Source: Malacoraja senta
Lineage: Eukaryota
Assembly (NCBI GenBank): GCA_038087875.1
Contig: JAXLNO010005136.1
Location: 1-64,000, forward strand
DNA length: 64,000 bases
Direction of reading: 5' to 3'
Shown: piece after piece, positions 1 to 64,000 of the stretch
How the letters are laid out: each line of letters opens with the position of its first letter
Position numbering within the stretch: the first letter of the stretch is position 1
The notes under the pieces: model-generated
Seen by the model: the letters and a program-made list of their open reading frames with translations, nothing else
The model's database searches: none
What the model was told of the DNA's origin: nothing
Program-made: the position numbers and the translations under genes

Positions 1-2869
1 ATAAGTGCTTGGGTATAACATTAGCCGATGCGTTCAGTTCTGACTGGAGATATGGTATACCTTGCCTGTGCCGTTCACAGAGTGGGGGCTAAGTGTACAG
101 TATACCTCAGTGAGTGAATACATGCCTTGGACTTCTGAATAACTTGAGGTATAAGAGCACAGGTCAGAAGCTGGACTCTACTATGTTGACTCCTTAGGGC
201 TGGAGTGCCAGTGGTGCTCATTCCAGAGTTTAGGATGAGGAGATTCAATGCCTTTAATTTAAAGATATTGAACCTTGAATCAATTCTTCAGTGCATAGCT
301 CTTGTCCTGTTTGGACATTGGATCTGTACGGGTCAAGTGCATGTGCCTTCCATTGAAAGACTTGCTGACTTTCATTGCGGTGAGATATTTACTGCAGCGA
401 GGGTGAAGACAGAAAGCAGCAAGTAACAGGTTCAGTCCTTATCATTGTTGGGAGAGCAACCAGCAAATTCTTAGATGTCTGACCATTCAGACTAACCAAG
501 GATTTGCAATGTTAAGTATTTCTGTGTATGCCTCCCTCCCCATGAGCTGTGCCTTGCTTGCTGTCTCTCCATTTTCATTCTTTAGTGGCCACAGCTGAAT
601 GTGCTGCTTCCAAATGGACCAAATATGTGGCTTTCTACCCTACAACACAGTGTCACCCTTCTTGGTGCTGGGATCTTGCTTTGCTTCACTTGCATCTTAG
701 CTAGAAACCAGTTCCTGGATTCATGAAAACTGAGAATGCTGGACATATTCAACTGACCAGTGCAAATTTGGAGAGAGGAAGATAATTAGTGGGTCATTTT
801 GATGGCCCTTCATTAGAACTGTCTTAAACATTGGAATATTTTAATTGTTTTCTACACTTTTTTTACAATACAGGTTGGGGTTGTATTAAAGGAAGTCCTA
901 AATTGATGTAACCTTTTTTCTGAGTGTCTGTAGTCAGCAAACTGGTGTGTGTGAAAGACAGAGACGCTGTGCACACCCTGTACACATCGCATAGCCTTTG
1001 ATTGACCTTGTAAATGACTTTGCCACACTAGAAACCAGCAATTAAAAATTGCACAGTAGTTGGGTGCTCCCCATTTGACTAAAATTATCTTAACAATTCA
1101 AGCAAGTGAGTTGATCATTGTCTCACTGCATTGGTCCTTTACACTTTTATTTCTCAGTGTCACTTTCTCATGGACTGCTCTTTGAATAGCCCAGGACTAT
1201 CTCTCAGCCCAGAGTTAGTGCCGGCTTCTTGCTGTGTTTATTCCATAAAGTTATATTTCCACGAACCCTTCCTGATATCATCCATCCCCTCCATCAATGT
1301 TCAGCACTTGCTTCATCAGTTAACAACAACATATTGTATGCTTGGTGCCAAATATGCAATCTACTTCCTGTGAATTGTGTAATTGTTGACTGTGAAGTAG
1401 ATGATTAGTTAACTCTAAGTTGGCCACATTGCATCATTGGTACCCTCTTTATTTTTGAGCTTTGGTGTTTAATTTCCTATAACACAAGCAAAAGTTTCAA
1501 GGAAAGGGGGAAACTAGCCCCAGACCCTTGCCCACTATGGATGGAAATAACCTTGATGAAGATTGAAGGACTATGAAAGGTTTGGACATCGTGATGGTTT
1601 TACAGAAAAATGCAGCAACACACTGTTTTCAGGTGCTCATTTTTATTTCCGTACGTGATTTTGAAACCATTGTGGATGACTCATTTCTTGCAGAACATTT
1701 GATCTTCAACTCATTATGGTGTCACCTTCCTGTCTCAGAGTCATCTTTACAATTCAACATGTTTTGGGGGGTTGTGGCTTTTCAAATATTTTATTGAGAT
1801 TATCGCTTTTTTTGTCTTCACCATTCACTGGTCCCAGATGTGTGCCAATTGGCAGCTGAGGTGTGCAGCTTCTGCCACAATCTACCATGTTCCCTGCTGC
1901 CCTGTTCTGTTCACCAGCAGCTCAGCGATGTGGCTGAGTTCTAGAACTAATGTCACGGTGCCCTTCCACACCGTGTCTCATCACTTCTCTCACATCCACT
2001 CCTTTTATCACTGAGCCCTGGATAATCCAGACTCCAGTTTCTAGTTTATGAAATCGTGTAGCAGCTTAATTGAGAATGTTTAAATTTGAACACGACGAGG
2101 CTACAGCCAATCATAAATTGTAGAGCAGGGGACCAATTCAAACTGATGAGCTGCAGTGTGTGTGGAAGACAACCTGCTTTCATATTGCTGCTGTGTAAGA
2201 TAGACACACAGTTCATTAAAATTGAATTGAAGTGGAAAATGTTTATAATATCCCAAAAAACTTAATTGCAGTCACCATGTTAATAAGTTCTAACAGTTGA
2301 AAAGGATGATGCAATGAAGGGGTTAATATACACATTATCCCTGACTGATCAGTTTGAGTTAGGGAATTGCTGATTTAAACGACTCCAAGTTCTTGCTCAT
2401 GTCTTTTACCTTTTCACTTGACGGCCATAGTTGTACACCTGTATATTACTCCTTAATTGTGCCTTAACCACATTACGGCTCTAACCAGGTTTACAATAAG
2501 TGTCTCCAGAGCAAGCTTCAGTAAATGTACTAAGTGCCTGGAGTAGGGCAGAGAGCAGAGGTCACTGTGTTGTTATTGTTGTCAATTAGCTGGTTGATTG
2601 TACAGAAGCGGGAGGTGAGGCGGGAAGGAGCATTGCTACGGTGGGGAGCTGTGATTTTGCTAATTAACAGCTGCACTTATTGTCAAAGATCTATTAAACC
2701 CCCCCCAACTCCAATCTAGTTACAAATGACAGGGAAACATCCTAAAGTCACGTTGATAATAAATAAGCTGCAGCGATAATTAATCTTCATGAAGGGAAAG
2801 AGAAAGTTTGGGAAAAGTAGGAAGTAAGGAAAATAATAGTGGGGGAGAGGCTGATATGTAGATTAGCTA

Positions 2870-3112
2870 CTGGAGAATTCCATTGGTGTAAGTTTAAAAG
2901 TTTCAGGTGGAACTTTGGGAAAGATTGGCTGGCAGCTGGTGTGGAGATCCCACCCCTTTGCACTTTACCTGTTCAACCAGGTCTGGATATAAGAGAATCT
3001 GCTTTAAAAACACACACACTCACTCAATCTGAAGTAAAGGACCCACCATACACATAGCACAAATCTGGAGCCAGGGGACGGCACAGAGGTGCTCATCAAC
3101 ATAGCTGCAAAC
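2870..3112 (+). promoter_or_regulatory. TP63: deltaNp63 internal (P2) proximal promoter and 5'UTR
   Basis: Inverted CCAAT boxes (ATTGG) at 2882-2886 and 2924-2928 flank a CAGGTG E-box at 2904-2909. A TATA-like TATAAG lies at 2988-2993, about 120 nt upstream of the deltaN ATG. The order matches the mammalian deltaNp63 promoter as recalled. Confidence 0.75.
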
Positions 3113-3154
3113 ATGCTGTACCTAGAGAATGCAGCCCAGTCACAGTACAGTGAG
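3113..3154 (+). CDS. TP63: TP63 deltaN-specific first coding exon (exon 3'), MLYLENAAQSQYSE
   Basis: aacATGCTGTACCTAGAGAAT...AGTGAG|gtaagt, 14 codons, phase 0. Human equivalent is MLYLENNAQTQFSE. The ORF track misses it. Confidence 0.96.
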
Positions 3155-6029
3155 GTAAGTAGATCAACAAGTATACAAACCTCGCATCCACCGCTTCAGG
3201 ACCTCTACAGATTGGCTCCTAGTATGATTTATTCGGCAAGTTATCCTTCATAAGGGCCTCCAGACTCTGCACTACAATTGAATTAATTACATTTGTGATT
3301 TTCTAAATAGATATTTAAATAATTTAACTAATATCTTAAATTAAATAGATTAAATCACAACTGTCACTTTGAACAGCCAAGTTCAAGATTAGCAACTATT
3401 AAGAATGACAACTTTACGGATTGCTGGAGTTAATTTATTTATTGAAACATCTTTATCAAAACCCTGAGATAGTTCAGAGAATAGAATGAAAAGTTGCAAT
3501 TATGTTGCGATTGTAATAGGGCTGACGTTCAAAATCTTAAACTTGACCGTCATTTCTAGTCTTTGGATTATGGGTAGTGAAGAACTTGACGTTTCAGTTC
3601 TATTAATGTTGGAAACTTCTAGACAACGTCATTGTCTTGAAGAATTTTGTTTAAATGTTTATGTTTTGTGATGGCAGGTAATGGATTGAAGTACGTACAA
3701 AATTATGTGCTGTACAATGGCAGCTGACTTTTACGAACTGTGCTATCGGTAACTCATTGATTCGTACAAACCTTTTCAAAATGTTCATCCAGTGTTTCAA
3801 AGTAGTCCAGGTGAATGGGTTGAAAATGTGCAAATGCCTGTTGCAAGGGAAGTGCACTGGAAATGACCAGTGAAGAGGGAAATGTGACGCTTGAAGGTGT
3901 GGGTTAACTTATTAATAATGCAGGAATCTTAGTCAAATTGTTATCTCTTGAAAGAGAAGCTGTCTTCTTCAAATGAAACAAAAGTATGCGGTCTCCCCAA
4001 ATCACGGAGTAGTCCCGGTTGCGTTCAGTTGCCAAAAGACAGCCTCAAAATAACATGTTCAGTTTCCTGGACTGTTTATTTGAAGCTCAAACACTGCTCA
4101 TTTTCAACATTTTTGGGGGGATAAATGGAACTGTTTACATGCCATTTCTGCAAGCATACGACCCTGTTTTTTTCGCTTGATTCTTTCCTTTCTTGAAGTA
4201 CACAAGCTTTAGAATTGAATTGTCAAATCTGTGTTTGGGGAAATCACAGTCGATGGTAATCCAGCAGAAAGTACTTGTCCATCGTCATAACACAGCTATT
4301 CACTCAGGGGGGACACAGCTTACTGATGTGTTACACCCTTCTTGAATGTTTGATGTGTAAAGGTGACAATGAGAACTCACTGAATTCTTTAATCCTGCAA
4401 AAGCAAAAGCAAGTAAGGACACAGATACTGAGAAACTGATGAAGAATCTTTGAGTTAAATTCATTTATGAATCTCTACTTTTTTTTGCAAGTTGTGGTTG
4501 TGTGCATAACTTGAAAATTCCAAGTCATTATTGAACAGAATTGCTAAATTATTAAATAATTTGAATTGTGAAGGAAGTCACACCAAAATGGAAAATTTGA
4601 AATAAAAAATATTAAGTGAATTTTCATCTGCAACTTTGTTCTTGAAATTTTGCAAAACTCTTCCATTATTGGAAGAATTAAATATGTAAGGAAAAATTGC
4701 CTGCAGGATCTAATGCATTCTTCCGGGCACTTATCAGGAAGGGGTTGCATCGAGGAAGGTTTGTATTGTCATTAGGAAGCTTCTCCAAGTAAGAATTCTG
4801 TTCGGAAAGATTTGTAACAAATATGAGCAAGGACACACAAGTGTGCTTCAAATCAGTAAGCAATATGAAGGAAATATTATGTAGAAGCACTTAAGATGAA
4901 GTTCTTCAGCACAGCAGACCTTCAGGGTTTGGCTCACAAACCAGCTGACTGGGACCACGACTTGTATGCCTCTAATTTCCATGTGCATCCTTAGATATGC
5001 AACAGTCTATCTTTGACAAAGAGCCTAGGCCATAAATTATATGATTTATTCATTCTTGACTAGACAGATTGTTTTATTTTATGAAACTAATGGCTGTAGG
5101 GAGCTGCAACGAGTGAGAGATCTTTCCAAACTGTGGAGACTTTAGGAGAAGCTGCTTCATCAGTTTAAATAATATATCTATCTTCAGATGCAAACCCTGG
5201 TCCTGAGATGTATAATAAATATATAGACAAGAGCAAAGATGCCATATAATCACGTTGGTGAAATGTCAGTAACACTATTTTACTGGTGCTTTTTAAACAC
5301 TCTGTGCATTAGGCATGGATCTTCGCTCAGCCGCTGCATGGGGTTAACTGTGCAATTGAGGCCTGGGTTCCTGATGTGCTCTGGATTTCCAACACATTGG
5401 CAATTACAAACTATTTTGATCACCAGCTGAGAGAGGTTGAGTATTCTACCTAATTGCAGTGTTCAATCAGGCTAAAGAGAACAAAGTTAAACCCTCACCT
5501 AGGCTGCATGTTGCTGCTCTTTAATGTTGATCAAAGCACTGTCATAGTCTAGGGAAGTAATTTATGGGGGTTAGTAATTCCCCACCTGTCCAGTGTCTCT
5601 GACAGTCCTTATGGGAATGCAGTGCAAAGGTTATCAGAACTTATGGTAGTTGTGAATCAAGTACTAGGTAAAATCCTGGTCCTTCCATAAAGTACTTTTA
5701 GCAGGTTGGTTATAGTGATCCTGGAAAGGCACAAAGTGCTGGACTAACTCAGTGGATCAGGCAGTATCCCTTCTTCAGTAGTGTCCCTGTTGGTCACAAT
5801 TGAATTGTATAAAGTTATTTTTCAATTTGCTTTTGACAGAACTGTAATGGATTGAGGGGTGGAGTTGGCAATGCCATGCCGAGGACAGATGTAGGGGAAA
5901 AAGAGTGACAGTTAAACCAACTAGAGATCAGAGAGTCTTGCATCAGTAGTGGGAACATTATTAGAAGGGATTCTGAGAAACAAGATTTATTTTTGCTTCG
6001 CAAAGGAAGAACTGAATAGAGATAGTCAG

Positions 6030-6650
6030 CACCTTCTCAACACTGATGATCCTCAGATTTGTGTTCCCTGTGCCTTGCTCCTCTCCCTGTACACCCATGG
6101 CTGTATGGCCAAGAATAACACCAATTCAATCTTTATGTTCACCATGGTTGCCGGCTGGATATACAACAATGATGAGACAAAGTACAGGAAATAGATCCAA
6201 ACCCTGTGTCATGGAGTCAGGACAACTTCCTGGCCATTAATGGCAGCAAGACAAGAGAATTGTTTATTCATCTAAGGAAGTGGGAAGAGGTGAACACAAA
6301 CCTGTCCTCATCAACAACTGCTATAGAGATGGTAAGCAGCTTCAAAGTCCTCAGCATCCACATCACCAGCAACCTAACCTGGTCCCTTCACATTGATGCA
6401 GTGATCAAGAAAGCAGATCAGCTTTATCTTGGGCGCCTGTGAAGATTCAACATGTCCACAATGATTCTCTTGAACTACTACAGATGCGGGATAGAAAGTA
6501 TTCTGGTGGAATGCATCTCAGCTTGCTTTGGCAACTGCTATGCTCTTGACTGCCTGAACCTGCAGAGAACAGTGAATGCAGCTTAGTCCATCACATGCTC
6601 GTCACTTCCTTCTATCCAGTGCATGTTCACAGTGTACTGCACCAGGAAGG
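6030..6650 (+). mobile_element. Decayed Rex1/Babar LINE fragment (flanked by CR1 pieces ~5830-6030 and ~6650-6960)
   Basis: SWSQDNFLAINGSKTREL...VSSFKVL.IHITSNLTWS.HIDAVIKKA aligns with the 60900-61788 frame. Confidence 0.75.
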
Positions 6651-7959
6651 CTGGAAGTTGAGTTCCATCTGCCATTTAGTCTCCCACTTTCCCAGTTGAT
6701 CTATGTTGTTTTGTGAAACAATCTTCTTCACTGTCCACTTTATCATCAAGAGTAGTTGGTATCTAGACTGAACAGCCAGAGGAGGTGGTAGAGGCAGGAA
6801 CAGTAATGACATTTCAGAGGCATCTGGACAGGTACTTGAATGAGCAAGGCCTTGCGGGTTATAGAATTAATACACGCAAGTGAGATTTAGGTAGGCAAGC
6901 TGGTCAGCATAGACACAGTGGGCCAAAGGGCCCGTTTCTATGCTGTATATCTGTATGATCCACATCACTTAGTGTACTTCCCATTTGTATGTGCTCTGGG
7001 GATGAATGTTAAAGCAGAGGGGCCTCTCTGTGTGATCCACGTCTCAGAGCAAATAGAGAAAAATAATATCTTAAAGACCATTTTCTGGCGAAATTGTTAT
7101 GTGCAGTCGCTCTTTTGTTTTGAGAGGTATGGCTCCCAACATTTCAGATCTTGCCAGTGGACCTAAAGCTGCTGAAAGCAAAATAAAGAAACTTGCAATT
7201 ATGAATTGCCCTTTGCAGCCCTTTCAGGATGTTCCAAAGCACTTGACATTCTAAAGTAGAATCAGGAACAGTAACAACAAACAAGAGGCATCTGGACAGA
7301 TTCTGAATGAGCAGGGCATAGAGGGTACGAGGCATAGATGGTGACGTGGGATTGTTATAGATCATGATGATCAGCATAGATACAATGGGCCGAAGGGCCT
7401 GTATCTATGCTTCCAAAGGGAGTGTAGATGGTACTAACATTCGAGATGTTAAACCTCGATCTCATCAGCCATTTTGGGTACAAATAACAGATTTCCTGGC
7501 ACTGTTATTTAAAGCATCCCTTATCCTAGTGATTGGGGGAACATGTATGTCTCAATATAACCAAAACTAAGTGAATATCACATTGCCTTTTGTAGCAAAC
7601 GATCTCAATTTCCCTGTGTACTATATTACCTCCAATAAATCAATCCCAATAGTAATGCATTAAAATGTCACCCTAGGCTTTTGTAATCTGGTCTTTCGAT
7701 TCTTGCTTGGACCCAGAAGAGTTGAAAGCAGTACCACAGAGCAACAAAGATAACGGAGCAAGAATTGTTCCAAATAATATTTTAGATTTGAAATATTTGC
7801 AATGATTGTTGCTGTGTTTAATATCCAAACCCTTGACCAAGTAGTTTGGTTGCTTTGAAGGCTCTTTTAGTGAGTGAAGCTTTGGCACACCTGTCAGATT
7901 AAACCTTTCGTTCCTTTTTTTATTGCCATTCATTCTATTTTGGTGCCCTTGTGATATTT

Positions 7960-9210
7960 AAAAGCAGTTAAGACCGCTGGATACAAAAAAGACGAGAGGA
8001 CCAGACAACATCCTGACTGTAGCACTGAATAGCGACTCATGGCCCCAGCCAATCTGTTCCAATACAGTTACAATACTGGCATCTATCTGACAATGTGAAA
8101 AGTTGTCCAGTTATGACCTGTTCACAAAAAGCAGGACAAATCGAATCCTGCTAGCTACCTGCCTATCAGTCTACTCTTCATTATCAGCAAGGTGAAACTT
8201 ACTATAGATGATAGTTACTGACCAATAACTTGCTTGCTGATGCACAGTTTTGGTTTTGCTAATGCTGGTCTGTTCCAGGCCTGATTGGCATCCTTGGTCC
8301 AGACACAGACCAGAGAGCTGAATTACAACAGTGAGAAAGGAGTGACAGTCCTCCACATCCCCACCAGTTTGTTGTCGCCACATTTGACAAAATGTGTTCC
8401 ATGGAATTACAATCACTGTATCCACCACCATCAGTCTCATAGGGATCACCTTTGATCTGAAACTCAATGGGACGAGTGACATAAATATTTTTGGATGTTC
8501 GGTAAGCTTTGGCAAGCGATTTGGACCCGACATCCCTAATGGCCATCCACAATCTGTAGGTCAAGAGTGTAATAATAATAATAATGGATTTTATTTACGG
8601 GCGCCTTATACCGAGGTCTCAAGGACACCATACAGAGATTTATAGAAAACATATAATCAGAATTTTTTTTTTTTAATGGGCTTCTCTCCCCATTGGCCAG
8701 GTGAGCACAACTCCAGCAACTCTCAAGCTCAACACCATCCAGACAAACCAGCCCACTTGTGTTTGGCTTTTAGGTTTAGGTTTATTACTGTCATGTGTAC
8801 CAAGGTACAGGGAAGAGTTTTGTTTTCCATGCCATCCAATCAGAACAGATAATACTATATCTAAATACAATTAAGTCAAACTTGGGTACAGTAGGTAATG
8901 CCTGGTCTGTGTGATGCATTGGGCTACATCTACAACTCTCTGCAATTTCTTGATCCCCATCTACCACTCCAAAATGTGTTCCCTCCACCATTAGTACCAA
9001 GCCTCTTCAGTCTGTACCTGCTACAAAAATCAGTGCAGTCATTTTCCCAGGATACTCCAATAACACCTCCAAATCTGCATCCTCTATGATCACAAAGCAC
9101 GGGCTTCGGGCAGATTGGGATGCAACCACCAACTAGTTCCCCTCCAAGTTGCATACCGTCCTCACTTAGAAATATATTACTGTTCCTTCACCACCACAAG
9201 GTCCAAATCA
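7960..9210 (+). mobile_element. Composite of decayed L2/CR1-like LINE fragments with nested minus-strand LINE tails (~8400-8660, ~8770-8900)
   Basis: KKQDKSNPASYLPISLL-like RT remnant near 8125-8185. (AAT)n and (TTTAGG)n tails mark the nested inserts. Confidence 0.55.
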
Positions 9211-10739
9211 GTCATAAGAACAGATAATTCAGGAAACCCAGGGTCACCCCTATGGACTGAATGTAGATAATCCCCAAATAGGTGACCTATATCCCTCTGC
9301 AGCATCTGCCTCTTTCTCGAAGCTCATTCTCCCTCTCAGTTTTGTATCATTGGCAACCTTGATGTCACAGAATATTTCACTAAAACCTGGGCCTAGTACT
9401 GAGCATTGACACACTACAGGAATAGGCTGCCAACTTGAAAAATACCAGATTGGTCCCACTTTGTTTTGTGCTTTAACCAATCATCCATGCTCGGTGATGA
9501 AGTCCACACGTATTATATTATGCCTTTCTATGTCATTTCATGCATTTTGAAAATTAAGATATAATATATTTGCTGGTTCCTCCTCTTATCTTGCGATTTA
9601 CATTCTCAAATAAATTTAATTTGTCAAACACTTTTATTGAAATCATGCGAACTCTGTCCAATATTATTTCTCTCCCCTCTGAGTTGTGGTGGTAAATTTG
9701 CTACTTTCAATTGCACATGACCTGTTATAAAAATTAGGGAATTTTGGATAATCCTCATGAATCCATTGTTCCCTCTGCATGTCCTGGTGTAGTGTCCGCG
9801 ATGTAGGCTCACCAGGCTTGGGGCTCTTTCAAATGTTGGTCTCCTGAATTTCTCAGGTGCTTTTTCTGGACTACTGTCAATATGCCATTTATTTTATTTT
9901 ATTACCCTTTAGTTATAGTTTCCATTTTGAGATGAAGGGCGAAGCGTTTGGATGGCAGCAGAGGGTCTGTGCAGCTTTAAAAATCAAGGTGATTTGGTTA
10001 GAAAGTTGACAAGTAAAGTAAAAGTTGAGGAATAGATATACCTGGCAACCCAGTGTCCCTGGCCGTAACGCTGTTGACTGTCTACACGAATCCCTGGGGC
10101 GACCCAAATTCCTTAAAAACAGCGGCTGGTGATATATTTGACGTTTATGGGAGCTGCATATATTACCCTTGAGCATGAGCAAGTGAGGCTTGCATTCAGG
10201 AAAGGTTAGGAACAACTGATTTAAACTCCTGTTCCTGGTACATTTTTGTCATCTTTTGTGAACATTTATATAAAGTTTTGTTTAATGCCTCAGCCATATT
10301 GGCCTAGGTAACACCTGCACTAGACATGCAAACCTAGACTAAACTCTGGTGCTCTAAATCGACTTTTGTTGTCTCTGAACGTTGCTCTCTAAATCTTTGT
10401 TCAGAAGCTATAGTTCTTGAAGAAGTTTTCTTCATGAAGCATTGTGGTGGATGGATTTTCTTGTTGCATGTGGTGTGAATGTGTACAGGAATGCCTGGTT
10501 GGTTACAGCCGTCCTCTTGTCATGCTCTGAGCAAACCTGCACAATGGTATTTCTCTTAACTCCACTCCTGGGGACTACTCCCGTCGTTGATCATTGGGTA
10601 GATTGGTGCAGGTGGCAAGGGAGGACGGGGTGGAACAGTGTCACTTTTAATTTAATCTTGTATTGTTGCTCATTCAATCACTGAGAAAAGACTCGGTTCA
10701 AATAGGCTACTCCAAAATGGCACAAAGTGCATGATGCCT

Positions 10740-11220
10740 TCATAGAACATAGGACAAGAACTGACCCGTCAGCTCATGATGATTGTATGACTATGATGCC
10801 AAATACAACTGATCCCATTTGCCAGCACATGAATCCCTCCAATACCGGAATATTCATGTGCCTGTCTAAAAGCCTACTAAACATCACTATCACATCTGCT
10901 TCTACCCTTTCCCTCGTCAGCAAGTTCCAGGCTGCTACCAGTCTCTGTAACAAAAAAAACTTGTGTCTCACATTTCCTTTAAACCTTCTCTTTCTCACGT
11001 ATCTATGCCACTGATAATTTTATAAACTTCTATCAGGCCTCCCCTCAGTCTCTGATGCTCTAGAGAAAACAATCTAAGTTTGTCCAATCTCTCCTCATAG
11101 CCAATACTGTTTAAACCAGGCAGCATTCTTGTGAACCTTTTCTGCACCCTCGTCAAAGCGTCCACATCCTTTCTACAATGGGATGACCAGAACTGCACAC
11201 AATACTCCCAATGTGCCTTT
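10740..11220 (-). mobile_element. CR1-clade LINE 3' fragment
   Basis: Minus-strand translation EYCVQFWS...VQKRFTRMLPGL...YEERL..L.LFSLE...RG.LIEVYKI, followed by a CR1-type 3'UTR. Confidence 0.85.
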
Positions 11221-11889
11221 AGGGTCCAGTTCTTCATTTAATGGGATGCATGTGACCGAGCAGTGTATATAACTGCATACACCTCTCTGAACCACCTATG
11301 GTTTATCTTGAACCCTTTTCCCCAACACTTTTTCACATGGTTACTTGCAGAAATTGAGTATTGTTACTGAATATTTGAAAACTCCATGCTCTATGCTGAC
11401 AAACAACTTATATATAACATGTTTTAATGGAGCTAGCGATCTTGTGACTTTAAAGATATCAAAGTCATAAGTGATTAAATATTTCTCAGAAAGCCTTGAT
11501 ACATCATTGTGGGAGCAGTGTCTTATTCCAAGTGAAACCATATTCTGATGAAATGTGCATTTGAGTAATTACTGAAATATCGTTTCCCACAAAGTTCCTT
11601 GTTTGTTTGCAGCACTGCAGGCAAACAGCTAGTATACTTGCTTGCCTCATTAATGGATCTCTGTCCCCCAAGGTTCTGAAAACGTGCCGTAGGGTTAAGC
11701 CCAGCATTATAATAAGATGCTGATAGTTTCCCAATTGCACAATGCATGTACTGATATGTGGTAGTCTGTGATTACTTGTTAATGTTAGCTAGATGTTGGC
11801 TAGATCTGAAATATTTTGGAAAAAACAAATGCTGAACTCTTCATCAGTGAACGTATGAAACTCAAAAGAGATTCATGACAGTTACACCC

Positions 11890-13205
11890 AAAGCTGTACA
11901 CGTTGTCTATATGGACTTCAGCAAGGCATTTGATAAGGTTCTGTGTGGTAGACTGCTCTGAAATGTTAGATCACATGGGATCAAGGAGATCTTGAAGATG
12001 GATAGAGAATTGGCTTCATTGAAGTATGCCGAGGGTGATGGTGGAAGATTGTTTTTCAAACTGAAGGCCTGTGATTAGTTGTGTGCCTTAGGAATTGGAC
12101 CCATTGCTGTTTGTTATCTCAACGAATTGGGTGTGAATGTAGAAGGAATGATTGGTAAGTTTGCAGATGACACTAAATTAGGTGGGATTATAGATAGTGA
12201 TGATGGTTATCAAAATTACAGCTTGATCAGTTAGGCAAGTGGGCCGAGGAATGGTTAATGGAGTTTAATGCAGATAAGTGCAAGATGTTGCATTTTTTGG
12301 AAGTGAAACCAAGGCAGGACCTTCACAGTGAATGGCAGCCCCCTGGGGGTTGTTGGAGAGCAGAGAATTTAGAGGTGCAGGTACATAGTTCCCTGAAAGT
12401 GGTTTCACAGGTAGATACGGTGGTCAAGAAAGCTTTCGGCACATTGGCCTTCATCAGTCAGGGTATTGAGTATAGGATGTTATGTTACATGTGGAGGAAG
12501 GAACTGCAGATGCTGGCTTAAACTGAAGATGGACACAAAAAAGGTGGTGTAACTCTGCAAGTCAGACAGCATCTCTGGAGAAAATGAATAGGTGACATTT
12601 AGGGTCGAGACCATTCTTCAGACTGTGAATGTCAGACTGTGAACTATTATGTTACAGTTGTACAAGATGTTGGTGAGGCCACATTTGGAGTATTGTGTTC
12701 AGTTTTGGTCACCCGGCTATAGGAAGGATGTTGTTTAGCTCTAAAGAATGCAGCAAAGGTTTACGAGGATGTTGCAAGGACTTGAGGGCAGAGCTAATAG
12801 AAGAGATTGGGAAAACTTTATTCCTTGGGGCACATGAGCCCAAGGGGTGATGTTTTAGGGGGGTATAAGATCACAAGACGAAGAGACGATGAATTATCCA
12901 GGCTAGGGGAATCAAGAACGAGGGGACTTGGGTTTATGGTGAGAGGGGAAAGAGTTAATGGGAACCTGAAGGACAACTTTTTCACACAGAGGGTAGTGGG
13001 TATTTGAAATGAGCTGTCAGAGGAGGTAGTTGAGGTAACTACTATAACAACATTTAAAAAACATTTGGACAGGTATATGGATAGGAATGATTTAGAGGGA
13101 TATGGGCCAATTGCAGGCAGGTGGGAATAATGTATAAGGGGCATCGTGGTTGGCATGGGAAAGTTGGGCTGAATGGCCTGTTTCCATGCTGTATGACTCA
13201 ATGGC
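11890..13205 (+). mobile_element. CR1-clade LINE, decayed RT plus 3' end, interrupted by a Penelope-derived element at ~12490-12645
   Basis: YMDFSKAFDKV, KFADDTKLGG, MEFNADKC and FFTQRVV remnants. The nested insert is flanked by a TTATGTTACA repeat. Confidence 0.88.
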
Positions 13206-15243
13206 TATGTCTGAAACCAACTGATACCAGACATGACATAGGGATTAAATATTTTATATATCACTGAGATGATATGATGCTGTGAATAAGGGAGGAAGGA
13301 GCAGGAAATATCTGAGAGCTTCAGGTTATGTGACAACCTGTAAATCGGGTTAGTTGGCCTTGTTGCATTCAGATTTTATTTTACTTACCTGACATGATAC
13401 AATTGACATACTTGACAATTCGTGGGCACTATCACACCTGTTGCATTAATCATATTTGGCTGACTTAATGAATGACAAAGTATTAAAGATCCTGAAATAA
13501 TCCCTGTTGTTAATGTGCATGATGTGGCATTACTGGTAATACGCGCATTTATAGGTTCCCATATTTATGTTGAAAGTGGCATTGCTATTGTAACATCACT
13601 TCTTACTATCATGACCTGAGAACTTTGAATATTTCCAGCGTATTCCTTTCAGATCATCTTTCATCAAATAAAGGTCTCTGGGCTTTCCAGTGGGCAGATT
13701 GTCCTGAGCATCGTTAAATTCTATTCTTACTTTTCAAATTTGTCCATCTCCCTGCCCTATTGCACCTCTGCAAACCCTTCCAGCCGCTAGAGTCCCTGAA
13801 TCTAAATAGTTACCAGAGGCAGCAGTGCTGTATGCCCTTGATGCACTAAGCACTGGAGTTCCTAGCCTAATCTCACTATCGCTCACTTCTTTTAGCCAAT
13901 TCCTTAAAATCTACCTCCAACCCCTCAATTTCAACTGTTGATAACATTCCTGTGAGGCACCATGGAGCATTTTACCCTGTTGCGGTGTTGATCATGAAAT
14001 GATATTGTTAGGCCTATATTTATTCTTCAAGCAGTATTTTAAAAAGATCAATGGACATTGCTGAGTTTGGGAATTGTTATACCCAAATTGGCTGCTGTAT
14101 TTCCAAGATAATAGTTGTGATTTTGCTTTAACATGTGTTACTTTGGCAGTACTGTGCACAGGAACAGCCTGAGTTTGCAAAAGGCATTCTATTAGTGCAA
14201 GTTTGTTCCTTCAGGTTGGTGTTTTTAGCCTCGGAGCCCTTACTCTGCCTGTCTACATGAGGGTCATGCTGTGTGTTGGACAGTGCAGTTGACAGGATTG
14301 GTTCCTTGACATTATGGAACATTTGGAGATCTCACTGCCCTTTTAGTTTCAATGAATATTTTTTTTTATTCCAGCTTTTCATATATTCTTGATATTCTTT
14401 GCAGTCCCTGAGTTTGACCTTTAAGGATTTTTTATTTTTTTTGTTTTGCTTTTGTAATCCTGGGTGTAAGAAGTAGAATGATTCATGGGGACAGGTGGTT
14501 GGGCTGAAAAATGATGATTATTCTGCCTGAGGCCAGTTTGTTGACTAAGTCTGTTTCATAGGCTAAACTGACTGAGTGTTCCACTTCATTTCATGTTGTG
14601 TTCATACTTTCCTTTGGCTGTTTTTACTTGGGAGTGTACAATTCAGGGCACACAACTGATTGGTGAGACTTGTGTTTCTTGTGAACCAGTTGTGGTTTTG
14701 AGGGAAGCAGAACAAGGTGTGTCAGAGGTGCATGCACGCAAGTTGTAATACACAAAGTTCACCAGTGAGCCCAGACACCGTGACTTGGACAAAGCTGTAA
14801 AAGAGGCTTTCCCGTGATTAGAGACTGTCAGCTGTCAGCAAAAGGGCTGAAAATGAGTACGTGTTCCCATTCCAGGCTGGGAAATTAATAGTGCAGTGGG
14901 CTCGAAGAGAGGTGTGGAGGAAAGGACCACATCCAGATCCGGTCAAGAACCTACCTGCCAATCAGACCCTTGCTAATGTGAATTGGAGAAATTTTACTTT
15001 AAACAAAGTGTTTATTTTTCAAACAAATGTAACTTTATTCTCAACTCATTAGTACCGTGTATATCAATTGTTAGCCGACAAAACTTCCATAAATTGACTT
15101 TCATCCTCAAATACTGTTTTGGCTGAATAGATTTTGATTAAAGAAGTCCTGTTATGCTGAAACAGTTTTCTACAACTGATTTTATCTAATCCTTTTACCT
15201 TTCTATATCCAGAAAGCACATAATCCATTCCAGTGAGAATATG

Positions 15244-16217
15244 TGTAAGAAGGAACTGCAGATGCTGGTTTAAACTGAAGATAGACACAAAAAGCTGGAG
15301 TAACTCAGCGGGACAGGCGGCATCTCTGGAGAAAAGGAATGTGTGACGTTTCTGGTCGAGACCCTTCTTCAGACTGGTTAGGGATAAACACATAATCCTC
15401 CGAAATTTCCGCCACCTCCAACGGGATCCCACCGCTAGCCACATTTTCCCATCTCCACCCCTTTCTGCCTTCCGCAGAGACCGTTCCCCTCCGCAACTCC
15501 CTGGTTAACTCATCCCTTCCCACCCAAACTACCCCCTCCCCAGGTACCTTCTCCTGCAACCACAGAAGATGCAACACCTGTCGCTAGTCCTCCTTCCTCG
15601 ACTCTGTCCAGGGACCCCAGCAGTCCTTTCAGGTTAGGCAGAGGTTCACTTGCACCTCCTCCAACCTCATCTGCTGTATCAGTTGTTCAAGATGTGGACT
15701 CCTATTCATCGGCGAGACCAAACGCAGACTGGGCGATCGTTTTGCAGAACACCTTCGCTAAGCCCAGTGAACCAACCTGATCTCCTGGTTGCTGAACACT
15801 TTAATTCTCCTTCCCATTCCTACACAGACCTTTCTGTCCTCGGTCTCCTCCATTGTCACAGTGAGGCTAAATGCAAATTGGAGGAACAGCATCTCATATT
15901 TTGCTTGGGCAGCTTTGATTTCTCTCACTTCAGGTAGCCCTGGCCTTCCCTCTCTCTTTCTATGCCTCCCCCACCCGTCACACTTGCTGCTCATTTTCAC
16001 CCTACAAACAGCTTACGTGGCCTGTTTCCTTTATCATCGTTACTTTTTTGCATATCTTTCATTCATTGTTCATTATCTCTCCACATCACCGTCTATATTT
16101 CCTGTTTCCCTTATCCCTAACAGTCTGAAGAAGGGTCTTGACCCGAAACATCACCCATTCCTTCTCTCCAGAGATGCTGCCTGTCCCGCTGAGTTACTCC
16201 AGCTTTCTGTGTCTATC
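15244..16217. mobile_element. Penelope-like retroelement fragment (GIY-YIG endonuclease remnant) with an inverted 3' segment
   Basis: One + frame reads FTCTSSNLICCISCSRCGLLFIGETKRRLGDRFAEHLR (GIY-YIG-like). Bases 15244-15385 are the reverse complement of the element's 3' end. A 15-bp direct repeat TCCAGTGAGAATATG lies at 15229-15243 and 16218-16232. Confidence 0.85.
16121..16156 (+). ncRNA. Putative minimal hammerhead ribozyme core in the Penelope-like 3' repeat (representative copy)
   Basis: CTGAAGA (16125-16131), an extra A, stem II GGGTC-TT-GACCC, GAAA (16145-16148), then CATC. The family consensus here is CGTC. Confidence 0.55.
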
Positions 16218-16569
16218 TCCAGTGAGAATATGCCTGGTCTAGAACTCATGGAGTGAGGGAGTTGGGAAACGTAGGAACAACCTTCCTATTTTCCTGCTGT
16301 TGTTACCTCCAATGTAGCAAATGCCCGTCTGTGGGTCTAGCCAGGCTGAGTGGGCTTTTTTGTGGCTCTCTCAGCAAGTGAACATTGTCCATCTCATTGA
16401 GACAGATGAAAAGTTGAGTTCAGATGAAGGTCTTTGATCTGAAACATTGATTGTTTCTCTCACCTGGCCTACTGAGTGTTTCCAGCATTGTCTGCTTAAT
16501 ATCAGATTTTCATAATCTGCAGGGTTCTTTCAGGGGTGTTGCAGCTTGAAATCATTTATGAGTGTCACA

Positions 16570-16980
16570 CAATAGAGATGTAGAGTCATACAGCACGGCA
16601 ACAGGTCCTGGGCCTACACATCCATGCTGACCAAGATGCCTCCATCTACGCCAGTTCTATTTGTCTGCATTTGGCCCGTATCCCTCTAAACCATTCCTAT
16701 CCATGTACCTATCCATCCCTGTCCAAATATCTTTGAAATGTTGTTATTGTACCTGCTTCAAATACTTAATCTGCAAGTACTTTCCATATGCCCACTACCC
16801 ACAGTATAAAACTGTTTCCCTCAGTTTCCTGTTAAATATTAAATCTTTCCCCTCTCATCTTAAACCTTATGTTCTTTATTCCTTCTTGATTCCCCTACCC
16901 TACGTCAAAGATTCTGTGCATTTATCCAATCTATTTTCGTCATGATTTTGTATAGCTCTATAAGATCATTCCACAACGAT
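16570..16980 (-). mobile_element. CR1 LINE 3' fragment
   Basis: Reverse complement of the same 3' end seen at 12900-13200. Confidence 0.75.
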
Positions 16981-17379
16981 TCACTTTCCTAATATAGAGA
17001 GAAGGAACAGGTACATTTGGTAGATGGGCGTTCAAAATTTAAGAACTAAATCTGTTCAACATAGTGTATTTGCATTTAGGCCCCATGAGTTTAAAACCAA
17101 TGCAGGCGACACCTCTCCTGAAGTTGAGGAAAGCTTAGAGCCATGAAAGATGTTGTGACTCCAGCGGCTAAGGAAAATATACTTATTCCTTGATAAATCC
17201 AGCCCAATTGACCAAAAATGGCAACACCAGGACCCACCAACCTGCTGGCAGAGCCCCTGGATCACCTGCTCGCACTATCAAATCCACGGGCTAGCTGGTG
17301 TTATTCTTGCAGTTTATGCCATGTTTCATCTCTTAAAGTGGTTTTAAATTTACAGACATTCACATTACAAGTGTCTTTG

Positions 17380-17880
17380 TGAGCAGTTCTAGTCACCTCA
17401 TTACAGGAAGGAGGCTTTAAAGGTTGCAGAAGACACTCACCTGGATGCTGCCTGGATTAGAGGGTGTTAGCTATAAGGAGAGGTTGGAACATTTTGAGTT
17501 TTTCTCTACAACATTGGAGCTATGGGAAGACTTGATAATAATATATAAAATTATGAGGGACTTAGATCGAGTAGACAATCAGAATATTTTTCTCAGGGTA
17601 GAAATATCAAAGACTAGAGGCATAGGTTTGAGTTCAGAGGGGGATAGTTTAAAGGAGATGTGTGGGGCACGTTGTTTTACAGAGTGTTGGTGCCTAGAAA
17701 AGCTGTTAGGGATGGTGGTGGAGTTAGATATGATAGTAGAGTTTAAAAGACATGTGGAAAAATGGAGGGATAAGATCTCATGTAGGCAGAAGAGATTAGT
17801 TAAATTTAGCATCATGTTCGGCATGGGCATTGTTGCCCGAAGGTCCTGTTCCTGTACTGTACTGTTTTGTGCTACATGAT
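17380..17880 (+). mobile_element. CR1 LINE 3' fragment
   Basis: MLPGLEGVSYKERL...YKIMRDLDRVD...KTRG remnants. Confidence 0.8.
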
Positions 17881-19606
17881 GTACAATGACCAACTCACGT
17901 TAATCATACAATGACACCCAATCATCTACTGTTCAGAACTGGACCAGAAGTAAATCAATGTTGATAACGAGGGACTACCGAAATAAAACAGCAGCATTTA
18001 TTCTATGGGAAGGAAGGCGTGTCATGTTATTTAATCTCTAAAGTGGTTTTAAAATTGCTGACATACACATTACAAGTGTCTTTGGGGTTAGTGTGTATTA
18101 AGTCGTCCTTTGTTAAAAATCTGGGTGTTAGCTGGTTTGGGGTTAGGGTTAACTTGTGTTCTTACGTGACCGACTGTTAAAGTCCCACTAGTAGATCAAA
18201 TTAGAGCAGGAATAGAATCTTAAAATATAAGAAACAAGAGCAGGATTGCCCCCACAAGTTTGTTCCACCTTTCAGTAAGATCATAACTGATCCAATCATG
18301 GCTTCAATATCACTTTTCCATTCCCTCCCTGATGCACTCTTGACACCCTTGGAGTTTAGACATCTGTCATTCTTTCCTTGAATATCTATATATATATTAG
18401 CTAAGTTCCTATTTTTGCAATGCACAACATGGAAATAAGCCTATCAGCCCACCATGCTCTTGCCAGCCTTATTTTATAATACTAATGCTAATCCTATTCC
18501 CATTCTGTAGTCTTTGCAATGACATTTGAAGTGCCCATCTAAACACTACTTCCTCAAATCCCCCCCCAGGTTTCCGGGCCCTCCAGTTATAGACACTTTG
18601 GATAGGATACAAAGTGAAAAATGTTTCCCCTTATCCTCCACATAAATGTTAATGCCTCTGCCTTTCAAGTCTCTCCTTGCAACTGAAGTCTCTCCTTGCA
18701 GTTGAACACTCTGGCAGCATCCTGGTGAAACTCTTCTACAGCCTTTCCAGCCCTCTTGTAGCATGCAACTAAAGCGCTGGCAAATTGTTAAACATTATTT
18801 CTCTTTCATAAAACCATCCTGACTGTGTGATTGACTGCTGAAATAATAGTTTCTAGCCTTTCCCAGTGCCAGGTGTCAAACTGATTGACTTGAAGTTTCT
18901 TTTTTTTTGCTTCTTTATATAGTTTCATTTGCAGTTTCTATGCTATCTCTCTGAATCCACGGAATTTTGGCAGTTAACAATCAATGCATAATTCCATGTT
19001 CTGTAGGGGATCTAGTTCAGTTGTTTTTCATGATTCATTGTGAAACTAATTGTTTTTATTTAAAAAACTGAATATTACCCAAGTTTCTTAGGTGTTTTTT
19101 ATATATATAATTTTACTGAGGAATCTTTCCTTTGAAGGTCTAAATAGGGACAAAATTTAGAACCTTCCACTGAAGATGGTATGGCCTGGGATACCAACAG
19201 AGGATCAGTCCTTGCCCTTTCTGTGTCGTTGACAGACTATTCAACAAGAAAAAGAAATCAGACGCTCGGACATCCAACAGCAAAGTATTTTCAAGTATAG
19301 TTCCCACTGTTGGAAATAGGATAGATTTGGCCTCACATTTTGGTCCTTGAAAGCTTGTCTTCCATCTTGAAATTAATCTGATGGACTCGCTAACAGGTCA
19401 TGAACTTCATTACAGCTGGCTAGATCACTGATCAAAATAAATTTAACCTGAGGGAATTTAAATATCAAAGGGTGAATGTAGCTCAGATCCCAAATGTTGG
19501 AGAACATACTCTCAAGAGCTGGTCTAGTGGTCAGAAAAATCTACAAAATTGCCTGTGCTGTAGATTGTGAGGTTCCAATTCCGATATCCAGCATATTATG
19601 TTTTGA

Positions 19607-19738
19607 GTAAGAAGGAACTGCAGATGTTGGCTTAAACCGAAGATAGACACACAAAGCTGGAGTAACTCAGCGGAACAGGCAGCATCTCTGGAGAGAAGGA
19701 ATGGGTGACGTTTCGGGTAGAGACCCTTCAGTGTATCT
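19607..19738 (-). mobile_element. Short Penelope-derived element (3' repeat only)
   Basis: AAGGAACTGCAGATG...GGTGACGTTTCGGGT. A 14-bp TSD ATATTATGTTTTGA lies at 19593-19606 and 19739-19752. Confidence 0.8.
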
Positions 19739-19869
19739 ATATTATGTTTTGATGTTGTGATGGCTGTTTGCACCATACCAACTGGTTCGGAAAGCGTCTT
19801 GGCTTTTGAATGCATGAGGTTCGTTAAGTATTTGGTTACATTTTTCTGTCATGATTTTGTCGTGGGATT

Positions 19870-20107
19870 TAACATTGCCCGCCTGGGGCTTCAACATCGG
19901 GAGAAAAATGGTGCAGGGGAGAGAAATGACTTTGCCTTCCATCACAGTGAGGAGGAGATTCACTGTGATGGATGTTTTTCTGTAAATTGAATTGTTTGTG
20001 TGTCGTGTAAGAATTGTTTTGTTTGTATGGCTGTGGAAACGGAGTTTCGTTTGAGCCTCTTTGAGGTTCAAATGACAAGAAATCAAATCAAATCAAATCA
20101 AATCAAA
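19870..20107 (+). repeat. Retroposon 3' end with (AAATC)n tail
   Basis: About five AAATC units at ~20080-20105 follow a TG-rich 3'UTR-like segment. Confidence 0.55.
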
Positions 20108-20789
20108 AAGTCACTTATAAGGATTTTAGAATCCTTCTACTTGGGTCTTAGGCCTGCTCCTAGGTCCCTGGTCCAAGATTCCTGCTAAGACATTTCAGCA
20201 GTATACCCTCATCCCTGACCTTCATTGCTCAGATGGGAACCAACATGCACTAGGCACAGCGCACTTCATTGTGCTGGCTGCACTTCACCATGCCGGCTGC
20301 ATTTTAAATAATACTGGTTATTGTGAAGAGGTCTTATCTCTCAGTTCTATGTTCAGATTGTATAGTTCAGTAAAGGAAATTGACAGTTTTAGCAAGTGCC
20401 TGGCAGGCTCAGTTGCTTCATGACCTTCTGTGAATTCACTACAAGATACAAGATACATTTATTTGTCACATATACCAATTGGTACAGTGAAATGTGTGGT
20501 CGCCCAGGAACCTGTGAATGCAAGAGCAACTTCCCTAATGGCACTAAAATACAGTGACCAAACAGAATTATGGAAGTGAATCAAAAATCGGCTCTGGAGA
20601 TCTAATTATGTCTGCGGTCTATCACCTTTTGATGGTCCGGTACGATGCCTGTCTCTCTCCATGCTGGGGTTTGGAAGGTACAACATTTCTTTTAACACAG
20701 AACTATGAGCAGCCATAGGAACCTTGATCAGTAAACACCTCCATTTCCAGGCCTCCCAGTTTGTGGCTCAACCAAATAAATAGGTAATT

Positions 20790-21130
20790 GACTAAACATC
20801 CTCCCCCCCCCCCCCCCCTTCCTGTGCCCCACAGACTTGCATCCATTTATCCCCTCCGTCTCCCCTTTCACCTACATTATCTTTTCACCTCTGGCATATG
20901 TCTGACCATCTACCTATCAAATCTCCTTACATATCACTTGCCAGGCTTTATCCTGCCCCTCCTCTCTTCCAGCTTTCCAATCACACCCCCCCCCCCCCAC
21001 TACCACAAGAAGGGTCCTGACCCAAAATGTCACCAATGCATGTTCTGCAGAGATGCTGCCTGACCCACTGAGTTATTCTAGCACTCTGTCTTTTTTTGTA
21101 CATCAACATCTGCAGTTCTTTGTTTCTTCT
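20790..21130 (+). mobile_element. Penelope-derived 3' fragment
   Basis: Pyrimidine-rich body ending AGAGATGCTGCCTGACCC...CATCTGCAGTTCTTTGTTTCT. Confidence 0.65.
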
Positions 21131-21799
21131 TCTTATCTACATTCTTTTTTTTACGATCTCTCTGCTTAGTTCTTCAGAGGCTATAACTCACTTGCAATCT
21201 TATTGCTCCTCCTGTTTAAAAAGAACTGTGTGTGGACTAAGAATTAAGTTTGTGACCATCCTTGTCTGCACGGCTCTGTACAGTAGTGCTGTCGTTTTTG
21301 CTATATTCTATCTGTAGTGCAATGTAGTGATGATTAATCACCGTAGTAGATAAAAGGTAATAGCGAAAATTGTTTCCGGTGGTAGAATGCCATGAAGGAA
21401 AAATGGAGTGTATTAAATCTCAGAAGTTAATTAACCTGACATTTTGTCAAAGGAATGCTACTGAGCATGGTGCCGTCACACTGCATCCTGACACTCTGTC
21501 TCTGTATCAAAGCCGGGTTTCTTGTGCCCAGTAACATATGGTGAGCTGCCTTTCACGATGGACCTTTGTCCCTTGGATGGAGCATGGATGGCTGGGCAGA
21601 TTGCTCCATTTGTAGAGAATTAACCACATGCTGTGAAAACCATGAATGAGTAGATAAAGGAGCTTGTGAAGCTCAAAAGAAAGTTGAGGAATACGCGCCA
21701 GCAGTCGCCTGTAAAGGTCGCGAAGTGGGACAGGCCCTTTAGCTGCTTGCACTGGGAATGTTTGATTTTTATTCCCTGTTTAAGGCATTAGGCAGCCTA

Positions 21800-22350
21800 G
21801 ATTGTTAATGCTATTGGTGTATTATTATCATCTTTGCATGCAAAGAGAAAATGATCAGAGTGCAGAATATAGTGTTACAGCATTATAGCATTACATTTAC
21901 AGAGAAAGTGTAGATAAAAAATAGTGCATTGTTCACAATGAGGTAAATTGGGAGATCAGGACTACACCCTAGCTTATGAGAGAACTGTTCTGTAGTTTTA
22001 TAATAGCGGGGAAGAAGCTGTTGTTGAATCTGGTGGTGTGTGCTTTCAAACATTTCTATCTTCTGCTCAACAGGAGAGGGTAGAAGATAGGATCACCGAG
22101 ATGAAAACGGTCATTGGTTCTGCTGGCTGCTTTCTTGAGGCAGTGTGAAGTATAGATTGGGAGCGGTGGTGGTGTTCGTTTGTGTGGACTGGGCTGTGTC
22201 CACAACAGCCTGTAATTTCAATTTCTTGCAGCTTTATGGAGAGCTGTTGCCAAACCAAGCTGTGATGCATCCCTGTAGGATGCTTTCTACAATGCATCTG
22301 CAGAAACTGGTAAGAGTCTTGGAGACATGCCAAACTATTCTGAGGAAGTA
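21800..22350 (-). mobile_element. Decayed Rex1/Babar LINE 3' fragment
   Basis: The minus strand resembles [10 protein letters not shown]...NSFFP and the 3'UTR of the 60900-61966 element. Confidence 0.7.
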
Positions 22351-23309
22351 GGGAATTGGTGTGCTTTCCTGTCATAGCTTGCACCTTCCATTTCCAATTT
22401 GGCCCTCTAGCATGATGTGGTTTCTCCCATCTTCACTGCCTCCCACAATGTCTAACCCCTCTCCAAACCCAAACCAAAACGTGCATTTAAAAAAAAATAT
22501 TGTGGGTTTGGACTGTAAAGAGAATGTAATTCTGTCCTTAAGAATTAACAAAATTCCACTTGGCACCTGCAGTTTATTCCATTAATTGTTTAGGTGTCAC
22601 ACAGCACGTGGCTCTGAAAAGATTAGCCACGGTTTAATGAAGAATATGTTCAGTTCCCCCTCCCGTTCCTAAACATACCCTTAACCTTCAGCAGGAACAG
22701 TCAATGCAATGGCTCTTTCCGGACTTTGTGAGTGGTGTTTCCAAGGCACATGATCATTTTAGGTGTGCGTCTCTTACCTGAAAGTTCACCACCTGCTGAG
22801 GTAATGCAAGAGCGACAGCTGCACAGGCACTCAACGTTATGATGGGTGTAGACAGATTAATAGGTGTTTGGAGAGTGAGTGGGAGACAGCAGCCATCTGA
22901 GGAATGTGTGCATTGGAATGAGTATGGTGGTGTTAAATGTGTGCAGTGCCTCACTGAGATTTACCGCAGTTTGATTGGGGATTAGTAAAAGAAGCAATGT
23001 TATGGAACAATGCAGAATAACTGTGTCATGTCCAGCTATAGTTTCTAGGGACAGGACCCGTATGGGGGAGATATGGATTGCAATGACTGCATTAAAAAAG
23101 GGCAAGGTTTTAATTTTTTTTACCATTGTTTCAACCAGATTTGTTGCTAGGTTTTTGCCATCCACACAAGAGGTACCTAAATCTCTTACCCCTCCTATCT
23201 CCTTTGAATACATTTTAGTACTTGATCAAATCTTTAGTTATCTGTACTACTGCACTGTCAATTTATTGGGCTCAACGTCAAATTCTATTTTGATAATTTA
23301 AAAAAAGAA

Positions 23310-23515
23310 AATGTTAGAAATACTCAACAGCTAAGGCAACAACAATGGAGTGTGAAACAGTTAATTTATCAGGTTGAAGGTCTTCATCTTCCATCTGATG
23401 AAAGGTGACTGACCTGAAATGTTACCTCTGTTTCTCTCTCCACTCATGCTGCCTGTGCTGACGATGTTTCCAGCATTCTATTTTTTTGATTTCCAGTAGC
23501 TACAGTAATCTGATT
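23310..23515. mobile_element. Older subfamily of the Penelope-derived element, inverted pair
   Basis: CTGATGA-A-AGGT-GACTG-ACCT-GAAA-TGTT at 23395-23423, followed by TGTTTCTCTCTCCAC..ATGCTGCCTG. A decayed mirror copy lies upstream. Confidence 0.6.
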
Positions 23516-24049
23516 TTTGAAGATATTAACATGAACCACCCTCAGACATTGTTTTGTTAGGGGTACAAATAATTGATTAATTTCCAAAGTGGTGTAGCAT
23601 TTGAAGATTTGTTACCCTGTCTGCTTACTGAGCATTCTTATGAGACTCAGAGTTATGCAGCCCTTCAACTCAATTCATCCATGCTGAGCAAGATGGCTCA
23701 TCGAAGCTAGTCCCATTTGGGGCCTTTCCCCACCCCCATGTGAATTTTTTAGCTTTCACCCCAAAAACCATCAAAGAAGGGTCCCGACACGAGACATCCT
23801 CTGCGGTTTCCTTCCACAGATGCTGCCTGACCTGCTGAGTTCCTCCAGCATTTTCGTTTTGCTCAAGAGTCCCGTATCTGCAGTCTCTTGTGCCTTGGTT
23901 CTATCTTACACTTGACTAATCAAAACTCAGAATTTTAACCATTGATACGATACCTAAATCATGTTAAATTGCAAAATTTGGACCACATGACAAATTTGGA
24001 ATGGACAAAATAATAGAAAGGTTGTTTGTTTAAAACTGGGTAAGAGTCA

Positions 24050-24430
24050 TGGAGTGATTCACATAAATATAAAATGTGAACTGAGAGTGATGAACACCAG
24101 GGTCGTGGGCAAAACCATTCACGTGGACAATGTTAAAGAGGTGCAGCACTGTCTGGTCATTTTTCAGAAAAGATATTAAACAGAGGCTCTGTCTGCTCAC
24201 CTGGCTAGATGTGAATAATCCCAGAAGAATATTTTGAAATACTGGAGTTTTTCCTCGGTGTCCTGGACAATTTCCCTTGACCAACACCACAAAACATTAT
24301 TTATTTGTTAGTAAATTAGTTGCTGTGTTCACTGCTTTTAAATCATTAACTAAACGTCAAAAGTAATTCAATGTAAAGCATTTACAAGATTCCTAGTTTG
24401 TGAAAGGTGGTAGTTAAATGAAAGTCATCT
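24050..24430 (+). mobile_element. Old Deu-domain SINE (SacSINE-like)
   Basis: TTAAACAGAGGCTCTGTCTGC...GATGTGAATAATCCCA...CCTCGGTGTCCTGG followed by an L2-like tail (GTAAAGCATTT...GTGAAAGG...AAATGAAAGTC). Family assignment is from recall. Confidence 0.55.
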
Positions 24431-26240
24431 TCTGAAATATTTCATTGCATCTTTTTTATGGTAATCTGTAAATCAAGCATGTAATAATTGATTGCGGTGG
24501 TGAGTTGCCACCTTGCTGCAAAATTCTGTTTAAGTAGTTTCTCTGATAGTGCACATGGCCTTTCAGATTCCCAAGAGACATCCATCGGTTCAACATGTTA
24601 TCAACATTTGTCTGCTATTCAGGTCTTTCTGGTGGATTGTTTCATTACCTGAGGAGTTTCAGAAAGAACTGAACCCTGAAATTATCAGCGAACCTCCCAC
24701 TTCTGACTGTGATGGTGAAAAGGTCATTTTTAAAGCTGCGGAAAATGTGGGCCGAGTATGCTGCTCCAAGCAGCCGAGGAACATTGCAACAGTGTCCTGG
24801 CTAAGACAGTTTGGCTCCAACAATCACATTTGTCTTCCTCGACGTAGCCAGTGGAATGATTTCCCTTTGATGCGCATTAACCTCATTAACACACGAACAT
24901 TACATTTGGTTAAATACAATTTTAATGTCAAGCTCAGTTGTTCTACTCTCACCTCCACGATTTATTGAGACTTCGGTAGTTTTCCACCTTGCTGTTAGTA
25001 CATCTGATGCTGGCATTCTTGGGGTTTGTTCCTGGATGGTAATTGTGTCGTGTGTAATAGGTCAGGCTATCGGCTCGCAGATGGAATACATTTCTGCAGC
25101 TCCTGACTACCTACAGCCAGTGACACATTCACTTGAATAAAAGTTTAATTATATTTTCAAACTTGGAAATCTCTGCTGTACGTGGTGGTTATATACCAAA
25201 AAAATGGCTGTGCCTTTTTGAGGATGAGAGTCGTTATGTTGGTGGGAAAACTCGAGCTAGTGTTAGTAAGGACCGAGGTGATAATGGGTGGGCAGGGCAT
25301 GGTGAGAATAGATTGTGGGGAGCAGAGTCTTGGACAATGATAGACTTCATGTTAAACAGTGTTTTAGATTCTTTTCCATGCTGAGGTTGTATTTTCAACA
25401 TGCACGCCGTCAGAAATAATGGTTGCACTGTTTGAAATAATTTTAAATTCTGTTCTTTTTCTTTAACATTCAGTATTCACCACCGGCTGGACAGCATCTT
25501 TCAACTGACGGGTGGAAGGTGCGTAAGGGGGTGGGGCTAGATTATTCATTGTCTGACAGTCATTTGTGTAAAGTATCAGAAGGTTGATGAATCAGAATTG
25601 AGAAGCAAAATAAGAAAACAGGATAGATTGGTGCAGTGATGTAATTGAGCTAATGTGTGTGATGCTGTGAGTGTTTGCATGGTTATGCTCCAGGCTCAGA
25701 AATCAACCACTTTACTGAGCACAAATGTTTTGCTCAGCACCACGACCGCTCTAGGAAGGGTGCACGCCAGCGTGATGAGGACGCTGTAAGGGCAGGTGAA
25801 GCGCAGTGTGTGGATTGAGACCGAGATAAGGTTGTTTGCACTCTAGCAGAAGATTCCAAGGGGAAATGTAATTGAGCTATGTTGGTAATGGGGGCTTGGA
25901 TAGGAGGGATCCTGTTTCTTTAGTGTCAGTGTCTGGAGGGCATAGATAGATTAATGGATGGATTAGAAGGAATTAGTGGAAGGATTAAAGGGAAGTCCGG
26001 ATAATTTATGTTGCATCCAAAAAGTGTGGGTGCTCAAACCCACATAATCAGATGAATACTTGAAGTCATAACCTATGAAGCTATGGATCAAGAACTGAAA
26101 GTGATCTCCTTTGGCTACAGTAGACATAATGGTGCAATTTGCATATTGCTATACTAGTATAGTATTCACCAGTAATATATTTGCTATACTCAGCCTATGA
26201 ATAGATGTATGCAGTCCCAGTGATATTTAAAATGGGATAG

Positions 26241-26405
26241 GCACAAAGCGCTGGAGTAACTCAACGGGTCAGGCAGTCTGAAGAAGGGCCTCGACCCGTA
26301 ACATCACCCATCCTTTTTCCCCAGAGATGCTGCCTGAGCCACTGAGTTATTCCAGCACTGTGTCATTCTTTATTATAAACCAGCATCTGCAGTTCCTTGT
26401 TTCTA
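26241..26405. mobile_element. Fold-back copy of the short Penelope-derived element
   Basis: The first ~35 nt are the reverse complement of the internal CTGCCTGA...CCAGCAC segment. CTGAAGA...G(T)AA lies between the arms. Confidence 0.75.
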
Positions 26406-28311
26406 TATCTAAAATGCGATTGGATAACCTTGCTAATATCCATTAAGTTGATTAATCAAGTCACCTCAGTAGTTCAGTTTGTATCCATATTCTGTAGGTT
26501 ATTTCCCAGAAGAATCACCTTCTAGTTTAATATACAATATGCAGCTTGTTGGGTGCTGAGGTACATCTGCTGTAAGGCTCTGGCTCACTTAAGGCATGAA
26601 GAGTCGATGACTATTATTGCAGCTGTAATTTGAGAATTTACATTTACCAGACGGTGATCTCTTGTATAAAGAGACATTTAACGTCTTTAGTCAAAGACTA
26701 CTGTTGCAGGGAGGGTCCCGATTTTTTTAGATGGTTACTGACCACTTGGATGGAGGTGGATGTCTGAGCCTGTAGTTGACCATGCTTGCTGATGTTTTAT
26801 ATAGTAGTACTACACACCAAATTTGTGCAGGGAGCATTACCTGGAGATTTGTTTAAGAAAGAAGTGCAGATGCTGGAAAAACCTGGAGATTTTGTTATTT
26901 CTCCATTTTGTAAACGGATACATTCTGTAGCTGGAAAATATTTACTAAATCAAATATCCCGTTAATGCAGTAAAGGAGCCGGATTGTCTGAGGAGCCATA
27001 GGTTCTGGTTTTGTTCTCTGAAGGCAGGTGCATGGTACAAAGGTATTATTTGCACCATTGGGTTGTAAGGGTTGAAGTTAGATGTCTGTTTATTGGTATC
27101 ATTGTTCTTACTGATTAACTGCAGTGATCCTTGTATACCAATGCTATGTGAGGAACTGTATAATCGGGAGGTTTTATCCAAGTCCTTTATTAGACATCAC
27201 AGAGAATCATTTCATTGCCTGACTAGTTAAACTGAACCAGTTGTTGTTGATACACATAGGAGAGCTGAGGGAAGCAACACAATAAAACAAGTTTGTATTA
27301 AACAGAGTGATAAAACTCTGGGGAAGTAAGGAAAAATGTTTTTGATATAAGCTGTTATTGATAGGTGTCAAAGGAAAGGCTGGCACAAATCACAGCTGCT
27401 CCACGCAGAAACTGCTTAATGTGACTCAAACATTTTGCTGTAGTATTTATGTGTCATTGTACTTTAATAGGTGCCTATCGGCCATGATTACGTCCCAGTT
27501 TATCTGCTTGTGAGGTGTGGTGGGCAAAAGTGATGAACGCATTTCAGTGTAGAAATCTCCAGATGCCAAATTTTCCTTGTATGCCCATAAATTGCATGAA
27601 CTATACAACAGAACAGTACACCACAAGAACAGTCCCTTCAGCCCACATTGTCTGCGCCAAATATGATGCCAAGACAATCTGCCTTATCTGCCTGCATGTA
27701 ATCCATTTGCCTATGATATGAATAAAAGACAGCTTTAAACATGCAGGGAATGCTCAGCAGTCAATCAGCATCTGAGAAGGTGATTACAGTTGCTGACCAT
27801 TCATCAAAGTTGAATGGTACTAAGATTCAGGCTAGTTGACCAAATGGCTTTGGATTTTGAACCATGCATTTGAAACAGAAACATCTGAGCAACAATTCCA
27901 TTCTGCCCCATCTGCCTGCTTTGCCTCAGTAGGAGTAATCTTTCCTCAGAAAACAGAGCAAACATTTTCAGCATTGTAAACTGCAGAATGGAAGGTTTGA
28001 TCAGTGGAGCTGTTTAACTCTTGTTAGAGCAAGCGATGATTTCTGCTAAGATGCTTCATAATAGTGCTTATAATTGCTTCATAATAACTTGTGCGTTGGT
28101 GAATGAAATGTTTGAATTTTGAAAACCGTATCTTAGGTGGTTAGATTGTGATTTATTTGTCTGATGCTGTTTAAGCATTGTAAAAAATATATATAAATTC
28201 AGTTTCCAAAAAATATTGTTGTGGATATCCTGATCAGTCATTAAACCCAGGATGTGCTGATGTGAATATTACTAATGCCAAGTTCTCTCTCTTTCTCTTT
28301 ATCCCCTGCAG

Positions 28312-28563
28312 CCTCAGTTCACGAACTTGGGGCTCCTCAACAGTATGGAGCAACAAATACCGAACGGATCATCCTCCACCAGCCCCTACAACAACGACCA
28401 CACTCCCAGCATCACAGCACCCTCGCCATATGCTCAGCCCAGCTCCACCTTCGAGGCTCTCTCACCATCACCAGCCATCCCGTCAAACACAGATTACCCA
28501 GGCCCACATGGGTTTGATGTGTCATTCCAGCAGTCCAGCACAGCCAAGTCTGCCACATGGACA
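28312..28563 (+). CDS. TP63: TP63 exon 4 ([15 protein letters not shown]...[12 protein letters not shown]), 252 nt
   Basis: Branch-like ACTAAT at 28271, then a pyrimidine tract and ctgcag| acceptor. Donor is ACA|gtaagt. The translation is typical p63. Confidence 0.98.
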
Positions 28564-29793
28564 GTAAGTTATCTCAACCAACAATTTCCTGGTGCATGCA
28601 CGGAATTTGATGTTCACCATATATATGACAGCTTTAATAGCATCCAACTCAGTGGGTAAGCTTTGGTTTCTAATATTGAAAAATACATCTACCTTGAAGG
28701 TTTGGTCAAGTTTGTGAAATGGGCAAAAAAGGAAAAATGGTGTTTATTATTTTAAGATGATACATTTTGGAAGGTAGGAACAGGGGCTGGGAATAATCAA
28801 TAGAAGAAGCTGATAAGTATGGAGAGACAGAACCATGTGTTTATTTGTTTTACAAGTGTCAGTGCAAGATTCAGATCAGTGCATTGTCATATCCACCAGA
28901 GTGCAATGAGATTCCATGTTCGCAACAACCGATTCCAGCTGAAATTTATAACTTACAAATATTGAAGAGAGAACAAAGAAGGAATGATAAGTTTGAGCAT
29001 AGTCTTGTTTTCCCATACGTGGAGTTTTGAGGTTACCTCCAGCCATGTGTGAGTGGAATGGTAACAGAGTTACATGGGATAATGGTGCTTTCTTACAGTA
29101 GAAGCGGGAAACGGAGTGGCAGTTTCCAAAGCCGAAGCATTTTGCTAATATGAATAGGAAGGATATTCCTGCTTTGGAGAGGGAATAAAAAGGGAAAAAA
29201 ATGTTTATTTGTTTGAGTATTGAGACCTTGCTTTGTTATGTGCGCTCACAGATAGGAACATGGACATTTTCATTACTTTAAAATAGACATTTTAAAATAT
29301 AATGATTTTTATAATGGCATATATTTTTAAATAGGTAATTAGAGCCAGATGTTGAAACGGTGACTATACATTATAAACTCAGTTGGACCTTGTGTAATAA
29401 GCACAACATTATCAGGCCAGCGAGTTCAAACGGAAAGTGCTGAAAACATTCAGCAGGTCAGGCAGCATCAATGGAAAGAGAAACAGTAAATGTTTCCAGT
29501 CACAAACCCTTTGTCAGAACAGTGCAGTTGTTGAGAAATACTTTGATTTTTAACACAGCTAGGTTTCCTTGATTCCAGGGTAAAATGCTACAAACACAGC
29601 ACCCTGTGGAGATGAGAAGAAATGACCCACAACAGATTGCTGATCCTCTTGTGTAGTGAAAGCAATTGACAATAGTTTCACCATTTTTGCAACTACAGTA
29701 ATTCTGCACAAGCAAAAATAATTTTTATTCATCAGAACCCGTGAGCCGTCAAACCACGTGAGAAACATCAATATCAAACAGAACCAGATCAAA

Positions 29794-29913
29794 TGTAATA
29801 AAAAGGAACTGCAGGTGTTGGTTTAAACCAAAGATAGCCACAAAATGCTGGAGTAACTCAGCAAGTCTGGCGGCATCTCTGGATAGGTGATGTTTCGGAT
29901 TGGGACCCTTTTT
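29794..29913 (-). mobile_element. Short Penelope-derived element
   Basis: Same family. A 15-bp direct repeat CAGAACCAGATCAAA lies at 29779-29793 and 29914-29928. Confidence 0.8.
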
Positions 29914-31534
29914 CAGAACCAGATCAAACGTTTTCAGTTAAATTCTGGTGCTCACGTTCTTTAAAGATCGGTGCATGTTAAGGAAAAGGCATTGAAAAAG
30001 ACAGATGGTTTGTGGATATAACAATGAGTGATGCTGAATCAGTGGACATAGTTGAGCATTTCATAAATACAATTAAATGACATGAAATGTCATTGGAAAG
30101 ATAAAAGTGAATGGAAAGCTCAAGTCTTTTGCAGCATCATTGGAATTGCTGTAATGTGATGTGATAACAAAATTAGAGATACTGGAAATCCTTAGCAAGT
30201 TAGCATTGATGTCAAGTAAACTAGAGTGAATGGGATTGATCACTGGACTTCCATCTGATTGATCAGCATTTGAAGAAAGATGAAACCTTAAATCTGTTTC
30301 CTTCTCCACTTAGAGGTAGAATGTTTCTAATGTCTGAGGATTCAAGGATAGAAAAGCTTAAAGGATTGAGAAGAGGGAATAAAAGAAACTTCCTGACTCA
30401 CAACCATGAGTCCGTGGGATTAGTCATAGAGCTGTACAGCATGGAAACAGACCATGGGCTGGTCTCGTATGTCTGCATTTGTCTTGGCTCTTACTAAACA
30501 GCGAACTCAAATTCCAAAATATACTTGGATTTATTTGTAGTGTACAGTGTTTATGGTCTAAAGGAATTGTGTATTGTTTCAATTAAAATTGCTTTGGCAT
30601 AACATAACATATGACAGAGACATCACAAATGGACAAAGTACCGAAGAATTTAATTTTGAGTCTGTTCTCTGTGTGCCAATGGTATATCAGTCGGTGCGTG
30701 GCAGACAGTACTCTGGTTTACTGATGTCACATTGGTTGTGAATTGGTGAGAACACTTTCGGAATCAGTGCAGCTGGCTCTACGAGCTGGGGTTTTGGACC
30801 TTCACAACCCTGTAGGAAATAGCTTGGCTCTTTGTTCTCCATTGATTCTAAACTGGGATGCCCAGGAATGATTCTGCTTTAGAGTATTCTGTCTTGCTGT
30901 GTGTGAGTGGCTAACCCTCTCTCCCCAGGATACCATGTTTGAGTCCAGACTTTATAGTTTTCATTCAAATACTTGAGCTAAAGCAAGATGCAGCATGCAC
31001 AGAACATCTGCTACCAGCCCATTCAACATGTGACGAGGCACAAACTTGTTTCTGTGCCAAGACCTGTTACGACTTGTTTTTCACATCAAGTACTTCTAAA
31101 CATCAGGCACAGTACCTGGGATTCTATAGATTTCACAATGTTTTGGAATGCCTGTGCACTGAGGAAAAACCTCTGAAATGGAAATCAGAAAAGGTTGAAA
31201 ATCAATCAAATGCGACACATTTACAGTATCGCTCCACAGCATGAAACGGGGCCTTCCTTTGGCCCACTTTGTCCATACTGATCAAGTTGTCACACTGTAT
31301 ACAGAATGGAAACGGGCCCTTCGGCCCAAATAATTCATATTTAGTAAATTTGCGAATGAAACAAAAAATATTGCTATAGTGGTAGTACACAAGGTTATCT
31401 CTGGTTATAAAAAGGATCTGATCAACTGGGCCAATGAACTGAGAATGGCAGATGGAGTTTAGTTTATTATTTGAAGGGGACCTCTGGGGTACACTTTTCA
31501 CACACAGGGTGGTGAGTTGATGGAACACGTGTTA

Positions 31535-31950
31535 GATTCAAGTATTTATCACATTATGCACGTACAGTAAAGTACATGTGCAATGAAAATCTTGTTTCCA
31601 ACAGTTTTACACACAAAACATAAATTATCCAGAACTTATACAAGACAGTGAAGATAAAAAGATGGAAAAACTAATCAGTAATGCTAAATGCAATTAGAAA
31701 ACAAGTCTACAGTAGTGCAAAAGGTGGTCTGTGGTGTTTGTTCCCTTGGGTTAGGGCTGTGCAGGTCATGTTCAACAACCTGATGGATGTCGGAAAGTAG
31801 CTGTTCCTGAACCTGGTGGTGTGGGACTTCGGGCTTCTGTACCTCCTGCCTGACAGTAGCAGCGAAAAGAGAGCATGACCCAGATAGTGAGGATCCTTGA
31901 TGATAAATGCTGCTTTCTTGAGGCAGCACTTCATGTAGATGCTTTAGATG
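31535..31950 (-). mobile_element. Rex1/Babar LINE 3' fragment
   Basis: CLKKAAFIIKDPHYLGHALFSLLLSGRRYRS...RFRNSYFPTSIRLLN. Confidence 0.8.
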
Positions 31951-32587
31951 GAAGAGGGGGCTTTAACCGAGCAGAGAAACACTCCATTGGATTGTGTCCC
32001 ATAAATCTTCTGAAACCTGGTGCTCCCATTAAAAGACAGGACTGCTTGCTTCGAGAAATGTAATTAACAGATAGAATCTTTGTCATGCAAGCAGGAACTA
32101 CCTATTCACATCCCATTTTCCTGCTGTTCCTTCACCCCTGTAATATTTTCCTTTGTGCCCCTCCAGGCTGAGGCTTCCAACTTTTAGGCATGTTCTTTGG
32201 GTATCGCTCACCACCATTCTTTCCAGATTGTGGGCTCTCCCTCCAATTGTACTTTAAATCCTATGTGGTTACACTGAAATGGAGACACAAGAGACTACGA
32301 ATGCTGGAATCTTGAGAAAAAACCCCAAACTGCTGGAGGAGCTCACCAGGTCAGGCAGCATCTGTGGAGGGAAATGGGCATACATTGTTCCGGGTCAGGA
32401 CCCCTGACTCCTCACATCAGTTTGTCAGCTCACACATCCAGTGCAGAGTCCTAACTTTAGAAACCACACTATAACACCATGGACATGAGATAGGTACTGG
32501 GTACCGTGTGGCCTTGGGTTCCCTGTGCCCTAAGTTATGTGGAAAACATCTCTTGCATCCAATTTAATATCTCTTGTTTTACCTGAA

Positions 32588-32770
32588 GCAAAAATGATCA
32601 CTTTGACTGAAGCGGCACTTAAATGTTAAATATAGCTGAAAAACCGTAACCGAAGGGCAAGTGTTTTGAATAAATAAAAGAATGGCATTATTTATTCAAA
32701 ACTCTTTCCCTTTGGTTGCTGATTCTCAGCTATATTTAAGTACTGCTTCAGTCAAAGTGATCATTTTTGC
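32588..32770. repeat. 183-bp near-perfect palindrome (MITE-like hairpin)
   Basis: Arms 32588-32677 and 32688-32770 are reverse complements around a 10-nt loop AAGAATGGCA. Confidence 0.9.
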
Positions 32771-33961
32771 CCTTTCCCCTTACCTCTGTGAACCGGTGTT
32801 GTTTTTTTCCAGACACCAGGCAGGTGTGTGTGTTTTTTTATAGTTTGAAAGAAAGGCTCTATCTGCCTGACACATGAAACAGATTTCAGACTTTGCAGGA
32901 CATGACACTACTTGCAAGCTATGCAAGAGAGGCAAGACCAGAGGCGCCGGAGAGCCTACCAACGCGTCCGTTTGTGTTGTAACTTGCCTGTGTCTATCGC
33001 CCACAGCGTGAGTCTGGGCGAGGGAAGCCACCTCCATTCCAAAAACCTACCTGATCAAACCTGTCCTGCCCTGGCTGAGAAACTTTGAAGTAAACAGGAA
33101 AAATTACTCACCATAGTCATGTGGCTTACTGGAAGATTGGAGCATTGATAATCCAGTAAATGTTCCAAAGAAAACCCATCATTGCCACCAATGACGTTTC
33201 TGTGTGATACTGATCTTTGCAAACATTCTGGGGTATTTCCTACCGATAGGTTTAAAACTGTCTACAGGTTTCTTTTTGGAAAATATTCTTTATTTTAAAA
33301 GAAATTGCAAGTATTTATGGTGTGTGCAGGTCACTATTTTAAGTGTAAGATATCTTTTTCTATTTGTTCATATCAGCAACACATCAACTTTTTCTTCACA
33401 AACATTCCATGACTGACAAGTCCAAGAGGGTTTTACACGGTTCCCCAATGCTCATTGTATAAAGGTAGAAGGTCCTCTCCCTGTGGCCACTCTATGGAGC
33501 CCCAACTGGCCTGTACCCAGCTTCAGAGCATTCCTGGGCAGAGAGCATAAATGTGCCATTCTGCCACATTTGGTTGTGGTCAGCACCTGGCATCAGAAGA
33601 TAGCATGTTTCAGAGAAACCAGAAGCAACTCAATCGCCTTGCTGATCGTCCAGCAGCAGTCATTGTTTGTCTCGGGATGCAACCCTATGAACGTATCATG
33701 GGGCAGAGTCCTGCTCAGGATAGAGTTCCATAAACACCACCGAATCCCTTTATAGACTCTCTAGACCAAAGAACAATCCCAAAGGAGATGTATAACGGTC
33801 TCATCCCCTACACAGCCGTCTCGAGGACAGCGTGTCACGACGCTGTGTATGAAGGACCTTATAAGAGGAGCCTTTTCACCATCAGCCAACTTAGGTTCTG
33901 GTGCTTGTTTGAAACTTCTGGTGACAAGGCATTGCATGAGATCAGAGTGCTCATGGAATGT

Positions 33962-34245
33962 TAAGTTTAGAGATACAGCATAGAAACAGGCTCTTCAGCC
34001 CACCGAGTCCACGCCGACCAGCGATCACCCGTACACTAGTTCTATCCTACACATGAAGGACAATTTAACAGAAGTCAATTAACCTACAACCTGCACGTTT
34101 TGGAATGTGGGAGGAAATTGAAGCAACAGAGAAAACCCATGCGGTCACAGGGAGAACGTACAAACTCCGTATGCGCAGCACCCGTAGTCTGTTTTGAACC
34201 CAGAGCTGTAAAGCAGCAACTCTACCGCTGTGCTGCTGTGGTGCC
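33962..34245 (-). mobile_element. tRNA-derived V-SINE (HE1-like) with CR1-type tail
   Basis: The minus strand has a tRNA-like head (GCGGTAGAGTTGCTGC...GGGTTCAAA), the V-domain GGAGTTTGTACGTTCTCCCTGTGACC, and a tail shared with the CR1 3' ends. Confidence 0.8.
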
Positions 34246-35474
34246 TCTAATGTTTGAATGTCTGACTCGAGATCCACATTCTCCTTTTCCTGTAGGCCTC
34301 CAGAGAATTCCTGGATCATTAGGGTAGGTAGGGGCCATGCTGGCTACATTTTTCTCACCCCTTGTCAGGAGGTTTGTACAGAGCATCTCTGCAGATGAGA
34401 TTCATTTTGGATCTGCAAGCCAAGTGTGTGACTGCTTCAACAGAGAAGTGGGGAATGAGTTGCACCAGTACTGTACAGCAACAGCAAGAGCATCTGGCCC
34501 CTGACAACCAGTTTCTTCCCCACCATCGCGAGGGAGCAGATCATCATTCCCACATTCTCACTTTCTGCTTTGTTGGCTTTGAGCTGCACCCATTTTTTTT
34601 TATGCTGCCTTGGCAACTGCACTCCCTCCCAGCACCCTCACAAAATCATCTTCAGCTGCAAGGTGTGCTGCAGGACTGGATGTTCCTGCCTTGTTTCCAG
34701 CTGTCATTTTAACCTTGGCCTTGTAAACTTTAGAAAACACTCCCAAGCTTAGAAGTTCTGAAGAATAAAAGTCTCACCTTTGCCTTTTAAATCCAGATGT
34801 CTGTTGTATGACTTGCTTGACTGTGGATGGTTTAAGTCTAATCACTAATATTCAAAACAAGCAAGGAACCAGAAATACAAGTATTGCCATTGGATCAGAT
34901 GTGACTGTGCTTACTTTCCTACACTTTAGGGATTATTTAATATTTTAACAGGCTATTTTCTCACGTCATGTTTTCCTAACTGACTGGACACATGAACCTA
35001 ACTCTTTGTCCTTCACGTACTAATTGCCCAGTTCACAGCCTTCAATTCTATAATTTCTCTTCATCTCCAGCATTTGCCCAAAACATACCCAGAATAAGTT
35101 GTCACCATGCCGGCACTGTGGCTGCCTGGGACTGAGGGATGGTAGGGACTGAGGGAGCATTGCACTTTTTTCCCCAGTATAAATAGGACATTTATTTCCC
35201 TCAGCAACATAAATCATTCTTTCCCAAGTTTACGGCAGTGCTGATTACACAACAAACAGGCATGTTAACATGAAGCAGAGAATTATTATAATCTGTGATC
35301 ACTCTCCTCCCCTTCATACCCTCAATCGTGCAGCCTCCCCAGGAGGATCTGTGGATCTGTACATCTGAATTTAAAGGTTTACTGATGTGCAGATTGAACG
35401 TGTTTGGGGACTCAGACGGTCAAGCTCTGCGGGGAGCTGTTGACAGCCCCCCCTCCCCCCCAACCATGGCAGGC

Positions 35475-35660
35475 ACTATGCGAAGGGCAGTACTGAGGGA
35501 GCGCCGTAGTGTGAGAAGGGCAGTACCGAGGGAGCACCGCAGTGTGAGAAAGGCAGTACTGTGGGAGCGCTGCACCACAGGAGGGACAGTACTGAAGGGG
35601 CGCCAAACTGGGAGGGGCGATGAGGGAACGCGGCACTGTGGGAGGGGTGGTACTGAGGGT
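35475..35660 (+). repeat. Degenerate ~33-bp minisatellite (CAGTACTGAGGGAGCGCCGCAGTGTGAGAAGGG-like), about 6 units
   Basis: CAGTAC..GGGAGC recurs at ~33-nt spacing. Confidence 0.8.
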
Positions 35661-36939
35661 TGAAGAACAGATAGGTTTTGAGTTCAAGGAAAGTATGACT
35701 CCCAGGATTTCAAATAGTTTACAAATGGGTCTTTCTACATTTCTTGCTCATTCTAGGATTTCTGTATACATGGTCCTTGTGTATAGACACACCATTTCGA
35801 ACACCTCATCTGCTGCCCATTCTACCAGTATCACTGTCCTGTTTTGTTCTGTCCACTAATGTGGGAATTGTATCCTGCACGGCTTTATTTAACTTACCGA
35901 TATAGAGCAATGAAAGCAGTGGTCCTGGCATTGATCCCTCAACAATACTAGTGAACACTGCCACTCTAAAAATTGTTTGCAACGACTCTGCTTTTGGTCA
36001 GAGCCAGTTTCTTCTCGGTGGAACCGCTGATCGTTTAATACCACAGACTTCAATGTTGCTTTTTGAGTGGGTCTATTAACCACAAACAACAAATCAATGT
36101 TAACTTCAACTTTTTCTGTGTTGCAATATGGCTAATTATCCTTGTGTGACAGAATTCCACAAATTCGCCACCATCTGAATAATTTCTCCTCGTCAGTGCT
36201 AAACGTTCTTCTCCACATTCAGAGACCGCGATGCCTGGCTCTACACTCCCAGCCTGGGGAAGGATCGTGTCACAATGTTGTGTGTTTTGATGAGATTTCC
36301 TCTCATTCTTCTAATCTGGATTTGATTGCTGGTGACAATCTCTCCTTGTGTGGCGGTCTGCTATATCTGGGATAGAATGAAAAAGCTCAGATAGAATCAC
36401 TCAGCAGGTCAGGCAGCATCTCTGGAGAAAAGGAATAGGTGACGTATCGGGTCGAGAGCCTCCTACCTGGGACTGCTCTGGGGAACCTTTGCACTCCCTG
36501 GATGGCAAGTTCAGGTTGAAACACTAGCCTACCATTCCATGGTACAATGTGTTTTGAATTTGTAGTATAGATCTGTACTAAATAACAAATTCTATTTAAG
36601 AACTGCACTAGTTAACCTAGCAGGGCAATTTCTGCCATCTCAGCCAACGTTGTTGCCGACTTACAGAAAGTTTGGGTGACAGACAGTTCTCAGAACCCTG
36701 CGTGACCTGGGGAGTGTTTACACTTAAAGAGAACCGATTCCCTGGTCAGAGGAAGATGATGGGGGTAATTTCTGTGGTCCAGCACCACTCGGCTCCCAAG
36801 CGAGCCAGATTAGAGTTCGAACCTGTGTATTCTTCTTTAGTTCAGCATATGGGAATTGCAGAGTACTCCAGATGTGGTCTCACCATGGTTGTGTATAGAT
36901 GTAGTAAGCCTGCTGCACCGTATGTTGTGACACCTGGTA

Positions 36940-37210
36940 GGAAAACAGAAAGTGCTGGAGGAACTCAGCGGGTCAGGCAGCATCTGTGGAAGGAATGACA
37001 ATAGACAAAGGAGTAGGCCATTCGGCCCTTTGAGCCAGCACCGCCATTCAATGTGATCATGGCTGATCATCCACAATTAGTACCCCGTTCCTGCCTTCTC
37101 TCCATATCCCTTAACTTCGTTATCCCTAAGAGCTCTATCTAACTCTCTCTTGAAAGCATCCAGAGAACCAGCCTCATGGACAGATGATGTTTCGGTAAGG
37201 ACCCTTTAGA
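36940..37210 (-). mobile_element. Penelope-derived short element interrupted by a CR1 3' fragment (36998-37175)
   Basis: The element sequence stops at GGAAGGAATG and resumes at ATGGACAGATGATGTTTCGG after the CR1 tail. Confidence 0.7.
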
Positions 37211-38223
37211 CGTGGAAATTGAATGAGAAACAGAGTATGCTTAACTAGAACTTGTACCAAACTTTTCCCATATTAGCTCTCTCAGTCAAGACCCACACGC
37301 ATGTCCTGACCACTAATAAGGCAGTTCTAGGCACTTAGGAAAGCTAACTCTGGGCAAGCTCTTCAGAGAATGAAAGTGGCAGCAACTGTCTGATGTGCTG
37401 TTACTGCTTTGTTGCTCCTGCCATTGAGTTGGAGACTGCAATCAGGGTTGTTGCTGAGTCGCCCACTTTCTCAGCACTTGCAACTGGTAAACCGGTCTGT
37501 AGCCACAGGGAACTGAGCAAGTTGGAGTTGGGTGAATTCAGAAGCTCTCTCCATAACACCACCTCGTGGATTGAGTTTGCATTGCAACAGTTTCACACAG
37601 CTATTTCCCTACAGACATAAAGGCATTTTTGTGGTCATTTCTAAGCAATGTTAGTTATTTTTTAATGTAGCCAAAATAATAGCATTAAAAGCACAGTAAT
37701 AACAACATTTAAAAGACATTTGGACAGGTACATCGATAGGGATGTTTAGAGGGATACGGCTCAAACACAGAAAAATGGGCCGAATGTAGATGTGGTATGG
37801 AAGGTTGGGCTGAGGGGGTAGTTTCGATGCCGTATGACTGACTAATGCCATATTTTTTATGATATATGGATCCAAAAGGTTTTGAACAGAGAGAATGGTA
37901 ATGTCAGGTAGAGACCAAGGGTCTTTATTGTATTCAGTTTTTGTGATTTGCCAGCAAAGTCAGCATTTCATGGCCATTCTTTTCATTCATTTCATGGCCA
38001 TTCCCCGACAACATTGTATAAATTGCTTCCTAGAACCATTTCAGTTCTTCTAATGAAGCTACACCCCAGGACTGATGGGTGAGGGAGTTCCCCGGTGACT
38101 AGGATTATGTTAGATTTCCAATTCATGGGCATTCTGTCTATATCCTCATATGGTTGGAGGTTTGAGGGCTGTTATAGACAAGATATAGATAAGTCTAGAT
38201 AAGAAACAAACAAATGAATTGTA

Positions 38224-39081
38224 CAGGAATACAATCGATATTCCCGCAGCTCCGCTCTTGCTCCCCCTCCTCCCTTTCATAACAAGGACAGAGTCCCCCC
38301 TGTCCTCACCTCCCACCCCATCAACCGTCGCATACAGCATACAATCGTCCGACATTTTCCCCACCTCCAACGGGATCCCACTACTGGCCACATCTTCCCA
38401 TCTCCACCCCTTTCAGCTTTCCGCAGAGACCGTTCCCTCCGCAACTCCCTGGTCAACTCGTCCCTTCCCACAAAACCACCCCCTCCCCAGGTACGTTCCC
38501 CTGCAACCGCAGGAGATGCAACACCTGTCCCTTTACCTCAACTTTGTGCAAGGACACCAACAGTCTTTTCAGGTGAGGCAGAGGTTCATTTGCACCTCCT
38601 CCAACCTTATCTACTGTATCCACTGTTCCAGGTGTCAACTCCTGTATATCGGCTAGACCAGGCTCGGCGATCGTTTCGCTGAACACCTACGCTCAGCCCA
38701 CCTAAACCTACCTGATCTCCCGGTTGCTCGGTACTTTAACTCCCCCTCCCATTCCCAATCTGACCTTTCTGTCCTGGGCCTCTTCCATTGTCAGAGTGCG
38801 ACCGAGCGCAAATTGGAGGAACAGCACATCATATTTCGCTTGGTTAGCTTACACCCCAGCGGTATGAACATTGACTTCTCTACCTTGAAGTAGCCCTTGC
38901 TTTCCCTCTCTCTCGATCCCCTCCCCCTTCCCAGTTCACCTACGAGTCGTACTGTCTCCGACTACATTTTATCTCTGTACGCCCATTCGCCTGACATCAG
39001 TCTGAAGAAAGGTCTCGGACCAAAACGTCTCTCCAGAGATGCTGCCTGTCCCGCTGATTTACTCCAGCATTTTGTGTCTAC
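38224..39081 (+). mobile_element. Penelope-like retroelement fragment (GIY-YIG remnant)
   Basis: QRFICTSSNLIYCIHCSRCQLLYIG...LGDRFAEHLRS, homologous to 15390-16217. A 13-bp direct repeat CAAATGAATTGTA lies at 38211-38223 and 39082-39094. Confidence 0.85.
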
Positions 39082-40929
39082 CAAATGAATTGTATAGATG
39101 GCACAGAACACAGCTAGTGTATGGTGGTGGTGGAGGAAATTAATATTTAGGTTGACTCAATATTTATTTAAACTCAGTTGCTTTATGAGATAAGAGTTGG
39201 TCGTAACATAATGTTCAGCACAGGCACTGTGGGCCAGAAGGCCTGTTCCTGTGCTGTACTGTTGTTCTATGTGGTCATGGATAGTGTCAAATATCTGGTG
39301 TCGTTGGAACTATACTCATCCAGGTCAGTGCAATGTTTTCCAGTGCTTGCTGCAGACAATCCAGCCTCTGAACTGCTTCTGAAGGTCTAGTTGAGTTCCT
39401 GGTCATTGGTGATCCCGAGGGTATTGTGATGGGAGAATCAGTGATGGTAATGTCTTAATAGCCACGTAGTTTAGATTAGTAGGTGTAGGTGTTAGAGTAG
39501 GTGTTTAGATTTTCTATTAAGTGAGCTGGTACTTTTCTGTGGTTCAAATGTTACTTGCCATTTGCCATAGATAAGCTGTGAGTTGGTGTTTACCCATTCA
39601 GTTCCGAGGCCACCATCGGAAAGAAGTGAGGAGTCATGCTTGTCCTTAGCCAGTAATATTCCATAAAACGGCATCACTGAGAGAGTAGACACAGGGAGCT
39701 GTAGATGGTGGTTTACAAAAGCACAGTGTACTCTCACATTATGGCAGTTCATGTGGCAGAAATTCACCCTTTTAGCATTCACAAATAGCCAACAAAAATT
39801 TGAGAATTAAAAATGATTTTCAGGATTTGTGTGAAAAATTAATAATCTTTAAATGTTTACAGAGAACTGAGCTAGTTTATCAAGAACAACAATCTCAGGC
39901 TGCAGGTTCGCAGCAGGCCACTTAGAATAGCTTTGGAAACAGACAAAGCTATCGTTTTCACAGATAATCGTACAACAATACCTTACCAAATAACTTAGCA
40001 TTCATTTCTACTTAATTACACAGCATTTAAACATTCACTTTCTCTTCAGCCTACAAGGCAATTGGAATTTCTTACATTTAGATTGCACACCCATGGGGAC
40101 ATTACTGGCGAGAGAGTATATAACTTCCCATACAAGCACCTCGTTAGTTATAATATGATTCAATGAGAAAAAATGGTTCACCTTATTGAAACGTGAAACA
40201 GGCAAATTTCTAGCAATGCAAAACCTCCGTAATGTGGGTGTAAATTGGCTCTCGTTATTTTTTAGTTGCTGTTAATGGGTCCAAGCTAACAAAAGACATT
40301 GGAGAAATTAAATATAATTGTTGTCTTTCCATTGCTATCAATCCATGAGTAGTAAAACTAACAAGGTGAAGTATGTTGTAAGCGTGGAGAGATTTGAGCG
40401 GTGTTGGTGTTCAGAGGGAACCAGGCATCTTTGCACACAAAACATTATAAAGTTAATAAGATAAACAAGGAACTGCAGATACTAGTTTTTAAAAAAAGAC
40501 ACAAAGTGATGGAGTTCCTGTCTCCAGTTAGGAAAACAGTACATTGCAGTATAGTGTAAGAGGATTTGTGGACAGGAATGAGGAAGTCTTGTTTTAATTA
40601 AATACAACCCTAGTGAAATTGCAACTGCAATGTTGTTTATAAGTCTCACTACCTATTGTAGGGTTTATCTACAATGGGGTGAGTGCAGTGAAGCTATACC
40701 AAATCACTTCTTGGGATGGCGTGTTTGCTCTTCTGAGCAAAGATGAAGCAGGCTGGGCCATTAGCTCTTTTTAGAAGAATGAGGGGTGATCTTATTGAAA
40801 TATATAAGAGGGGTTTAATGCTATAAATAAAGGCACGTGCTAATAGTCAGTTGGGGAAAGAGGAGTGGAACTAACAACAGAAGATGGGATGCGATTGATA
40901 GAAGTAACCAGATGATGCATTCTAATGAG

Positions 40930-41240
40930 ATAGGACAGTGAAACACATAAGAGAGGTGGGGATAAGCGAAGTAGGGAATCGTGGAGGGAGTGGCTCCTGC
41001 GGAAAGCAGAAAGACTTGGGGATGGCAAGATGTGACTGGCAGTGGGGATTGTGTTGTAGCTGGCGTAAATGTTGAAGAATAATGTGCTGGATGCAGAGGC
41101 TGGTGGGGTGAAAGCTGAGGACCTGGGGCACTCTATCCCTGTTCTGTTTGTGGGGAGGCAGGTTGAGAACAGATGTGCCAGAAATTGAGTTGCGGGAAGC
41201 TGGACCATCAGTCACAGTGCGGGGGGGAGTTCATTTCCTG
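40930..41240 (-). mobile_element. Older, decayed Penelope-like fragment
   Basis: The reverse complement resembles 38250-38460 (NRDRVP...FHPTSL-like translation). Confidence 0.6.
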
Positions 41241-41834
41241 AAGGAGGAGGACAGTTCCAAGGTCCTGGAGTGGAAGATTCATCTCGAACAAATGCGATGA
41301 TCCATGATCTAGAAAGAAACAAAACGAGCCCCAAGGTCTTCCTGATGGGGAATGGAAGTGCATTGGGACTGGGCATCTGTGGTGAAGATGAGTGGAGGGG
41401 GCCGAGGAATTGGAAGTTGTTGAAATGGTGGAGAACATGCAAGATGCTCTAGATGCTGGTGTGAAGGGACTGGACAAGTGGGGGGACAAAATAGAGTCTT
41501 GATATGAGAAGATGTGTTCAGTGGCGTAAGAGCAGGCTGGTGTGGGAGTTGGAGTTGGAGATGAAGTGGGTGGGGAGGTGGTATGACATGGCATGGTCAG
41601 AGGCAAGGGGAGAGCTGTGGCACCCAGCGGCATTCGGGGTCCCGTTCTGGGGAGCAGTGAGATTGGGGTGGGCATTGGATCCAGGGAGATGATGTTTCCC
41701 TTGGCTGATATGATTAGAACAGGGTCATGGTTTCAGAATAAGGGACTGACCATTTGGGGTAGAGATGGGAAAAATGGTTTCAAGCATTGGTTGGTGAGAT
41801 TGTGAAACTTTCAGCAGTTGGGTGCAGTGACTGC

Positions 41835-42090
41835 CGAGTGTTAGGAGAGCTGCTGATTCACAGCACAGACGAGCCGGTTTCGATCCTGACCTCCACTACC
41901 ATCTGTGTGGAGTTTGCACGTTCTCCCAGTGACCGTGTTGATTTTCCCAGGGTTCTCCAATTTCTCCCATATCCCAAAGACCTGCGGGTTGGTAGCTTAA
42001 TTGGCTGCTGCAAATTGCTCCAGTTCTGCAGGTGAGTGGAAGAATCTGGAGGTAATTGACGGTAATGTAGGGAGAATAGATTACAGGCAA
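41835..42090 (+). mobile_element. V-SINE (HE1-like)
   Basis: GGTTTCGATCC B-box, then TGTGTGGAGTTTGCACGTTCTCCCAGTGACC. Confidence 0.78.
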
Positions 42091-42109
42091 CATGTACTGG
42101 GAACAAGGA

Positions 42110-42442
42110 CTGGACAAGCTAGATGCAGGAAAAATGTTCCCAATGTTGGGCGAGTCCAGAACCAGGGGCCACAGTCTTAGAATAAAGGGGAGGCCATTTA
42201 AGACTGAGGTGAGAAAAAACTTTGTTGTGAATTTGTGGAATTCCTGGCCACAGAGGGCAGTAGAGGCCAAATCACTGGATGGATTTAAGAGAGAGTTGGA
42301 TGGAGCTCTAGGGGCTAGTGGAATCAAGGGATATGGGGAGAAGGCAGGCATGGGCTATTGATTGGGGACGATCAGCCATGATCACAATGAATGGCTCGAA
42401 GGGCCAAATGGCCGCCTCCTGCACCTATTTTCTATGTTTCTA
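42110..42442 (+). mobile_element. Young CR1 3' fragment nested in a V-SINE
   Basis: GLDKLDAGKMFPMLGESRTRGHSLRIKGRPFKTEVRKN with a (TTCTATG)-type tail. Confidence 0.85.
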
Positions 42443-42792
42443 TAAATGGGATTGCTATCTGGGACGGCATAAACACCTCATAAACAAGTCGAAGACCAAT
42501 TCATCTTTGGATATGAAGAGATTTGAGCACGTGTTAGTGCAGAAATGTGGCAGTCAGGTGAGAGATCGCCATGATGTTATTGACTGGAACAGAAGGAGTG
42601 AGGGACGAATGGCTTGTCCAGCTGATTGTTATGCTCTGCTCTGTTGCAGTTATGCTGCCCCAGATATCTACCACAACATTTGTATTCTGCCCCATCCATA
42701 GTCGCACTTTATTCTATTTACTTCTGAAAACCTTCAAAAATTATCTTTTTGAAAAGCTTTCCACGATAACGAACCTCTGCTTTCGTGAACTA

Positions 42793-43204
42793 AATAAGCG
42801 AGTTCGTTTTTCTGAAAAACACAAGGAATCATGGGATTTGTCAAGGTCACAAGCGATAAAAGCTCTCATCAGCTGTGCTACGGCATGGACACAGACCTGG
42901 GCCTCATCCGGGTCTCCGGCGCCGCAATTGCTGCCGAACCGCCACTGGACCATCCCCGTCCCCCTCTTGAGTGCCTGGGGGCGCCGCTCCCGTCTGACTC
43001 CCGACGTCTCTGGTTGCCCCCGGACGGGGGGGGGAGGGGACGGGGATGGTCCAGTGGCGGTTTGGCAGCGATTGCGGCGCCGGAGACCTGGGATCGATCC
43101 TGGCTACGGATGAGGCGCAGGTCTGTGTCCATGCCATGGCACGCCTGCCGAGTGTTTTTCGCTTGTGACCTATGACCTGAGTCAGAATACCGAACTCGCT
43201 TATT
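42793..43204. repeat. 412-bp GC/CpG-rich palindromic element (MITE-like)
   Basis: Ends are AATAAGCGAGTTCG and CGAACTCGCTTATT, with ~170-bp arms and a ~60-bp spacer. Similar peptides appear on both strands in the ORF track. Confidence 0.9.
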
Positions 43205-43749
43205 GCTTTACTGTTAATGATTCCAAATTTTCAAAAGTTGGTCATTAACATGTTCACCTTAGCAATAAATGTTATTATGTGCTCAGCTACCAAACTTACT
43301 TGTGTCTGCTCTTGCATGCAAAGAATAGCATTGGCAGACTTCACAAAGAGCATTTAATCAGAGATTAACCTGAAACCAGCACTTTCAGACATTCAAGTGA
43401 AGAGTTGTTAGCTCACTGATCCTTTGTGTGCAAACTTTGAGACCCATTCTGTGACAAGAGTGGTCATATCAAGCCTGTACAAAGCTTTTATATTGCAGAA
43501 TATGTTTGCACACCAACTCTTGGTAACACTGTGGAGCAGATTAAAGAAAACAAGTTTTTTTTTTTGATGTTATACTTTTTAAAAACTTGGTTAGTGTTTA
43601 CTTATGGAGTAAAATGTATTGAAACTTCCAGTTTCAACTAATATCAGCTTATTTCTAAAATGACTGGAGAACCCAACAAGTATGTTGTATCTCCCTCCAG
43701 ATTTATTTTTGATGTAAGTTGAAACACCTTCTCACAAACCTTCCACAAA

Positions 43750-44070
43750 GTATATAGAATTATGAGAGGTACAGATGGGTAGATAGTCACTTTTTCCCCA
43801 AGGTGGAAATATTAAATATTAAAGCACATGGATTTAAGGTGAGAATGGGAATTTAAAAGAGCTTTATGAGGCATTGATAGGTGCCTAGAATGCGCTGCCA
43901 GAGGAAGTGGTGGAGTAGATACTATAGGAGGATTAAGAGGCATTAGACAGACACATGAACAGATAGAAATGGAGGGAAATAGACAATGTGCAGGCAGATG
44001 TGCAGTTAAATGAACAGTGTAGATATCACAGGCTGAAGGACCTGCTTATGTGCTGTACTGTTCTATGTTC
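43750..44070 (+). mobile_element. Decayed CR1 3' fragment
   Basis: AGTATATAGAATTATGAGAGG...TGTGCTGTACTGTTCTATGTTC tail. Confidence 0.7.
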
Positions 44071-45389
44071 CAGCCATGGGCCATGGCAAAGGCAAACTTT
44101 AGATTCTTTAGGATGTGTCCCAGCCTTGGTGTTGTGTATGAGCTGTGTTCATGAGTGTGCAATGTGTGTTTCATCTGTGTTTCATTCTTTTGTTTGCATT
44201 GGTTAGATCCAACACTTCAACCTGGTATCAGTGCTACTTGTCCTCAACATTCCAGCCCTCCCGTTTATGTCTTTGGGGACTGGAATTGTGTTCATTTGAA
44301 GGGGTGCTGGGGAGCTTCCCAGAAACATGAGTGTCCTCACGAGTTTAAGCAATGAGCATTATCTGCCATGGGAATCTCCAGAGCTTTAACATCAAAGAAT
44401 GAAAAGTAAATTTCATCATGAAGTCTGGATTTCCAGCAGAAGAGGTGAAGTTTGGGGCTGGATTGTCTTCCCAGGGAATGGGAGACTAAAATCCCATAAT
44501 TTAACTTCAAGAATTTGAACTTGTTTAAGCATCTCAGTAGTGTTTAAAGACTACTTGGAAGTGTGGTTAAAGGACCACGACCTGCAGACCAAGTGCTGGA
44601 GAATGTGATTCAACAGTTGACTCGTGGTGTTCGGGTACTATGGGCTGAATGGCCTTCTGTAATGTAAATGTTCGGTGATTCTGTGACTAATGGCCATAAT
44701 TGAACTTAAGTAATGCTCCATTAGGTTCACTGATGGCCACAAGGGAAATAAACCAAGTAGCTTTGCAGATTAGGACCATGTGTAACTGATTCCACACCGA
44801 GCATTGTGTGACAGCTCCCCTCTTAAACATCCCTCGGTTACCCCAGGGTTTATCCTTCCCTCGACACCCAGGGAGGGGCAATAAATGCCAGTTTTGCCAG
44901 CCTGTGTGTGAAACTGTTTAAATGATGCGAAAAGACAGTTGGGAAATATAGGAAGTTGAGAAATAATAGAAACCTCCTTGGAGGCTTATGTGAATAGCCC
45001 TCTTGCTTTTCTCTGCCCCCCCCCCTCCTCTGTCTCTCCACCATCCGCTCCAGCATACATCTGTAACCTATCCTAGAGCCCACCTCCGCCCCCCAGCCGA
45101 CCCCTCGTGCCAACCCTGTTCTGTGCCCCAATGTCCTCAACCCAGACAGACCTCTACCATTCTGCCCCGTTTACTCCACATACCTTCTCCATACCTCCCC
45201 ACTCTCTTGTCTGTGACTATCTCACCGTGAATAAACGGCTGTATTTTCCTGCAGTTGAAGTTTGGGTGGCTTCTGCATTCCTCATTAGGTTGGGAGCGTG
45301 GCTGGAACGTGGCCAGACCTCAGGGTGAGGCTTTGCCTGAAGCAGGGGGTGTGTACTCAGCAGCCAACTGTTAACCCTGTGTGTACCGC

Positions 45390-45600
45390 ACTGGAAATAG
45401 ATGGCTGTTTTTTCATCGACTCTGGGTCTAAATCCTGGCACTTGTTTTGCCTGCAGAACCTGTGGAGCACCTTCGCCAAAAGGACTGCAGCGGGTTGCAA
45501 ATTGGCTCAAAGCCTCCTTCTTGAGGACAATTCTGGATGGGCAATAAATGTTGGCCACCATGCCAACAATGCTCAAATCCTGAAAAATATTGAAATAAAC
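45390..45600 (+). mobile_element. L2/CR1-like LINE 3' end (related pieces at ~44760-44900 and, on the minus strand, ~37960-38100)
   Basis: GGACTGCAGCGG...GGACAATTCTGGATGGGCAATAAATGTTGGCC tail that recurs in the window. Confidence 0.55.
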
Positions 45601-46458
45601 AAGACCTGGCAAGTTTATCTCTGAGCAAGTTTGCCAGTCCTTCTAACAAAACCATGGCTTCTTCCAGCCACTTCCCTGACTTCTGTTACTTCTCCCCAGC
45701 TGCTGATGTGCTGGAGCTGGTTTCTCTGCTGAGCCACTTGCAATGAACAGTCAGTGGACAGCCCAGTAGTGGGATGGCCAAGACCAGCACACCAGGGCAT
45801 GGGGGGATCCCACAGCCCACGGCACTCCCCGGCTGTCTGGCATGGCACCATGTGGTCTCTCAATCTTTTCCACAGATTTACCGAGTTGCTGATACTGTCC
45901 CCATTATCAGTACAATGAATAAAACGCTATCAGGATACAGCCTGAATTACAAAACCAAACATTGTTTGAGGGACTTAGTGAAATACACAAAACTTAATCC
46001 CCTTACGTGTCTTAGTTCCCTTTCCTCTCTCTCCACAGCATTCCTCTTGCTTTCCAGAGATAGATTTCATAACAGCTCTCCCCTTCTGATCAATACTCTG
46101 AAAACAAGTCACACACCTGTGGGTGTGAACTTGTGTTACGCACTGGCTGAAAGCCCCTGGTTCTGCTCTGCTGAAAGCAGTCAATGGAATGTACCTGTGT
46201 TGTTTGTTTGTTTTCTTAACGGGGTCTGTGAACAAGACAAAGTCTCAACAAATAGACTCTTTCTGGTCTGTGTTTCGGTGCAGATGTCCTGCCATAACTT
46301 GGAAAGGATCCCATCGTGAGCCCTGTAGCCCACTTTCACCAGAGAACGTAAGGAGAGCAGGAATGGAAGCAGGAGAACTCCATTGTGCCTGCTCTGCCAT
46401 CACTGTGACTGTGGATGGTCTTTTGCCTCAGCACCACCTTCCTGTATTAATTAGAAGG

Positions 46459-46660
46459 ACATAAAGTGCTGGATTAACTCAGCGGGTCAGGCAATATCTC
46501 TGGAGAACATGGATAGGTGATGTTTCAGGTCGGGATCCTTCTTCGGACTGAAGAAGAGAGCCGACCCGAAACATCACCTATCCATGTTCTCCAGAGGTGC
46601 AGCCCAAAGAAGCACTTTGTGTCCTTCTTTGTAAACCAGCATCTGCAGTTCCTTGTTTCT
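46459..46660. mobile_element. Fold-back (head-to-head) copy of the short Penelope-derived element
   Basis: CTCTGGAGAACATGGATAGGTGATGTTTC and GAAACATCACCTATCCATGTTCTCCAGAG are exact reverse complements, centred near 46548. Confidence 0.8.
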
Positions 46661-47628
46661 ACTTCCTACATTAATTCATGTTTCTTGATTCCTATATTAT
46701 CCAAATAGTTATCACTCTGTCTTGCCCTGACCTTGCTCACTACATGGCCTGTCTACATCCTCTCAAGCTTCTCTGCAGTCTCCTCGCAAACAGTTTTGCA
46801 TCACAAGTGGATGTGGATGTCTTGCACTTTATTATATGATTATGAATAGCTGGGGCTCTCAACATCAACCCCTTCAGCAGCCCCAGTAGTTTTCGGAAAG
46901 TTCAAATACACCACCCAACACAGTTGCTTTTATCTACTTTCAACCAAGATATCAACATATTTCACTTTCATAAATCCAATCTTGTTTATTATTTTCCTGT
47001 CGCCACTTCCTTGGTAATAAATTCTGCCATTTTCCTTATTACTGATGTTGAGCTTACTGCTGTTTTGCTTTATTTTTGAACATCACCTGCTACCTTCCAG
47101 TCGGTGGGAGCCATTCTAGGATCTGTGACAGTCTGACGGGTGGCAACCATGCCTCCACTGTTTTCATGATTGCCTTCAGACCCCACAGATGCAGGTCGTT
47201 CGGTCCTGGAGATCAGTCAGCCTTCAGGCATTAGTTTCTCCTCCATCATATTTGTTAAGCAATGCAAATGTCTTTGAACTCATTCATTCTAGACCTGTTA
47301 TACTTCAGTATTTCCAGGAAATTTTCTGTGCCAGCTCTGTTACGACAGGCAAAGTGTTTGTTTAATTTCTCTGCCATTTCCTTATTCCCTGGTTTTTTTG
47401 CCATCTGATTCTGAGTGGCAAAACAAGGTTGCCCTTTTCTGTTGCTTAACCCAATATTGCTTTCTTCGAGGACTTGCGAATGTGTGGGTAATTCATATTT
47501 GATCAAAAAGGTTGTCAGTGATGTATGTTTGTGAGTGAGTGAAGTATGGCGATAGCTAAAAGGGATTTTTGTTTTAACCTTAGAAATGTTTCAAGAGTTT
47601 GAATCTAGGGTCAAATTGTTCTTCAGGG

Positions 47629-47652
47629 CACACACACACACACACACACACA
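47629..47652. repeat. (CA)12 microsatellite
   Basis: Read directly from the sequence. Confidence 0.95.
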
Positions 47653-50600
47653 GCCACTAAATTAGTTTAAAGTACGACTTTCTAATCTGATTAGCAGTCT
47701 CACTAACTTTTCCTTGTTGGAGACTATGTAAATGGGAGTGTTTGCTGTGTGCAGCTGTTTGGGAGTGCAGTATTACCAGTGTTTAGCAATTCTTGCCCTG
47801 AGGGTTTGGCATGTGCATTAATTCTTTTGTGGTTGGTTTAATGGACATATCCTGTCGCGTGGATACTGACAAGTTAGCCGTGTCCAAGACCCACCTGTCT
47901 GATGTCAGCACCTGGGAGTATCAAGAACGCTGCACCTTTGAAGTAATTTATCGAGAGACTGACAGCTGGCAGCAGCTGTGAGCTCAGTAGAAAAGAGCTA
48001 AATGCTCTGAGGGCATCTGATCCAACATCAGCACAATTGTTCAGCATTTTTTTGGAGGAGCACACCTTGACTGGCGGCGCATTGCGCAAGAAGGCAGGTG
48101 TTAGCTGACAGGAGTTGGCACACACACATGCGCACAGGCAGAACTTGCAGACAAAAGCATTTTCTGTAACCCAGTGTCAAAGGGCATGAGGTGCTTGTGA
48201 CCAGGGTCTGAGGAAAGCAGGGGGTCAGAAACTGAGGGGGCAAATGAATGAGCAGGGGGTTGGAAACTGAATAACACAGAGGTGCAGTAAATAAACAGAA
48301 AAAAAATAACAAAGTACTGCTGTTTAAATCCTGATAATGGGACTAACAAGGGACAAGTTGTGCTACTGCCCCACAAAGGCCTGGAGCACACATGGAGTGG
48401 TAGGCAATGTAGGGAGATAGTCATAGAAACTTAGTCAGGGAATCGGATTTTCTGGGAGTTGGTGAGATTCTATGACACAACAAGGCCACTGTCTTTGTTC
48501 TATGATTATCTGGAAATGTGATAAAGATTGCAGAGATCTGAGGTGGACTGATCTGGGTGCTCTTGTCCATGACGTTCAAATGGCTGGTACACAGGTGCAG
48601 CAAATAATAAGGATAGGTTTTCATTTATCGCTGGGGAATTGTACACAAAGTATTGAGGTGACACTACAGTTACCTGGGGCATGGGCAGACCACGTATCAG
48701 TCGAGTTACTGAGGAAAAATATTAATGAGTTGGAGGTAATTCTGAAACCTGGAATGGGCAGATTGTCTGATGAGGTAAGGTTGGACACTGGAGGCATATA
48801 TCTACTAGTGTTTAAAAGAGTGAGAAGGGATTTATGTGAAAGTAGCAACTGCCCAGTTCCATTTATCTGGGGCAGTGGCTTGAGAGCAAGCCAGAAGGGT
48901 AAAAACACGGGAGGAAATGGGATGGAAAACTCATGAACTGCATGACTGAGTGCAAGAAATTAAAGATGGCGGAAGATACAATTATGGGAAAGCTGGAAAC
49001 AGTCCATAGATCCTGCAGACTTGTCCTGTCTGTGGTCATCGTCAGATTACAGAGCACTCATGTATAGACAATTCACGTGCCAGACAATAATGATATCCAA
49101 CAGGAGAAAATCCCATGTTTGAGAGTGACTTGTGACACATTAGTAATATGAGAATATAGCCACTTCCCTCAATTAATGCCCTGAGCAATGTTACTGCCCG
49201 TTTAGCTAATACCATGAGTGGGATGAATACTATAAACGGTCAACATGGAAAGTCTGCAAATATAAAGTTCTCTTTTTGCATCGGCATTGTTTAGAAAAGT
49301 TCTCAACGGATTTAACCCGTTATCCTTCCAGTCACGGCAATTTGTTGCATCTCTGGACTGAAGGTTTTCAGCAAAGAAAATTAACTGATTTTACCAAACA
49401 TTAATTAAAAAGCAAAACATTCAGCTTTATTTTAAACAAATCTCAGTCTGTGAAATTAATTTAATTTGAATTATGTAATGTTAAATTTGGTGTCTTTAAA
49501 TCATTTATGTAGCCCAGTCCTTTGACAGCCTTTCACTCAGTCACGAGCCGGTGACTGGATTCCTCAGCGTTGAATGAAAATCTGTCTGAAGTACATCTGC
49601 ACAAGTAAACAAGTGACTCAGAGAGCAGTGTTAGACCCTTGTTTAGTAAAAGATTATGGAACAAGCAAACCATAATGAGGTCAAACTGAGGTATAGAATT
49701 ACAGGCACAGCCAGTAGAGCAAGAAACTTTAATCGGCACAACAACTAATCTCATCCTTGCCGACAGACCCAAGTGTGGCCATGCATTTATTGGTGAATGT
49801 TATTGAGTCAGCACAATAAATGCAAAAATGCAGGGTGCTATGGTGTTACAATTGAAGCACCACTTCATGCCTGTGTGTGTCATTGGACAAAACTGATGTT
49901 AACTAGTTGTCCACAACATGCACAAGTAGCTTGGGTAACTCGTGCACTTGACCAGCATGTCACCGCTCTGCGGAACTGGCAAGTTGTCAGCTGTTGGACC
50001 CAGTCCGGAAGCCATAACTCTGTGACCAGTTCCTGCCAATGCTTTGTGATTCTGCAGCAGAGTTTGTGTCTGGAAGAGGCTGAGGGCAAAATTGAAATTC
50101 ATGTTTTTACTTACTAATCCACGATGTGGACCATGAAGGTAATGCCAGAATTACTGTCTATCTCTCATTGCTCCTGAATTTAGAAGTTAACTATATTATG
50201 GGTCTTGATTACTGTGATAGATTTACCTCCCTCAGTGCTGGCCTTGTTCCCATTGTCTATGCCCTGTGAAATTGTGCTTTTAAAACTAGTTAGCCTTGGC
50301 CAGAGATTACATTTAGGACCTCTTCACTGAACAGTTCAAAACAGAAACACCACCCAACATTCAGTATGTTTACTCAACGGCAGTCCGACCAATTAGAATA
50401 CTATTATTGCCAACACATCTGACCCATACTTGTGTAGCTCAGTTACAAGTTGGCATTGCCAACAGTGTCAAACATGTGATACCCATGTGGTCATAGAATT
50501 GGCTGTGGAGGTTTACACTCTCCAGATCTCTGAATGAGTTGGTATGTTAATACAAACCAGCTACATGATTAAATCAACGCACAGCAGGCCGCAATTAGAG

Positions 50601-51209
50601 TCATACAGTGTGGAATCATGTCCTTCAGCCCAACGTGCCTACGCCAACCAACATGCCCCATCTACACTAGTCCCACCTGCCCATATCCCTCTAAGCCTAT
50701 CCTATCCATATAACTGTCCAAATTTCTCTTAAACATTATGTTAGTACATGCCTCAACTACCTCGTCCAGCAGCACATTCCATATACCCACCACCCTTTTA
50801 TGTGAATGCTATAATCTGGAGCAAAAACAAACCATTGGAGGAACTCCACTGGTTCCAGTATCTATGGAGGCAAAACATTTCTGGTCAGAACCCTACATCA
50901 GAATTAATTCAAGGTTTGAGCTCAAATACACGATGTAGTTAAGGTGATTGCCAAACAGTTTTCTTAGTATTTTCACACCTCCTGCCAGCCTTTCATTTGT
51001 GAACCACACTTGATCATAAATGTAATAATAAGGAACTGCAAATGCTGCTTAATACCAAAGATAGACACCCAATGATCTCCAGAGATGCTGCCTGACCTAT
51101 GCTGAGTTACTCCAGCACTTTGCACCTATCTTTAGATCCTGAATATGTTGTTTTTCCACATTCACGCTCCCTGGATGATTCCAAGCCGGGGTGGAGTAAC
51201 CACAGTTAC

Positions 51210-51512
51210 AATAGAGAATAGACAATAGCTGCAGGAGTAGGCCATTCGGCCCTTCGAGCCAGCACCGCCATTCAATGTGATCATGGCTGATCATCCCCAA
51301 TCAGTACCCCGTTCCTGCCTTCTCCCCATATCCCCTGACTCTGCTATCTTTAAGAGCCCTATCTAGCTCTCTCTCTATCCAGAGAACAGGCCTCCACTGC
51401 CCTCTGAGGCAGAGAATTCCACACTCGCAACTCTCTGTATGAAAAAATGTTTCCTCGTCTCGGTTCTAAATGGCTTACCCCTTATTCTAAAACTGTGGCC
51501 CCTGGTTCTGGA
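51210..51512 (-). mobile_element. Young CR1 3' fragment (same subfamily as 36998-37175)
   Basis: (CAATAGA)n tail followed by GGAGTAGGCCATTCGGCCCTTCGAGCCAGCACCGCCATTCAATGTGATCATGGCTGATC, near-identical to 37011-37070. Confidence 0.85.
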
Positions 51513-52240
51513 CCATGACGGAAACACTCTACACCTCTACCCCGTCGCACTCACAGACAGAGAACCCTAAGAAAACACCTGCTGCTGTGATGGATTTAGG
51601 TTTTCTGCAATTGAGAGGTGAAGCATTGATTGCATGCACAGGAGACGGGGCAGGTCAACCACGCGATGCTGACAGTGAGTATATCAGTGACTGGGATGCA
51701 GCCTCACTGTCAGGCAACCTCTCCCCTCCACAAGCTTCTGCCGCCACGCACAGCTCGCCGGGAGCTTCTGCCGCTCGTAATGAAACAGTACTACTTCACA
51801 TGAAGAAAGTTGTTCATCCTGTGTCTTTACACCAATCCTTTACTCCTACAGACTCTCTGCTTCCGTACACAAGCTTCCAGCCAAGCTCATCCGTAGCTCG
51901 CAGTGTGGAACCTAAACACATTGATACAGTTATCTGAGCTCCTGGTGAAATTGATTATTGACACTGTATGTGCTTGTTACGTTTCAGCTCAAATACAATG
52001 AAGAATGTAGAACAGTAAACATAGAAACAGACGCTTCGGCCCATAATGTCTGTGCCTATAAGAACTTTGAACAGTGCAATGGAATTTATAAACTCTTGTA
52101 CTTTTTTGAAATATTGTGTACTAATGCAAGCTGGTGTGATTATCGTTTGTGCTCATTCAGCAACAACGTCGGAGATTTGGCGAATGAGCTGCTGTCGGTG
52201 CTTCTCAATGACCCATCCTTGCCGTTCTCCTTTCCTGCAG

Positions 52241-52427
52241 TATTCTCCAGAGCTGAAGAAGCTGTACTGTCAGATTGCCAAGACGTGCCCCATCCAGATC
52301 AAAGTGATGACGCAGCCACCACAAGGAGCTGTGATCCGAGCCATGCCAGTGTACAAGAAGGCGGAACATGTCACGGAGGTGGTGAAACGTTGCCCGAACC
52401 ATGAGCTCAGCAGGGAGTTCAATGATG
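52241..52427 (+). CDS. TP63: TP63 exon 5, DNA-binding domain ([17 protein letters not shown]...[14 protein letters not shown]), 187 nt
   Basis: tttcctgcag| acceptor and G|gtaatg donor. Contains the Zn-ligand CxxH motif (CPNH). Confidence 0.98.
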
Positions 52428-53307
52428 GTAATGCCCTGACCGATTCTTTAAATCAGCTTCTGAGAGGTGTTTGGGAATGTTAGGTCATTCAGAACGGCAC
52501 GCACTAGAATGTCTGGAACTTCCAATCACATCCGTTACTTGCACGTCATGTGGAGACCAGACGATGGAGTGCTACTGCCGAAACACACCACCTCATAGGC
52601 CAAACGTTGGCAATACTCACATAGGGACCGCTGTTCATCCAGTAAGTTCCCTTCTCAATAGGTTCAGTCGCACCAAAGCAAATAGGTCATAGAGTGACTG
52701 CTGTTTCAGAACTTGAGGTGGGGCAGAAAATAGTGAAAGGTTTCCAATTCATGATCAATTTTGATGCCATTGACTCCTTACTATCAGGTCTGCTCTCCAC
52801 ATGGAGTCACACAATTCATTTTGGGGACATTGAGATTGTGACATTACAGGCTGCACGTACGAGCCCACAGTGTTGCGGGTGTAATCATTGGACACTGAGC
52901 AGAAAGTAGTTGATGCTTCGACTTTATGTCCAGACTAACTCAAGTGCTTATGAAGAGTTTCCAATAGCAAATCAGGCTTGACTGTAGCTGCAGCCAGCAT
53001 TTAACCAGTTTGTACAACTACACTGAGGAGCAGCCTTCTGATCCGTTGAATGAACGGAGCATGCTGGCTGCATGCATTGGACCCACTCCTAAGGCTGTTC
53101 TGGCTCTCACCTTAGGCTCTTATTATATCAGGGCAGTTGTAGATTTAATTTTCACAAGCACTGTTTATTGAGGGGAAAATATTAAGGAGGAGCCTTGTGC
53201 CACATAAGAGCTAATGGAGGGCTATAGACTGCGGAATGATGTACATGATGTTAACCAGGTCTGTGTATGTATGGCAGAGTGAAAGGGTATAGGGGTATTT
53301 TAAATGA

Positions 53308-53514
<207 letters not shown>

Positions 53515-53772
53515 TGAAGCAGCCCCACTGCTTGTATGCTGATAGCCAGACTAAGCTGTACATAGTATCGGTGATTATTAACCTTTAGCACCAATTTGAA
53601 TTCGGTTCCAAGAAAAATTGCCAGAGTACGTCAGACAGTTAATCTGCTACAGTCAGTTTTTACCTTGCTGGTAAAGTTTAGAAATGCATTAAAAAAGTAG
53701 CCACGTCAATGGCCCTCACTACGTGGTGTGAGTGGGAAGGCTGTAAAGAGATTGAAGCAGCTTCAGTGTTAG

Positions 53773-53964
<192 letters not shown>

Positions 53965-54576
53965 TAAGTAGATCTACTCCTCCCTTGGCTTGTAAAACCT
54001 CCCCGTAAGAGTTGGCTTTTCCAACTCTCACCTGCGCGCTCCCGATTGCTGATCGTTCCAGCTTGGAACCTCAGCTTCGTGCTTCCCAGTCGTTGTGAGA
54101 GTGCAAGACTGGAAAGGGCAGGTGAGCAAGAGGGGGACTGACAGCACTGTTCTGGGTTTTATTGCTACCTGTCACATTCTCAGTAACACTGCGGAGGTGT
54201 AATAGTGAGTTACCTGCTGACCACAGGCCGGGGGGGGGGGGGGGGAGAGGAGGAGGGTGGCTGATCCTGACAAGCACACCAGGCAGAAGGAGAGCTCCCC
54301 AGGGAGTGCCCTACTCAATGAACGAAGCATTGAAGGAGCTTCTGCCGGCTGTGTGCACTGCTTGTCCTTTACTTTTATAAACCGCAGCAGTGTGCATTCA
54401 TGTTGTGCCTCTAGCTCAGTAAAATATCCCTGGTGCTGGATGTGAGCAACATCAGATACTCCAGGCATCTGTAACCAGAGGTCTTGCCAGTGTCTTGGCT
54501 CCTCTGTACAACCGTTGAATTGTATTTGCTTGGATAGCCTTGTTGTAACGTTCACGTCTCGTTCTCCTGTATCCAG

Positions 54577-54713
54577 TGGCCAGGTGCTAGGACGCCGCTG
54601 CTTTGAAGCCCGTATCTGTGCTTGCCCTGGCCGTGACCGTAAGGCAGATGAGGACAGCATCCGCAAGCAGCAAGTGACCGAAGGAGTAAAGGGCGTTGAC
54701 AGCACCAAGCGGC
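54577..54713 (+). CDS. TP63: TP63 exon 8 ([33 protein letters not shown]...TKR), 137 nt
   Basis: atccag| acceptor and C|gtaagt donor. Contains the ICACPGRDR recognition helix motif. Confidence 0.98.
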
Positions 54714-55193
54714 GTAAGTAAAATTGGATTGTGGAGCATTGGCCTCTCTCTGTCCACAAGAGTCTGCTTCAGGCACAGACCATTGTGTGGACAGGACTGG
54801 GATTCTCTAACCTGTTGTTCAGAGGAGGCTAGTACAGAATATTCTACTCGCCCCCACTCCTTGGGATGGTTCCCTATGGTCAAAACCTTCTGAAAACCCT
54901 GGCTACAGAAATATCGGCTTACTACTGTATACAACTCTACCTGTTGTGAGCACAAGGGGTCAAACTGTCACGTTTATCCTAAGGTTGCACATTTCCTCAG
55001 AGCTGCCCAACTTTGCAGCTGAGAATGTGGCAATTAGGGCAGGGACCATGAACCATGCCCCTCCCCTGCCATAACAGCTGAGGGCTTGATATGACCAATT
55101 AAACTTCCTGAGGAGCTGCAGACAGGTGATACTGATGTGTGTATGTGTGCTGATGGTAGCACTTAGTGAAGCTCCTTGTAATCTCTCTTGCAG

Positions 55194-55276
55194 TCCGTCA
55201 TGTGAACCAGGGCATCCAGGTGGCCTCCATCAGTAAGAAACGGCGGCCAGGAGAAGAGGAGCTCTTCTATTTACCA
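55194..55276 (+). CDS. TP63: TP63 exon 9 (LRHVNQGIQVASISKKRRPGEEELFYLP), 83 nt, NLS and start of oligomerisation domain
   Basis: ctctcttgcag| acceptor and CCA|gtaggt donor. In frame with exons 8 and 10. Contains a KKRR NLS. The ORF track misses it. Confidence 0.95.
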
Positions 55277-55990
55277 GTAGGTTCCAGTTTTTTTACGTCA
55301 TTCTGATCTGTGTATGATCCATTCACCTTAAATCAATCGGACATGCCAAACACTTTCCGAAGAATGTGTGCTGGTTCACTTTTGAAAATGAAAAATAGCA
55401 GTTTTCTCCTGGGATATTCCCAACAATCTTTGTGCTTCCATTTTATCATCGTATTTGTCTTGAGATGTTTTACCTCAACTGAATCAGGCACCAAGCTGTG
55501 TGTTATCAGTAAACGTCAAATGGGTGGTGAGAAAGTCCACAGTCATACAGCCCAGAATCAGGCCCTTCAGCCCACCATGTCTGTGCCGACTGTTTTATTT
55601 ATAGCCTTTTTATATCCATTCTTTTCCAGAATTCTCCAGTTCCAATTGTGTTGCACAAAATCTCCTATATATGTTCTCTAGAGTCTATAGACTCCCTGCC
55701 CCATGGCAGTTGTTGCAACCACTCAGCATGGTGCTTCAGCACTTTTACAGCGTATGTTCTCTACACAGCTCTACTAGTCTACCGTCTGGTCTTTGCCCTC
55801 GGTCACGTTTTGTTGCTGCCCTGAACCCGCTGCTCTGCTGTGGCTGCACCTCTCTGTGCTATTGCTGCCCCTCTCCTCCAGCACCATCCCTGAAACCAAA
55901 CACTTTGATACATTTTGGATGATGAGGCCTGTGTGACTGCCGGTGAACTTTGTTGTCGGAGCTGATCGTTGCATACTTTTTGATTTACAG

Positions 55991-56115
55991 ATAAAAGGAC
56001 GGGACACTTATGAAATGTTGCTGAAAATTAAGGAGTCACTGGAACTGATGCAGCAGTTGCCACAGCACACCATCGAGAGCTACCGGCAGCAGCAGCAACT
56101 TTTGCTGCAGAAACA
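55991..56115 (+). CDS. TP63: TP63 exon 10 ([41 protein letters not shown]), 125 nt, oligomerisation domain
   Basis: tttacag| acceptor and CA|gtaagt donor (phase 2). Encodes the p63/p73 tetramerisation helices. Confidence 0.97.
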
Positions 56116-56203
56116 GTAAGTTATTAGAGCATCACAGCCTCAAAGCTTTATAGAGACTAACAGCTGACAGCAGGCTGCTGCTGGTCATCATAGCAGGCAT
56201 GGG

Positions 56204-57811
56204 TAGTGGCTTGCAAAAGTTTTCATACCCCTTGAGCTTTTCCACATTTTGTCACGTTACAACCACAAACGTAAATGTATTTTATTGGTATTTTATGTGA
56301 TAGACCAACACAAAATGGTGCATAATTGTGAAGTGGAAGGAAAATGATACATGGTTTTCAAATTTTTTTACAAATAAAAAACTGAAAAGTGTCGCGTGCA
56401 AAAGTATTCAGCCCCCCTGAGTCAATACTTTGTAGAACCACCTTTCGCTGCAATTACAGCTGCAAGTCTTTTGGGGTATGTCTCTACCAGCTTTGCACAT
56501 CTAGAGACTTAAATTTTTGCCCATTCTTCTTTGCAAAATAGCTCAGTCAGATTGGATGGAAAGCGTCTGTGAACAGCAATGTTCAAGTCTTGCCAGAGAT
56601 TCTCAATTGGATTTAGGTCTGGACTTTGACTGGGCCATTCTAACACATGAATATGCTTTGATCTAAACCATTCCATTGTAGCTCTGGCTGTATGTTTAGG
56701 GTCATTGTCCTGCTGGAAGGTGAACCTCCGCCCCAGTCTCAAGTCTTTTGCAGACTCTAACAGGTTTTCTTCCAAGATTGCCCTGTATTTGGCTCCATCC
56801 ATCTTCCCATCAACTCTGACCAGCTTCCCTGTCCCTGCTGAAGAAAAGCATCCCCACAGCATGATGCTGCCACCACCATGTTTCACAGTGGGGATGGTGT
56901 GTTCAGGGTGATGTGCAGTGTTATGTTTCCGCCATACATAGTGTTTTGCATTTAGGCCAAAAACTTCAATTTTGGTCTCATCTGACCAGAGCACCTTCCT
57001 CCACATGTTTGCTGTGTCCCCCACATGGCTTGTGGCAAACTGCAAACGGGACTTCTTATGGCTTTTTTTCAACAATGGCTTTCTTCTTGCCACTCTTCCA
57101 TAAAGGCCTGATTTGTGGAGTGCACGACTAATAGTTGTCCTGTGGACAGATTCTCCTACCTGAGCTGTGGATCTCTGCAGCTCCTCCAGAGTCACCATGG
57201 GCCTCTTGGCTGCTTCTCTGATCAATGCTCTCCTTGCCCGGCCTGTCAGTTTAGGTGGACGGCCATGTCTTGGTAGGTTTGCAGTTGTGCCATACTCTTT
57301 CCATTTTCGGATGATGGATTGAACAGTGCTCCGTGAGATGTTCAAAGCTTGGGATATTTGTTTATAACCTAACCCTGCTTTAAACTTCTCCACAACTTTA
57401 TCCCTGACCTGTGTGATGTGTTCCTTGGGCTTCATGATGCTGTTTGTTCACTAATGTTCTCTAACAAACCTCTGAGGCCTTCACAGAACAGCTGTATTTA
57501 TACTGAGATTAGATTACACACAAGTGGACTCTATTTACTAATTAGGTGACTTCTGAAGGCAATTGGTTGCACTGGATTTTATTTAGGGGTATCAGAGTAA
57601 AGGCTGAATACTTTTGCACGTGACACTTTTCAGTTTTTTATTTGTAAAAAGATTTGAAAACCATGTATCATTTTCCTTCCACTTTACAATTATGCGCCAC
57701 TTTGTGTTGGTCTATCACATAAAATCCCAATAAAATACATTTACGTTTGTGGTTGTAACGTGACAAAATGTGGAAAAGTTCAAGGGGTATGAATAGTTTT
57801 GCAAGCCACTG
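56204..57811 (-). mobile_element. Tc1-family (DD34E) IR/DR DNA transposon, Passport/Glan/Eagle-like, full length (~1.6 kb)
   Basis: TIRs of about 210 bp at 56204-56413 and 57602-57811 with about 10 mismatches. Each TIR has outer and inner TGCAAAAGTATTCA-like direct repeats. The right end is CACTG|TA. The left terminus is imperfect (GGGTAGTGG rather than TACAGTGG). Confidence 0.96.
56422..57435 (-). pseudogene. Tc1 transposase with one premature stop (TAA at 56509-56511), 337 codons if read through
   Basis: Paired-like HTH with GRPPK, then WSDETK, QQDNDPKH and SPDLNPIE with D-34-E spacing. After the stop the same frame continues VSRCAKLVETYPKRLAAVIAAKGGSTKY*. Confidence 0.93.
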
Positions 57812-58034
57812 TATATCCATCGTTGGCTCATAACTCAGTTAGTGCCTTAAAACCTCTTGAGAGTTTCTTGCTGAGGCAAATTCACTGAGGCAATCCATTT
57901 CCTACATTCACTGTGGGGATCGGGGACCTCCAGCGTGCAATAGGGCCCATGTAAAATGGGGAGTAACAAGCGGCGGGCACTCAAAGACTGGGCAATGGCG
58001 AGAGGTAAGACCAGAAGAACTGAGAGGCAGAATA

Positions 58035-58275
58035 TTCAAGTCAAGAGTGTTTTATTGTCATATGTTCCAGACAGAATAATGAAATTCAATGCTCCCCAAG
58101 TCTATGTAGTTCAGAGCTTATTTGTAGTGTTTACTAGTCTATTGGTTGTAGGGAAGAAGCTGTTCCTGAACCTGGATGTTACAGTTTTCAGGCTCCTGTA
58201 CGTTCTTCCGGATGGCAGGAGTGAAATGAGACCTGGGTGGTGTGGGTCTCTGATGTTACTCGCTGCTTTCCTGTA
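58035..58275 (-). mobile_element. Rex1/Babar LINE 3' fragment
   Basis: KAASNIRDPHHPG...LLPSGRTYRSLKTVTSRFRNSFFPTT. Confidence 0.8.
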
Positions 58276-58279
58276 GAGG

Positions 58280-58460
58280 CAAAACAACATGTTAGAACTC
58301 AGCAGGTCAGGCAGCATTGTGGAGGGAATGGACAGGCGACAGACATTTCAGACCTGGTCTGAAGAAGCTCCCAACTCAACGTTGCTTGACCCGCTGAGTT
58401 CCTCCAGCACTTTGTGATTTGTTTGAGATTCCAGCATCTGCAGTTTCTTGTGTCTACATA
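58280..58460. mobile_element. Fold-back copy of the Penelope-derived element
   Basis: AACTCAGCAGGTCAGGCAGC...CTGAAGAA...TGACCCGCTGAGTT...CCAGCATCTGCAGTT. Confidence 0.65.
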
Positions 58461-58699
58461 CAGATGCATCTCCTGTCTTGGAAAGGTGGTGGGAATATTT
58501 TGTTTCAATATTCAGAAATTCCTGAACGGTTCGAGTAGCCAGCCCCCACCTACACGGCAGCAGCTTTGTAACTGTGTGAGACGAATGTTTAAAAAGTATA
58601 GGGCATGCCACAATTACAGTTCCTTATCTCAGCACAGAATTAATCCACAGGCACTGGGCCATTACGTTTGGTTATGGGAGATATGGGCCTACTTGTTTC

Positions 58700-58972
58700 A
58701 CTTTAGACTTTAGAGGTATAGCATGGAAAACGGCCCGTCGGTCCACTGAGACGTGCCAACTAGCAATCACCCTGTACACTAGCACTATCCTACACACTAG
58801 GGACAATTTACAGAAGCCAATTCATCTACAAACCTGTACATCTTTGGAGTGTGGGAGAAAACCTACATGGTCACGGGAAGAATGTACAAAAACTGTACAG
58901 ACATTACCAATGGTCAGGATCGAACTCATCTCCAGAGTTGTAAGGCAGCAACTCTACCGTTGTGCCGCCCTA
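58700..58972 (-). mobile_element. V-SINE (HE1-like)
   Basis: Colinear with 33962-34245. Confidence 0.78.
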
Positions 58973-60899
58973 TGTGCAGGAAAGGCCAGAAGGAAGAATA
59001 ATCTTGATTCACAAAAGGAGTTAAGAGGTTCTTCAGTGTATTTGATCATTAGTGTTGAGAGCATCATCGCTTTAAACTCCTAAGGGATTGAAACAACGTG
59101 TTTGGAGAAAGGTCGGCATTCCATGAATTGTTAGTGCTGGAAACAATTAATACTGGCTACCAATTCAGAATTAGGTAATTGTCCAGCTCTCTGTGGAACT
59201 GTAACTTTATCAAGAAGCTGCCCTTTATCAAGCAGAACTCAATAATCTTCATGCAACAAAATCTTGTGGGATGTGGGTTGGTTAGGGGGGGTGTACTAGC
59301 ATTGTCCTTAGTGCGTGGTCATCAAAGCTTCCCCTCCTCTCATTGCCTTTTCCCTAAAGGCTCCTGCAATGCAAGTACAACCGCATTCACTCGAGCTTTT
59401 GAGCAGTTGGCGTTCCTGTGGTTAAAGGAGGCAATTTAAATGGATGAGATTTATCTTTAGAATCATACAATTGTGTCTGTCAAATCTTCACTTGTAAGAT
59501 GACAAAATGCTGCAGTGTGCTGCCGTGAGTGCCTTATCTCCACCATCAAGTGTCTGATTTCCTTTTGTTTACTGGTTTTAGTTGCTGGTTGCTGCTCAGG
59601 CTGTTTCTTCTGTATTGTCACTTTTTCTTTGATCTCTCCTCCATGATCATGACGAGTTGCTGTGTGTGAGAGATTGTTGTCTGCTCCCGTTGAAACACTG
59701 CCACACTGCTTTCTGCAGTGGGTTTGCTGGGGTCTAGAGAGGCTAGTCAGCCACAAGATGCTAACTGACCATTAGCAGGGCTCGTATCCTGGGGCTGTAC
59801 TTGAAACCACAAGTACGCAATCAGAGCACAGGTACAGAAAAATTGTGCAAGGCAGTGCACAGTAGTGTGTCAGTTAGTGTGCAAGGCAGTGTGCAAGTGC
59901 AGCAGATCAAGATCAGTCAACTGCCGCACCCCAACTTCATCTTGTCCCTCTCACTCACCAATCTCCACGGTTAATTATGCTGCTGGTTTCATTCTCAATA
60001 AACAACATGGCCCCTATGCCTACAGGAGAGATGTGCACGGAGGGAACGGGCATTGAATACAGTGCTGCCGGTGTACTTGACGAAAGCCGTGTCTTTCACC
60101 ACAAGGTGCCTGAGGGGGGAAGCGACTTCACTGAGTTGTCTGGTGGAATTTGAGTTGATCTCTTATGCGTGGCAGTTAGTCGAACCAACAGCTACTGCTG
60201 AGGCCTGGCAATTGATCCATGCTGAATCCTGGCCATGTTGTGCCAGTCTCCATCACACGTTCCTCTGAGTTCAGTAAGTGGGGCTCAGCCACACCTGGAG
60301 TCACAGAACTACACAGAACCGAAACAGGCCCAACCCAGCGCAGGGAAAAGCTATTTATTCATATATATGGAACAAGCTACCAGAGGATGCTGTAGACGTG
60401 GGCACAATAGTGACGTATAACGGACAGTTGAACAGTGCATGGTTAGGAAATGATTAGAAGGATATGGACTAAATGCAGGTAAATGTGACAAGCTCTTATA
60501 AAACCTGGTCAGAGGGACAAGTAGGACTGAAGAGCCTGTTACCATGTTCTATGTCTCAACCATGCCAAAGAAATTGCCTAACTGAGCTAGTCGCATTTGC
60601 CTGTGCCTTGGCCCTAGTCCCCTAAACCGTTCTTGTCCATGTCTTTTAAATGCCACAGCCCTCTGTATGGGAATGTTGCCCCTCTCTCTTTAAACCCTTT
60701 AGTTACAGACTGCACTGTCCTGGGGGGGGGGATGGCAATTCTCTATCAATCAAATGGAAGGGGCAAAGATTTACAAGGCTGTTGGCAGGGCTGAGAAATT
60801 GCAGTGAGAAGAGGGAATGTCTGGGTGAGCGATAGTTTCCTTGGAGCAAAGGGACAGTGTGATTTAGTGAAGGATATACAATTATGAGGTGCTCAGACA

Positions 60900-61966
60900 G
60901 GTCTTTCGTCCCAATTCGTCCATGTGGATACTGGACTTTCTAACCAACAGACCCCAGTCTGTTAGGTTAGACAAGCACACCTCTTCAACCCTCACCCTGA
61001 ACACCGGCGTTCCACAGGGCTGTGTGCTGAGCCCCCTCCTCTACTCCCTCTTCACCTACGACTGCACACCTGTACATGGTACTAACACCATCATCAAGTA
61101 CGCAGATGATACAACGGTGATTGGCCTCATCAGCAACAACGATGAGTCGGCCTATAGGGAGGAGGTCCAGCTCCTAGCAGCATGGTGCGCTGACAACAAC
61201 CTGGCCCTTAACTCCAAGAAGACCAAGGAGCTCATTGTAGACTTCAGGAAGTCTAGGGGCGGCATGCACACCCCCATCCACATTAACGGGAGGGAGGTGG
61301 AACGTGTTTCCAGCTTCAGGTTCCTGGGGGTCAACATCTCCGATGACCTCTCTTGGACCAACAATACCTCAACTCTGGTCAAGAAGGCTCACCAGCGTCT
61401 CTTCTTCCTGAGGAGACTAAAGAAGGTCCATCTGTCTCCTCGGATTCTGGTGAACTTCTACCGCTGCACCATCGAGAGCATCCTTACCAACTGCATCACA
61501 GTATGGTATGGCAACTGCTCTGTCTCCGACCGGAAAGCACTGCAGAGGGTGGTGAAAACTGCCCAACGCATCACCGGTTCCTCACTCCCCACCATTGAGT
61601 CTGTCCAAAGCAAGCGTTGTCTGCGAAGGGCGCTCAGCATCGCCAAGGACTGCTCTCACCCCAACCACAGACTGTTTACCCTCCTACCATCCGGGAGGCG
61701 CTACAGGTCTCTCCGTTGCCGGACCAGCAGGTCCAGGAACAGCTTCTTCCCTGCGGCGGTTACACTACTCAACACTGTACCTCGGTGACTGCCAATCACA
61801 CCCCCCCCCCCCGGACACTCCTCCCACCAGGATTTATTAGATTTATTTATTTACTGCTCATATTAATGTCGCTCTTCTAGGGAGATGCTAACTGCATTTT
61901 GTTGTCTCTGTACTGTACACTGCACAATGACAATAAAGTTGAATCTGAATCTGAATCTGAATCTGA
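60900..61966 (+). mobile_element. Rex1/Babar-clade LINE, young 5'-truncated copy with open RT C-terminal frame (to 61788)
   Basis: [13 protein letters not shown] and YADD RT motifs, [13 protein letters not shown], and LPSGRRYRS...SFFP. The 3'UTR has AATAAA at 61932 and a (GAATCT)n tail at 61941-61966. Confidence 0.92.
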
Positions 61967-62759
61967 TGTCAAACAAGATGGCCCATCTAAGCTAGTCCCA
62001 TTTGCCTGCATTTGGCCCACCTTTCCTATCCGTGTACCTGCCCAATGTATCTTAAATGCTATTAAAGTACCTGTCTCAACTACCTCCTTTAGCAATTCAT
62101 TCCATATACCCACTGCCCTCTGAGTGAAAAGGTTGCCCCTCAGGTTTCTATTAGTTCTTGGTTGGCAAAGGGCCAGTATCTATCGTGTTACTTGTTTGAC
62201 TAATATTTATTGCCTTACCCTCATCAATCAATTGATAGTGCATCATAAGTCAGATTCTTCAGCAAAGGCCAAGACAGTTCACTGCCCTGGTTTGTTCTGA
62301 AGGGGCTCAGACATTGTATTTCCTTTTCTCATCTACTTGTGACATTTGCAGGTCCAGGCACACACGCTGATCCAACATGCGGCTAACCTCATCCAATCCT
62401 AGACTCCTCTCAGGGCCCAGCAATGTGATCACCCTGTCACTCCTGATTGGTATCGGGTGAAACCAGGGAGTTTGCAGAGAGTGGTATCAGTGGGTGAAGT
62501 GAGGATTCTACAACTTAAACCCATAACTTCTTGCTGTCCAATACTGTTATCTGGTAGTTTCACTGCACTCAAGAGTTTCTTGAGACTTGGATCCCACATT
62601 CAAAACTGCAAGTAAATCAGCTGGAACTGATACCTGTTCCCAAAGATATCGTCATGGTCATGGATGTGGGCAGGTCTAGGGCTCGGAGGTCCACTCTGTC
62701 GATCCTTATCTATGTTTTCTTTTGTCTCTCTCTTTCTCTCTCCGGTTCCCTCTCTCCAG

Positions 62760-62928
62760 TCTGTTCAAGGCCTGCTTTCAAAATGAACACATGGAGCCAA
62801 ACACTGGCAAAAGGCTGTTGCTGATGGAGAACACGCCCGCTTGCATACAGACAGAGAACAGCTTGCACAACCTCGACAAAGGGGGGTGGAACGAAGCAGC
62901 TCTAGCTCAAACATTCCACTACTTGTAG
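62760..62928 (+). CDS. TP63: TP63 gamma-type alternative terminal exon (exon 10'), HLFKACFQNEHMEP...FHYL*
   Basis: A CU-rich tract of about 45 nt precedes the ccag| acceptor. Phase 2 joins exon 10 CA with T to give His. The first 14 aa align with human gamma HLLSACFRNELVEP (recalled). Confidence 0.85.
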
Positions 62929-64000
62929 AAAGACCATTGTCGGAGAACTGAGCTGGAGTGTTTGGAAGAGACACATTCCACAGCGAGTAACCCAGCTCAA
63001 CTTCACTGATGGGTGATATGTCTGCCTTCCCAGTCTCTACCCAGTTGCTGCTGTCCATCCATCAGCGCTTGTTACCAGTTTCAATGTTCAACATCTGCGG
63101 CTATTTCTGTAGCCCCCTCAACTGGTGTGGAATTGACTTCCGGTCCAGTGAGTGCGTGCCACTTAGTGATTGCTTCTGTAACGAAATGCCAGGTGGTTAT
63201 GGTTCTGGATTAGCAGGGCTGAGGCCACAAGTTCATATCCGTGCAGTCAAACACTACAAGTTGGATACGTCACAGCCTGGCTTTCCTCACTGGTCAGAGA
63301 AGCAGTGTTCTGTAGCAAACTCCCAAATGCCACAGCAAAGGTCACCTGCCACCCAAACTCTCTTAAAGTCTTCAGCATAAACCTGGGCATTGGGCAGCAA
63401 ATGTTACCTTGCCAGTTTTGTTCACACACTAAAGAAAGCCAGTACTTTTAACTAAAGGGTGTGTACTGTTTGTAAGGTTAAGGAATTGGGCGAGTCTTGT
63501 GAAAATATCTCTGGCTGTACTTTCTGAAGCTACCTGAAATGTATCATCCCAACTTGGTGACTTTGCTCACGTGTTTCAGTTGAGGTGGGTTGGAGAGGGA
63601 ACACCCGCTTAGTGTACTTTTCAGCAATGTCCGAGAGACATGTACAATTATGACAACATTAGTGAAGTAGTGGAGTTGCTACATGCTGTGTTTATAAAAT
63701 CTTTGAATCACACAGTTCACAAATGGGTCCTTTGGTCCACCATCTCTATGCTGACCATCTGGTCATCTACACTAATCCCATGTACCCACATTAAGATCAT
63801 ATCTTTCTTCACCTCACCTTAAGTGCCTGACTAGTTCCTCTGGCAGCACATTGCAGGTATCAACCACTCTTAGCGTAAAAGACAGATTATCCCTTGGGTT
63901 GTATTTAGCCCTCCTTTCGCAGTGACTATATTTCCCACTATGTGTTTGAACTCTGGCTCTCTGCCTCACTAGTGGAGCACCGCAACCTTTCACACATACT

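What the first reader, a model, noticed from the sequence alone, without database searches (positions are those of the whole stretch)
62760..62928. p63 gamma terminal exon in an apparent cartilaginous fish, with a conserved N-terminal motif and a longer novel tail
Seen: a strong acceptor in the correct phase, 6.6 kb after exon 10, encodes HLFKACFQNEHMEP plus 42 further residues (56 aa in total). Known (recalled): the human gamma tail starts HLLSACFRNELVEP and is 38 aa long. Inference: the gamma isoform predates the cartilaginous/bony fish split, and only the HLxxACFxNExxEP motif is constrained, pointing to a short functional element that includes a conserved Cys. Automated annotation easily misses this exon.
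Basis: partly seen in the sequence, partly recalled or inferred. Interest (0 to 1): 0.75.

Follow-up and report, generated by a model that had tools for sequence, protein, structure and literature searches.

The report
Skate TP63 gamma terminal exon
This is the skate version of the alternative last exon that makes the short "gamma" form of the p63 transcription factor; it is real and transcribed, which pushes a known isoform back to the ancestor of jawed vertebrates but adds no new kind of feature.

Summary
TP63 exon 10 ends at 56115 (CA|gt, phase 2). A very strong acceptor (AG 62758-62759) opens an exon at 62760 that reads His + LFKACFQNEHMEP + 42 residues, with TAG at 62926-62928 (56 aa).

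- **More than chance:** of 4,297 AG sites on this strand, this one alone matches the frog and bird gamma-tail starts (score 45/33, next best 17/16).
- **Orthology:** blastn against two bird TP63 loci finds only exon 10 and the gamma acceptor/exon start, in the same order.
- **Transcription:** RNA-assembly contigs from two related skate species begin exactly at 62760, each with a 30-letter overhang that does not match the intron. One runs 1.66 kb past the window, so the exon is at least 2.9 kb and 62928 is only the CDS end. The overhang letters were not shown, so exon 10 as donor is inferred.

The gamma exon is published for human, mouse, Xenopus and zebrafish, and is annotated in sparrow and bullfrog, so this is a new member of a known kind. 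The motif needs trimming: only L..ACF..E is invariant. Whether it is a peptide element (AlphaFold2 extends tetramerisation helix H2 through it in the bird) or a splice-site constraint is open. The scan held no earlier TP63 note.

The parts
55991..56115 (+). TP63 exon 10 (tetramerisation domain helices H1/H2), ending in phase 2 (CA|)
   Evidence: PDB search: p63 tetramerisation domain 59.9 bits, p73 46.7. blastn to the bird exon 10: 83% over 100 nt.
56116..62759 (+). Intron between exon 10 and the gamma exon (6,644 nt), with donor GTAAGT at 56116-56121. It holds a Tc1-like transposon and other repeats.
   Evidence: for the donor. for the transposon note at 56204-57811. for very high repeat depth at 61001-62200.
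62700..62759 (+). Polypyrimidine tract and 3' splice site of the gamma exon. It is rich in UCU/CUCUCU (PTBP1-type) motifs, and a GGTTCC at 62744-62749 lies 10 nt before the AG, as in birds.
   Evidence: 44 of 50 pyrimidines; 11 UCU in 60 nt, the highest of the sampled 60-nt windows; blastn block 62729-62795 to the bird loci, E=5e-4.
62760..62799 (+). Start of the gamma tail, H-LFKACFQNEHMEP, the only part that aligns with tetrapod gamma tails
   Evidence: 8 of 13 residues are identical to bullfrog P0022; L, A, C, F and E are invariant in skate, frog and birds.
62760..62928 (+). Coding part of the gamma exon (56 codons including the split His, plus TAG)
   Evidence: The ORF is kept in a related skate (P0001/L001) and in the RNA contigs of organisms A and B, which show three substitutions and no indels in the coding part.
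62929..64000 (+). 3' UTR of the gamma exon, continuing beyond the window
   Evidence: the X3 contig (2,931 nt) covers 62760-64000 and runs on for 1,663 nt; no AATAAA or ATTAAA on the + strand after 62066.

Best explanation
This is the orthologue, in a skate, of the TP63 gamma-specific alternative 3'-terminal exon (exon 10' in mouse work, 'exon 12' in GTEx numbering). After exon 10 the pre-mRNA has two fates. It can be spliced to exon 11, giving the alpha, beta and delta forms with the SAM and inhibitory domains. Or it can be spliced to the acceptor at 62760 and cleaved and polyadenylated inside the intron. The second route gives p63-gamma: DNA-binding and tetramerisation domains followed by a 56-residue tail instead of the SAM/TID region. 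Shown here: the in-phase exon, its similarity and collinearity with tetrapod gamma exons, and use of the acceptor in RNA of related skates. Inferred: that exon 10 is the donor; that the exon ends in a poly(A) site beyond the window; that the UCU-rich tract lets PTBP1 repress the exon as in human and Xenopus; and that the conserved first 11 or so residues continue tetramerisation-domain helix H2.
For: Gene identity: exon 10 and the exon-5 region match p63 better than p73 or p53 in the PDB (59.9 vs 46.7 bits; 131 vs 117 vs 81 bits). Phase and ORF. Motif: the anchored score is unique among 4,297 AG sites and was reached by none of 300 shuffles for the frog motif; pairwise BLASTP to the frog tail gives E=3e-5. 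Synteny: in sparrow and bullfrog the gamma exon lies between the tetramerisation exon and a SAM-domain gene model. In 8 kb of skate DNA against bird loci, only exon 10 and the gamma acceptor/exon start align, in the same order. RNA: contigs in X1, X2 and X3 (two related species) start exactly at 62760 with 30 unaligned letters, which is k-1 for 31-mer contigs. Depth is zero over 62201-62700 and no listed contig lies upstream of 62760, and the contigs run at least 2.9 kb downstream. The same runs hold exon 10 words. Structure: AlphaFold2 on the bird exon 9-10-gamma fragment gives one helix over residues 43-74 across the junction at 63/64, with pLDDT about 89 up to residue 70. Regulation: PTBP1 binds the UCU/UCUU tract at the gamma 3' splice site in human, and the control is conserved in Xenopus (PMC10035508).
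Against: The 30 overhang letters were not displayed, so the donor exon is not shown directly. The RNA evidence comes from relatives about 3% diverged, not from the window's own species. A polyA RNA run of another relative (X12) had no reads on the exon. The tool labels X2 and X3 'RNA? (probably DNA)' and warns that holes in depth prove nothing. No poly(A) site lies in the window. The skate tail folded alone is low-confidence and mostly disordered (pLDDT 49). The skates available are too close for a selection test (3 non-synonymous and 2 synonymous changes in all).
Confidence: 0.88

Rival explanations
1. The exon is the gamma exon, but the conserved 'motif' is not a peptide element. On this view the first 36 nt are conserved because they belong to the RNA signals that define and regulate the 3' splice site (U2AF/PTBP1 and exonic enhancers). 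What matters for the gamma protein is only the loss of the SAM and inhibitory domains.
For: The blastn block with birds runs from -31 to +36 across the splice site, so it includes intron. PMC10035508 shows PTBP1 sites intermingled with the gamma 3' splice site, and concludes from 15/37 identity between human and Xenopus that the peptide is unlikely to have a conserved function. The distal tail differs completely in length, sequence and charge.
Against: Two of the five conserved residues that have more than one codon use different codons in skate and bird (L: CTG/CTC; F: TTT/TTC), so the conservation is not purely at nucleotide level. The invariant residues L, A, C, F and E fall on an amphipathic pattern, and AlphaFold2 extends helix H2 through them in the bird.
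Confidence: 0.4
2. A chance open frame behind a pyrimidine-rich AG, not used as a TP63 exon in this species.
For: An open frame of 55 codons alone is unremarkable. The un-anchored tblastn is only E=0.03. No RNA of the window's own species was laid.
Against: The anchored score is unique. DNA conservation with birds is collinear. RNA contigs of two related species start exactly at 62760.
Confidence: 0.03
3. The transcribed unit starting at 62760 is spliced to some other upstream exon, or belongs to a separate transcript in intron 10, and is not joined to exon 10.
For: The overhang letters were not displayed. Intron 10 carries expressed repeats just upstream at 61001-62200.
Against: The phase fits exon 10 exactly and gives the same His codon split as in birds (CA|T). 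The overhang is exactly k-1 letters in three runs, as expected at a graph branch where a shared exon has two downstream partners. Exon 10 is present in the same runs. Sparrow and bullfrog gene models join exon 10 to the gamma exon.
Confidence: 0.05

Closest known systems
Human and mouse TP63 gamma exon (exon 10'; 'exon 12' in GTEx numbering; E11a)
   Same: It is an alternative terminal exon inside the intron after the tetramerisation-domain exon. It has its own 3' UTR and removes the SAM and inhibitory domains (PMC11802870, PMC5667965, PMC10035508, PMC8316356).
   Different: The mammalian tail is 38 aa (PMC11802870) against 56 aa here. The distal sequence is unrelated, the skate tail has net charge -2, and the skate exon is at least 2.9 kb.
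Bullfrog and Xenopus tp63 gamma (P0022; PMC10035508)
   Same: 8 of 13 residues after the junction are identical (LLTACFRNELMDP vs LFKACFQNEHMEP), including the Pro at position 14 of the tail. The exon lies between exon 10 and the SAM exons. PTBP1 represses gamma in Xenopus.
   Different: The first residue is Q, not H. The tail is 38 aa ending in YP, and the distal parts do not align.
Bird TP63 gamma exon (P0015 song sparrow; loci L002 and L005)
   Same: Same CA|T His split. The DNA block from -31 to +36 is conserved, including GGTTCC 10 nt before the AG. The exon lies 4.2-4.6 kb after exon 10, against 6.6 kb in the skate.
   Different: S replaces N and P in the motif, and the tail is 38 aa.
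Zebrafish p63 gamma (constructs in PMC3886889, from Bakkers et al. 2002)
   Same: A gamma C-terminal isoform exists in a ray-finned fish.
   Different: By the cloning primers its tail ends ...KKSSQSV, unlike skate (...FHYL) or tetrapods (...YP). I could not obtain its start or its genomic position.
p73-gamma and p53-beta/gamma
   Same: They are C-terminally altered isoforms of paralogues.
   Different: By established knowledge they arise differently: p73-gamma by exon 11 skipping with a frame change, and p53-beta/gamma by an alternative exon in intron 9. There is no sequence relation, so they are not the same feature.

Membership tests
TP63 gene (rather than TP73 or TP53) | DNA-binding and tetramerisation exons closest to p63 | tested here: met
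   p63 tetramerisation domain 59.9 bits, p73 46.7, p53 24.9; p63 131 bits, p73 117, p53 81; exons 4, 5, 7, 8 and 10 located in the window.
TP63 gamma alternative terminal exon | Lies in the intron after the tetramerisation-domain exon 10 and before exon 11 | tested here: inconclusive
   It is 6,644 nt downstream of exon 10. Exon 11 is outside the window. In sparrow and bullfrog the homologous exon sits between exon 10 and a SAM-domain gene model.
TP63 gamma alternative terminal exon | Acceptor in the phase that completes the split CA| codon, followed by a short ORF and a stop | tested here: met
   CA|T gives His, 56 aa, TAG at 62926-62928. The bird loci have the same CA|T split.
TP63 gamma alternative terminal exon | Tail starts with the L[LF]xACFxxE motif | tested here: met
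   The anchored score is unique among 4,297 AG sites.
TP63 gamma alternative terminal exon | Spliced to exon 10 in mRNA | tested here: inconclusive
   Acceptor use is shown by contigs of three RNA assemblies starting at 62760 with a 30-letter overhang, and exon 10 is in the same runs. The overhang letters were not displayed, and the runs are from related species.
TP63 gamma alternative terminal exon | Terminal exon with its own cleavage and polyadenylation site | tested here: inconclusive
   A contig collinear with the genome runs for 2,901 nt from 62760 with no downstream joint. The poly(A) site must lie beyond 64000, as there is no AWTAAA after 62066 on the + strand.
PTBP1-repressed terminal exon (PMC10035508) | UCU/UCUU/CUCUCU clusters at the 3' splice site that bind PTBP1 | not testable with these tools
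   The motifs are present: 11 UCU, 4 CUCUCU and 2 UCUU in 60 nt, the densest of the sampled 60-nt windows. Binding and repression need experiments.

The most novel reading that the evidence does not exclude
The first 11-13 residues of the gamma tail (L[LF]xACFxxE[LH]M) are a gnathostome-wide, roughly 450-million-year-old extension of tetramerisation-domain helix H2, with an invariant Cys. On this reading they give p63-gamma a property of its own, such as tetramer stability, a partner site or redox sensitivity. That would go against the published view that the gamma peptide has no conserved function and that gamma acts only through what it lacks.
Probability: 0.3. Interest if true: 0.55.

Novelty: new member of a known kind. 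Interest (0 to 1): 0.3.

Why it matters
p63-gamma is the main TP63 form in human skeletal muscle (PMC8316356). Mice lacking exon 10' are tumour-prone (PMC11802870), yet the 38 gamma-specific residues have 'unknown activities'. A skate orthologue moves the gamma exon, and probably its pyrimidine-tract regulation, back to the jawed-vertebrate ancestor. It also narrows the conserved part of the tail to about a dozen residues directly after helix H2, which gives a small, testable target for mutagenesis. As a genomic feature it is ordinary: an expected orthologue of a published exon.

Tried and rejected
- **Protein searches with the 55-aa tail.** The 1.84-billion-protein representative search and the word-indexed search both found only P0001, an unspliced genomic ORF of a related skate. 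Full-length gamma isoforms were out of reach because of the length window and because a spliced query has no reference, so I did not type one.
- **ESM Atlas**: no meaningful hit.
- **Literal searches for the recalled human tail in papers**: nothing. The human sequence therefore stays a recollection, and bird and frog tails from tool output were used instead.
- **Un-anchored tblastn of frog and bird tails on the window**: only E=0.03 for the frog tail, tied with a chance hit. It was replaced by the anchored test (the first script, timed out).
- **Teleost test:** L003 and L004 hold only 1-2 kb after exon 10 and show no motif. The ENA teleost contig and the bullfrog contig came without DNA.
- **AlphaFold2 on the skate tail alone**: pLDDT 49, not usable.
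- **PolyA RNA run X12:** no reads on the exon, so uninformative.
- **Selection test among skates:** only five substitutions, so no power.
- **Readings rejected:** TP73 or TP53 as the gene and a chance ORF. A repeat-derived exon is unlikely: depth over the exon is 5-16, against hundreds to thousands on the repeats upstream.

Full report
**What is there.** Exon 10 of a p53-family gene lies at 55991-56115 and ends ...CAG AAA CA|gtaagt. At 62758-62759 an AG follows a long pyrimidine run, and the exon starts at 62760. CA+T gives His. The frame then reads LFKACFQNEHMEP and 42 more residues, up to TAG at 62926-62928. There are no Ns in the window.

**Which gene.** Against solved structures, the exon 10 peptide matches the p63 tetramerisation domain at 59.9 bits, p73 at 46.7 and p53 at 24.9. 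The exon-5 region matches the p63 DNA-binding domain at 131 bits, p73 at 117 and p53 at 81. Motif scanning places exons 4, 5, 7, 8 and 10 at about 28.3-28.7, 52.0-52.5, 53.8-54.0, 54.4-54.7 and 55.9-56.1 kb. The gene is TP63. An earlier scan note calls this genome a skate (s1-140196); I did not test that.

**Is the match more than chance?** A 55-codon open frame is not remarkable in itself. An un-anchored tblastn of the frog tail on the window gives only E=0.03 and ties with a chance hit. The real test is anchored: the motif must start directly after an AG, in the phase left by exon 10.
- Of 4,297 AG sites on the + strand, site 62761 scores 45 against the frog start and 33 against the bird start. 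The next best sites score 17 and 16.
- None of 300 shuffled windows reached 45 for the frog motif. For the bird motif the highest shuffle score (44) exceeded the observed 33.
- Pairwise BLASTP against the frog tail gives 8/14 identities, E=3e-5.
- The acceptor has 44 of 50 pyrimidines upstream. Its last 60 nt hold 11 UCU, the highest count of any sampled 60-nt window, against a mean of 1.18.

**Comparators obtained with tools.** The protein database did return two annotated fragments that join exons 9, 10 and gamma:
- P0015, song sparrow, with tail HLLSACFRSELMDSRRDPPKQTDAILKHSSPPNPSVYP.
- P0022, bullfrog, with tail QLLTACFRNELMDPRADLLKDKDSFPKYSTFSHLPMYP.

Both tails are 38 aa, the length PMC11802870 gives for TAp63-gamma. 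In both genomes the gamma exon lies between exon 10 and a separate gene model carrying the SAM domain. The alignment leaves L1, A4, C5, F6 and E9 invariant, plus a Tyr at the second-to-last position. H (Q in frog), N (S in birds) and P (S in birds) are not invariant. Beyond residue 13 or so nothing aligns. The skate tail has net charge -2.

**DNA-level orthology.** I ran blastn of skate 56000-64000 against the sparrow locus L002 and a second bird contig, L005. Only two matches fall below E=0.01, and they are collinear:
- exon 10, at 83% over 100 nt;
- skate 62729-62795 against the bird gamma acceptor and exon start, at 73.5% over 68 nt, E=5e-4.

The second block spans the splice site. A GGTTCC sits 10 nt before the AG in both lineages.

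**Transcription.** Contigs of three public RNA assemblies were laid on 61001-64000: X1 from organism A, and X2 and X3 from organism B. They differ from the window by about 3%, so they come from related skates.
- In each run one contig begins exactly at 62760 and carries 30 further letters that do not lie on the intron (records 7, 15 and 24).
- Thirty is k-1 for 31-mer contigs. That is what a contig looks like when it starts at a branch where one upstream exon has two downstream partners.
- Depth is zero over 62201-62700, and no listed contig lies upstream of 62760. In the genomic contig L001 of a relative, the intron next to the acceptor is about 97% identical, so an unspliced overhang would have aligned.
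- The X3 contig covers 62760-64000 and runs on for 1,663 nt. The exon is therefore at least 2.9 kb and mostly 3' UTR. No AATAAA or ATTAAA lies on the + strand after 62066.
- The same runs hold exon 10 words.

There are limits. The tool labels X2 and X3 'probably DNA' and warns that holes prove nothing. A polyA run of another relative (X12) had no reads on the exon. Other RNA runs hold exon 10 but not the gamma exon, which would fit tissue-specific use as in mammals (PMC8316356).

**Conservation within skates.** P0001/L001 keeps the frame and the stop, with L21V, L55M and one synonymous change. Organisms A and B show two synonymous changes and H53Q. That is five changes in all, none in the first 14 codons. 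The species are too close for this to mean anything.

**How it probably works.**
- *Established for other species:* gamma is made when exon 10 is spliced to an internal terminal exon with its own 3' UTR (PMC5667965, PMC10035508). The product lacks the SAM and inhibitory domains. PTBP1 binds UCU/UCUU motifs at the gamma 3' splice site and at the cleavage site and represses the exon in human cells and Xenopus embryos (PMC10035508).
- *Inferred for the skate:* the UCU-dense tract suggests the same control.
- *The peptide:* helix H2 of the p63/p73 tetramerisation domain runs from the LP cap through YRQ and the glutamines (PMC4155161), so it reaches the end of exon 10. AlphaFold2 on the sparrow fragment, with a shallow alignment, gives one helix over residues 43-74 across the junction at 63/64. 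Mean pLDDT is 89 for residues 61-70 and 55 for 71-80. The conserved start of the tail may therefore lengthen H2 by about three turns. The skate tail folded alone is not informative (pLDDT 49).
- *The rival:* the block may be conserved for splice-site definition. Two of the five conserved residues with codon choice use different codons in skate and bird. That leans slightly towards protein-level constraint, but the numbers are far too small to decide.

**Novelty.** The gamma exon is published for human, mouse, Xenopus and zebrafish (PMC11802870, PMC10035508, PMC3886889), and automated annotation captured it in sparrow and bullfrog. I found no paper on p63 isoforms in cartilaginous fish, and lamprey work reported no gamma-like form (PMC4743058). 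I could not check RefSeq models of skates and sharks. This is an expected orthologue in a further lineage. Its modest added value is to date the exon to the jawed-vertebrate ancestor and to narrow the conserved part of the tail to about a dozen residues.

Noticed in passing
window 61001-62200: Interspersed repeats in intron 10 show very high contig depth in all three RNA assemblies (hundreds to thousands). They also show 20-100 reads per 100-nt bin in the polyA run X12, on both strands. Many loose ends fall at 61985, 62019 and 62116, which look like element boundaries.
   Followed up: no
window 56204-57811: An earlier scan note (s1-207041) places a near-intact Tc1-like transposon here, which is inside the intron between exon 10 and the gamma exon. 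It accounts for about 1.6 kb of the 6.6-kb spacing, against 4.2-4.6 kb in birds.
   Followed up: no
window 62744-62749; L002 about 15287-15292: A GGTTCC interrupts the polypyrimidine tract exactly 10 nt before the gamma acceptor AG in both skate and birds. It may be a conserved splicing-regulatory or branch-region element.
   Followed up: partly
window 62929-63157: About 230 nt of the 3' UTR directly after the stop codon are 100% identical between the window and the related skate contig L001, while the sequence further downstream differs at 2-3%. With so little divergence this may be chance.
   Followed up: no
window 28276-28656 and 52025-56115: TP63 exon 4 lies about 24 kb upstream of exon 5, while exons 5-10 are packed into about 4 kb.
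   Followed up: partly
L005 (JGI metagenome 3300005287, contig Ga0065711_1033158): This 'metagenome' contig is bird genomic DNA carrying TP63 exon 10 and the gamma exon. Its tail is identical to the song sparrow's, so it is host or environmental DNA in a metagenome.
   Followed up: partly
P0020, P0023, P0024, P0031, P0032: Database 'proteins' that read from exon 10 straight into the intron (…LLQKQWV…) are gene-caller artefacts on genomic or unspliced contigs, not isoforms.
   Followed up: no
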